64,000 bases of DNA from Pecten maximus. Lineage: Eukaryota. The stretch's first letter is position 1. Every line of letters begins with the position of its first letter. Shown piece after piece: positions 1 through 64,000 of this stretch. The translations under genes were made by a program, and so were the position numbers. The notes below the pieces were generated by a model, which was given only the letters and a program-made list of their open reading frames with translations, was not told the DNA's origin and did no database searches. The stretch is taken from NCBI RefSeq assembly GCF_902652985.1, contig NC_047028.1, forward strand, positions 8,928,001-8,992,000, written 5' to 3'.

Positions 1-414
1 CTTAGCGTAGAGTAACCCTTGGTTAGCAAAGATGGAGTAAACAAGACAAGCGGCTTTTGCAAAATGGACAAAATCGGTTAGAGTTAGGGTTAGGGTAAAA
101 GAGTCTGTCATTGCCATGGCTGCCATTCACGATTGTGGCTTTAAATTGTTTGAGCATCCGCCTGATTCACCTGATCTCGCTCCATCAGACTTTCCAAAAC
201 TGAAAACAGCTATTTCAAGCACCACAACCCTAACCCTAATCCTGATGCAGTGGATGACTTTCTGAACAGCCGAGAAAAGGGGTTCAGAAAAGTGACATTG
301 AGGCTGGCAAAAGTATATAGATACTGAAGGGGATTATGTTGAAAAGTAATAAAATATGTCTGGCAAAATTCAAATCCTTCAATACGAGGCTCACAACTTA
401 TCAATCAGCCCTCA
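1..414 (+). mobile_element. Internally deleted Mariner (DD34D-type) copy, left end outside or truncated
   Basis: ATG GAC AAA ATC GG at 64 matches the transposase start of the 47.5 kb Mariner. HPPDSPDLAPSDF motif near 155-193. Right TIR gaggctcacaacttatcaatcagccctca followed by TA at 415-416. Confidence 0.85.
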
Positions 415-1367
415 TACATTATATGCACGTTTTGATATAGAAGGATAAATTATGAAGTTAAATTTGAAGCACTAAGGAGTCAAAGTCACAAGATATCATA
501 CAAACTCCCACACGATCTTTTGATGAATAAAAACTGATGGGTTTTTTTCCAGGCCGACGAAGGGTAATGTATGACCGTTCTACACTCCGATCTGGTAGCT
601 GTACTTGTTTTCCCTTTTCCTCGGAGTTAGAAATTGTATGTGAAAATAAGACCACGTTTTATCAAACTATCGAAATAAAAGTTCCATTGAAATGATTCGT
701 TTTGGATATTACACATCATTGTTTATAACACATATGCCGGGCAGAATGCTAACGTATTCAATATCTATGAAAAAATATCAGAATAGTAAAAGATAAAATG
801 TAGATGTATGGAAAAATACGCATGTTACTCTATGTAAAAGACAGTGACACAATCATTACCATTTATAATCTCAGAATGGTTTTTCTATCGTGGAATCTAT
901 TATTTCAGTCATGTTTAAAAATGGTTAACCCTGTTTCTACCCTCAAACCGCATTTTTATTTTATTTTTTAATAATTTGACAGAATGTGATAATACGGATT
1001 TCATTAATTACGCAACTTATCAATGAAACAATAATTTAACTGTGCTTATAAATATAGATATATCAAATGAAACATAAATACATATATGAATGTTAATATT
1101 TTGAATCAGTAGGATATGTAATTTTGTGAAAATGTCACAAGGGATTTTTGTGATAAAACGTATACATATGTAGTACTAAAGCTTACTACGGGACACTTCG
1201 GGTTTGTATCGGATAGTCTATATTAACCCGGCCGTACACTTTAAACCAATCACTCATTCTAACTGAAAAAAACACCGAAAAAAACTTGGACACACACATA
1301 AATATATTCATTAAAACATGTACATTAATCTATAGATATTTAGATATACATATGTACAAATATTTAC

Positions 1368-1434
1368 CTCCGTCTAGCGGCAATACGAGGAGTAAACACA
1401 GCGTGCAGGTGAGAAGGAATCGGTGGTATTCCAT
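1368..1434 (-). CDS. Probable first (signal-peptide) exon of a secreted or membrane protein gene continuing leftwards
   Basis: Translates MEYHRFLLTCTLCLLLVLPLDG+1 nt, then GAG|GTAAAT donor (phase 1, typical of signal-peptide exons). Downstream exons were not identified. Confidence 0.45.
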
Positions 1435-2397
1435 GTCCGTGCACTGACTGAAACTAGTAATCTAGAATCTATTACGGACTGTCATGGAAATATGGCATGT
1501 TACCATGCATTTCCACACACTGTTAGAATGTTCCTTGTCCGCGTTAGGTTAAAAGTCACACGTGACGGTCCTCGTGCTGTCGTCTGTGTACGACTGCGAC
1601 AGTTAGTAGCGACACTGCAGTGTTATCACGATTAAGTATAAACCAGTACCTACCATCACAGGTAACCAATCAGTGAGGCTGAAAGCTCTCGGGTACAATT
1701 ATCTCCCAGATCGATGTCAGTAGTACACAGTAACATCAGAAGAAACAACGTTTGATGTAATCATAAAAATGTTAAAAGTCGCAGTGCCCGTAGCACATAT
1801 AGAAAATTAGTAAGATATGTCAGTAGCGCGTGTCTCTATAGCGAGGTAGCAAGCCTAGTATTAAATGTAAAACGTCTGAAGATGTCTGATGAAAACGCTA
1901 AATGCTTCATTAGGGACAAAGTGTTTCCGATTGTGATATTAAATATACAGTCATATTCTGAAAGAAAAATGTTAAATGTAACATATGTATCCAATATTAG
2001 TTCTGTCAAAGTCCGAGTGGTTATAAATCAAATTATTTCCATGTAAAGGTGTTTTAACGTTTTAAAGATTAGACACTAGTATATATGAGTTGCAATACCA
2101 CCAAATGAAACCCACTGATTGGTTAGGTAATGCGTATGCTCAGTATTGGTGTTGGAAATGAAAATAGGAATCATATTGTCCTCCTCTGTTTGGCCATAGT
2201 TTTATCAAAATCAAAGAGTTACGAAACTGATTTAATGATGGCGTCGATATACACCTCCATATGTATTAAATCCAATTCCATTTTATTCCGCATGTTTTAC
2301 AGCTGATAGGACAATAGTATATAATAAACGTAAAAGAACAAATACGTCCACTTTTACTCGTTCCATCATACACGCTACATAATCATTCTTGATACCA

Positions 2398-4270
2398 ATT
2401 TACATTTAATTAGACATATTATAAAAATCATTACCATATATATCTATACATTAACTAGACATATTAAATAAAATCAATACCATATATATCAAAACATTAA
2501 CTAGACATATCATAAAAATCATTACCATATACTGTATATCTATACATTAACTAGACATTATAAAAATCATTACCATAAATATCTATACATTAACTAGACA
2601 TATTATAAAAATCATTACCATATATATCTATACATTAACTAGACATATCATAAAAATCATTACCATATACTGTATATCTATACATTAACTAGACATTATA
2701 AAAATCATTACCATATATATCTATACATTAACTAGACATATTATAAAAATCATTACCATATACTAGACATATTATAAAAATCATTACCATATATATATCT
2801 ATACATTAACTAGACATATTATAAAAATCATTACCATATATATCTATACATTAACTAGACATATTATAAAAATCATTACCATATACTAGACATATCATAA
2901 AAATCATTACCATATATATCTATACATTAACTAGACATATCATAAAAATCATTACCATATATATCTATACATTAACTAGACATATTATAAAAATCATTAC
3001 CATATACTAGACATATTATAAAAATCATTACCATATATATCTATACATTAACTAGACATATTATAAAAATCATTACCATATACTGTATATCTATACATTT
3101 ACTAGACATATCATAAAAATCATTACCATATATATCTAAACATTAACTAGACATATTATAAAAATCATTACCATATATATCTATACATTAACTAGACATA
3201 TTATAAAAATCATTACCATATATCCCCCTGCAGGTAGGGCGTAAGAATTGTACCTGCTGCCCCCATTGCATGATCGTAACAGGCGACTAAATTTGGGATC
3301 TTATCTTTTCTCTTCTTGATTAACAACTTTCTTCTTCCTAACGTCTCCCTTGACACTGCCTCACTTTTGGCCTTTAGTTGAGCGTTCGCCCCTGTGAGGA
3401 AGGCTTTGGGTTCTGTCCCCTGGCCGAGACATACCAGAGTCTTTAAAAATGGTAGTTGCTGCTTCTGCTTAGCGCTCAGCATACAAGGAGTGGGACGACT
3501 GGTTCGCCCGTTGTCAGTATAATGTGACCGGGTGGGGTGTCCTGCTGGGTGTCTTCGGCAGTATGCTTCAGTGAGGTAGCACTATAAATCGGCAAAAGTT
3601 CCGGCCTATCACAAGAAGACTTGACACGAACATACCGCAGCCTCCCAAAACACACATACGCACTCACCACACGCATGCATGTCGCACGCACGGGAGGCCG
3701 TCCTTAAATGACCTTAGATGTTAATAGGACGTTAAACAAAATAAACCAAACCAAACCAATCATTACCATATATATCTATGCATTAACTAGACATATTATA
3801 AAAATCATTACCATATATATCTATGCATTAACTAGACATATTATAAAAATCATTACCATATATATCTATACATTAACTAGACATATTATAAAAATCATTA
3901 CCATATATATCTATACATTAACTAGACATATTATAAAAATCATTACCATATATATCTATACATTAACTAGACATATTATAAAAATCATTACCATATATAT
4001 CTATACATTAACTAGACATATTATAAAAATCATTACCATATATACCTATACATTAACTAGACATATTATAAAAATCATTACCATATATATCTATACATTA
4101 ACTAGACATATTATAAAAATCATTACCATATATATCTAAACATTAACTAGACATATTATAAAAATCATTACCATATATATCTAAACATTAACTAGACATA
4201 TTATAAAAATCATTACCATATATATCTATACATTAACTAGACATATTATAAAAATCATTACCATATATCT
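2398..4270. repeat. 45-bp minisatellite (tacattaactagacatattataaaaatcattaccatatatatcta), interrupted by a SINE
   Basis: About 30 direct copies; units left of the SINE vary in length, units right of it are homogeneous. Confidence 0.95.
3224..3757 (+). mobile_element. Composite SINE (extra 5' module + decayed tRNA head + Meta/MESC-like core + (AAACC)n tail), copy 1
   Basis: Near-identical to 61396-61962. TSD aatcattaccatatat at 3208-3223 and 3758-3773. Core-domain name is from memory. Confidence 0.85.
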
Positions 4271-4460
4271 GAAATACATATTTTCTGAATTATAAGTTGC
4301 TATATTAAGAACGTTTCTAGTTAGTTATCACAACTGAGTGAATCCCAACATACGAGAATTTCTCATGTAACATCGCTGGATTAATTGATTAAATTAATAA
4401 TCATAATTGCACTGAACTACGAAAGGCGGTTGGGACCATTTTCGTAGAAGAAAATAACAT

Positions 4461-4615
4461 TTTTTTCGCGTTATCACGCGAAACTAACGCATTATATCGC
4501 GAAACTTTCGCGCAACAACGCGAAACTAACGCGTTATATCGCGAAACTTTCGCGTTATTACGCGAAACTAACGCGTTATATCGCGAAACTTTCGCGCAAT
4601 AACGCGAAACTAACG
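4461..4615. repeat. CpG-rich 21/42-bp quasi-palindromic tandem repeat (tttcgcgttatcacgcgaaac)
   Basis: About 7 monomers seen directly; likely internal repeat of a non-autonomous DNA element. Confidence 0.8.
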
Positions 4616-5314
4616 GGTATTATTATATGACTGTGATTTTTCGCCTTTCCTGATTAGCCAATTCTAAACATTCTCACTTTGCTCAAATATTATTATCAAC
4701 CCCGAATCCGCGATACAGAGTGATATAACCACCCAATAACTCGAGTTCGTACCCAAATATAATAACAAGGGACTTTCCTGCAATCCGTGACGTCAAACCA
4801 GGGTGACATAACAATCCAACAACTCGAGTACGCACCCAAATATAGTAACAAGGGAATTTCCAACTATCCGTGGCGTCAAAAATGTATGCTTACATGTACA
4901 TGTAGGTATGTGCTCCCGGACAGAGTTTAATAGACTGAATTCTTAAATGTATTAGTATTTACATTTTGTTGAATTTTAAGCAATATTAAATAATGAAGTT
5001 TAAATTAATTGCTGACTTTGACTTATTAATTGTCATTTTGAACTTTTCTTCAGTCGATCACTATTATTTATTCATTCCTATGACAGGTAATGATATATAT
5101 TATGTTATTTATTATTGTATATTCGTTCTGATATTTTTGACATCTCTAATAGCAAGACTTCACGTTCGGTATGAATAGGCCATACACAGATAATCACAAT
5201 TTAATAATATATTCTCAACAAGATATAATCAGATGATCCTTTGGAAGAAGAATGTTGATGAGACGTCATTGTTGAAGTAATCGCTGTCACGTGACTAGAA
5301 TAATTTAGATGTAC

Positions 5315-5742
5315 ATAGAGGATATCTAACAGTGTCTTCAGTAATACCAAATATATTTCACGAGTGGGGCTAATATTTTGATATTTTTCACGAGTGCGCA
5401 GCACGAGTGAAAAATATCAAAATATTAGCCACACGAGTGAAATATATTTGGTTTTACTGAAGACACTGTTAGATATTCTGTTTATTACATTTTTTTATCA
5501 ACGAAAACCCTACCCCGTATGCTTACTAGGACTACAGCGATAATTTGTAAACAAAAAAAGTAGTTTCCCCTGTCTAGTTGCTGACATATATGTCGGGCTT
5601 TCTGATTGGTCAATTATTTTGGTATTTTCTAATCATTAATTTGATTGGTCAAATCAGCAAAAGTGATATTTTTCACTAGTGAAAAATATCACTTTTATAG
5701 AATGAATACTTTTTGATATTTCACTGGTAAAAATGTAATAAA
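5315..5742 (+). mobile_element. Non-autonomous long-hairpin element, family A copy 1 (A-A' palindrome then B...B')
   Basis: About 80-bp inverted arms centred on gtgc-GCA-gcac (5398-5400), then tttattacattttt ... aaaaatgtaataaa. Second copy at 63348-63733. Confidence 0.8.
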
Positions 5743-6900
5743 GCTGTGTATTATTCTCAGATGAGTTTTGAGGTGACTCAGCCGGACTCAGCTGATCTAC
5801 AGGATGTGAGGTGATAAGCTACTACCCGACCAGTTTGTGACATGCTGAATACATACTACCCTATAGCTTATTATATATTAGAAAACGTAACAGTTAAATT
5901 ATTATCAGTCTGCATTCATTAGTGTATGGATCTATGTTAGCGATATAGAGGACATCCATACTCATATAAATTAGATTAGAGATTTGCGTTAACGGGTCCA
6001 GCAAGCAATGTATAAGAAATGTGTTTTCACATTTTTTTTTCACGGACGTCCCTGCATAGTCATTTGAAAATCCCTCCCTTCTCTCCGCTCTTTAGCCAAG
6101 TTAGAAATACCTAGGTCTGAGTTCACACGGCTTCGTTTATATAAATGCTATGCTTACAGTGATCAACTTACCACCTATAACTATCAACTTAGTAATCATA
6201 TTTTCTGGTATTTCACATCTATTCATATTTACTTACACATCATAATGGTTAATTAATAAATAATTTATTACTTAGACCAGTCTTGATTACTTTAAACATT
6301 CAACAGCACAGTTCCCTTCCACATTCCAAGTTGTGTGGTCATATATTAGACGATTGTCCTTTATATTACCGTGCAGTAAATTGTCGGAATTGAACAAATT
6401 AATATATATTTATTTGCCCCACAATAACATACTAGTCTAAATGGTGAAACTGTTAAGAGGAACGCCTTGAAAATTCTAAAATAAGACCTACGTTAGGATT
6501 TATCATTATTTCCCCATTTATGATGCATATTTTGTGATAGTATTGTTCTACGAAGGAGTTAGATGAGGGGCTAAGTATAAGTCAGTTGATAGAAATTGTA
6601 CACGCACCGCATATGCAACTATCGTCTGTTAAAAGTATAGATTTCTGGAACGGATTATAGTCGGTGCTTTGTTTACAGCAAAGGTGAAGGCAGCTAAAAT
6701 AGCCTAGCTTTGTATTCATAGTTTAGTTTCGTATCACGTGGGATGCGTTAATGCTGTAATTATATATTAAGAATTCATAAATGCTAAATTGAATTAAACA
6801 TAGAGTAAATCTACAAATTAATAAGATTTATAGGTCATTTTAATAACAAAAATTTAGTTATTTATAAAAAGTTATGTCTACTTGCAATCATTAGCATAAT

Positions 6901-6912
6901 CAAGATGGCGGC
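6901..6912 (+). promoter_or_regulatory. YY1-type motif CAAGATGGCGGC overlapping the RSF1 start codon
   Basis: Exact match to the YY1 consensus commonly found at starts of housekeeping genes; function inferred. Confidence 0.5.
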
Positions 6913-7049
6913 TGCATCAGAAGCGATCTGCCACAGTGATCCTAACTTCGCCGTTATTTGCTCGTTTCTCGACAAATATGGCGAGAGATTGGGACTTGCA
7001 GAGACTTCTCATGTAGATCTGCAGAATTGGATTGAAGACACAAAGCATG
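6905..7049 (+). CDS. RSF1: RSF1 exon 1
   Basis: [26 protein letters not shown]...TKH; donor G|GTATG, phase 1. Confidence 0.92.
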
Positions 7050-10000
7050 GTATGTTGTGATCTTTGCAAACATCCGTTATACTTTAGATATTATTGAGGC
7101 CGACATAGCATTTTCATTGTTTTTGAATGTAAATTGACGACTTTTGTAAATCGACTCCAGTCAGTATATCTACATTTGAAGACCCGCAACACATCCTTTT
7201 AGAAACTGAACCACATTTTTAAATCAATGCATAAAATATCATTGATATTTTCTGGATCATTTTATATCATTACACGATAACAAATGTCTGAAATATCATC
7301 AATGATGCTTTCCGGTGGAGTTAAGCAAACAAACACCGAAGCCTCAAAATTAAAGGAAATGTCTAGGATTTATTTCGCATTTGTGGTTAATTAAATTATT
7401 TACAGTGATATCGTCTTAATTTACATAATATGACATGACTGCCATTGATGATAATGAAATCATAATTCTATAATATGTAAATATGTATGTTTTGATTACA
7501 ACGCCAGCTCACGCTTTGAGATAAAAGAAATATCAACAAATCACAGTTACCCCCCTTTAGTAATTACCAGCATTACTAATTACAAATAAAAGATCTGTTT
7601 ATACATGTGTGCATATACATGTATATATTTATGTATATAGATATTATATAAATGTCAAATGTGCAAAAAACAAATGTGTCTCTGTGAATAGGATCACATA
7701 ATTATAGACATTTACTACACAAATTAAACATATACACATTTCTTAATTCATTAGTAAACCATTGTGTAGTGTCAAGACAAACAATGTTACAGTAATATAT
7801 TATTTAAATGGAGGAAATTTATGCCAAATATATTGCTTATTCCAATGAATAAGTGTTGAAGAAAATTCCTCTGGATTGGTGAATGTGCCTGCCAAGCCTT
7901 TTCACCCAAATCTTTTTGAGTAAAGCTAAAATTCCCTTTAACTTGGATTTAATAGGAGTCTTAATAATAAATAAAGTTAGAAAAGAAAGAGGAAAACAAT
8001 AATAAAAAAAAACAACAGTCATGCTGAAAAATCTCCTCAACTGTCCACAACCTCCATAAAGGCAGACTTTTATCATATTCATAAAAGATAAGAACATTAT
8101 TGCAATTGGCATTTATTATAGCCTATTTGTGTATCCTCTTACCTCTTAAATGTTGATATGAGGTACATATGTATTTATAAAATATTTTCTTTATCATCTT
8201 TAGACATGCAATTTCTCTCACAGGAAAAACACAACAACAAAAAGACACCAAAAAAAACTGCAAGTTTGCCCAATGCCATCTGAAGAGTCTACCTGTGTTT
8301 TAAATGTCATCTATTTGCATACATCTTCCAGAATGTTTTGTTATTGTTTTAATTAAAGTTTGTATCACTAAAATGTTCTACCAACCATATTTCAGTATTT
8401 GCTTTTTTTCTTCAAAACTTCACACATTAATAATATATAGATATTGTAATATTAGAAATACATACCATAAAGGGAATTTCTTGATATGAATTGATAATTT
8501 GATCCATTCTTATCTTCCTGAATTTGATTTTGTTTTATCAGATAAAATTTTGACTTGATTGTTAATTGTTTTGTAGTGTCATCGTTCCTCATAGATATTC
8601 ATGTGCGGCTGCTGAGACGTGTTGGAAAGGGTTCTGTCTCAACAGAAAAGTGGGAGCGATATGTTGTCAAGGTGAGGATGGAGAGGCATGATATTGCTAC
8701 TGCTAGTATAGAGATCAAAAGAAGAAAATAAGTGATTTTAAAGGTTTTGTTGACATATTTTCTACTGTATATGTACATATCTTTTTTAAGCAATTCTTGC
8801 ACTGAAAGTATTTTGAAGCAATCTTTTTTAAGCAATTCTTGCACTGAAAGTATTTTGAAGCATTTTATGTGTGCTAATACATGTACATCATTGGGTTTAA
8901 TCTGTTTTAGTTAGATTATGGCCTAAAATTTGAGTGCACCAAAATATGTGGATTTACATTAAGTATTTTCACAGAACTTTGACAAAGAAATATAAAGGTG
9001 TGTAAAGGGAAGCTAAGCTGTATGTTTGTTATTTTATTTCAGTACTGTTACACCTATTCAGAAATTGATGCATGGGAGGTGGAAAGATTTGGCTACAAAC
9101 ATTCCAAAACATCAACCAAACTGAAAATTCTTAAGGTAAGATCAATATTCTCCCAAGATTTGTTTTCAAAAGGAGCATTATATTGTTAAATATATGGATG
9201 GACCAGGGTACCATTGTATATTTAATTAAAGCAGTGCTATGATTTGGATGTGAAGCCTTTTGGATAGTAGAATTAGTTGGATGAAAATTTAAATCTTTGC
9301 ACCATTATTGAAGGTTGGATATGGAAGTATAATGTGAAAGGTCATTTGATTTCTTAACAGTTGATCAGAAGAGATGTTCACAGAAGCATTAACCTAGTCA
9401 GTAAAAAATATAAAATCTACAAGTTTTTCTAGTGATGACACCCTGAGAACTCTAACACATACCAGTGTTTGATATTCATCTGGACACTTGACACCTACTG
9501 ACAAACATTTGGTTATTTCAGAACTTATTAGAGAACCAGTTTGACTACAATACAAAGTTCAAAGAGAAGGTAAATGAAGAGGAACCAGTTGCTATGAGAT
9601 TCCAGCCAATAGGCAGGGATAAAAATGGACTGGCCTACTGGTACATACTTGTAAGTATTACAGAAACTTTTAACAGACTTTTCCTTTAATGTGAAAATGT
9701 ATTGGTGTCACCTATACGACCACATGGGTCCCCCCCCTCCCCCCCCTCCCCCCCAAATACTCCTGTTTATCTACCATAATATCCTCCTCCCTTCTATGCT
9801 CACTTCTGGGCCAACATGTAACTAATATATTTTATAACTTGTTTCATAATTGTCATTATAATTAAAGTAATTAAGTATAGTTATCCTTGTTTAACATGTA
9901 AGAAACTCTCTGATATTCATACATACAATAGTTTGAATGCTGGCTTAACGATGTGAGTCTGTTACAGGATAAAGAACAGAACCTGATGGTGTATCGTGAG

Positions 10001-13000
10001 GATCAGGACGATGTTGATGCAGAGACATGGGAAATAGTGTGCAGGTAAAACATTAACCCCAGGAGAAGTAAGGCTGTTTATCTCACTTATATAAAGGACA
10101 GGTAAAACATTAACCCCAGGAGAAGTCAGCCTGTGTAACTCACTTATATAAAGGACAGGTAAAACATTAACCCCAGGAGAAGTAAGGCTGTTTATCTCCA
10201 CACTTATATAAAGGACAGGTAAAACATTAACCCCAGGAGAAGTAAGCCTGTTTATCTCACTTATATAAAGGACAGGTAAAACATTAACCCCAGGAGAAGT
10301 AAGCCTGTTTATCTCACTTATATAAAGGACAGGTAAAACATTAACCCCAGGAGAAGTAAGCCTGTTTATCTCACTTATATAAAGGACAGGTAAAACATTA
10401 ACCCTAGGAGAAGTAAGGCTGTTTATCTCAGTTATATAAAGGACAGGTAAAACATTAACCCCAGGAGAAGTAAGCCTGTTTATCTCACTTATATAAAGGA
10501 CGGGTAAAACATTAACCCCAGGAGAAGTAAGCCTGTTTATCTCACTTATATAAAGGACAGGTAAAACATTAACCCCAGGAGAAGTAAGCCTGTTTATCTC
10601 ACTTATATAAAGGACAGGTAAAACATTGACCCCAGGAGAAGTAAGCCTGTTTATCTCACTTATATAAAGGACGGGTAAAACATTAACCCCAGGAGAAGTA
10701 AGGCTGTTTATCTCACTTATATAAAGGACAGGTAAAACATTAACCCCAGGAGAAGTAAGCCTGTTTATCTCACTTATATAAAGGACAGGTAAAACATTAA
10801 CCCCAGGAGAAGTAAGGCTGTTTATCTCAGTTATATAAAGGACGGGTAAAACATTAACCCCAGGAGAAGTAAGCCTGTTTATCTCACTTATATAAAGGAC
10901 AGGTAAAACATTAACCCCAGGAGAAGTAAGCCTGTTTATCTCACTTATATAAAGGACAGGTAAAACATTAACCCCAGGAGAAGTAAGCCTGTTTATCTCA
11001 CTTATCTAAAGGACAGGTAAAACATTAACCCCAGGAGAAGTAAGCCTGTTTATCTCACTTATATAAAGGACAGGTAAAACATTAACCCCAGGAGAAGTAA
11101 GCCTGTTTATCTCACTTATATAAAGGACGGGTAAAACATTAACCCCAGGAGAAGTAAGCCTGTTTATCTCACTTATATAAAGGACAGGTAAAACATTAAC
11201 CCCAGGAGAAGTAAGCCTGTTTAACTCCACACTTATATAAAGGACGGGTAAAACATTAACCCCAGGAGAAGTAAGCCTGTTTATCTCCACACTTATATAA
11301 AGGACGGGAAAAACATTAACCCCAGGAGAAGTAAGCCTGTTTATCTCACTTATATAAAGGACAGGTAAAACATTAACCCCAGGAGAAGTAAGGCTGTTTA
11401 TCTCACTTATATAAAGGACGGGTAAAACATTAACCCCAGGAGAAGTAAGGCTGTTTATCTCACTTATATAAAGGACAGGTAAAACATTAACCCCAGGAGA
11501 AGTAAGCCTGTTTATCTCACTTATATAAAGGACAGGTAAAACATTAACCCCAGGAGAAGTAAGGCTGTTTATCTCACTTATATAAAGGACGGGTAAAACA
11601 TTAACCCCAGGAGAAGTAAGCCTGTGTAACTCACTTATATAAAGGACAGGTAAAACATTAACCCCAGGAGAAGTAAGCCTGTTTATCTCCACACTTATAT
11701 AAAGGACGGGAAAAACATTAACCCCAGGAGAAGTAAGCCTGTTTATCTCACTTATATAAAGGACAGGTAAAACATTAACCCCAGGAGAAGTAAGCCTGTT
11801 TATCTCACTTATATAAAGGACGGGTAAAACATTAACCCCAGGAGAAGTAAGCCTGTTTATCTCACTTATATAAAGGACAGGTAAAACATTAACCCCAGGA
11901 GAAGTAAGCCTGTTTAACTCCACACTTATATAAAGGACGGGTAAAACATTAACCCCAGGAGAAGTAAGGCTGTTTATCTCACTTATATAAAGGACAGGTA
12001 AAACATTAACCCCAGGAGAAGTAAGCCTGTTTATCTCACTTATATAAAGGACAGGTAAAACATTAACCCCAGGAGAAGTAAGCCTGTTTATCTCACTTAT
12101 ATAAAGGACGGGTAAAACATTAACCCCAGGAGAAGTAAGGCTGTTTATCTCACTTATATAAAGGACAGGTAAAACATTAACCCCAGGAGAAGTAAGCCTG
12201 TTTATCTCACTTATATAAAGGACAGATAAAACATTAACCCCAGGAGAAGTAAGGCTGTTTAACTCACTTATATAAAGGACAGGTAAAACATTAACCCCAG
12301 GAGAAGTAAGCCTGTTTATCTCACTTATCTAAAGGACAGGTAAAACATTAACCCCAGGAGAAGTAAGCCTGTTTATCTCACTTATATAAAGGACAGATAA
12401 AACATTAACCCCAGGAGAAGTAAGCCTGTTTATCTCACTTATATAAAGGACAGGTAAAACATTAACCCCAGGAGAAGTAAGCCTGTTTAACTCCACACTT
12501 ATCTAAAGGACAGGTAAAACATTAACCCCAGGAGAAGTAAGCCTGTTTATCTCACTTATATAAAGGACAGGTAAAACATTAACCCCAGGAGAAGTAAGGC
12601 TGTTTATCTCCACACTTATATAAAGGACAGGTAAAACATTAACCCCAGGAGAAGTAAGCCTGTTTAACTCCACACTTATATAAAGGACAGGTAAAACATT
12701 AACCCCAGGAGAAGTAAGCCTGTTTATCTCCACACTTATATAAAGGACAGGTAAAACATTAACCCCAGGAGAAGTAAGCCTGTTTAACTCCACACTTATC
12801 TAAAGGACAGGTAAAACATTAACCCCAGGAGAAGTAAGCCTGTTTATCTCACTTATATAAAGGACAGGTAAAACATTAACCCCAGGAGAAGTAAGCCTGT
12901 TTAACTCACTTATAAAGAGGACATTTAATTACAACGGTTTGTACTGACATCAGTTTTGTCTGAAACTTAGAAAAAATTGTTTTATGAAATTTTCCCCAAT

Positions 13001-16000
13001 AGAAATCTGTCATCATGAAAAAATAAAAGGTAACCTGATCCTCATTAAAAGTTCATTATTTGTTTTCAAAAAGAAAATATATTAAAAAAATTTCAGAAAT
13101 AGAACAGAGCTTGCAGTCTTGATAGGGAACCTAGAGAGCAGTATTGGCCTGAAGACTCCAGAGGAAGATAATACAACCAACTCTGGTATGTAGCATCACA
13201 ATCTCATACACGCCTCCACCTCAACATCAGTATTAAGGACTGTGAAAACAGTTTTCATCTGTACAGAATTTGTCCCCTTTCCTATTGGGGAATCAGCATT
13301 CCTCACACCATATTGTAAATTCAATTTATTAGTTTGGTAAGAAGTAAACTTTATCAATGGCATTTATTCAAACAGAATATTGTTGTGGAATGAGAGAATT
13401 TCTCTGATGATGAAGCATATTATAATTTGTCAGAGTTTGTAATTTGATACAAAGACGATTCGTTATTAGTCCCCTGCCGTTTGAAAAACGGGGGGACTTA
13501 AGGTTTACCCTCCGTCCGTCCGTCTGTCTGTCTGTCTGTCTCACGCAACAGTTATCCGGACAACTCCTTCTAAAGTACTACTCTGATCTTAATGAAACTT
13601 GGTATACATGATCAGTATAACATGTAGTTGTGCATCCCACATTTTTTTTCTCGAAAAACCATTTAAAAAAAAATGGGAAATAAATAGGTGCACTTCTAGC
13701 TCAGGCAGGGGATTTGTATTGCTGTTGCAATACTATCCATCCTTGTTTAATAATACAAACCTTTTGTCAGTGTGTCATGATATTTATATTACAGGAGACA
13801 GTGTAAAAAGTGAAGACAAATCCAACATAAAATCAGAAACATCAGAGGATTCCCTGGACTCAAACCCACCTATTAAAAAGGAGCCAGACAAACAGGCAGA
13901 GAATGAACGTTCACCAAAGGTCAAATCTGAATCGGAGGATGAAGTGGATGGTGTCGTAGTTAAAAAAGAGGATAAAACATCACAGAAAGAAGCATCCTCT
14001 ACACAAATAAAAAAGGAAGCTAACACAGAGGAGGGTGTTATTGAAGTGAAGAAGGAAAAAGTTGAGGAAAAAGAAGGAAGTCATGAAATCTTGAAGGGAA
14101 AAGAGAAAAATAGTGAAAAAGGTATTGAAGTGGATGATAAACTTCAGCAAAGTACAGAAAAATCCTCTATATCAGATGTTTCCAAAGGAGGTGATGACAA
14201 GGAAGAAAAGGAAGAAGAGACGATGAAAATTGATAATGCAACATTGGAGGATGAAGATAAAATCAAGGGAGATAAGTCTGTCAATGATAAAATAAAGAAA
14301 TCAAACAGGAAGACAGAAAGTAAAGACAGAAGTACTAAAACAGAAAAGGAAGAACAAGATAAGACTGATATGAAAGAAAAGGAAGGTTCAGTTGAGGATC
14401 AAACACCCAAATCTGGTGAATCAAATGAAAATACAAAACCAAACGAACTTGAAACTGGTGTTAAACAACGGGATAGTCCATGTGAAACAAGTGAAATTAA
14501 AGACAAGTCAGAAACAGAGCTACCAGAGAACATTAATAAAGATAGCAAAAGTGAAACCAAACTAGATCTGAATAAAGAAAAGAAAACTGGGGTAGACAAA
14601 GAAAAAAGTGAGACAATTGACAATGAATCTGGTGATAACAACACTGAAGGAAATTTACAATCTAAGAAAAGTAAAAACAATGATGAACAAAAGTCTGATC
14701 CAAAATGTGAAACAGAAAGTACAGATAGCCACAGAAAAGACAAGTCAGAGAAAGACTGTGATAGTACGGGAAAAGAATTAATAAAAACTGATGAAATTAA
14801 AGATGGAAAGAGTGAAAACAAGTCAGAAAAAGATAAAAAGGGGGAGAAGGAAGAAAAGAGAAAGAAAAGTGATGACAAAAAATCTCCATTAACAGTAAAA
14901 ACTGGAGAATCTCATAGTAAGGAAGATAATATCGAAAGTAAGTCGAGCAGTGATGATGTGCCAAAGCGTTCTGACAATAAATTAACAACAGGATCAGTTG
15001 ATGGTGATGAACAATCCAAACAAACTAGTGATAAAGAACCTACAGATTCCAACAATCAGAAAAAGGAAATTAAGTCTAATGAAAGTAAACAGATTGAAGA
15101 AAGTGGGAAACCAGAGAAAGGGCAAGACAGTACACAGAGTGAAGATGTTGAGAACATGCCACAAAAGGATGTGGCATCTGAGGAAAAGCCACCATCTCCT
15201 AAACACTCACATGTGGTAGAGACCAGTGATTGTAAAGGACCGATAAAAGATTCTATAGAGGAGAAAGGTGTGAAAGAACCCGAGGAAGAAATGACTGATA
15301 TAAAAGAGGATGAGACATGCAAGGAAAAGGAGAATAGTGAAGAAAAAATAGATAATATTGAAGATAGTACTGGAATATTACGAAGGAGTTCAAGATCAAG
15401 AAAATCAGTACCCCTTCCTCAAGCTCCTCTGCCTGTTGTAAGAAAAGTAGCACCGAAATCCAATAAGAGTAAGGCTAAAAATGATGATAAGATAGAATCC
15501 AAAGACAAGAACAAGGAAGAAAATGAAGATGAAAGAGAGGATGAAAACAACACAACAAATACATCTGACATTGTAAAGGAGGCAAAGCATGATAAAGAGG
15601 AGGAGGAAAAGCTTAATGGAGATGTATCACTGGACGAGGAAGAGATTTTAACAAAGACTGCTAAAAGTCCGGATAAATCACGCAAGCGACAACTACAACT
15701 TGAGGACTCTGTTGATACGTCGTCCGCTGAGCCAGACTCCAAGAAGTTAAAAGGAGGTAAAAAAGCTGCAGCAAAGGGCAAGTCCAAAAAGAGGGTACCA
15801 GCTAGAGTCATAGCCACATCCTCCTCCTCTCAGGAAGAGAGTGTGGACAGTGACGATGTTCCCCTGAGTAAGGTAAATCGGAGTGGAGGAAGGACAGCAC
15901 GAGGAAAGGGCAAAGGAAACGGACGTGGCAGACAGGTGGAAGTTACACCTACCAGGAAAAGTTCTCGACCAGTCAAGGTGATAATTATATATACCAACAT

Positions 16001-19000
16001 TTTATTACTGGTGTAGTTTTATATAGGTGTAAGGGTAGACAACTCCCGTGTAGAATCTAATAAAACTCTGGTGAGTTGAGCATCCCTCCTAACTCCCCAT
16101 GTATAAGAGATTACAATTCCAATGGTTGTCGCCTGAATTTAGTTGATCGTCATGATCAGGGCTAAGAAAACTTTTTATTATGGATATAAAACTTGAGTGC
16201 AATTGATAATTTTTTTTTTGAAAATGTGAAATAGTTTCATACGGCCATAGATTTCTTCCTAATGTCCTAATGTATATTGCTATGATTTAATTTTCCATCC
16301 TAATGGTTAGAATACTGTTTTTGGTCTTGATTTTTTTTTTTGTGGTATTTTTAGTTCTTATTATAGTACATATGTATTATAGCAACTTATTGCAGTTTAA
16401 GAATTAGAATCAACATTCTTCATGATCTTCATAATTGTCTACCTACCTATTTTAGAATTAGGCGTGAAGCATTCGCTATATACATTAACAATGTTACTTG
16501 GTAATAACTTTGTACTATAATTTACAACTGTGATGATGATTTTTATAGAAAAAGAAATTTGAAAGTGATGAAGAAGACTGCACTCCTAAAGCAACACCAA
16601 AGGGGAAAAAGAATGTGACTCCCAAATCTACCCCCACCGCAGCCCCCACCCCAGCCCCCACCCCAGCCCCCAAGGTTGAACCTCCATCTTCATCCTCTAC
16701 TACAGAGCTGGATGAGGAGGATCTATCGGGAAGGAGGAGAAGTGTCCGGGTCAGAAAAATGGCCAAGAAGAAAAAGAAGTTACTGGTGTTTGAAGTATCG
16801 ACTGATGAAGAGCTGATAAAAGAGGAAGCAAATGATAGTAGTGAATTCCAGATTGAGTCGGAGTTTGATTCTGACGAGGATTTCAAAATCCAAAAGGGGA
16901 GAAATGCACGAAGGCAAGCAGCCATAAGTAAGTAATGAATTTCTCTAACAGGATTTGTAATTTTGTTTGAAATGACAGTTAAACTGAATGATGATCTTGA
17001 TATTCAATATAAATATTTACTTTAGTACATGTATGTAGTAGTGTAAGAACATTGCATGATTAATGATAATATAAGTGTAAGTTTTCATAACAAAGACTTA
17101 AAGTTTCTTATGAATTCATTAGTTACTAATTTCAGGAGGAATTCAATTTTATGATTTTTTTACCCACCATCATCAGATGGTGTGCTATTCAAATCGCCAT
17201 GCATTCGCGATCCGTCCTTCTGTCCGTCCCTCCCTAAATTAATTCTTGTTATCGCTATTTCTCAGAAATCTGGGATCTCTTGTTAAAAGTCATCCAATTA
17301 TCAACTTATTAATTCAAACAACTTCTAGGAGAGTTACTACATGGGGACTGATATTTGGCCAGCAAACATCTGGAAAGGGACAATACAAATTTTGACCTAT
17401 ATTTATAGCATCTACCAGGTATATGGTAAATATGGGGACAATTCAAATTTTAACCTACATTCATAGCATCTATATGGTAAATATAGGGACAATATAAATT
17501 TTATTTTTCGTTTATGGCATCTAGATGGTAAATATAGGGACAATATAAATTTAAACCTACATTTATGGCGTCTATATGGTAAAGCTTCAAGAATCATTGT
17601 CTCCATTGCCTGAAGATTTGTGGTCACTGTACATGTATACATATTTGGCCAGTTTCCTGATATAAATGGCCTTCACCTACTTTCAGTGTCGTCAGGATTA
17701 AATTAAATGTATTGAAAACTTTTAAAACCCCTCCCCACATCTTGAAGTTCAGGTTCATGATATTTATCTTGCTTATACTTTTGGTGGGATGCTATAAACC
17801 TTCCTCATATCAATGACCTTGATCTTTTTCAAGATCACAGGGGTCATATATATTAGAATCTTCATTGAGCATTATTTGAAGAATCATGAAGTGTAGATTT
17901 TAATGAGAATATTTTGCTACTATTACTAAATATTCATGTGAACGATTCAGGCCTTCAAGACCTCATTTTTTAAGTTCAGTAATCTAAGGAGACTCCTTGC
18001 AAGATTTGGGAACATGGCCAGGGCTCAAAGTGGATATTTTTTCCAGGTCGCCTATTTGGCTACCAAGTCATAAAATCTAGGTGTCAATTGGAAAAGTTAG
18101 TCGGCCGGCCAAGTTGTCTAAACTTTAAAAAAAAAAAGATCTTTTAATTCTTTAATACAGTATAACATCTCTCTGTAACTTTTTCGATTGGGAACATCAT
18201 TTTCGCATTTACTGCAACCTTTGAAAGATTAACCAAATTGCAAATTTTCACAATTTTTTAGTGGCCATGCAAGTGCCTTAATTATAGGTCAATATCTGGT
18301 CGCCAATGGTGAATTTAAGGCGCCATGGCCACTAAAATAGGTGCCACTTTGAGCCCTGATGGCATGTGAGTGTGCTGCCTAATGTTTTACAAGGTTGTTT
18401 TTTTAACAAGAAACAATAGTAAGAGGTTATTCTATAACTACAGTTACGATTGACTTTACAGAGGCAGTGGAAGAAGAAAAGAAGCGCGTTGTACCAGATG
18501 ACACACCGTGCTGCAAGTGCCTTAAGTACAACCAACCCGAGTGGGTAGGTATTGTATGGACAAATAGGTTTGGTAAAGTAAAGTTGGCAGTGATTTCATG
18601 ATTGAAATTTCCTTTGATAGAAAAGTTTCATACAGTATGTTGGAGTAATATCTATGTCTGCTGTCATATCAACTGAGTATTACCAGGTAACTTCATTCCA
18701 TCAATCTAGCCAACCGTGACATCTTGGCTAAACACTTGTTTCTCGGATAATTCTAGTCAGGAAACTCTTCATGTGGATAGATCTACAACACTGTGTAGTT
18801 TATATAACACTGATCTATTTTCAACTTTACTGACCCAGGTTAGATTTTGCATTTAGCTTCAATTCCACCAAAAATGACTTTTTTGTGATCTATATTTTAC
18901 ACACTTTTTCCTGGTCTATGACTAGTAAATAATTTCTGAATGCTTAGAAATCTTGGATATCATACAGTTATGTGTATAGATCCTGCTTGTCCATTCTCAA

Positions 19001-22000
19001 CTGGCATGTACACTGGTGCTTGACAAGAGATTCTATTGGATGAAACTTACGCTGCTGTTGGATTTCCTAGTCTTGTGTCTGCCTGGATAGTTTCCTTCTA
19101 GTTTATGGTATTCCTTGTATATTCCAGATACTGTTGTGTGATAAATGCGATGCTGGGTATCATACCGCCTGTCTGCGACCACCACTGATGATAATACCCG
19201 ACGGCGAGTGGTTTTGTCCACCCTGCGAACATGTATGTAAACTGAAATATCCAACTATACACTTGATAAAAAAAAAAATTTTTTCAAAAAAGAAGATATT
19301 GTAATGTTCGTTTTTGCTTTATTTGTAAATAGCTGTAATCTTTTTAATCAATAATGGTGACATTGTTTGGAGACCATGATATAAATCTTCAGACCACTTT
19401 TTAATGATTTAATATTTAATATTTCTTAATGTTATAGAATTTCAGTGTATTAAACATTTCATTTTACAGAAAATGCTGGTAGAACGTCTGCTTGCTAACC
19501 TGAAAGAGCTTGATATTGCCCTGAAGAAAAAGGACAGATTAACCAAAAGGTAATGTAAAGATTGTGATATCAACCAATGTTTCTGTGATGGAAATGATAT
19601 AAAATTTTGACTACCATACACACACATGGGCAAAAAAAAACTTGGTGATTTTACTGCTCTTGCAATTTTTAGATTTTTTTTTATTTATTTATCTAATATT
19701 TTGATACAGTTTGCCAAAAGTATTGCTCATTTAGCAAAGTACTATGTATAAGCAAGTTTTGTTTGAATTGATAACCTTATTTTCAAAAAAGCTTTTTTTT
19801 TCTCAAGTAATGTAATATGTCCCATGTTTTCTAAACAAAATACAAAACTATAGTGAATATTGCTTTTGAGTGTACTTTTTTAGGTCAGCATGATGTATAG
19901 CCATTGTGTTCATCCGTCAATATGTGCCAATATGTGCCATCTGTAATCTTTTCACATTTAAAACTTCTCAATTTTCACAAGTTACCTGAAACAATTTCTG
20001 AGCTGGTCCTGACCAAGTGTTGTTAGTTTTTTGGTTGGTCTGATATCCAAGATGGCCTCCATGGCAGCCATCTTGAAAAACACATCTTAAACTACTTCTT
20101 TAGTTCCACTGGTGCCATTAAGATGAAAATTAGTAGGGATGTTAAGGAAGGGGAGCCAACAAAGCATTGCTATTGTTCGGCCTTGTAAAAGCTTTAGACA
20201 TGGCAGCCATGACAGCCATTTTGTAACATGTTCACACAGTCATGGTTTTCCTAAACAACTCCTATTTTAAACTTCTTCTCAACTTCCACCAGTGGGATTT
20301 AACTCAATCTTGTCCAAGATGATCCTGACACGGTCCTGACAAAGTGTCGTTATTTTGAGTCAGTCTGAAATCCAAGATGGCCACCCATGGCCAACAGTAC
20401 CACTGGACTTGCTACTGATTATGTATACTACAATAGTACAAGGGTCTTTCGAGTCAGATGACCGTTAAGGCCCATGGGCCTCTTGTTTTTATAGTTTTCA
20501 AACCAAAAGATTTTACAAAAAAAAGATTTTTTTTTACCTTGACCAGTGCTGAATTTCGAAATTTGTCATTTACATATACATTTTATTTTATTTTTCAGGA
20601 AGGAAAGGCTGGCCTATGTTGGAATTAGTCTGGACAATATCCTGAATGAGGTAAACTGACATGTCTATAATATAAGGAATGGTATATTTACCAAATATAA
20701 CAACATATCATTCTCAGATTCCAATGTATGGAAGACTATGCAATCATAGTTAACAGTTTCTGTATATTTTGTGACAGTACTGATCTGTCACAATATATGC
20801 AGAAACTTCTGTGTGATTTGGTTCAGAAAACAATTCAAAGTTAACATTGTGATAAATATTCCCCTACCAGTGGAGCCGGGGGACTATAGGTTCTTCCCCA
20901 TCCATCCGTCCATCTGTCAGTCCGCCTACTTAGTTTTCCACACTTTTCTTGGCCATGCTTCAAGGTATGTTGGTGAAAGTTTTTATGTAACCTTAGTATG
21001 AGAAGCTACATATCAAGTTTGAGTTTCAGGGTTTTTGGGTCAAATCCATGGTCACTGTTACTATTTTAAGCAGGGGCATGGTAGGGGACTCGCAATACCC
21101 AACACGCTTTTTTGAAAAACACATTAAATTCTTTCTTCATATTGCTAGCCTGGGAATGAATTCATTTGATGAAAAGTTATTTCCTTCTCATTGTTACCAA
21201 TGTGAAAGTATTTCCTAGCCATGTACCACAGAAAGGATACATATTCCAGTGTGAAAAAACTTGCTTAGGTACCCTGAGAAATGTCCCAGTTTATAACTAA
21301 GGTACCCTGACAAATGTCCTAGTTTATAACTAAGGTACCCTGAGAAATGTCCCAGTTTATAACTAAGGTACCCTGAGAAATGTCCTAGTTTATAACTAAG
21401 GTACCCTGAGAATCGTCCTAGTTTATAACTAAGGTATTCTGAGAAATGTCCTAGTTTATAACTAAGGTACCCTGAGAAATGTCCTAGTTTATAACTAAGG
21501 TACCCTGAGAATCGTCCTAGTTTATAACTAAGGTACCCTGAGAAATGTCCTAGTTTATAACTAAGGTACCCTGAGAAATGTCCTAGTTTATTACTAAGGT
21601 ATTCTGAGAAATGTCCCAGTTTATAACTTAGGTACCATGAGAAATGACCTAGTTTATATGTGTGTGTTGTCAGGAACTAAAGGAGAACATTGAGCCTGAA
21701 GAAGAGAGTGAAAGCAGTGATGAAGGAGTACGACCAGAGCGATACAGAAAGGCCCACCACCACCATAAACATCATCACAAGCATCATAAAGAAAAGTCCA
21801 AACCGTCATTTGCCACACGTTCCTGTCGCTCGCGTAACAAGACCAGCTACAAGTTTGAAGACTATGATGAAATGATCAACACTGCAATACAACAAGAGGT
21901 AGAGAAAGCCTGGACAGAAGGTGAGAAACTAGGTGTTTGACTCTCGTTAACGGTTTTATATACCTGGACAGAAGGTGAGAAACGAGATGTTTGACTCTCG

Positions 22001-25000
22001 TTAACGGTTTTATATACCTAGACAGAAGGTGAGAAACGAGATGTTTGACTCTAGTTAACGGTTTTATATACCTGGACAGAAGGTGAGAAACCAGATGTTT
22101 GACTCTAGTTAACGGTTTTATATACCTGGACAGAAGGTGAGAAACCAGATGTTTGACTCTCGTCAACGGTTTTATATACCTAGACAGAAGGTGAGAAACG
22201 AGATGTTTGACTCTAGTTAACGGTTTTATATACCTGGACAGAAGGTGAGAAACCAGATGTTTGACTCTAGTTAACGGTTTTATATACCTGGACAGAAGGT
22301 GAGAAACCAGATGTTTGACTCTCGTTAACGGTTTTATATACCTGGACAGAAGGTGAGAAACCAGATGTTTGACTCTAGTTAATGGTTTTATATACCTGGA
22401 CAGAAGGTGAGAAACCAGACGTTTGACTCTCGTTAACGGTTTTTTATACCTGGACAGAAGGTGAGAAACCAGATGTTTGACTCTCGTTAACGGTTTTATA
22501 TACCTGGACAGAAGGTGAGAAACCAGATGTTTGACTCTCGTTAACGGTTTTATATACCTGGACAGAAGGTGAGAAACCAGATGTTTGACTCTCGTTAACG
22601 GTTTTATATACCTGGACAGAAGGTGAGAAACCAGATGTTTGACTCTAGTTAACGGTTTTTTATACCTGGACAGAAGGTGAGAAACCAGATGTTTGACTCT
22701 CGTTAACTGTTTTATATACCTGGACAGAAGGTGAGAAACCAGATGTTTGACTCTAGTTAACGGTTTTATATACCTGGACAGAAGGTGAGAAACCAGATGT
22801 TTGACTCTCGTTAACGGTTTTATATACCTGGACAGAAGGTGAGAAACCAGATGTTTGACTCTCGTTAACGGTTTTATATACCTGGACAGAACGTGAGAAA
22901 CCAGATGTTTGACTCTCGTTAACGGTTTTATATACCTGGACAGAAGGTGAGAAACCAGATGTTTGACTCTCGTTAATGGTTTTATATACCTGGACAGAAG
23001 GTGAGAAACCAGATGTTTGACTCTCGTTAACTGTTTTATATACCTGAACAGAAGGTGAGAAACCAGATGTTTGACTCTCGTTAATGGTTTTATATACCTG
23101 GACAGAAGGTGAGAAACCAGATGTTTGACTCTCGTTAATGGTTTTATATACCTGGACAGAAGGTGAGAAACCAGATGTTTGACTCTCGTTAACGGTTTTA
23201 TATACCTGGACAGAAGGTGAGAAACCAGATGTTTGACTCTCGTTAACGGTTTTATATACCTGGACAGAAGGTGAGAAACCAGATGTTTGACTCTCGTTAA
23301 CGGTTTTATATACCTGGACAGAAGGTGAGAAACCAGATGTTTGACTCTAGTTAATGGTTTTATATTCCTGGACAGAAGGTGAGAAACCAGATGTTTGACT
23401 CTCGTTAACGGTTTTATATACCTGGACAGAAGGTGAGAAACCAGACGTTTGACTCTCGTTAACGGTTTTATATACCTGGACAGAAGGTGAGAAACCAGAC
23501 GTTTGACTCTCGTTAACGGTTTTATATACCTGGACAGAAGGTGAGAAACCAGATGTTTGACTCTCGTTAACGGTTTTATATACCTGGACAGAAGGTGAGA
23601 AACCAGACGTTTGACTCTCGTTAACGGTTTTATATACCTGGACAGAAGGTGAGAAACCAGATGTTTGACTCTAGTTAATGGTTTTATATACCTGGACAGA
23701 AGGTGAGAAACCAGATGTTTGACTCTCGTTAATGGTTTTATATACCTGGACAGAAGGTGAGAAACCAGATGTTTGACTCTCGTTAACTGTTTTATATACC
23801 TGAACAGAAGGTGAGAAACCAGATGTTTGACTCTCGTTAATGGTTTTATATACCTGGACAGAAGGTGAGAAACCAGATGTTTGACTCTCGTTAATGGTTT
23901 TATATACCTGGACAGAAGGTGAGAAACCAGATGTTTGACTCTCGTTAACGGTTTTATATACCTGGACAGAAGGTGAGAAACCAGATGTTTGACTCTCGTT
24001 AACGGTTTTATATACCTGGACAGAAGGTGAGAAACCAGATGTTTGACTCTCGTTAACGGTTTTATATACCTGGACAGAAGGTGAGAAACCAGATGTTTGA
24101 CTCTAGTTAATGGTTTTATATTCCTGGACAGAAGGTGAGAAACCAGATGTTTGACTCTCGTTAACGGTTTTATATACCTGGACAGAAGGTGAGAAACCAG
24201 ATGTTTGACTCTAGTTAATGGTTTTATATACCTGGACAGAAGGTGAGAAACCAGATGTTTGACTCTCATTAACTGTTTTATATACCTGGACAGATGGTGA
24301 GAAACGAGATGTTTGACTCTAGTTAACGGTTTTATATGCCTGGACAGAAGGTGAGAAACCAGATGTTTGACTCTAGTTAACGGTTTTATATACCTGGACA
24401 GAAGGTGAGAAACCAGATGTTTGACTCTCGTTAACTGTTTTATAAACAACCTGGAAGAACGGTGAAATGGCCAAATGGGATTACAGTAAAACCTGCTCTA
24501 ACGACCCCCTGTATATAACGACATGAAAGCCAATAATGCCTTTCTTAATCGTAGCTGTCGGTACTAGCGTTTGTACTGCCGCCATCTTTAATTAGTCAAT
24601 ACTAATAAAAAATCGTAAACTGACACAAATATCCGGATTTCAATTTGGGTCAGAAAAAAAATATTTTGGTTTTAAGAAGTAAGACTATAACACAAAATAA
24701 TTAGTAGTAACACAAATATAATTAATTAATTAATTATTGTGTATTCTTTTTCTTTATTTATGAAAGAAAGGGAGATAATTTGATAGATACATATACATAG
24801 CATTACTTCAGAACAAAATATTTAAAAAAAAAAAATTATCCATAAGACCATTTTGAGTTATATTTTGTGTTTGGGTCCACAAATCATTAAATATTAAACC
24901 CTTCAGATTTATAAAGTTTATGCATTTATTTAACTTCTGACTGGTCTTCTGAATGCCCTGTTCAATGACAATTTATATATGGCAGTTTAAAGTAAATTGG

Positions 25001-28000
25001 TTGGTGCAATAATTTTGACCTGTCTATAAAGGCAACCTGTCTATAGTGACCGTTTTTCTGCCTCCCCTTGGGCGGTCGCTATAGACAGGTTTGACTGTAT
25101 TTTACTCTAATGTTTTCCTGCGTCAATTGTAAGTGATTGTTGGGGTATTCGACTAGGCAGTTAAGCTATTCGTATAGAAAATGGATAGTTTATTTAATTA
25201 CCTAGGTATATTTTAGGTGTTATTAGACAAAACTGGGTGAAGTATAGACAAAAGAGTTATTCCCCTTTATGATTTCCTTCATAAACTCTATGGAGTTTTG
25301 GTATTCAGCTAGCTACTTCTAGTTCTTGTTAACGTTATGTTGTCAAGTGAAGTTATTCATATTAAGAATGTATAACCTGCTAATGTTGTTGGTGTTACCA
25401 GCTAAACCTGGCCGAAGTAGAGGTAAAGATATGTCTAATATCCTGGGGATGGAGGATACAGAGGAGGAGGAGGAGGAAGAGGATGGGGAGGAGGAGGAGG
25501 AAGAAGAGGAGGCGGAGGATGGTAAACCAGCTGGAGTGTCCAGGAAGAAAAAAAAGAAGAAGAGGAAGGGCCGCAGTCTGACAGCTCTCGATAGCGGCAG
25601 TAACCCAGAGGATGATAGTGAGGAGTATCAGCTGTCAGAGTAAGTAATGTATTAAATCAACAAATTTATTGACATAGGATTAGACATCAGGCATAGCCTA
25701 TCTAAGTCTTCTTCTAAAGTGACAACATGTGGTAAAAAGTACATAGATGCACATTGATGTGATATATTGATTTAAGGGGAAGTGACTCCTTGAAGTGAAC
25801 AGACAATGTTAATGATAGTGACCCTTCCTCTAGGGTTACTTAATTTGAAATACTTACTAGACTATTATGTTATTAGTGAATAATAACAATGAATTATTGA
25901 TATTCATATGAAATACAATGTTGAGCATAAATATTTTGGTGATATTGAATTTATCCTCCCAATAGATACAACAGGCCATAGAGTAATGTATTAATGATTA
26001 ATGAGTTGGGTGATGGTCATTAGTTAATTAAGAATCTTTGTACCTGTAACACAGGAGATATCATTTAAGCTCACCCAAGATTAAAACACAAGGCCTTTTA
26101 TTAGCCCTCTATCATTTGGTGGTGATCATGAGCTATTCAAATCTCCCTTCGTCTGTTAGTCCATCTGTGAGCAATCCTTGTCATCATTATTTCTCGAGAC
26201 TTCACATGTAGGTTCCCTATGGTCCCTAGTAGTGTCCATTCAATGTTGGATTTGATCGGAAAGAGAAAATGGCTGCCAAGTAGTGATCTTTTGTTTTGGC
26301 AGTTGAAGTTTTCAGTATTTATTATATCAGGCTTTTACAAATTAATGTAATTGCTTCATTTATTGATACAGCTTACAGTGTGGAAATCATATCTTTGAGC
26401 TGCCTCTGTACCTTGCTTTAAACACAGCCATTGAACTGGGAATGTTATGTATTACTGATATCTTGTTTCAGTGGGTCAGCATCAGAGATTCAGGAGGAGG
26501 TAGAGGAGGATGATGATGACGAGGAGAGTGATTATAGTGCTGATGGTGAGGAATGGCGCACATCCCGGTCTCGAAGGGCTTCAACGCGACGGAGTGGCCG
26601 ACGTAAAAGACGGGGCAACAGATTTGATGATTTTGGTAAGAAGATTAAATTATTTGAAAAATAAATCATCTTTGAATACTGTTAATTAATCATTTATTAT
26701 CACTATTCCCACTTTGTAAAGGGTTTGTATGTGCATCCATGCATTTTATTTAAAACAGGATATCTCATAAAATCTCGACACGGATGATATTCAAATATGT
26801 CCCGTTTGCAAAGCCGTGAAGCAATATATAGGTGTTACTTTTCCAGCAGCGGAGACTCAAAACTCTAAATTTCTCTTTAAGTACATAAGCTATAATAAGT
26901 GCACCTGGAAAAAAACTTGTATCTATATGTAACCATCCCAACACAAATTTCAGATTCAGAATTTCAACTAAAATTTACTGGTAATTGGACTTTGTAAATG
27001 AATTAATTGGGCCTTGTTAAAGTTTTCTGTATATCTTGGGGTTGAACTTAATTTCTCACTTTTTATATTTGGAGAAATACATTGTGGCAATAAAATCTTT
27101 GAAAAAATTTTATGTAATTTTAATAATTGATCAACTAGAATCGCAATTGTGAGCAATAGCAGAAGTCACACACCCGACAAAGACTACCCACCTTGAAAAA
27201 AAGTACCTTCGTGTGATTCCTATGGCAGTCAAACCCATATATTTAAATTCATAGTCCACTAAGACCTTTATATACAAATTATTAATTCGTAATGGAGAAA
27301 AGTAGCGGAAACAACCGTGTATGATATTAGACTTCTTTCGGGATGACTTAATCTAAATGATATGCAGAAGGGGAGACAAGCGAGACATGTAATTACATGT
27401 AATTCTTGTATAATATCTAGATTTACACCTGTTTTTACACCATTTACACCATTGTCAAAGTTAAAGGCCTATAATCAAACTTATAAAAAAATTCTTATTG
27501 ATTATTAATTTGTTTATTTATAAAAACTTAAAATTGCAATAGAAAGAATGATATTTGAATCTTGATTTAAATTGTTTTCTTTATATATACATGTAGATCC
27601 TCTATTCCTAAAAGATTTGATAACTGGTATACAGTAATTGATACAAAAACCATCTCATTCAAGCAAAGTGATTTGCAGTAATACAGCTTTAGATAAATTG
27701 ATATGTTTAGAAAACGATAGACTTAATGATAATGTTAATATGTTTAGAAAACAAAATGTCCTAAGAAATTTTGTGATTCTTCCTGTTTCAGTTGTAGACG
27801 AAGAATACGATAGTGATGACAGTGCTCTGTGCCGGCGTTCGACAAGAGCTCGTGCTCGGAGGAAAGTCAGCTATCGAGAGGCTCGCTCAGAGGAGGAGGA
27901 AGAGGAAGAGGAGGAGGAAGAAGAGGAAGAGTCCATGGATAGTGCAGATCTTTGTTCAGATGAAAGTGGCCCCACTAGTTGTAAAAAATCACGTACAGCA

Positions 28001-31000
28001 TTTGATGAAAAGCTGAAAAAACTGAAACACAAAAATAAATCAAAGCAAGAGTCAAAAAGGCGACGTGTGATACGGTCAGATGATAGTAGTGATGAAAATG
28101 AGTCTGATGATAAATCTGATCAGAAATCAAATTCTAAATCAGAGGAAAGTGAAGAAGATGGTGAAAGTGGGGAGGATGAAGAGGAGTCGGAATCTGAAAG
28201 TGACAGAAAACCAAACATTATCAAGAAATCTCGTAAAAGACAGCATTATAAATCTAGTAGCGAGTCCGAATCATCTTCAGATAGCTCTCTTGTCAGGAGA
28301 TCAAGACGCAAAGCTGCCCAAAAAGTCAATTTCACAAGTCTTTTGAATTTCGATTCTGATGACTCTGCTGTATCTAAAAAAAGTGAAAAAGAGGAAGAGA
28401 AGAAGGAAGTGCATGGCAGTGCCAAAAAGAAAAAGACTGTGATACAGGAAGATTCATCAGGGACAGAGGATTACGAGGAGGACAATGTCAAGGAAAAGAA
28501 GGAAGAGGAAGGTGATGTTAAAGAGAGTAAGGCTGATGTGCCTCTCAAAGGTGGTGATTCTAAAAAACAGGAACCTCCTGCAGGGGCAGATAACTCTGAT
28601 GGAAGCATGCCCCCTGGTATTATGGACAGGAGAATGAGTTCAGGCAGCACAGGAGGGTCAGAATCTCAGATGAGTGGACCACAGTTCCCACCACCTCCAC
28701 CCTATGATGACTCAAGTCGGGATCATTTTTCGGATGGCTCCACAGGGGGGCCTTCTCATCCTGTCAGACATCCAAAACCGCAGTACAGTAATGGCTCTCG
28801 ACCTATGGGTCCAGGAAACTTCCCAGGGCAGTCACCTCCTCCATACAGCTCCCCACCTCATGGACAGTACATGTCCCCACCTCCCCAGGGCTATTACCCT
28901 CAACACCAAGGCTACCCACAGATGTACCAGGGTAATGCTTATAATCCTCCAGGACATCCCATGCATCGACCAATGGGGCCTATGCCAGGTCAGGGTATGC
29001 CTCATCAGGGTCAAATGCCAACACAAGGAATGCCACACCAAGGTCAAATGCCACCACAGAATATGAAGTCTCAAGGTCAAATGCCACCGCACAGCATGGC
29101 ACACCAAAGTCAAATGCCACCTCAGGGCATGCCACACCAAGGTCAGATACCCCCACAAAGCATGCCACATCAAGTTCAAATGCCACCACAGGGCATGACA
29201 CATCAAGGTCAGATCCCATCACAGGGAATGTCACACCAAGGACAGAGGACTCCCCAAGACCTGCCTCATCCAGGGCACATGCAACATCAAGGGCAAATGC
29301 CAACACAAGGTTCACCACATCAGAGTCAGATGCGACCTCAAGGAGTACCTCACCAAGGGCAAATGCCTCCACAGAGACCTCCACACCAAGGTCAGATGCC
29401 ACGCCAAGGTATGCCCCATCCGGGTCAGATGTCATCACAAGGAATGCCAAGACCTGGTCAGATGCCTCCACAAGGAATGTCGCATCCAGGTCAGATGCCA
29501 CCCCAGAGAATGCCACATCCAAATCAAATGGCACAACAGGGAATGCTACATCCAGGGCAGATGCCACAAAGAATGTCGCAATCTGGTCAGATGCCACGTG
29601 CAGGAAATATTCCACTTTCCCAAGGGCCTAAACCTCGCATGTTAAATCAGCCGGGTTTAGGTGACAATGCCAACATTAGTCCTTATCCTAATCCAGGAAG
29701 TCAGCCAGTCAACATGACTGGTCCACATGGACCTCCTGGGGCCATTCCACCTGGTCGTTCTATGGCTTCTATGTCCACCCCACAAGGACCTCCTGTGCCA
29801 TCAAACCACCACCTAATGTCTAATCACAGCTCCACAGGAATGCCTGGTCCTCCTGGTCCACCTCCACTGAGACCGAGTCTGACTACATCCCAACATGCTT
29901 TTAAAGCTGGTCTGCAGTCATCTCCCATGGGATCTAGTCCGAGTACTGCACCTGCCCAACCACCTCCCTTAGTTTCAGGTACGAGTAAAAAGGGGAAAAA
30001 TAAGGGGAAAACTAAAAAGGCCAAGTCGGTTTCCATGGGACCAAATAGTACCACACCTAAAAGTCCACCAGTAGGCTCAAGTGCAGGTCCACTTCCCATG
30101 TCACATCCTTTATTGAAGAATGAACCTATGCCAAATACACAAAGTTCTGAAGCAATGACTCCATGTAGCACACAAGAACCCAAGATATCTAGCCCAGATC
30201 ATCCTTGTGATAAAGTTTCTACTCCGATCCCAGTACCGCAGAATCAAGGCCCTCCAAAGTCATCCCAAGGCCCCCTATCACCTACAGAGACCCCCATTGT
30301 GTCTGCTGCTGGTCAAGCACCCCATATTTCACAGACGCCACCAGGAGCAATACCAGTCGACCATGGTACCTCAGTTCCCCCATCAACAAGTGACAGCCAA
30401 ATCTATCAGAACCAAGGGCCTCCTTTTCCAAACCAAGGCCGCAGGTCACCAAATGAAAACCTGTCTTTGTCAAAGCAAGACTCAATATCCCCAAAACATG
30501 GCTCTCAAGTACCAAGCGAAGACCCATTGTCCCCTAATCGTGGGCCTCCAGTGTCTAGTAAAGGGCCAATGTCTCCAAACCATTGCCCTGTGTCAAGTCC
30601 AGGCCCAATTTCCCCAGACTTCTGTCCTGTATCAAGTCAAGGACCAATGCCCTCAAAACAGGGTCCTACATCAGCCAAAGATTCATTGTCATCAAACTAT
30701 GGTCCAACATCACCTAAGGGTCAGATGCCTAAAAATCAAGTTCTGCCAGTATCATCTGATGGTTCTGTACCTCAAAACCAGGGTCCGCAAACATCCTCCC
30801 ATGAACCTAATCCCCAAAACAAGGAACCCTCAACCTCCACAAATGTTCCAGAGCCCCCAAACAAAAGTCCTGCAATTTCAGCTGAAGGGCACATGGCCAT
30901 AAAGCAAGAAAACACAGATCATGGCCCTATGACCTCCAACCAGGGTCCCTCAGTGCCAGCCCAAGGCCCAATGCCCCCAAACCAAAGTCCCCCAATGTGT

Positions 31001-32464
31001 TCCAAAGGCCCAATGCCTCCAACCCAGGGTCCTGCAATGTCTGCCAAAGGCCCAATGCCCCCAAACCAAAGTCCCCCAATGTCTGCCCAAGGCCCAATGC
31101 CCCCTAGCCAGGGTCCTCCAATGTCTGCCCAAGGCCCAATGCCTCCAACCCAGGGTCCTGCAATGTCTGCCAATGGGTCAATGCCCCCAACCCAGGGTCC
31201 TGCAATGTCTGCCCATGGGGCAATGCCACAAAACCAGGGTCCCCCAGTGTCTGCCCAAGGCCTAATGCCACCAAACCAGGGTCCCCCAATGTCTGCCCAT
31301 GGAGCAATGCCACAAAACCAGGGTCCCCCAGTGTCTGCCCAAGGCCTAATGTCACCAAACCAGGGTCCCCCAATGTCTGCCCATGGCCCAATGCCCCAAA
31401 ACCAGGGTCCCCAAATGTCTGTTCATGGTCCGATGCCCCCAATACAAGGCCCTCCAATGTCTGCTCATGGGCCAATTCCACCAAACCAGGGTCCCTCAAT
31501 GCCTGCCCGTGGCCAGATGCTCCCAAATCAAGGTCCCCAAATGTCTGCCCATGGCCCAATGCCCCCAAACCAGGAACCCCCAATGTCTGCACATGGTCCT
31601 ATGCCCCCAAATCAAGGTCCACCAGGTCAGATGCCCCCAGGCCAGAGTTCTCCTATTATGAGCCCCAAAAGTCAGCGAGTTCCCATGCCTCCTCAGGGGG
31701 CACCCCATCCTAGGTCAGGTGCTCCCTTCTCTCCTGGTATGTACCCAGGACCTCCCATGGGTAACTTTCCTCCAGGATATCCTGGACCTTATGGCTCACC
31801 TCCTCACATGCCACCAATGCGTCCCATGGCTCAAAATCAGGCTAGATTCAGTTCCCATTCTGGAACTGAACTTCCTGAACCGGCTAAACCTGCGAAAGGT
31901 AAAAAGGGGAAAGGAAAAAAGAAAAGTGGGACTAAAACTGCAGCAAACCAACAAAACCCAGCATCCTTTCCATCGGGAATGCATCCCGGGCAGATGGGTC
32001 CCCACCAGGCTCCCGTAGGGATATATCCATACCCAGGTGGGCCTGGGGGTCCTGAGGGACATATGGGAGCTCCTAGACAATACGGCCCCTACCCAGGTCA
32101 GTACTACGGGCCCCAGTATGGTCCTGGTGATAGACATCCTCATCCAGGAATGCCCCCAAGGGGCTACCCTTATGGTGCTAATGGAACTGGTCCCCCTCCC
32201 ATGGGCCACACACCAAATGGAGGCAGTGGGGGAGGTGGCTTCATGATTGACAAGCTGTTAGAGAAGGAACCTAAGAAACAAATGGGAAATTTAACAGAGC
32301 TGGATCCTAGTGGTGGCGGTGGTGGGAGACCTATGCCTCCGCAATGTGGGCGCCCAGACTACACAAGTTATACTGCCGAACCAGAGGACGAGGACAGTAT
32401 GTCAGACATTGCTGATATTGTAAAGTATGTTACAAATGACGAGTTCTTCAAGGAGAAAGAGTAA
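6905..32464 (+). CDS. RSF1: Remodeling and spacing factor 1 (ISWI partner), 16 exons, about 2943 aa: join(6905-7049,8577-8671,9043-9135,9522-9650,9968-10044,13097-13185,13795-15977,16549-16927,18462-18544,19128-19232,19470-19549,20599-20650,21674-21920,25402-25639,26472-26635,27792-32464)
   Basis: Hand-spliced; all GT-AG, phases consistent, total 8832 nt. Diagnostic RSF1 motifs: [27 protein letters not shown] (CCKC...[33 protein letters not shown]), [21 protein letters not shown]. Confidence 0.93.
8577..8671 (+). CDS. RSF1: RSF1 exon 2
   Basis: [32 protein letters not shown]; TAG acceptor, GTGAG donor. Confidence 0.92.
9043..9135 (+). CDS. RSF1: RSF1 exon 3
   Basis: [31 protein letters not shown]; GTAAG donor. 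Confidence 0.92.
9522..9650 (+). CDS. RSF1: RSF1 exon 4
   Basis: [14 protein letters not shown]...[19 protein letters not shown]; GTAAGT donor. Confidence 0.93.
9968..10044 (+). CDS. RSF1: RSF1 exon 5
   Basis: [25 protein letters not shown](R); donor CAG|GTAAAA, phase 2. Confidence 0.9.
10042..12922. repeat. 57/60-bp minisatellite, about 50 copies, starting at the exon 5 donor
   Basis: Unit caggtaaaacattaaccccaggagaagtaagcctgtttatctcacttatataaagga. Confidence 0.97.
13097..13185 (+). CDS. RSF1: RSF1 exon 6
   Basis: [29 protein letters not shown]; phases 2 and 1 fit the neighbouring exons. Confidence 0.9.
13465..13748 (+). mobile_element. Helentron-associated (HINE/DINE-like) non-autonomous element
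   Basis: Sub-terminal IR agtcccc...ggggact, (GTCY)n microsatellite, aaacttggt motif, 3' hairpin gtattgc..gcaatac, T-rich ends. Confidence 0.6.
13795..15977 (+). CDS. RSF1: RSF1 exon 7 (K/E/D/S-rich disordered region)
   Basis: Lies in the 805-aa ORF; acceptor TTACAG at 13794, donor AAG|GTGATA. Confidence 0.88.
16549..16927 (+). CDS. RSF1: RSF1 exon 8
   Basis: [10 protein letters not shown]...RRQAAI; GTAAGT donor, phase 1. Confidence 0.85.
17155..17970 (+). mobile_element. Helentron-type non-autonomous element(s), degraded
   Basis: cccaccatc..gatggtg hairpin, gtcc microsatellite, tgaccttga motif, terminal tgaacgattcaggcc..gacctc-T run. Boundaries approximate. Confidence 0.45.
18019..18358. 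mobile_element. MITE with 15-bp TIRs and 5-bp TSD
   Basis: TIR cagggctcaaagtgg / ccactttgagccctg; ATGGC duplicated at 18014-18018 and 18359-18363. Confidence 0.8.
18462..18544 (+). CDS. RSF1: RSF1 exon 9 (PHD start)
   Basis: [27 protein letters not shown]. Confidence 0.93.
19128..19232 (+). CDS. RSF1: RSF1 exon 10 (PHD finger)
   Basis: [35 protein letters not shown]. Confidence 0.96.
19470..19549 (+). CDS. RSF1: RSF1 exon 11
   Basis: [26 protein letters not shown](R). Confidence 0.93.
19878..20490 (+). mobile_element. Helentron-type non-autonomous element with two internal repeat units
   Basis: Repeated ggtcctgac.aagtgt.gtt and tccaagatggcc blocks; terminal hairpin aggcccatgggcct followed by cttgtttt. 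Confidence 0.55.
20599..20650 (+). CDS. RSF1: RSF1 exon 12
   Basis: [17 protein letters not shown]. Confidence 0.93.
20860..21112 (+). mobile_element. Helentron-type non-autonomous element fragment
   Basis: ccccta...ggggactatagg IR, (CCAT/CCGT) microsatellite, ggtcactgttac, T-rich end. Confidence 0.45.
21265..21657. repeat. 33-bp minisatellite, about 12 copies, ending just before the exon 13 acceptor
   Basis: Unit aaggtaccctgagaaatgtcctagtttataact. Confidence 0.95.
21674..21920 (+). CDS. RSF1: RSF1 exon 13
   Basis: ELKENIEP...[25 protein letters not shown]; donor GAAG|GTGAGA, phase 1. Confidence 0.9.
21909..24445. repeat. 54-bp minisatellite, about 47 copies, containing the last 12 nt of exon 13 plus its donor
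   Basis: Unit cctggacagaaggtgagaaaccagatgtttgactctcgttaacggttttatata. Confidence 0.97.
24484..25097. mobile_element. Tc1/mariner-pogo-type MITE
   Basis: TA|cagtaaaacctg ... caggtttgactg|TA termini with sub-terminal repeats. Confidence 0.75.
25402..25639 (+). CDS. RSF1: RSF1 exon 14
   Basis: [16 protein letters not shown]...EEYQLS; GTAAGT donor, phase 2. Confidence 0.9.
26472..26635 (+). CDS. RSF1: RSF1 exon 15
   Basis: [15 protein letters not shown]...RFDDF; GTAAG donor, phase 1. Confidence 0.9.
27792..32464 (+). CDS. RSF1: RSF1 exon 16 (terminal; acidic/basic region plus P/Q/G/M-rich tail)
   Basis: Lies in the 1608-aa ORF; acceptor TTTCAG at 27791 matches phase 1; stop TAA at 32462-32464. 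Confidence 0.9.
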
Positions 32465-35400
32465 CGTAATAGCATTGAGAACATTTCGAGCCTGTGTCTG
32501 ACTAGGTAACATTACCAAAGATTACTTTATCCATGTGGAATGTTTAGTGTGGGCATGGCAATAATAGAACAGTTCTCTTGATTGTGTTGGAGGTTCTTTG
32601 TGAAGAGACAATGATTTCCATGCAGACATGGTATACAATGTGACATTTATATCAGCATGCTTTGAGGTCTCCCATCAAATATGTATTTCAATCTTTAAAA
32701 TGTAAATATTATAGCCATTGAACGTTTTCATTGTCAATATGAATGCAATCTGGTTGACATTAATAATGGACATCATTTTAATTGTCATCCAAATTGCATT
32801 CATATACACAAATATTATTCTATGACCTCTCAATGATAAAGTATGTATGTAGTTGTAATGTCATAATCCACCTTATTGAGATGTAATGAAGAACGATCCT
32901 TGTAAATTGAAGTTACACTATTTTTTGTTCAGCAGGTATTCTTTTTATTTTTTTTCAGTATGCATGGCACATGGCATGCTTGTAAAAGTGAAGAACAAAA
33001 TGTGATAATTCACCAAAAACATAGGTACATAATTAACCTGGACTTAATTTTATTGACAGAAATCAATTCTCATCAAAATTTATATGGAGATGAAGGGGTA
33101 TCAAACTGACTGAATGTTTACCTGAGGACAGACCTGTAATACAATGTACCTTACAATGTACCTGTTTACCTGAGGACCTGTAATACAGGTTGGAACAATT
33201 AAAATCTTTTTAAAACTTTTGATAGCATAAACATTTTCAGGGATAGATCTATGTTTTTGGTGAGAATTCTTGTTTTATATTCATGTAAAAACTCTTTATC
33301 ATGTCATTTGAATGTTTAAAATTCCTCATTTGATGTCCAGACTAACAATTATTTTCTCCCCTTGATTTAAAGAGTTTAATGTGTTACCTTAATAGTTGCT
33401 TATTTGACTTCAATTAATTGTTGAAGATTTTGCTACCTCCTTCCATCACAAATATACTTTGTGCCATATCTTTTCATTCTCATTCAACATCCCATCATTT
33501 CATATAATTTACATGAAAAAGTACTACAATATTTTTATCGTCCTTGATTACAAAGTTTTATAACGTTGGCCTGTTTCCCATTTAATCTTCACCTGAAGAG
33601 ATTCATATATGTGTACAAAATTATGTCATTTGACCATGGATTGACCCCTTGAACCCCAGATCTCCAGTAAATCCATGAAAATACCGAAACCCCTTATAAC
33701 AATTATTGGTACATAATCCTGAATGTAAAACATGGTATTTTGTGAAGAAATACTTAAATAAAATCTATGTTGTTTATAACAATATATAACGAACATTTAT
33801 TTTTCCATGCTCATGAAAATGACCAAAAGAAACATACTTACATTTGTTGACACACACACACACAAAATTATAATTAAAATATTTAAGATTAATTGTTTAT
33901 GAGATATACTGAAATCAAGATACAGTATGAAGGTTTGTTCTATCAAGCTATAAGATGATTAGGTAATTCTCATATTACATCATTAGATCGTTCATTAGGG
34001 GCTTCCAGACTGGCTGTATCACAGCGGTGCCAAACGTCTTAGTATTTAACCTTTAACCTCTCTCAGTCGTTGTTGACATTTCACCCTGCCGTTTTTAACC
34101 ATTCCATTACAAGTTTTCACCCACTCACTCTCTTGAAACAATGTTTTCTATAATATGTCGCTAACAAGATTCTGCTCAGGACTGGATCCCCCACATCATA
34201 GAATTAACTATTGTAAAGTATTTCTAATCCTTAGTATTGTCGTCCCGGGGTGGGGGTTGTACATCAGGTAAGTGTACGTTAGGGGGTACAGTCCTGCCCT
34301 TGAAAGCGTTGTTGTGCTGATTCTCCTAAGCTATGTTTTTACACCATTTGTTACCATTGTTGCTTTATTTGTTAGTGGTCAGTTATATATAACTTTTATA
34401 TATTAAATAACCTGGTATTCCAAAGCACTTGTAAAGGGAATCTGGTATTCCACATATGATTTTATTGGGAATCCATGTCTCGCACTTTTCTTCCTAAATA
34501 AACTCGGAAGAATCACCCATCACATATATTGTCATTAGAAGATATCATGAATGTTATTCTTTATATTCAATATTACGTCCATTTTCTCTGTTGTTATGTG
34601 TTAAAATCATAGATAGTATACTAGTTATATCCCCTTTAGTGAGTTGTCTGCCCTTGTGTAAGTATTTTATAATTGTATTCCTATATGTTAATTTATTTAC
34701 CATAAAAATGTATTAGAAATTAGCATTTTCCATAAGAGTATTGTACATTTATTGGATTCTTGTCTAAAATTGTTGATCAATGTCACTGCTAGGATATTTT
34801 GTGAATGGAATATATTTCTATAGAAAGGGACACAAAATATTAATGATACTGTATTAACAGTCATTTGCATAGCCACCTTGAGTGTCCATTTGTACATTGT
34901 TGATATTTTAGTGTTTATTTTGTTCGACTCCATTGCCTCTATATTAAAGCTTGGAGTTTTAACCTACTTGGACAAAAGTAGAGCTATTAGATCTGAGCCT
35001 GATTAATGTACCTTTAAGGTCCGTTAAAGTTGACCTATGAAGTCAAACTGGTTGTATTTGTTAATCATCAAGCTGTATATATGGTAATTATGAAAGGGGT
35101 GCAAGTTCATTCTAGTAGATAATTCATTATTACATCATGTAGGTATATTTGTATGGGAACTGCTGAATTGATCGTTAATGTCCAGATATTCCAGGTTCGG
35201 ATATAAATCTGCATCCCAATCATCTGTTACCAACCTTAAAAAAGGTTTTACACTATTTAGATGCAGATGTCTTGAACATTTGTCAATATTCGGCAGATTA
35301 CGTACCTGAACCCATGTTACCGGAATCAGCCGAGGTTAGCCGAAGTTAGCTGATCGTCTAGTGCGTTTACATATCAGTATGCATGTAATCGTTCCCTGTG

Positions 35401-36874
35401 TTGTGTATTCTATAATCATGTAGGTGTACAGTTAAACATGAGAGACTGAAGCTGATAGAGTGTGTAGCTATTAAAACAATGTACACATGTGCACATTAAA
35501 GTTGTGTGTATGTTTTCATGCTTGTTTTATGAGAGAAATGTTGTAAATAGGATTTTTATGAAGTAGGTTCATTCAAAAGTATTGTATAATATGTGTAATG
35601 AAACTAGTTGTTTTATTAAAAGCATGCTTAATCACATCTTGCAATGTTGACTAGACAGATAATAGTACCTATACCAATAGCTCCTCGTTTTCTTACCTAC
35701 TGTTTTTGTAACAAAAATACTAAACTAGATATGTTTGTTGAGAAACATTTTCGTCAATTTTCAGCTTTATTGAAGTTAATTTTAAAAGTGAACCTTGATC
35801 TCATGTACTCTTCACTGAAACAGAGAATCTGACAGAAAACCTGAGACCGATTTGCATTCTTGGTGATATTGAAGCTTGGATCTATTTTGGTCTCGTAATT
35901 TGTTCAAGCTGTACAAGTTTTAAACCAAAATGTTATACAGTATATACAAAGGTAGTAAATGTCTGTTCAGAAAAAATCTAGATACAACCTTTGCCATGTG
36001 GGTTGTGTCATATTGTTAATGGCAATATATCGGTTAACTCCGTAAAATATCGGAACCAAACCGAGTCTTAACGTAATTAGCCGAGATGTTAAAATTAGGC
36101 ATGCTCTACGCAATTTTGACCACCATTTACATAATGATGGATGATATTTGCAAATAGTATCTTTTTTATTCTTGTATGTTAGGGTTGTAAATGAAATTTT
36201 GAGAGAATGTTAAGAAATTGTCCGTATGTTTTCATCAATTTTACACATTTCGTTTATATTTATCATTGTATGTATTTGTATAAAATGCTTATATCTTTTT
36301 GTGGGTATGATCAAAGTTTGTTGAAATATAGCAAAGAGGGAAAAGAAATACGTGTGTGTGTGTGCGCGATTGTTGGTGTAATGAAGATGAACAGAGTGTG
36401 TGATTTGCGGACAGCAGCCATCGTAATAATTGTATATATACTCTCTGTCGGCATATGATGAAGAGAAATAGCCATGTTTTGTAGCGTAATGGTATATATG
36501 AAGCCTGTGTGGTATACCCTGTATGAGTGTGTGGTGCCAGTGCATGCCTGACGGGGCCAGAGTGCTGTGAATGTGAGTAGAGCGGCATACAATGTCACAA
36601 GTAAGTGTTGTGTACCGATACCAGTCCATTGTCGGGTGTCGGAAAACGTGGACATTACTACCTGTCTACATACAAAAGATTTCAAATTAAAATAATTAGA
36701 GGTCTTATATATATATTGTCTTTGTTCTTCAATGACAGGTAAACCGGTGACAGATGAAGTCTTTCGCTATTCTTGTGACGAACTGACACACCCGATATTA
36801 GTACATTTAGATACAAATGATAGTTATATTCATAGCACCATAATGAATTAAACCTCAGTATACAGCTGTCTTTC

Positions 36875-39800
36875 GAGACAAAACAGGACACCTTCAAATG
36901 TAGACAAAGCAGGACATCTTCGAATGTAGACAAAGCAGGACACCTTCAAATAGACAAAACAGGACACCTTCGAATAGGACAAAGCAGGACACCTTCGAAT
37001 GTATACAAAGAAGGACACCTGCTAATGTAGACAAAGCAGGACACCTTCAAATGTAGAGACAGACCAGGACACCTTCAAATGTAGACAAAACAGGACACCT
37101 TCAAATGTATACAAAGAAGGACACCTTCAAATGTAGACAGACCAGGACACCTTCAAATAGACAAAAAAAGGACACCTGCAAATGTAGACAAAACAGGACA
37201 CCTTCAAATAGACAAAATAGTCCACCTTCATATGTAGACAAAACCGGACACCTTCATATGTAGACAAACCAGGACACCGTCATATGTAGACAAAGCATGA
37301 CTTCTTAAAATGTAGACAAAAAAGGATACCTTCAAACTGACAAAACAGGACACCTCCATATGTAGACAAACCAGGACTCCTTCAAATAGACAAAACATGA
37401 CACCTTCAAATAGACAAAAAAAGACACCTTCATATGTAGACAAAGCAAGGCACCTTCAAATGTATACAAAATAGGACACTCAAATGTAGACGAACGAGGA
37501 CATCTTCAAATAGACAAAAGGACACATGCTAATGTAGACAAAACAAGACACCTTCATATGTAGACAACCAGGACACCTTCAAATAGACAAAAGGACACCT
37601 GCTAATGTAGACAAAACAAGACACCTTCATATGTAGACAACCAGGACACCTTCAAATGTAGACAAAACCGGACACCTTCATATGTAGACAAAACATCACA
37701 CCTTCATATGTATACAAAGCAGGACACCTTCAAACAGACAAAACAGGACACCTCCGTATGTAGACAAAGCAGGACACCTTCAAATGTAGACAAAACAGGA
37801 CACCTTCAAATGTAGACAAAACATCACACCTTCATATGTATGCAAACCAGGACACCTTCAAACAGACAAAACAGGACACCTCCGTATGTAGACAAAGCAG
37901 GACACCTTCAAATGTAGACAAAACAGGACACCTTCAAACTGACAAAACAGGACACCTCCATATGTAGACATGGCAGGGCACCTTCAAATGTAGACAAAAC
38001 AGGTCACCGTCATATGTAGACAAAACAGGATACCTCCAAAAAGACAAAATAGGAGACCTTCATATGTAGACAAAGAAGGACACCTGCGTATGTAGACAAA
38101 ACAGGACACCTGCAAATGTAGACAAAAAAAGGACACCTCCAAAAAGACAAAATAGTCCACCTTCATATGCAGACAAACCAGGACACCTTAAAATGTAGAC
38201 AAAACATGACACCTTTGTATGTAGACAAACTTGGACACCTGCAAATGTAGACAAAGCAAGTCACCTTCAAATGTAGACAAAACAGGACACCTTAAAATAG
38301 ACAAAAAGAGGACACCTTCAAATAGACAAAACAGGACACCTCCATATGTAGACAAAAAAGGACACCTTCATATGTAGACTTGGTTTTGGTTTGTTTTTGT
38401 TTAACGTCCTATTAACAGTCGGGGTCATTTAAGGACGTGCCAGGTTTTGGAGGTGGAGGAAAGCCGGAGTACCAGGAGAAAAACCACCGGCCTACGGTCA
38501 GTACCTGGCAACTGCCCCACGTAGGTTTCGAGCTCGCAACCCAGAGGTGGAGGGCTAGTGATAAAGTGTCGGGACACCTTAACCACTCGGCCACCGCGGC
38601 CCCTTCATCATCATATGTAGACAAACCAGGACACCTTCATATGTAGACAAAGCATGACTTCTTAAAATGTAGACAAAACAGGAAACCGTCATATGTAGAC
38701 AAAATAGGACACCTTCAAATGTATACAAAATAGGACACCTTCAAATAGACAAAACAGGACACCTTCAAATGTATACAAAGAAGGACACCTGCTAATGTAG
38801 ACAAAACAAGATACCTTCAAATGTAGACAAACCAGGACACCTTCATATTAAGACAAAACAGGACACCTTCAAATAGACAAAAAAGGACACCTTCAATTGT
38901 AGACAAAACAGGACACCTTCAAATGTAGACAAAGCAGGACATCTTCAAATAGACAAAACATGACACCTTCAAATAGACAAAACAGGACACCTGCTAATGC
39001 AGACAAAGCAAGACACCTTCAAATGTAGACAAAACAGGACACCGTCATATGTAAACAAAATAGGACACCTTCAAATGTATACAAAATAGGATACCTTTAA
39101 ATGTAGACAAAGGAGGACACCTTCAAATAGACAAAAAGGACACCTGCAAATGTAGACAAACAAGACACCTTCATATGTAGACAAATCAGGACACCTTCAA
39201 ATAGACAAAAAAATGACACCTGCAAATGTAGACAAAACAGGACACCCCCAAAAAGACAAAATAGGACACCTTCATTTGTAGAAAACCAGAAGACACCTTA
39301 AATTAGACAAACATGACACCTTCATATGTTAACAAAGAAGACACCTCAATAGACAAACAGGAACCTTCAAACTAAGACACAATAAACAGCACCATTCAAA
39401 TGAAAAAAGGACACCTTCATAAAGACAAAACAGGACCCTGCAAATATAGACAAAAGCAGGACACCCTTTAAAGACAAACAACCTTCAAAATAGACAAAAC
39501 AACAACACCTCATATGTAGACAACAACAACTTCAATTAAAGACACAAAGCCAAACCAGAGCAAAACAGGACACCCTTCTATAGACAAAGCAACACCTTCA
39601 AAGTAGACAAAACAGGACACCTTCAAATGTAGACAAAACATCACGCCTTCATATGTATACAAAGCAGGACACCTTCAAACAGACAAAACAGGACACCTCC
39701 GTATGTAGACAAAGCAGGACACCTTCAAATGTAGACAAAACAGGACACCTTCAAACTGACAAAACAGGACACCTCCATATGTAGACAAGGCAGGACACCT

Positions 39801-41755
39801 TCAAATGTAGACAAAACAGGTCACCGTCATATGTAGACAAAACAGGATACCTCCAAAAAGACAAAATAGGAGACCTTCATATGTAGACAAAGAAGGACAC
39901 CTGCGTATGTAGACAAAACAGGACACCTGCAAATGTAGACAAAAAAAGGATACCTCCAAAAAGACAAAATAGTCCACCTTCATATGCAGACAAACCAGGA
40001 CACCTTAAAATGTAGACAAAACATGACACCTTTGTATGTAGACAAACTTGGACACCTGCAAATGTAGACAAAGCAAGTCACCTTCAAATGTAGACAAAAC
40101 AGGACACCTTAAAATAGACAAAGCAGGACACCTTCAAATAGACAAAACAGGACTCCTTCATATGTATACAAAGAAGGACACGACCAGTAGAGTGTGGCTT
40201 ACAGTTGTGGTACGCCTTAACATCGGGCATTCAGGACTTCCATGTAGCAAGGACGTCAAAGTCGGAAACCAGGAAAAAACCACGCTAGGTCAACCTGCAA
40301 TGTGACCAAAGTACTTCAATGTGCAAACCTTGAAAATGTAGACAAACGAGGAAACCTTCAAATAGACAAAACTGGACACCTTCATATGTAGACAAAGCAG
40401 GGCACCTTCAAACAGACAAAACAGGACACCTTCAAATGTATACAAAGAAGGACACCTGCTAATGTAGACAAAACAAGATACCTTCAAATGTAGACAAACC
40501 AGGACACCTTCATATGTAGACAAACCAGGACACCTTCATATTTAGACAAAACAGGACACCTTTAAATGTAGACAAAACAGGACACCGTCATATGTAGACA
40601 AAGCAGGACATCTTCAAATAGACAAAACATGACACCTTCAAATAGACAAAACAGGACACCTGCTAATGCAGACAAAGCAAGACACCTTCAAATGTAGACA
40701 AAACAGGACACCGTCATATGTAAACAAAATAGGACACCTTCAAATGTATACAAAATAGGACACCGTCATATGTAAACAAAATAGGACACCTTCAAATGTA
40801 TACAAAATAGGATACCTTTAAATGTAGACAAAGGAGGACACCTTCAAATAGACAAAAAGGACACCTGCAAATGTAGACAAAACAAGACACCTTCATATGT
40901 AGACAAATCAGGACACCTTCAAATAGACAAAAAAAGGACACCTGCAAATGTAGACAAAAACAGGACACCCCCAAAAAGACAAAATAGGACACCTTCATTT
41001 GTAGACAAACCAGGACACCTTCAAATAGACAAAACATGACACCTTCATATGTTTACAAAGAAGGCACCTGCTAATGTAGACAAAGCAAGACACCTTCAAA
41101 TGTAGACAAAACAGGACACCTTCAAACTGACAAAACAGGACACCTTCATATGAAGACAAACTAGGACACCTGCAAATATAGACAAAGCAGGACACCTTCA
41201 AATAGACAAAACAGGACACCTGCAAATATAGACAAAACAAGACACCTTCAAAAAGACAAAACAAGACACCTTCAAATGTCGACAAAACAGGATAGCTGCA
41301 AATGTTGATAAAATATGACACCTTAATGTAGACAAAATATAACACCTTCAAATTTAGACAAAATATAACGCCTTCAAATTTAGACAAAATATAACGCCTT
41401 CAAATTTAGAAACAATAGTATACCTGCAAATGTAGACAAAATAGGACACCTTCAAATGTATACAAAGAAGGACACCTGCTTATGTAGACAAAGCAAGAAA
41501 CCTGCAAATGTAGACAAAACAAGACACCTTCATATGTAGACAACCAGGACACCTTCAAATAGACAAAAAAAAGACACCTGAAAATGTAGACAAAACAAGA
41601 CACATTCAAATGTAGACAAACCATAAAACCTCCAAAAAAGACAAAATAGGACAGCTTCCTATGTAGACAAAACAGGACACCTGCAAATGAAGACAAACCG
41701 GGACACCTTCAAATAGACAAAATAGGACACCTTCACATGAAGACAAACCAGGATA
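36875..41755. repeat. 24/26-bp satellite (gacaaaacaggacaccttcaaa[tg]ta), about 4.9 kb
   Basis: Direct tandem copies; contains a SINE insertion and a kb-scale internal duplication. Confidence 0.95.
38380..38610 (-). mobile_element. tRNA-derived SINE with V-domain-like core, intact copy
   Basis: Minus strand ggggccgcggtggccgagtggttaagg (A box), B-box-like tcgaaacc, ggtttttctcctggtactccggctttcctcc core, (AAACC) tail. TSD tcatatgtagac at 38368-38379 and 38611-38622. Confidence 0.88.
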
Positions 41756-41764
41756 CGAATGTTT

Positions 41765-42215
41765 TAATAAGACATATCTAGAGCACGCTAATACTCTATG
41801 TAAGATCAGTAGATTAATAGGGACAGATATTAAATAAGACATATATATGACGCATTAATATACCTCTGTAAGATTAGTAGATTAATAGGGACAGATATTA
41901 AATAAGACCTATATATGACACATTAATATACCTCTGTAAGATCAGTAGATTAATAGGGACAGATATTAAATAAGACATATATAGGACACATTAATATACC
42001 TCTGTAAGATTAGTAGATTAATAGGTACCGATATTAAATAAGACATATAGGACACATTAATATACCTCTGTAAGATCAGTCGATTAATAGGGACAGATAT
42101 TAAATAAGACATATATATGACACATTAATATACCTCTGTAAGATCAGTAGATTAATAAAGACAAATATTTAATAAGACATATATAGAACAGGTTAATAAG
42201 CCTCGGTAACATTAG
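41765..42215. repeat. 68-bp minisatellite, about 6 copies
   Basis: Unit taagatcagtagattaatagggacagatattaaataagacatatatatgacacattaatatacctctg. Confidence 0.9.
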
Positions 42216-44509
42216 TACAGGTATTTTTGTCGGGTACACAATTTGCCTAATTGTCTGAATAAATCATTGACGACGTCTGGTATTTTCCTAATCAATTATC
42301 ACATATACATAATTGAACATGGCAATTTATTTAACCAGGACAAATTTTATTGTTCATATTTGTTGAGGGAGAATTCTAAATCAGCGAGTCAATAATTAGA
42401 CCAGTTCAACCACGATGTTAGTTTAATGTATACGTTGATGTCGCACTACGGCCACTTTCCGACAAACGCAATTTCGAAGTATTTTCAGTATCAATCAATT
42501 ATTCTAATTCAGACCTTATCAATGATTTCCATGCTCCGGCTGCGTGTATTTGTTTTCAAAATTGCTGCCGAAAATCAATTTTACAAAGTATAACAAAGTT
42601 TTTATTATTGCCGTCAGCTAATGGATATGAATTAGAATTATGATAATTTCGTTACTTGCATAGTGTATTGATTGACCAGTTAAGCAATAGTTTGATCAAA
42701 CACTTCTAGATTGACGATACAATGTCATTTTACATTAAAAATAAACCCATCAACCGATCACTAAAAAGTTAGGATTAGTAAAGTACTGCCGATCGATCTA
42801 GGCTTGTTGTTAACATTTGTCTGAATTATAGATACAAACCTACATGAGTAACGGTTAGTGACATCTATCTAGTGTTCTGGTATAATGACATATGTGTTTC
42901 TTGTATCAGAATTATATATGTGATGATCGGAAGTATTTTTGACTTATATCCCTCGAGAAATCAAATTTACCCCTGAATTGAATTGATGAAACACCGATAA
43001 GAACATTTTGGTTGGAATAGATGAATGCAGTAGCAACATCAATGTCATAAGAAAAAAGGTATACTGCATAGAGTCTTGGGATTTCTAAATTACATTGTGG
43101 CATTGACACTTATTCCGAATTCTTCAAATCTCAGAACAGCATATTTTAGACTAACTTTTGATAAACCAATACCTTCAAACTCATCATCTATAATTGAAGC
43201 GCCATGCTCTGCTGGAATAGCTAAATATTTAAAAGTTAGAACTTTAAGGTAAAAATTGTGATTTTGTGCTCCCTAAAAGGGACGATAAGCAAGTTTTCTC
43301 GAGAGGTTATACAGAAAATTTAAAAGGTATCACACACAGCTGTAATTGTTTAATGTTATATATCTTGTATACCTATAGTCCTTAGGGCTTTTGATAAATA
43401 AAGAACTTGAACTTGAACTTGAGCTCCTGTTGTGTGACACGTGTAGAAATAAAAACAATGGTCTATAGGATCAAAAGAAACCCAGCAAAAGTTGAGCCAA
43501 CCTCTCTCAGGACTGTGCAGGCTAACACATCTTACGTAGAGTTTCGTTTAGGTGTCAGACTGAGATTCAGAATATCTATTAATATCTGGAAACACGGTGA
43601 CACTATCCAGTGAGTGCCGATAGACCCCGATCTCGTAGTTACCATCATCAGAGGTGCTCACTGATGTAGCCAGCTGTCATTGGTATTTGGTATGTGCCAC
43701 AGGAATGCACTAGCGGAGGAAATTATTTTATAGTCTTAAAAATGCATTGGCGGCCCCCGGACCTCTCGCCAAAAATAATTCGGCTCTCGCCTACGGCGCT
43801 GCCATTATCACTCAATCAATTAATGGACCCCCCCCCCCCACTCGAAAAATCCTGGATCCGCTCCGCGCCTGAGGAAAGATGGTTTTGTCATATTTCTTGA
43901 GGATATCTCATCGGCTGCCTAAACAAGAAATAGATTGAAAATGGATGCTGTTCATATCTTAATTTCACAGAGAGTAATGAAATTAATTTTCTCTAATGTA
44001 TGCTCGCGATGATCCCGTGTTGTGATTGTCATTTATGGGTAGATCTAAAAACATATATATAATTCGGAAATGGCTTCATATAAGCTTGAAAGCCTTAGCC
44101 CAATCCTTTTGTATGTGTTGATGCAAATAAAACATGTTTTAATCAAATCGAAAATAATATGGCCGAAAGTTGAAGCTTAATATATATAAACGGTCACACA
44201 CGCGTAACACACTGCGATCTCCGATTTCTGATCTGTAAGCGAAAAAAAAATGTTTTAAAAGTCTTTTATTTTAGTCCATGTTGACTTTTTAGATATGGTG
44301 TATTAACGAAAAGTCAATAACTTTCTCTACACGAGCAAGTTACAAACTTTCGTTATTATTGTCGCACATGAAAGTCACGTCAGATATAACTTTGAATGCA
44401 TCGATGAATTCGTGCAACTTACTCTCTAGAAAACGATCCCGAATGATTGCAAATTTTCTATATTTATTTTCCGCCGGGGGGCTTCGGCCCTCGCCCAAAT
44501 TTTTTTTTT

Positions 44510-45760
44510 TTAGATAAGATGGCATCTTTTTTGTTAAACCAAGTGTTTTCAAATCTGGTAAAACATTCCTAAACCCTCGATCCACAACCATATTGTCATT
44601 TTTCTCCAGCCAGGAGAGACTATCCATGATGGCTTTTGTAATCTTCGCATCATTATCGCTTCCGTGTAATGGTCCTACTGTCTCGTGTAAAGGTCCTACT
44701 GTCTCGTGTAAAGGTCCTACTGTCTCGTGTAAAGGTCCTACTGTCTCGTGTAATGGTCCTACTGTCTCGTGTAAAGGTCCTACTGTCTCGTGTAAAGGTC
44801 CTACTGTCTCGTGTAATGGTCCTACTGTCTCGTTTGAAGGTCCTACTGTCTCGTGTAATGGTCCTACTGTCTCGTTTGAAGGTCCTACTGTCTCGTGTAA
44901 TGGTCCTACTGTCTCGTGTAAAGGTCCTACTGTCTCGTGTAAAGGTCCTACTGTCTCGTGTAAAGGTCCTACTGTCTCGTGTAAAGGTCCTACTGTCTCG
45001 TGTAAAGGTCCTACTGTCTCGTGTAATGGTCCTACTGTCTCGTGTAAAGGTCCTACTGTCTCGTGTAATGGTCCTACTGTCTCGTGTAATGGTCCTACTG
45101 TCTCGTGTAATGGTCCTACTGTCTCGTGTAAAGGTCCTACTGTCTCGTGTAAAGGTCCTACTGTCTCATGTAAAGGTCCTACTGTCTCGTGTAAAGGTCC
45201 TACTGTCTCGTGTAATGGTCCTACTGTCTCGTGTAATGGTCCTACTGTCTCGTGTAAAGGTCCTACTGTCTCGTGTAATGGTCCTACTGTCTCGTGTAAT
45301 GGTCCTACTGTCTCGTGTAATGTTTCTACTGTCTCGTGTAATGGTCCTACTGTCTCGTGTAATGGTCCTACTGTCTCGTGTAAAGGTCCTACTGTCTCGT
45401 GTAAAGGTCCTACTGTCTCGTGTAAAGGTCCTACTGTCTCGTGTAATGGTCATACTGTCTCGTGTAATGTTTCTACTGTCTCGTGTAATGGTCCTACTGT
45501 CTCGTGTAAAGGTCCTACTGTCTCCAGAATGTAACCATCTGAGAGTTCCGCTTTTTCTGGCCGCAGTAGAAGATTCTCTGGAGCTTGTGATCAGAATAAA
45601 GATATATGTACCGTCATGTACAACAGTTGCCCGCTTGTCAAAAAGTACTTCGGAGAACACTGTGTTGTTCTCGAAAAATGTTTTCTCTTGTTCACGTCCA
45701 AGGAACACTAAAACTAATATTGAAGTCTCAAGCTCTACTATGGAATGACATGTCGTGGAC
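44510..45760 (-). pseudogene. PIF/Harbinger- or ISL2EU-like DDE transposase relic (DDE_Tnp_4-like)
   Basis: Across two frameshifts: VVHDGTYIF / HKLQRIFYCGQKKRN / SDGYILETVGPLH[repeat]GSDNDAKI...VVDRGFR...MPSYL. Confidence 0.75.
44664..45524. repeat. 21-bp minisatellite, 41 copies, inside the transposase relic
   Basis: Unit gtgtaa(t/a)ggtcctactgtctc; 861 bp = 41 x 21. Confidence 0.97.
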
Positions 45761-47006
45761 ATAGAAGCTATTTACTTGAGGTAAATGTAAAAAGTAATGT
45801 CAAAAGAACAATGAGATTGGGGTATATGGAGTTTATTGTTGCCGGGTTTGTTTAGTCACTGTCAGTCTTGTAATATATAATATTTAACGTCCTAATTCGA
45901 TGAACAGCGATGGCCATTTAAGGGCGTGGCCTACACTTGTCGGCATTACTTGTATGCGTGTTACATGTTATATATTAGGAAAGGACACGTGTGTTATTAA
46001 AGTGTGGAGTGTTACAGAGTGCTATGATGTGTCCACTTTGCACAAATTTTGATCTTCTGGCAGGATAAGGATAAGGTGATAAAGCTCTCTATACCCTAAA
46101 TAATTTTGAATGAACTGAATATAGAAGAATGTTTAAATGATAAATATCGGCGGTATATTTACTGCTGTAGTGTTTTCGTATTTAGTTGATGGTTCAAGCT
46201 TTCCTAGTTCGTTAAAATATATTTTGTCATCTGTTTTGTGACAATCTGTGTTATGAGTTTAGTAATTTAGTTACGTAATTAGTTAATAAGGCAAGTTAAT
46301 TTGAGCTAATTATATAGCCCTGGGGACCAGCTTTGATGGCACAAAGCATTGTATCGGTGAGTGGTTTCTAAGAGTAAAACAATTATTTTGGTCGACCCCT
46401 ATCGGAAATTACCATTGTTGGACACCCCACCTTTGTATCTTAATCCTTGGTGTCCATTCACAGTTCTCTAGATATGAATACTGAATTATTGAACATTATT
46501 GTTGTTAATCGTAAACGTCATCAGTTCGTATCCATCACTGAACGTTTCACCTCAAATTTTGTAGATTTCGTCTGGATAACGCATCAACATAGTCATTATA
46601 ATTCTTCACTCGAAACCCCCGGTGGTAAACTTCCATTATCACACCACATTGACATTGTCTGAGCTGCATACCATCTACATCATTGCTGGCAAGGGGTTGA
46701 GCCTTTCATCCCCATGCATTACTATCTAGTGAATAGTTCCATGTCTATTAACACCTGAAAATAATAATAATAAGAAAACACCCCCCCCCCCCCTCCAAAA
46801 AAAACCCCCCAGAGAATACCAAAATGAAACGATATTACGACGGTAAAATATGAACAAAACATTAACTTTAATACATGAAGAGTACGAACAAAAACAAGAC
46901 CAGGTGGTCCGGAATGGTAAGCGTCCGTTCGGGACAGAAGACGCTTTTCTCGTCTGCCATGCAAATATAAACTAAATCCGGGTCAAATCACATAATGAAA
47001 ATGAGA

Positions 47007-47101
47007 CAACTGAACCATCAGGCATGGCAACGGAACCATCAGGCATGGCAACGGAACCATCAGGCATGGCAACGGAACCATCAGGCATGGCAACGGAACC
47101 A
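47007..47101. repeat. 21-bp tandem repeat, about 4.5 copies
   Basis: Unit ggaaccatcaggcatggcaac. Confidence 0.9.
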
Positions 47102-47528
47102 ACATTAAATCCGATATATACATGTACAACAAACATTTAAAATCCGATTAAAAACAGTAAATGTATTTTTTTTCATTGTTGTATCTTTTCCTCGGATTTT
47201 ATGGAATCCCTACGTTCAAGATGCTTCAGGCCGTTCCAGTCACAAGTAAGTTTTCTTGATCTATTTACATATAAACGGTCAGCTTCACCTATACTTGACG
47301 GAAACAACGTCCATGTGTGACAGCTGGGGTGTTAACGGGATATCCCCCTGGAATATGTATATGGAAACTAGGGTGTGAAGGTGTGTGTTTTTTAATAGAC
47401 GTGGATTAATAGCTTTAATTTATAATTAACAAATATGGTCACCACTGTGTCTAAATCTACAAAATCGCAACACACATGCAACAATGTCAGAGAGGCATTC
47501 GTTCTCCGTTCATGGTTGATATCAGGTA

Positions 47529-48798
47529 CGAGGGCTGATTGATATGCTGTGAGCCTCAAATTGTATTATTTTTCAACAAAATCCCCTTCAGTATCTATAC
47601 ACTTTTGCCAGCGGTGTTTAAGGGCCTCAATGCCACTTTTATAGAACTCCTTTTCTTGGCTGTTCAGAAGGAACCATCCACTGCATGCATAACGTCATCA
47701 TCGGACTAAAAGTGGGTGCCTGAAATACTGTAGCTATTTTCAGTTTTGGAAATAGATGAAAGTATGACGGAGCGAGATCAGGTGATTAAGACGGATGCTC
47801 AATCAATTTAAAGCCACAATCGTCAATGGCAGCAATGACAATAACAGACTTGTGAACAGGAGCATTGTCCTGATGGAATAACACACCTTTAGTGAGCTTT
47901 CCGCGCCGCTTAAGTTTAATATTTTCCCGTAACTGCTTCAGAAGTGACGCATAATATGTGCCATTGATTGTTTGTCCCTTTTGGAGATACTATAAATGCA
48001 GAATACCATTCGCATCCCAGAAAACCGAGGCCATAACCTTCCCAGCTGAACAGTCTTTGCCTTCTTTGGCGGGGGAGAGCCAGGGTGCTTCCATTGTTTC
48101 GATTGTTGTTTGACCTCTGGGGTAAAATGATGGACCCATGTGTCATCCATAGTGACAAATCTGTGAAAAAAGTGGGGAGAATCTTCCTCAAAAAGTTTAA
48201 TATTAGCATGCGATGATGCGCGCCTGGTGTGCTTCTGATCAACTGTCAGAAGTCTTGGTACCCTTCGGACTGAAAGCTCTCTCATTGCGAGATCCTCGGT
48301 CAGAATGGAATGTACTCCTTCCTGTGAAATTACCAATTATACTGACTATATATCTTTCTGTGACTCGTCTTTCAGTCATAACAATATCATGAACATTATT
48401 GACCATTTATGGGGTTGCAACATTGACAGGTCTTCCAGGACGGGGGGTCATCCTCAAGGCTCTGTCGGCCGCGCTTAAATTCCGCCACCGACCTTTACAC
48501 TGTAGCATATGAAGGGTCATCTTTCCCTAGTGTTGCTACCATATCATTATAGATATCCTTAGGTGTCAAACCTTTTTATGCAAATATTGGATCACTCCTC
48601 CTTCACCGATTTTGTCCATTTTGCAAAAGCCGCTTGTCTTGTTTACTTTAGAGTGCTACCATGTCGATATAAACTAACCAAATGAGACCAGTCCTTGAGT
48701 ACACGGCCCTATATAGTCAGAGAAAATGTTTGACTTAAAAAGAACATCATTGAGTGCCTCCTTCAATATGAGGCTCACAACATATCAATCAGTCGTCG
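47529..48798 (-). mobile_element. Full-length (1270 bp) decayed Mariner; transposase pseudogene 48619 to 47566
   Basis: TA TSDs. TIRs cgagggctgattgatatgctgtgagcctca / tgaggctcacaacatatcaatcagtcgtcg. Motifs RVPRLLT, TMDDTWVHHF, HQDNAP, SPDLAPS(Y), with frameshifts. Confidence 0.93.
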
Positions 48799-50591
48799 TA
48801 TGTCTTTAGCCGACGCATGATGCTGAAGACGTAACAGACATATAAATGTAGAATCTCCAGACACCTGGAGACGTTACAGTGTCAAACAATCTAGACGCCG
48901 ATGAATAGGCCTACATTAATTACAGGTTAATGCAAAGGTTTGATGGGAAACCATCCACAGGATTTTCAACATTTTCATATCATATTATTAAAACAATAGA
49001 TCTATTTGTTTGAAAATTATCTAATGAAAAAAAATGTCATCTTGACAAAATGATGTGGAAGCCCGGCCTAGCTACGCGCCTGACTTCAGTGGATCAATCA
49101 CTCTCACAATGTATGCTGGCCATGTATTGTTTTGGTCGTTCCCTACTGTATATCACGTGACTTGTTTAGTACTTAGTCATGTTTGTAATGTATCCGACAT
49201 ATTCTCCATCACACAACCAGTACACAACCATTCACCATTCTCTTCCTGTTAATTGTCTACTGCTATTGGAGTATAACAACGTCATAGTACCATTTGTTTG
49301 CTTTTGAATCTTCGGAGAACAATGTTACAAAAATACTTAATTGAGGACCTTCACATTCTCTTTTTTTTTTGCCAAATGTTGAACTTTTGTAATTATTTGG
49401 GGAAGAGCTTTAGTAATGGTGTTATAACTTGTGCCCAATCCTATTTGCTTTGATTTTTGGCAATGGAAACATTTTTAAATCATCACGTTATTTTTCCTGT
49501 ACGGCGTATATCCACGGGGCAGTAGCTTTGACGGAAACCTTTTTGATGAGACATACTGTATCATATCCAATTCATATCTGTCTTATAAATAACTGGTGTT
49601 TTTTTTATATTGATATTACCTCGCTTGTTCACTGTTATAAATCAAAGCTCCATTGGAACTGTTGTTGTACAGAGAGGATTGCGGAGAAGATGAATTGAGC
49701 TAATTACTTCCCCTCCTTTCTAGTTGACTTATCCCAGGAAGTTTGAAGTATAGCATAGGAACAAGTTATTTATTACATTCTATGGTTTGAACAGCGAATC
49801 GTGATGTATGTCAGTAAAATAGTTCCGCTACAGAACAGGTGAAATCCAGTAATAAGAGCGCCACCACACGTCTTACGACAAAATTAGAGGAGTTCCGCAC
49901 AAATAAAACTACGACGGGAACATGTGCGGTAGTTGGCCTTCTTGCAACGGTTTGGAAAACTCACAAGGGTAGAAATGCATTCAAGGAATATTTGATCATT
50001 TTCACAGCCCCTTCATTATAGCAATGTAAGCAATCATTTGGATCCTTTTTTGTTCCGATAATTGAGAATAATGGGATTGTAGGACATAATAAGGGGATTG
50101 TAGGACATAATAATAGGATTGTAGGACATAACATTACGGAAATCACAAGGCATCAAATAGGACTTGGAATCCTTACACGAAGCCAATTGAAAGGATAAAC
50201 TGATCAAGAGGTTGTACCGATATCATCCTTTGTAACTTGCGACAACAAAGTTAAGACTCAATGTGTGAATGCTCTAAACGACCAATTGTAGGAAATCTTA
50301 CTTGTTTTGCCTAGTATCCGACTCATCCAATTAATGTACAAACGTCACGGATCACAATTAAACGCACAGAGATCGTTAAGGCTAAGTACGATCGCTTTAA
50401 CTGTTTAGGGTCACCTAAAGTGAGTAATTGACACTCGAAGGTGTAGAGCAGAAAATGTGGGGAAAGAACCACGCTATAGTGTATGGAGGGACCAGCTATC
50501 ACAGCCGTCCATTCCTAAGGTGACGCCTGACAATAGGTAATGACATGGAGGAGAAAACTACATCAAAACTGGTGTAGCCTCGGTATGTCGG

Positions 50592-50803
50592 TTTAGGTTA
50601 ACTTATTTAGTTTAACGTCTTATTGACAGCCGGGGTCACTTAAAGGCGTGCTTGGTTTAGTAGGTGGAGGAAAGTTGGAGTACCCGGAGAAAAAACACTG
50701 ATCTACGGTCAGTACCAGGCAACTGTACCAGGCAACTGCCCCACGTAGGTTTCGAACTCGCGACCCAGAGGTGGAGGGCTAGTGATTCGGCCACCGCGGC
50801 CCC
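50592..50803 (-). mobile_element. tRNA-derived V-like SINE, copy 2 (deletion in head, short internal duplication)
   Basis: Homologous to 38380-38610; TSD ggtatgtcgg at 50582-50591 and 50808-50817. Confidence 0.85.
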
Positions 50804-53171
50804 TACAGGTATGTCGGAGTCTAACACGTTGCAACTAATCTAAAAGTGAACATCTTTCTCGACGAAGAAGATCAGAATTCTGTCATCACTGAAGATGGCC
50901 GGAAGTCTACAGATTGAGAATACAGGAACCATTTCAGTGAGGATAGCTGTATTTGAAGGCAGTGAGACCAAGGTACGTCATCTCAAGACATCGCGCTAAT
51001 GTACACTTTTATGTACCCAACAGGGAATGGTGTTTTAAAGATAATGGGCCAAGATAATAACAGAAGGTAGTAATTACTTTAAGCTACATCATCGCTTATT
51101 TATAGGAAGAGTCTGACTGAGACAAGTACAGAGATGGACAGATTTTAAAACTCGGCATCGAGGCACTGAATAGGACGCACACAAACTGACTGATTCTGGT
51201 GTAAGTATAATGACTGAGAGATGTCTTTGTAAATGATGCCTCAGTAAAATGGTACATTTAAATGGTACCATTTAACTAGGTGTCATCCTTAAGATTGTCA
51301 TCAAGACGCTGAACGGTAACACTCTACCATTGCCGTGTTAAAGTTCTCCCTTCCATCTTTATGATCAAACACCTACCCCAATGTATTCCATCTCTGTGTG
51401 ACTAAAATTCTTCATTACATTTTTACCAGTGAAGTATCTGAAAGTGTCAACTTGATAAAAATTTACATCACTAGTGATGATATGATTAGAAAACGCTGAA
51501 ATTCATTTTTGTTGTCAAGCGTAACATCACAAGAATACGACGTCATAGATTATGCTACTGATTCCCGCGATTTTCCGTTAAAAAAGGAAATAGATATAAA
51601 TTCGAATGCATCCTCGTTGTTATATATATTTAACAAGCATGCCAGAATATATCATTTATATTTTATACTCTTGATATATATATATATATATATACATGTA
51701 TACATTATATTCAACGGGAAACCATTCAATATCTTGTATCTACTTCAACTCGAGGATATAATTTTTCCTTCTGTGAATAAACGTTTCATATTCCAATGCT
51801 GTAGCAAGTTCAGGTTTCATTCCAGATCAAGAAGCAAAAAGAATAAAACACAAAAACGACATTTTAACTTTATTCTAAAAACACAATTACGTTTAAAACA
51901 TACTCATTGACACACCCTCACGTGCACTAATACTAGGTTACGTAGGGGTTAGTAGTTCAATGTCTAATAGAGCAAAATCACTTTCAAATATTCCTTCTTT
52001 TCATGGGTAGGTGTCATCACGATAGTCCCCACCATTTAATCCGAGGTGTGGGTTGATCCCTTCCAAAGTTAGTATTTCTCAGGAGGATGAGATTACAAAA
52101 CTTACTGTACTGCCACGGCTGTGTCCTTGGACGAGACACTTTGGATGGCATGCAGCGGGCATCCAACGGTTCTTCATTGAGGTAGCCCCCAGCTACTACA
52201 AGGAGACCCACTTAAATTTATTCTAATATACTGAAATCGATCGTTCATGGGGCGATAAACTCAGCAATCAATACGTTAATACATTCTTTAACCATCCGTA
52301 TACCCAAAACTATTAAATCAGCAGGTTGTATAAACCAACCAAATACCTGTACACTGTATATTTTAAACCTTGTAATTCACTTTAAGAACTTTGCAATTAC
52401 GAACTAAGTTAACTAGGCGTGTTATATATTTCCAATCTTGTGATATAACTAATCAACCCCGTGATTAATGATACAAGTTTTTCATTAAAAAAAACATTTT
52501 TCAATTTTTTATTGGAGCAACAATTTGAAAAGAAACTACTTTACTATACGAAGAATACTTATGAGGCTTTAAATATATGTACGTATCCATTAAAAGCAGT
52601 GACGTACCCCCACAGGAACACATCGAGCTATTTCCCGAGACGAGACAATCCATCTATCTTTCTAAAAAAAAATTGAATATATCCAATTTCAGAAAAAAAT
52701 CATTATTTCAATTGAAAAATATTTTGAAAGTAGTTACAACTTTACTTATATGACACTTTGGAAAGCAAATCCCAAAGTTTGAAATATGAAACACAAAGTG
52801 TAGAAAATAAACCACAAGGTTTAAAATATAAAACAAAAATGTAGAATATCAACCACAAGGTTTAGAATTTAAATGATTTCAAACTCTTAAAACATTAATG
52901 TTTTACAAGTATACATTAGATTCCGACGCAGCATAAACTCTTTGGTACGTCCAAGTCAATCAACACTACTCCCGACAGTGATCAGTCGACTCTTTGACTC
53001 CAAAGTTTGGAATATTGTACTAAATAGCACACAAACAGACAATATTGGCAATTCCATGTCCTCAACTCAATTCGTCCCACACGGTTGTATTGTTCGTGAG
53101 ATGAGACGGAAATATATCTCTATGAAGCAACGTAGTATGTTTCGTCGAATCATGGTTATGGAGTTTTATCA

Positions 53172-56015
53172 TCACTCTCTTCTGATGTTCTTGAAATGTA
53201 CAGAATCTTTGGAATATTTTAGAACCGACTCGGCATATTTCTTCTCATTGATATACAAATAATTCTTGATTTCCGTCCGCCTGTCGTTGACATCGCTGAA
53301 TATATGTCCGCTATACCCAGGGCAGATCTCGAAATCTAGACTGACGTCATATCTGTGGTCGCTAATAGTGGCCTACAATAAAAAGCATAAAGTACGTATA
53401 TGCAACGATGACGACAAATTAATTATGTTGATAAGGGAGTTCGACTATTAACCATGTAAGCATTAATTAACATGTATAAACGAATCGTCACGTGATACGT
53501 CTTTAAATTAGGAGGTGCCTAAAATAACTGTGTCTGTGGATCAGTGACGCTGAAATTGTAGATTCTTTCGCGGATGCTCACATATGCTTTTCAACCTTAG
53601 AGATATCGATAGCGTATACACTTTAGCTCATCAAGTGCATAAATTGGTACCCACAGGTATAGAAATATATCTAATTAACACCAACAAATGATACCCACGG
53701 TATAGAGATATATCTAATTAACACCAACAAATGATACCAACGGTATAGAAATATATCTAATTAACACCAACAAATGATACCAACGGTATAGAAATATATC
53801 TAATTAACACCAACAAATGATACCAACATTATAGAAATATATCTAATTAACACCAACAAATGATACCAACGGTATAGAAATATATCTAATTAACACCAAC
53901 AAATGATACTTACGTTATAGAAATATAAACCTATACCATTATGACTATTTGTCAGAGATATAATGCCTTAGAATAAACGCAATTGGAAACTGGTGATGTA
54001 GACACCCGTGTATGAATTCTGTTGATGACGTTAACGTTTTAAGAACCAACATATCTAAGTAATGACAAGGGATATAGAATGAGGTTTGACATTTTTTTCG
54101 ACCTATTTGGTTTTCTCAGGCGCCTTCTAGGTATCAAAACCTAACATCACTGGCGAGTCCTAGAAGGATGGAACAGCTGTATGATGTCCCTAACATCACT
54201 GACGAGTCCTAGAAGGATGGAACAGCTGTATGATGTCCCTAACATCACTGACGAGTCCTAGAAGGATGGAACAGCTGTATGATGTCCCTAACATCACTGA
54301 CGAGTCCTAGAAGGATGGAACAGCTGTATGATGTCCCTATCATCACTGACGAGTCCTAGAAGGATGGAACAGCTGTATGACGTCCCTATCATCACTGACG
54401 AGTCCTAGAAGGATGGAACAGCTGTATGACGTCCCTATCATCACTGACAAGTCCTAGAAGGATGAAACAGCTGTATGATGTCCCTAGCATCACTAACGAG
54501 TCATAGAAGGACGAAACAGTTGTATGATGTCCCTAACATCATTGGCGAGTCCTAGAAGGACGAAACAGCTGTATGATGTCCCTAGCATCACTGACGAATC
54601 CTAAAAGGACGAAACAGCTGTATGATGTCCCTAACATCACTGACGAATTATCGAAGAACGATACAGCTGTGTAATGTCCCTAAAATCACTGACGAGTCCT
54701 AGAAGAACGATACAGCTGTATGATGTCCCTAACATCACTGACAAATCCTAGAAGAACGATACATCTGTATGATGTCCCTAACATCACTGACGAGTCCTAG
54801 AAGAACGATACAGCTGTATGATGTCCCTAACATCACTGACGAGTCATAGAAGAACGATACAGCTGTATGATGTCCCTAACATCACTGACGAGTCCTAGAA
54901 GAACGAAACAGCTGTATGATTGATGTTCCTAACATCACTGACGAATCCTATAAGAACGATACAGCTGTATGATGTCCCTAACATTACTGACGAGCCCTAA
55001 AAGAACGATACAGCTATGTGATGTCCCTAACATCACTGACGAATCCTAGAAGAACGATACAGCTGTATGATGTCCCTAGCATCACTAACGAGTCCTAGAT
55101 GTACGATACAGCTGTATGATGTCCCTAACATCACTGACAAGTCCAAGCAGGACAATACAGCTGTGTGATGTCCCTAGCATCACTGACGAAATCTCGAAGA
55201 ACGATACAGATGTATGATGTCCCTAACATCACTGACGAGTCCTAGAAGGACGATACAGCTGTATGATGTCCCTAACATCACCGACGAATCCTAGAAGAAC
55301 GATACAGCTGTATGATGCAGTTTTAATCCTTTTGACTCTACTGTATCTTACTCTCAGTTTGTTTCAGAGGGTACTTATATCCTGTTTTTGCTATCCTTAA
55401 TAATTAACTATCTGAACGTACATAGCTTCAAATGTCATACTTACTGTCGTCTCAACAGGCTGGCCAGTTATCCATACATGGAAGTTGTCACGTGCTGAAA
55501 GAAATCAGTAGATGATGACAGGGGCTATTATCAGTAAAACAACTATATCAAGAACTTGTCACATAACACATATATAAGTAGCTAACTAATTAACAACGAA
55601 TTGTGATATATTGTAAATAAGTAAATAAATTAGATTTGTGCATTTTTTGGATTGCACATTCATCATTAACAAAATCCAAACAATTTTGTTAGTTTCCACA
55701 TCAGGAAGGACAATAAAAACATGTACGGTTATGTATCTCTAAACATTGCTTCTGTATAATTGTTTGATAAATACAGTTTAATAAAAACAGATCGAAAAGG
55801 GATGGTTCTGTCCAGTATAACAAGGGAAAACGTTCCATTATCTTGGTGACAGACTGAAGATAACAAGAAATACGATATAGGTGAGGAATGTCTCGTGACA
55901 AATTAGCTAGATATGTGTTTGTATATCTGTACTTACAGAATGATATCCGTACATGCTGACCACCTAAATCTATTTCCCAGGCACAGCTCAGGCTTGCTCC
56001 TTTGCCCTTCTCCAT
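53172..56015 (-). CDS. FAIM-like (Fas apoptotic inhibitory molecule domain) protein, about 109 aa: complement join(55937-56015,55445-55494,53172-53372)
   Basis: Canonical TTTCAG/TGTAG acceptors and GTAAGT donors with matching phases. Spliced product MEKGKGASLSCAWEIDLGGQHVRISFSRDNFHVWITGQPVETTATISDHRYDVSLDFEICPGYSGHIF...YLYINEKKY resembles the recalled FAIM C-domain (WVLHMDGENFRIVLEKDAMDVWCNGKKLET). Start codon uncertain. Confidence 0.7.
53648..53927. repeat. 43-bp minisatellite, about 6.5 copies
   Basis: Unit ggtatagaaatatatctaattaacaccaacaaatgataccaac. Confidence 0.92.
54140..55317 (+). ncRNA. Tandem array of 24 minimal hammerhead-ribozyme motifs (49-bp unit)
   Basis: Reconstructed unit ccta-ACATCA-CTGACGA-GTCC-tagaa-GGAC-GAAA-C-agct-G-TA-TGATGT-c. 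It has stem I ACATCA/TGATGT, core CUGACGA, stem II GTCC/GGAC, GAAA, palindromic stem III and a GUA cleavage triplet. Individual units carry substitutions. Confidence 0.85.
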
Positions 56016-56102
56016 CTCTCCAGCTTTTCTGAAAGAAAACAAAACAGGTCATATTTGTTTTGTTCCCGCTTACGCCCTCAAATACCACCTGTCTTAGAAT
56101 AA

Positions 56103-56493
56103 TGGTGTATACACTCAACGAACTCTGTCATTTTACAATATGAAATAACCTTGGTGTATACACTCCCCAAACTCGTCATTGTACAATATGATATGACCTT
56201 GGTGAATACACTCCACAAACTCGTCATTGTACAATATGAAATGACCTTGGTGTATACACTCCCCAAACTCGTCATTGTACCATATGAAATGACCTTGGTG
56301 TATACACTCCACAAACTCGTCATTGTACAATATGAAATGACCTTGGTGAATACACTCCACGAACTCGTCATTGTACAATATGAAATGACCTTGGTGAATA
56401 CACTCCACGAACTCAACAATGTACAATATGAAATTACCTTGGTGTATACACTCCACAAACTCGTCATTGTACAATATGAAATGACCTTGGTGC
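56103..56493. repeat. 48-bp minisatellite, about 8 copies
   Basis: Unit tacaatatgaaatgaccttggtgtatacactccacaaactcgtcattg. Confidence 0.93.
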
Positions 56494-56621
56494 AAATTAT
56501 TTAAGTGCATATAAAAACATCAGCACCTATCGACGCGGTACAACAACTCGAACTTAATTTTAAAATGTATTTGATAATTAAATGTTAAATGTTTGCTTTG
56601 TTTATATGGATTTAAAATCCT

Positions 56622-57403
56622 CGCAACAGCCAGGGTCATATGAGGATGGATGTCAAGGTCAGCCAGGGTCATATGAGGATGGATGTCAAGGTCAGCCAGG
56701 GTCATATGAGGATGGATGTCAAGGTCAGCCAGGGTCATATGAGGATGGTTGTCAAGGTCAGCCAGGGTCATATGAGGATGGATATCAAGGTCACACCAAC
56801 AGCCAGGGTTATATGAGGATAGATGTCATGGTCAGCCAGGGTCATATGAGGATGGATATCAAGGTCAGCCAGGGTCATATGAGGATGGATGTCAAGGTCA
56901 CACCAACAGCCAGGGTTATATGAGGATAGATGTCAAGGTCAGCCAGGGTCATATGAGAATGGATATCAAGGTCAGCCAGGGTCATATGAGGATGGATGTC
57001 AAGGTCACACCAACAGCCAGGGTGATATGAGGATGGGTGTCAAGGTCACACCAACAGTCAGGGTCATATGAGGATGGATGTCAAGGTCAGCCAGGGTCAT
57101 ATGAGGATAGATGTCAAGGTCACATCAACAGTCATGGTCATATAAGGATGGATGTCAAGGTCACACCAACAGCCAGGGTCATGAGGATGGATGTCAAGGT
57201 CATACCAACAGGCAGGGTCATATGAGGATGGATGTCAATGTTACACCAATAGCGAGGGTCATACGTGGACGGATGTCAAGGTCACACCAACAGCCAGGGT
57301 CATACGAGGACGGATGTCAAGGTCACACCAACAGCCAGGGTCATACGAGGACGGATGTCAAGGTCACACCAACAGCCAGGGTCATATGAGTATGGATGTC
57401 AAG
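56622..57403. repeat. 33/41-bp minisatellite
   Basis: Unit cagccagggtcatatgaggatggatgtcaaggt with or without cacaccaa. Confidence 0.93.
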
Positions 57404-57541
57404 GAGACACCTAAAGTAAGAAAAAAAGAACAGAAAGACCGAGCAGTGAGGAAAGAGAGAAACTACTGGAGATAGAAAGCGTTACAATTGGGCAAAATAT
57501 ATGATTTTCGATCGAATACTTGAGAATAAATATCAACTTAC

Positions 57542-57641
57542 TTAGGCAAAGGAAATGGTATAGATTTGTGATTGAGTTTATCACGAGTGATGGCGATGAA
57601 CAGTGAACGGCGAAGTTTCCTATCGTTGGCGGATATTGCGA
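57542..57641 (-). other. Probable upstream (5'UTR or first) exon of the FAIM-like gene
   Basis: Strong donor AA|GTAAGT at 57541 and locally CpG-rich. 5' boundary uncertain. Frame is open into the next exon but has no ATG. Confidence 0.4.
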
Positions 57642-57884
57642 CTTATGGTGAAAAAAAAGTTGGTATTGGGTTGTCCGATATTTCAGGAATTGCTTTATTT
57701 AGATTTATTATTTTTTCTTCTATTTATTTTCAAAATTCATCAATAAACATTGTTCTGAAGAGGATACTCAATTAAAGCCTGATTTTTTTGTATGTTGAGT
57801 AACAAAATCAAATTTTATAATGTGTCATTGATGTGTCCCCGATAGAGCGTCACTACAAGGAAGTATCGACATTAGACGTGGATA

Positions 57885-57950
57885 CGAGTCCAATGGCGGG
57901 GCGAGAAAACAAACATACAGCTATTAACTTACACGGCCTTATTGGTTCAC
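57885..57950. promoter_or_regulatory. Candidate promoter of the FAIM-like gene (CCAAT and GC boxes)
   Basis: ccaatggcggggcg near 57890 and attgg near 57941, about 250-300 bp upstream of the putative first exon. Confidence 0.35.
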
Positions 57951-58188
57951 CCTCCCGACCTATCGACAGGTCATCAACTATCTAGAATACCTGATAATAA
58001 AGTTAACGATTATTCAATTGAATAGATACAATACCTGAATCAATGGAGTGCGGCTTCTCTTTCGTGAAGTTTATGGATACAGCGAGTTTAATCTAAACAT
58101 TATAGAATAATAACACGACTATCACACCGACCTCAGGTCTACATCGATTTCTTGTTACATTTTTACAGTATACTTATAACTACACCAA

Positions 58189-59741
58189 GCAGTCACATCT
58201 GTATCTAGTAACACTGAACAGTCACATATGTATCTAGTAACACTGAACAGTCACATTTGTATCTAGTAACACTGAACAGTCACATTTGTATCTAGTAACA
58301 CTGAACAGTTACATTTGTATCTAGTAACACTGAACAGTCACATTTGTATCTAGTAACACTGAACAGTCACATTTGTGTCTAGTAACACTGAACAGTCACA
58401 TTTGTGTCTAGTAACACTGAACAGTCACATTTGTGTCTAGTAACACTGAACAGTCACATTTGTGTCTAGTAACACTGAGCAGTCACATTTGTATCTAGTA
58501 ACACTGAACAGTCACATTTGTATCTAGTAACACCGAACAGTCACATTTGTATCTAGTAACACTGAACAGTCACATTTGTATCTAGTAATACTGATCAGTC
58601 ATATTTGTATCAAGTAACATTGAGCAGTCACATTTGTATCTAGTAACACTGAACAGTCACATATGTATCTAGTAACACTGAACAGTCACATTTGTATCTA
58701 GTAACACTGAGCAGTCACATTTGTATCTAGTAACACTGAACAGTCACATTTGTATCTAGTAACACTGATCAGTCACATTTGTATCTAGTAACATTGATCA
58801 GTCACATTTGTATCTAGTAACACTGAACAGTCACATTTGTATCTAGTAACACTGAACAGTCACATTTGTATCTAGTAATACTGAACAGTCACATTTGTAT
58901 CTAGTAACACTGAACAGTCACATTTGTATCTAGTAATACTGAACAGTCACATTTGTATCTAGTAACACCGAACAGTCACATTTGTATCTAGTAACACTGA
59001 ACAGTCACATTTGTATCTAGTAATACTGATCAATCACATTTGTATCTAGTAACACTGAACAGTCACATTTGTATCTAGTAACACTGAACAGTCACATTTG
59101 TATCTAGTAACACTGAACAGTCACATCTGTATCTAGTAACACTGAACAGTCACATGTGTATCTAGTAACACTGAACAGTCACATTTGCATCTAGTAACAC
59201 TGAACAGTCACATTTGTATCTAGTAACACTGAACAGTCACATTTGTATCTAGTAACACTGAACAGTCATATTTGTATCTAGTAACACTGAACAGTCACAT
59301 TTGTATCTAGTAACACTCAACAATCACATTTGTATCTAGTAACACTGAACAGTCACATTTGTATCTAGTAACACTGACCAGTCACATTTGTATCTAGTAA
59401 CTCTGAACAGTCACATTTGTATCTAGTAATACTGAACAGTCACATTTGTATCTAGTAACACTGAACAGTCACATTTGTATCTAGTAACACTGAACAGTCA
59501 CATTTGTATCTAGTAACACAGAGCAGTCACATTTGTATCTAGTAACACTGAGCAGTCACATTTATATCTAGTAACACTGAGCAGTCACATCTGTATCTAG
59601 TAACACTGAACAGTCACATTTGTATCTAGTAACACTGAGCAGTCACATTTGTATCCAGTAACACTGAGCAGTCACATTTGTATCTAGTAACACTGAGCAG
59701 TCACATTTGTATCTAGTAACACTGAAAAGTCACATTTGTAT
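58189..59741. repeat. 29-bp minisatellite, about 53 copies
   Basis: Unit cagtcacatttgtatctagtaacactgaa. Confidence 0.97.
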
Positions 59742-60247
59742 TAAGTTACAGTTAAGCAGTCCCATTTTATTTAGTTGCACTTTTGCAGTTCCATTTTCAA
59801 TGTCCTTTTCCTGACATATGTACTTTTGCAAGGGTAAACAAACGTGTCTATTCAGGATTCTGAATAAATCAATTACAATTCAAAGTATGACAATTGTATT
59901 TGTAGGGTTTTCTGTTTATCTAAACTCTTATACCGACCCGACAATAGGGAATACAATATGCATTGCTAACGATGATTATATATACTCTATCTACTGGAAA
60001 TCTGCCCAATAATGTGTCGCCATTATAATTTAGCCCTTGTGTCACATTTCCCAGACATATTGTGACTGTAAGTTATCATACCACAGCCGCCCTGTTATGT
60101 TTTCTAGATAGGCCATACAAACAAAAGTGAACACCACACAGTGCTTCAATGATTGATTGAGACAGAATAAAATGATCAAAATACTAAGAAGTGTGTAAAT
60201 ACAGATGAAAGATTGATACAAAACAGCTGGGTGAACAGGGCGGGTGT

Positions 60248-61055
60248 ATGTATGATACATGTATGTATGATATGTTTGGTATGTATGGTATGTTTGGTAT
60301 GTATGATGTATGGTATGTATGGTATGTGATGGTATGTATGGTATGTATGGTGTATGGTATGTATGATATGTATGATATGTATGATATGTATGATATGTAT
60401 GGTATGTATGATATGTATGGTATGTATGGTATGTATGGTATGTATGGTGTATGGTATGTATGATATGCATGGTATGATATGTATGGTATGTATGGTGTAT
60501 GGTATGTATGATATGTATGATATGTATGATATGTATGATATGTATGTATGATATGTATGATATGTATGGTATGTATGGTATGTATGGTGTATGATATGTA
60601 TGATATGTATGATATGTATGATATGTATGATATGTATGGTATGTATGGTATGTATGGTGTATGGTATGTATGATATGTATGATATGTATGATATGTATGG
60701 TATGTATGGTATGTATGATATGTATGATATGTATGGTATGTATGATATATATGATATGTATGATATGTATGGTATGTATGGTATGTATGGTATGTATGAT
60801 ATGTATGGTATGTATGGTATGTATGATATGTATGGTATGTATGGTATGTATGGTATGTATGGTATGTATGATATGTATGGTATGTATGGTATGTGATGGT
60901 ATGTATGATATGTATGGTATGTATGGTATGTATGATATGTATGATATGTATGGTATGTATGATATGTATGATATGTATGATATGTATGGTATGTATGATA
61001 TGTATGGTATGTATGATATATATGGTATGTATGATATGTATGGTATGTGATGGTA
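60248..61055. repeat. 9-bp microsatellite (TATGTATGR)n
   Basis: Direct observation. Confidence 0.97.
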
Positions 61056-61395
61056 TCTACTGTGTTCTGTAGTGCTCTAACTCCTCAAAGTAGGAACTGG
61101 TTCCATGTGACAATATATTAGTGGTAATAGTGATAATAAAAATAACATTAACAAAGGCTGAATGTTCTGGTTGGTTTAGTTGGGGTTAACGTTCTCACAA
61201 ATGTCACCGATATGGATTGGATGTTGTTTTAAAATGAGCGAACATAAAAGTACATAAAGATAAAATAAACGGATTGATTTGCTTCCCCTTGTCAGTATAT
61301 TGTTTAAACTCAATTTGACAAGACACGATTATGATGCAGTTGCAGCATCCTCTATATGAGGCTTCACGTATAATTTTATGATACCCGACAACCAC

Positions 61396-61962
61396 TGTCC
61401 TGCAGGTAGGGCGTAAGGTAGGCGTAAGGTAGGGCGTAAGATAGGGCGTAAGAATTGTACCTGCTGCCCCCATTGCATGATCGTAGAGGCGACTGAATTT
61501 GGGTCTTATATTTTCTCTTCTTTCTTACAAACTTTCTTCTTCCTAATGTCTCCCTTGACAATGCCTCACTTTTAGCCTTTAATTGAGTGTTCGCGGCTGT
61601 GAGGAAGGCTTTGGGTTCTGTCCCCTGGCCGAGACATACCAGAGTCTTTAAAAAATGGTAGTTGCTACTCTTGCTTAGCGCTGAGCATATTAGGAGTGGG
61701 ACGACTGGTTCACCCGTTGTCAGTATAATGTGACCGGCTGGGGTGTGATGCTGGGTGTCTTCGGCAGTATGCTCCAGTGAGGTAGCACTATAAATCGGCA
61801 AAAGTCCCGGCCTACCACAAGGAGACTTCACACAAACATACCGCAGCCTCCCAAAACACACATATACGCACTCACCACGCGCATGCATGTCGCACGCACG
61901 GGAGGCCGTCCTTAAATAACCTTAGCTGTTAATAGGATGTTAAACAAAATAAACCAAACCAA
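61396..61962 (+). mobile_element. Composite SINE, copy 2
   Basis: Homologous to 3224-3757. TSD acccgacaaccac at 61383-61395 and 61963-61975. 5' gtagggcgtaag reiterated 4 times. Confidence 0.88.
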
Positions 61963-62680
61963 ACCCGACAACCACGTACAACTCGTGTGACCTGCCTCTA
62001 CCATAACGTCGACAGCAGCTGGATTGTCACCTGGTTTGAACATGTGTTTGCCGATATATGCAAAGAAGGATAGTGATATTATAAAATGTAAAAAAGTAAT
62101 ATTCCAAAATTAGATTTTGATAAATAACTATTATCAAATTAATTTAGTTAGAAACAACAATCTGACAAACCCAAGATAGTTAGACGTCTTTCAAACTTTA
62201 ATGTCTGCAGTTCTGTGATGTATTCACCACGTAGTCGCGAACTGTATACGTTTATGGATGCGGTACGGTGATATCTGGTTTTCACCAAAACAGATCGGCT
62301 CACCGTCGAACTTCCAGACCCCTGATCTGGGACGTTTCGGCGAGACTGGCCTGTTGTTAATGTTAATTACAAATGTGTCACTGTTTAGAGGCCCTCTAAA
62401 TAGTGACGGAAATGCAGTCTGTACGACAGCTATTGTTTTAATATGTCACTCCCCCTCCTGCCCTGAGAACATTTTGAAAGGAATCTCGACGTTCTCCACA
62501 CCAATAACAGTTCTTGTGCTAATCTCTGATACAATAACGTCATCAATATTGAAATCATCGAGAGAATCCTTGTCGGACAAGTCATTACATGGATCCTGAA
62601 TGATTTGCAATGAGTGGGGAGAACGGAACAGTTTCCAACATTGTGACAGATTTAGTTTTTATAGCAAGTCGTAACCAAAA

Positions 62681-62908
62681 TGAAGGGATCTATCTGATGA
62701 AGGGATCTATCTGATGAAGGGAGCTATCGGATGAAGGGAGTTATCGGATGAAGGGAGCTATCTGACGAAGGGAGCTATCTGATAAATGGAACTATCTGAT
62801 GAATGGAACTATCTAATGAATGGAGTATCTGATGAATGGAACTATATATGATGTAGGGAGCTATCTGATGTAGGGAGCTATCTGATGAAGGGAGCTATCT
62901 GATGAAGT
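62681..62908. repeat. 17-bp minisatellite, about 13 copies
   Basis: Unit tgaagggagctatctga. Confidence 0.9.
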
Positions 62909-62971
62909 GGGTTTGCTGATGGAGAGGACAGTTTGGCGGATCTTGTTAAGCGGGTTGTCTTGAAATATGTT

Positions 62972-63325
62972 CTTATAATTTAATTTTGTATGAAACACGC
63001 ATTTTCATTGGCTGAAATAATTTTGTTATACCTCCATAACAAAATTTTTGACGTTGCGAAATGTAACGTCATTTTTGATTGGCTGATGACGTTGCGTAAT
63101 AATTTATCACAGAAAAGAGTTCGCCAAAGAAAGTGAAATATCTTGGTGTGTATAAGACGAAATTAAATTATAAGCATTAACATAAATTATTTTTTCTGTT
63201 ATACAGTCATAACATAAAAAACTGGAGTGTACTCTCTTCATAAACCGCTTCGCGGTTTATTTAGAGTACACTCCAGTTTTTTCTGTTATGACTGTATAAC
63301 AGAAAAAATAATTTATGTTAATCCT
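62972..63325 (-). mobile_element. Non-autonomous long-hairpin element, family B
   Basis: IR cttataatttaattt (62972) / aaattaaattataag (63160-63174), plus a hairpin with about 70-bp arms at 63176-63322 centred on ccgc-TTC-gcgg. Confidence 0.7.
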
Positions 63326-63347
63326 TAATTATATTACAAAATAATAA

Positions 63348-63733
63348 ATAGAGGATATCTAACAGTGTCTTCAGTAATACCAAATATATTTCACGAGTGG
63401 GGCTAATATTTTGATATTTTTCACGAGTGAGCAGCACGAGTGAAAAATATCAAAATATTAGCCACACGAGTGAAATATATTTGGTATTACTGAAGACACT
63501 GTTAGATATTCTGTTTATTACATTTTTTATCAACGAAAAACCTACCCCGTATGCTAACTAGGCCTAATGTAAACAAAAAAAGTAGTTCCCCCTGTCCAGG
63601 TGCTGACATATATGTCGGGCTTTCTGATTGGTCAATTATTTTGGTATTTTCTAATCATTAATTTGATTGGTCAAAAATATCACTTTTATAGAATCAATAA
63701 TTTTTGATATTTCACTGGTAAAAATGTAATAAA
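63348..63733 (+). mobile_element. Non-autonomous long-hairpin element, family A copy 2
   Basis: Near-identical to 5315-5742 with two small internal deletions. Confidence 0.82.
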
Positions 63734-64000
63734 AATGCATCATTTTACTTCTTGCTGGCAGAACCCAAGTGGGTAATACGCGGGAAAGTATGGTATTGTT
63801 GTAGGGTGGGGCGTCATGCTAACGTGTGCATACTTTTCAGTGTGGTAGCACTATAATGATTTCCGTCAGAGGCTCTTAAATCCTTCAAGTATCTACCTTA
63901 TTGTGTTGGTATGAACGAACTAATGCTAATCTATAGCTACACAAGAAAATTATAGTTGAAAAAAGACATGTACACAGTAAAGTTTTGTTTGTGTTTGTAA

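What the first reader, a model, noticed from the sequence alone, without database searches (positions are those of the whole stretch)
54140..55317. A minisatellite made of hammerhead ribozymes: 24 head-to-tail 49-nt units
Seen: each unit reconstructs to ACAUCA-CUGACGA-GUCC(UAGAA)GGAC-GAAA-CAGCUG-UA^UGAUGU with a 5-nt linker (CCCUA) and nothing else. Established: this is the hammerhead core (CUGAnGA, GAAA, NUH). Minimal type I hammerheads with a palindromic stem III are known from Penelope-like elements and non-LTR retrozymes, whose monomers are usually much longer. Inference: in a multimeric RNA the linker closes stem I as a hairpin (UGAUGU-CCCUA-ACAUCA), and the palindrome ACAGCUGU of adjacent units forms an 8-bp stem III. 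The array therefore also reads as overlapping type III hammerheads, and loop 1 CUA is complementary to loop 2 UAG. Cleavage would release 49-nt monomers that could circularise. The array is either a rolling-circle cDNA of an extremely small ribozyme-only circular RNA (a minimal retrozyme) or an in situ amplification of one hammerhead. The flanks aaaac / gtttt extend stem I, which favours a single ancestral ribozyme; no TSD is visible.
Basis: partly seen in the sequence, partly recalled or inferred. Interest (0 to 1): 0.92.

Follow-up and report, generated by a model that had tools for sequence, protein, structure and literature searches.

The report
Decayed hammerhead-ribozyme minisatellite from a retrozyme
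The 24 head-to-tail copies of a 49-base self-cutting RNA motif (hammerhead ribozyme) are real, but 22 of them carry a disabling mutation, and the array is one of hundreds in this genome that grew out of the ribozyme segment of a longer mobile element of an already described kind (a retrozyme).

Summary
The array is real: 49 bp x 24.0 copies at 54140-55317. It is exactly the consensus of a genome-wide family, with at least 2,675 exact inter-unit junctions and 371 perfect catalytic bodies. Here 22 of 24 units carry a substitution at an invariant core nucleotide, and no unit reaches an Rfam gathering score. Intact relatives elsewhere pass the Hammerhead_1 threshold, and their predicted fold is the dimer-type three-way junction.

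The flanks are not anonymous. About 50-70 nt upstream and 80 nt downstream match the two ends of a roughly 395-nt element. That element carries one hammerhead, occurs head-to-tail in some copies, and has a fixed 3' end. This is the architecture of a non-LTR retrozyme.

The 49-bp arrays are secondary expansions of the ribozyme segment alone. They share one internal junction. They also grow locally at the DNA level whether or not the ribozyme is alive: private dead variants are amplified, neighbouring units are the most alike, and dead variants of 39 and 50 bp period have expanded too.

RNA-labelled libraries hold family contigs, but they come from other copies, and DNA carry-over is not excluded.

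Verdict: a new, very small member of a known kind. This copy is a dead relic. The scan has flagged the same satellite repeatedly in this genome.

The parts
54071..54139 (+). Remnant of the 5' arm of the parent retrozyme-like element. It is 5'-truncated and has a small deletion just before the first ribozyme.
   Evidence: nhmmer with a profile of 12 long family copies: envelope starts at 54071 and the alignment at 54091. The shared upstream motif is seen in alignments of other loci. BLAST finds two other copies of 54085-54137.
54140..54433 (+). Units 1-6 of the 49-bp array. All carry A13>G (GGAA) and 11.1 C>U. Units 2-4 are identical.
   Evidence: Unit table and per-unit differences from the family consensus.
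54434..54629 (+). Units 7-10. GAAA is kept, but units 7, 8 and 9 are mutated at G8, G5 and C3+A6. Unit 10 (54581-54629) has an intact core with an A10.1/C11.1 mismatch.
   Evidence: This block holds the best Rfam Hammerhead_3 hit, 54566-54620, 38.8 bits.
54630..55317 (+). Units 11-24. Thirteen carry A14>U (GAUA) and most carry 11.3 G>A. Unit 16 (54875-54927) keeps the core but has a 4-nt insertion in stem I and a stem II mismatch.
   Evidence: A14>U is found in 13 of 24 units here against 3 of 341 units in other arrays, so it is a private variant amplified in place.
55318..55398 (+). 3' arm of the parent element, ending at the family's common 3' boundary.
   Evidence: nhmmer hit 55265-55386 (envelope to 55398), 87 bits, E 9.6e-27. 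At least 28 other genomic copies of 55312-55386 exist. 34 of 65 copies end at the same profile position, about 90 nt after the ribozyme.

Best explanation
This is a dead, TE-derived minisatellite. The parent is a roughly 395-nt non-coding element built like a non-LTR retrozyme: one canonical type I hammerhead followed by about 345 nt, found head-to-tail, with copies that share a fixed 3' end.

In one lineage of that element, a 49-bp segment holding only the ribozyme plus a 5-6 nt linker became tandemly duplicated. That event created the junction ...UGAUG|UCCCUAA.... Array-bearing copies then spread, still framed by the element's arms (inferred).

At each locus the array has since grown and shrunk by ordinary DNA-level processes (replication slippage, unequal exchange), regardless of ribozyme activity (shown by the pattern of variants). 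The window holds one such 5'-truncated copy. Its 24 units fall into three locally amplified blocks, and 22 of them carry a substitution at an invariant core nucleotide. A transcript of this locus would therefore be cut at two sites at most. No function at this locus is indicated.

Intact relatives elsewhere could still fold as dimer-type hammerheads and self-cleave.
For: Array and unit states.

Family consensus is a perfect hammerhead. Intact relatives pass the Rfam Hammerhead_1 threshold, 35.8 bits against 34. A natural tetramer, L004:1550-1745, folds into the full three-way junction with z -4.7.

Arms and parent element:
- The downstream flank has at least 28 other copies, lying next to arrays, next to a single ribozyme, or next to none detected.
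- A single-ribozyme copy used as query gives 456 first-look candidates at 71-78% identity.
- Alignments show the shared arms, and a second ribozyme 392-397 nt downstream in L072 and L073; degenerate second copies follow in L057 and L074.
- The window's flanks match the profile.
- The 3' end is common to 34 of 65 copies.

One origin of the repeat junction: the internal linker ends CCCTAA in 264 of 457 units across loci, while the arm-adjacent first unit usually carries the arm type.

DNA-level growth without activity:
- A14>U is private: 13/24 here against 3/341 elsewhere.
- Unit difference rises from 4.7 at lag 1 to 7.5-7.9 at lag 16-20.
- A 50-bp dead variant x26 lies in L032, and a 39-bp-period variant at C1:53903335-53903514.

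No selection signal: stems show no covariation beyond shuffles. In dispersed copies the core is no better kept than the 3' arm, 0.76-0.85 against 0.81.

The genome forms minisatellites readily: 51 TRF rows in 64 kb, and the neighbouring 48-bp array is unique to this locus.

Literature: canonical type I architecture and dimer mode (PMC4209133); mussel retrozymes of 350-390 bp (PMC7229834); retrozyme consensus lengths of 51-972 bp and local amplification by unequal crossover (bioRxiv 10.64898/2026.07.22.740005).
Against: - No target-site duplication was found at the inferred ends; the copy is old and diverged.
- Long tandem arrays of the 395-nt monomer were not seen among the top hits; only partial dimers and solitary copies appeared.
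- The link to an autonomous Penelope-like element was not shown. No reverse-transcriptase ORF lies next to any fetched copy.
- A tree of the 3' arms does not group array-bearing copies (14 changes against 15.6 in shuffles). It is almost unresolved, so spread of an array-bearing lineage rests on the shared junction alone.
- Loss of activity from the core substitutions rests on published mutagenesis of other hammerheads recalled from memory, not on an assay of these units.
Confidence: 0.7

Rival explanations
1. Mini-retrozyme. The arrays are rolling-circle cDNAs of a 49-nt ribozyme-only circular RNA that is cut out by the hammerheads, ligated, reverse transcribed and integrated.
For: The unit equals one ribozyme plus a 5-nt linker. 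Hundreds of dispersed arrays exist. Runs of perfect units occur elsewhere, for example C6:21852746-21855329. Family contigs reach high word depth in RNA-labelled runs. The multimer folds into active-type junctions.
Against: Arrays sit in a fixed phase between conserved arms of a longer element, and the first unit is of the arm type. Dead variants and off-size variants of 39 and 50 bp amplify just as well. Similarity between units falls with distance, which is not what a cDNA copied from one circle would give. The RNA evidence is contigs only, from other copies, and DNA carry-over is not excluded.
Confidence: 0.08
2. Each array was born independently in place from the single ribozyme of a resident copy. 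There was no array-bearing lineage. Recurrent duplication was perhaps favoured by the inverted stem I arms at the unit ends.
For: Array-bearing and single-ribozyme copies are intermixed on the tree of 3' arms. Local amplification clearly happens. The genome forms unique minisatellites readily.
Against: Nearly all arrays share the same 49-bp period and the same internal junction. That junction differs from the arm-type sequence kept by the first unit. Independent events should give varied breakpoints and periods. The tree has almost no resolved branches.
Confidence: 0.15
3. The carrier is a DNA transposon of the MITE or Helitron type with a central minisatellite, as described in other bivalves. 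The hammerhead is an incidental passenger.
For: Bivalve satellites are often embedded in such elements (from memory; PMC5139131 discusses links between satellites and transposable elements). The upstream 43-bp array is another dispersed minisatellite family.
Against: The arms are the two ends of a head-to-tail 395-nt unit carrying a ribozyme at each junction. The fixed 3' end fits retrotransposition. No terminal inverted repeats were noticed in the alignments, though no formal search for them was run.
Confidence: 0.04
4. The array is a host-recruited functional element, for example an RNA-processing cassette or a source of small RNAs for a neighbouring gene.
For: Family sequence is present in RNA-labelled libraries.
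Against: 22 of 24 cores are mutated. There is no covariation and no excess conservation. The unique flanks of this locus have zero depth in the two runs recorded as RNA. No ORF of note lies nearby.
Confidence: 0.03

Closest known systems
Non-LTR retrozymes of invertebrates, e.g. the Mytilus galloprovincialis 350-390 bp repeats (PMC7229834)
   Same: A canonical type I hammerhead with a minimal palindromic helix III. The roughly 395-nt parent monomer is found head-to-tail, is AT-rich, has about 450-480 first-look candidate copies per genome search (the searches give lower bounds), and appears in RNA libraries.
   Different: Here a second level of repetition exists: only the 49-bp ribozyme segment is multiplied inside the element. 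Long arrays of the full monomer were not seen. Circular RNA was not shown.
Shortest vertebrate non-LTR retrozyme families, consensus 51 bp (bioRxiv 10.64898/2026.07.22.740005)
   Same: A tandem repeat whose unit is barely longer than the ribozyme. The proposed origin is also the same: the end of a Penelope-like element, followed by local amplification through unequal crossover.
   Different: 49 bp is below the reported range. This one is in a mollusc. Its nesting inside a longer retrozyme-like monomer is documented here. Sequences of the 51-bp family were not available for comparison.
Minimal hammerheads in the terminal repeats of Penelope-like elements (PMC4209133)
   Same: Dimer-dependent ribozymes linked to retroelements, with a palindromic 15.2-16.2 region and a G10.1-C11.1 pair in the consensus.
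   Different: Those have a long helix II (6-8 bp), a short helix I (4-5 bp) and an extra unpaired base. This one has the canonical 6/4 architecture. No Penelope ORF was found beside any fetched copy.
Newt satellite 2 / axolotl retrozymes and Schistosoma Sm-alpha repeats (from memory, and PMC7229834)
   Same: Satellite DNAs that encode type I hammerheads acting as dimers.
   Different: Their units are about 330 nt with much non-ribozyme sequence. Here the repeated unit is the ribozyme alone.

Membership tests
Hammerhead ribozyme (Rfam clan CL00010) | Invariant core CUGANGA ... GAAA ... UH cleavage triplet | tested here: inconclusive
   Met by the family consensus, by 192 of 387 sampled units elsewhere and by 371 exact perfect bodies genome-wide. 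In the window's array only 2 of 24 units meet it.
Hammerhead ribozyme (Rfam clan CL00010) | Three helices around the core | tested here: met
   Helix I is 6 bp and helix II 4 bp. Helix III is 2 bp within a unit or 8 bp between adjacent units. The minimum-energy fold of the natural tetramer L004:1550-1745 shows the full junction, z -4.7. A window segment folds less cleanly.
Hammerhead ribozyme (Rfam clan CL00010) | Score at or above the Rfam gathering threshold | tested here: not met
   Window: no hit at gathering. The best scores are 31.6 against 34 (type I) and 38.8 against 48.5 (type III). Intact relatives in L004 reach 35.8 against 34 for Hammerhead_1.
Hammerhead ribozyme (Rfam clan CL00010) | Mg-dependent self-cleavage after H17 | not testable with these tools
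   It needs in vitro transcription. Published core mutagenesis, recalled from memory, predicts that 22 of 24 units here are inactive.
Non-LTR retrozyme | Type I hammerheads in head-to-tail repeats, with at least two consecutive complete motifs | tested here: inconclusive
   Met by relatives, which have runs of 3-4 fully intact units in L004, L005 (one locus, also fetched as L006, L012, L019, L022), L020, L026 and L028 and runs of six at C6:21.85 Mb. Not met in the window: its two core-intact units, 10 and 16, are not adjacent.
Non-LTR retrozyme | Monomer carrying non-ribozyme sequence (about 170-400 nt; 51-972 bp in the 2026 survey) | tested here: met
   The parent monomer is about 392-397 nt between successive ribozymes. 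The 49-bp unit itself lies just below the published range.
Non-LTR retrozyme | Accumulates as linear and circular RNA of monomer size | tested here: inconclusive
   Only contigs were available. Family contigs are present in RNA-labelled runs, some of 383-609 nt with arms. They come from other copies, show no ends or strand, and DNA carry-over is not excluded.
Non-LTR retrozyme | Retrotransposon-like insertions (fixed 3' end, target-site duplication) | tested here: inconclusive
   34 of 65 copies share a 3' boundary. No target-site duplication was recognised at the window's inferred ends.
Non-LTR retrozyme | Relationship to the terminal repeat of an autonomous Penelope-like element | not tested
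   No reverse-transcriptase ORF or Pfam hit lies beside the fetched copies.
Penelope-type minimal hammerhead (min-HHR) | Helix II 6-8 bp, helix I 4-5 bp, unpaired base 5' of helix II, no loop 3 | tested here: not met
   The unit has helix I 6 bp, helix II 4 bp and a 4-nt palindromic loop 3. It is the canonical metazoan type I form as defined in PMC4209133.

The most novel reading that the evidence does not exclude
The still-intact arrays of this family elsewhere in the genome (for example the runs of perfect units at C6:21852746-21855329) are transcribed, cut themselves into 49-nt RNAs and are ligated into circles. These would be the smallest natural self-cleaving circular RNAs known. Such circles, or structure-guided template jumping at the ribozyme during reverse transcription, would add units to arrays. 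The minisatellite would then grow partly through RNA.
Probability: 0.1. Interest if true: 0.8.

Novelty: new member of a known kind. Interest (0 to 1): 0.4.

Why it matters
Tandem hammerhead repeats (non-LTR retrozymes) are an established class. A 2026 survey already lists units down to 51 bp and proposes local amplification from the ends of Penelope-like elements.

This case adds three things:
- a bivalve example at the lower size limit, where the repeated unit is the ribozyme and nothing else;
- a clear view of its origin as a nested expansion inside a normal-sized, roughly 395-nt retrozyme-like monomer;
- direct sequence evidence that such arrays keep growing at the DNA level after the ribozyme has died.

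The last point is a caution for motif-based counts of 'active retrozymes'. If the intact arrays elsewhere make 49-nt circles, the family would become a very compact natural system for studying cleavage and ligation by dimeric hammerheads. The window's own copy is a relic.

Tried and rejected
- Rfam at gathering thresholds on the whole window gave nothing. The same search on five long family copies also gave nothing, so the roughly 345-nt non-ribozyme part matches no known RNA family.
- Three flank copies at C8:27.94 Mb, spaced about 3.7-4.9 kb apart, looked like a tandem Penelope-like element. The region proved to hold a non-coding tandem duplication of about 3.7 kb with no Pfam hits.
- The longest open frames in all fetched loci were scanned for reverse transcriptase. 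Only an unrelated ligand-gated channel exon turned up, in L066.
- The tree of 3' arms, meant to test for an array-bearing subfamily, came out star-like and uninformative.
- The covariation test on stems I-III showed no excess over shuffles.
- The fold of one natural 397-nt monomer (L072:1519-1915) gave z -1.95, too weak to argue for a retrozyme-like rod.
- An exact-pattern scan of JGI metagenome contigs for the ribozyme body found nothing.
- A first fuzzy-regex script timed out.
- Sequencing runs were available only as contigs. RNA ends, strand and circular joints could not be read.
- No further genome sequence could be fetched. The apparently young arrays on C6 were therefore seen only as coordinates.
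- A literature search for hammerhead plus scallop or Pecten returned no listed paper containing the word hammerhead.
Full report
**1. The observation**

Tandem Repeats Finder reports one array at 54140-55317: period 49, 24.0 copies, 90% matches, no indels, score 1704. Cutting it in register gives 24 units. The only length change is a 4-nt insertion in unit 16.

Rfam at curated thresholds finds nothing in the 64-kb window. With E-value reporting, only the + strand of the array gives hammerhead hits:
- Hammerhead_3 up to 38.8 bits (gathering 48.5), with alignments that run from the palindrome of one unit to the palindrome of the next;
- Hammerhead_1 up to 31.6 bits (gathering 34). E-values range from 1.7e-6 to 0.015.

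A descriptor for the two core boxes plus the palindrome matches twice in the window. It matches 0.00 times in 100 shuffles. The array and its hammerhead ancestry are therefore real.

- Units 1-6 read GGAA (A13>G).
- Units 7, 8 and 9 are hit at G8, G5 and C3+A6.
- Thirteen of units 11-24 read GAUA or AAUA (A14>U).
- Only units 10 and 16 keep every invariant base. Unit 10 has an A10.1/C11.1 mismatch. Unit 16 has a stem II mismatch and a 4-nt insertion in stem I.

Classical hammerhead mutagenesis (established knowledge, recalled from memory and not tested here) found that substitutions at these core positions lower cleavage by orders of magnitude. A transcript of this locus should not give a 49-nt ladder.

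**2. A genome-wide family**

The window is C14:8928001-8992000 of a 918,306,378-bp assembly in 3,983 contigs. From memory, those figures fit the king scallop assembly; I did not verify this.

A 245-nt piece of the array finds 1,962 first-look candidates on nearly all large contigs. I cut 387 units from 18 non-redundant loci. Of these units, 192 keep the core and 61 are intact in core and stems.

Exact counts over the whole genome:
- 2,675 copies of the 24-nt inter-unit junction (reversed-pattern control 0);
- 371 copies of the perfect 35-nt catalytic body, including runs of six consecutive perfect units at C6:21852746-21855329.

Intact relatives pass the curated Hammerhead_1 threshold, 35.8 against 34.

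A natural tetramer of intact units, L004:1550-1745, has a minimum-energy fold of -58.3 kcal/mol, z -4.7.
- an 8-bp helix III between the palindromes of adjacent units;
- a stem I hairpin closed by CCCUA;
- stem II.

This is the dimer mode described for canonical metazoan type I hammerheads, with helix I 6 bp, helix II 4 bp and helix III 1-2 bp plus a palindromic loop (PMC4209133).

The scan's notebook lists at least seven other first-stage notes on the same 49-bp ribozyme satellite elsewhere in this genome.

**3. The flanks are the arms of a longer element**

Flank alignments of independent arrays showed diverged but recognisable shared sequence on both sides.

The window's downstream flank, 55312-55386, has at least 28 other copies. 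Some abut 49-bp arrays. Some abut a single ribozyme. At some, no ribozyme was detected.

A single-ribozyme copy used as query gave 456 first-look candidates at 71-78% identity. Alignments of 30 copies, and then of the 12 longest, show the following order:
- the ribozyme;
- a 3' arm of about 90 nt;
- a middle part of about 190 nt;
- a 5' arm of about 70 nt;
- a second ribozyme. It lies 392-397 nt after the first in L072 and L073, and degenerate second copies are visible in L057 and L074.

The middle part is itself dispersed, with 477 candidates.

Of 65 copies that run from the ribozyme into the 3' arm, 34 stop at the same profile position, about 90 nt after the ribozyme. BLAST start points also vary from copy to copy, but in arrays the local alignment starts at the last unit, so they say little about 5' truncation. 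A fixed 3' end fits retrotransposed copies.

A head-to-tail monomer of about 395 nt, AT-rich, with one canonical type I hammerhead, is the architecture of non-LTR retrozymes; those of the mussel are 350-390 bp (PMC7229834).

A profile of the long copies places the window's element at about 54071-54139 (5' arm), then the array, then 55318-55398 (3' arm). It is not a family feature.

**4. How the 49-bp arrays arose and grow**

Across arrays on different chromosomes, the linker before stem I of internal units ends CCCTAA in 264 of 457 cases. The first unit, next to the 5' arm, usually keeps the arm-type sequence. The period is 49 almost everywhere. A shared breakpoint and a shared architecture argue for one founding duplication that then spread together with its arms.

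A tree of the 3' arms neither supports nor contradicts this. It is star-like, and the array label needs 14 changes against 15.6 in shuffles.

Later growth is local and independent of catalysis:
- A14>U is in 13 of 24 units here but in 3 of 341 units elsewhere.
- Mean difference between units rises from 4.7 at lag 1 to 7.5-7.9 at lag 16-20.
- A 50-bp variant with a ruined core and palindrome has reached 26 copies in L032.
- A 39-bp-period derivative that keeps the junction sits at C1:53903335-53903514.

There is no sign of selection on the RNA. Stem positions show no more pairing than shuffled partners, and disruptive changes far outnumber compensated ones. In dispersed single copies, the core is no better conserved than the adjoining arm, 0.76-0.85 against 0.81.

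The genome forms minisatellites readily. There are 51 TRF rows in this window. The 43-bp array 212 bp upstream is another dispersed family. The 48-bp array downstream is unique to this locus.

**5. RNA evidence**

Only assembled contigs of public runs were available. They were laid at 90% likeness on 53940-55540.

Two runs recorded as RNA and two guessed as RNA put many short contigs on the array at high word depth. In the two recorded-RNA runs, the unique flanks 53940-54101 and 55398-55540 have no depth. In the two guessed runs, a little depth appears downstream.

The contigs carry the family's letters where this locus is mutated: 55254 T>A, 54858 T>A, 54218-54220. Some continue into arm sequences of other copies, and some are 383-609 nt long. 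They therefore derive from other family members.

Contigs show no ends, strand or circular joints. A multi-thousand-copy repeat would also be the first thing to appear from slight DNA carry-over. Transcription of the family is suggested, not shown. Transcription of this locus is not indicated.

**6. Comparison with what is known, and verdict**

The motif is a member of the hammerhead family by descent. This copy fails the curated score, and 22 of its 24 cores are mutated.

The parent element meets the structural definition of a non-LTR retrozyme. Circular RNA, target-site duplications and a Penelope-like partner were not shown.

A 2026 preprint (bioRxiv 10.64898/2026.07.22.740005) reports retrozyme consensus lengths of 51-972 bp. 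It proposes birth from the ends of Penelope-like elements, followed by unequal crossover. A ribozyme-only repeat unit is therefore at the edge of known variation, not outside it.

I class the finding as a new member of a known kind. It is notable for its minimal unit, for its visible nesting inside a normal-sized monomer, and for showing that arrays go on growing after the ribozyme is dead.

The mini-retrozyme idea, 49-nt circles copied by rolling-circle reverse transcription, is not excluded for intact arrays elsewhere. For this family it is disfavoured by the conserved, in-phase arms and by the amplification of dead variants. I give it about 0.1.

Noticed in passing
window 36785-36871 (- strand), abutting 36876-41753: A second fragment of the same element family: the 3' part of a hammerhead (GAAA, palindrome, GUA) plus the 3' arm. 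It lies directly against a 4.9-kb minisatellite with a 26-bp unit. The ribozyme region of another copy is thus also the edge of a tandem array, here of a different unit.
   Followed up: partly
window 53648-53927: The 43-bp x6.5 minisatellite 212 bp upstream of the hammerhead array belongs to another dispersed family. That family has multi-kb arrays on at least 8 large contigs (C16:37.19 Mb, C11:17.38 Mb, C8:39.79 Mb, C7:42.49 Mb, C10:11.36 and 36.55 Mb, and others).
   Followed up: partly
window 56103-56492: The 48-bp x8.1 minisatellite downstream has no other copy in the genome, so it was born locally. The 64-kb window as a whole gives 51 TRF rows and is unusually dense in 20-60 bp minisatellites.
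   Followed up: partly
G000 C6:21852746-21855329 and C6:21866195-21866425: Arrays with many consecutive units whose 35-nt catalytic body is a perfect match, in runs of up to six at 49-nt spacing. These look like the youngest and possibly active members. They were seen only as coordinates, because no more sequence could be fetched.
   Followed up: no
G000 C1:53903335-53903514; L032:1742-3052: Off-size derivatives of the satellite. One has a 39-bp period and keeps the inter-unit junction. The other is a 50-bp unit x26 with GAAA and the palindrome destroyed. Both have expanded although they cannot be ribozymes.
   Followed up: partly
L054 (G000 C8:27940001-27950000): A non-coding tandem duplication of about 3.7 kb, with blocks 89-99% identical. 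It carries a single-hammerhead copy of the element in each repeat, next to 21-bp and 43-bp minisatellites.
   Followed up: yes
L038, L039/L040 and L027, upstream of the element: Other short interspersed repeats lie directly next to several copies. One has reversed tRNA-like A and B boxes. Another ends in a (CAAA)n-like tail. These are probably nested SINE insertions.
   Followed up: no
L066:1-474 (- strand): An open frame matching the ligand-binding domain of neurotransmitter-gated ion channels (Pfam PF02931, E 2.8e-22) lies about 1 kb from a copy of the element. This places that copy in or near a receptor gene.
   Followed up: no
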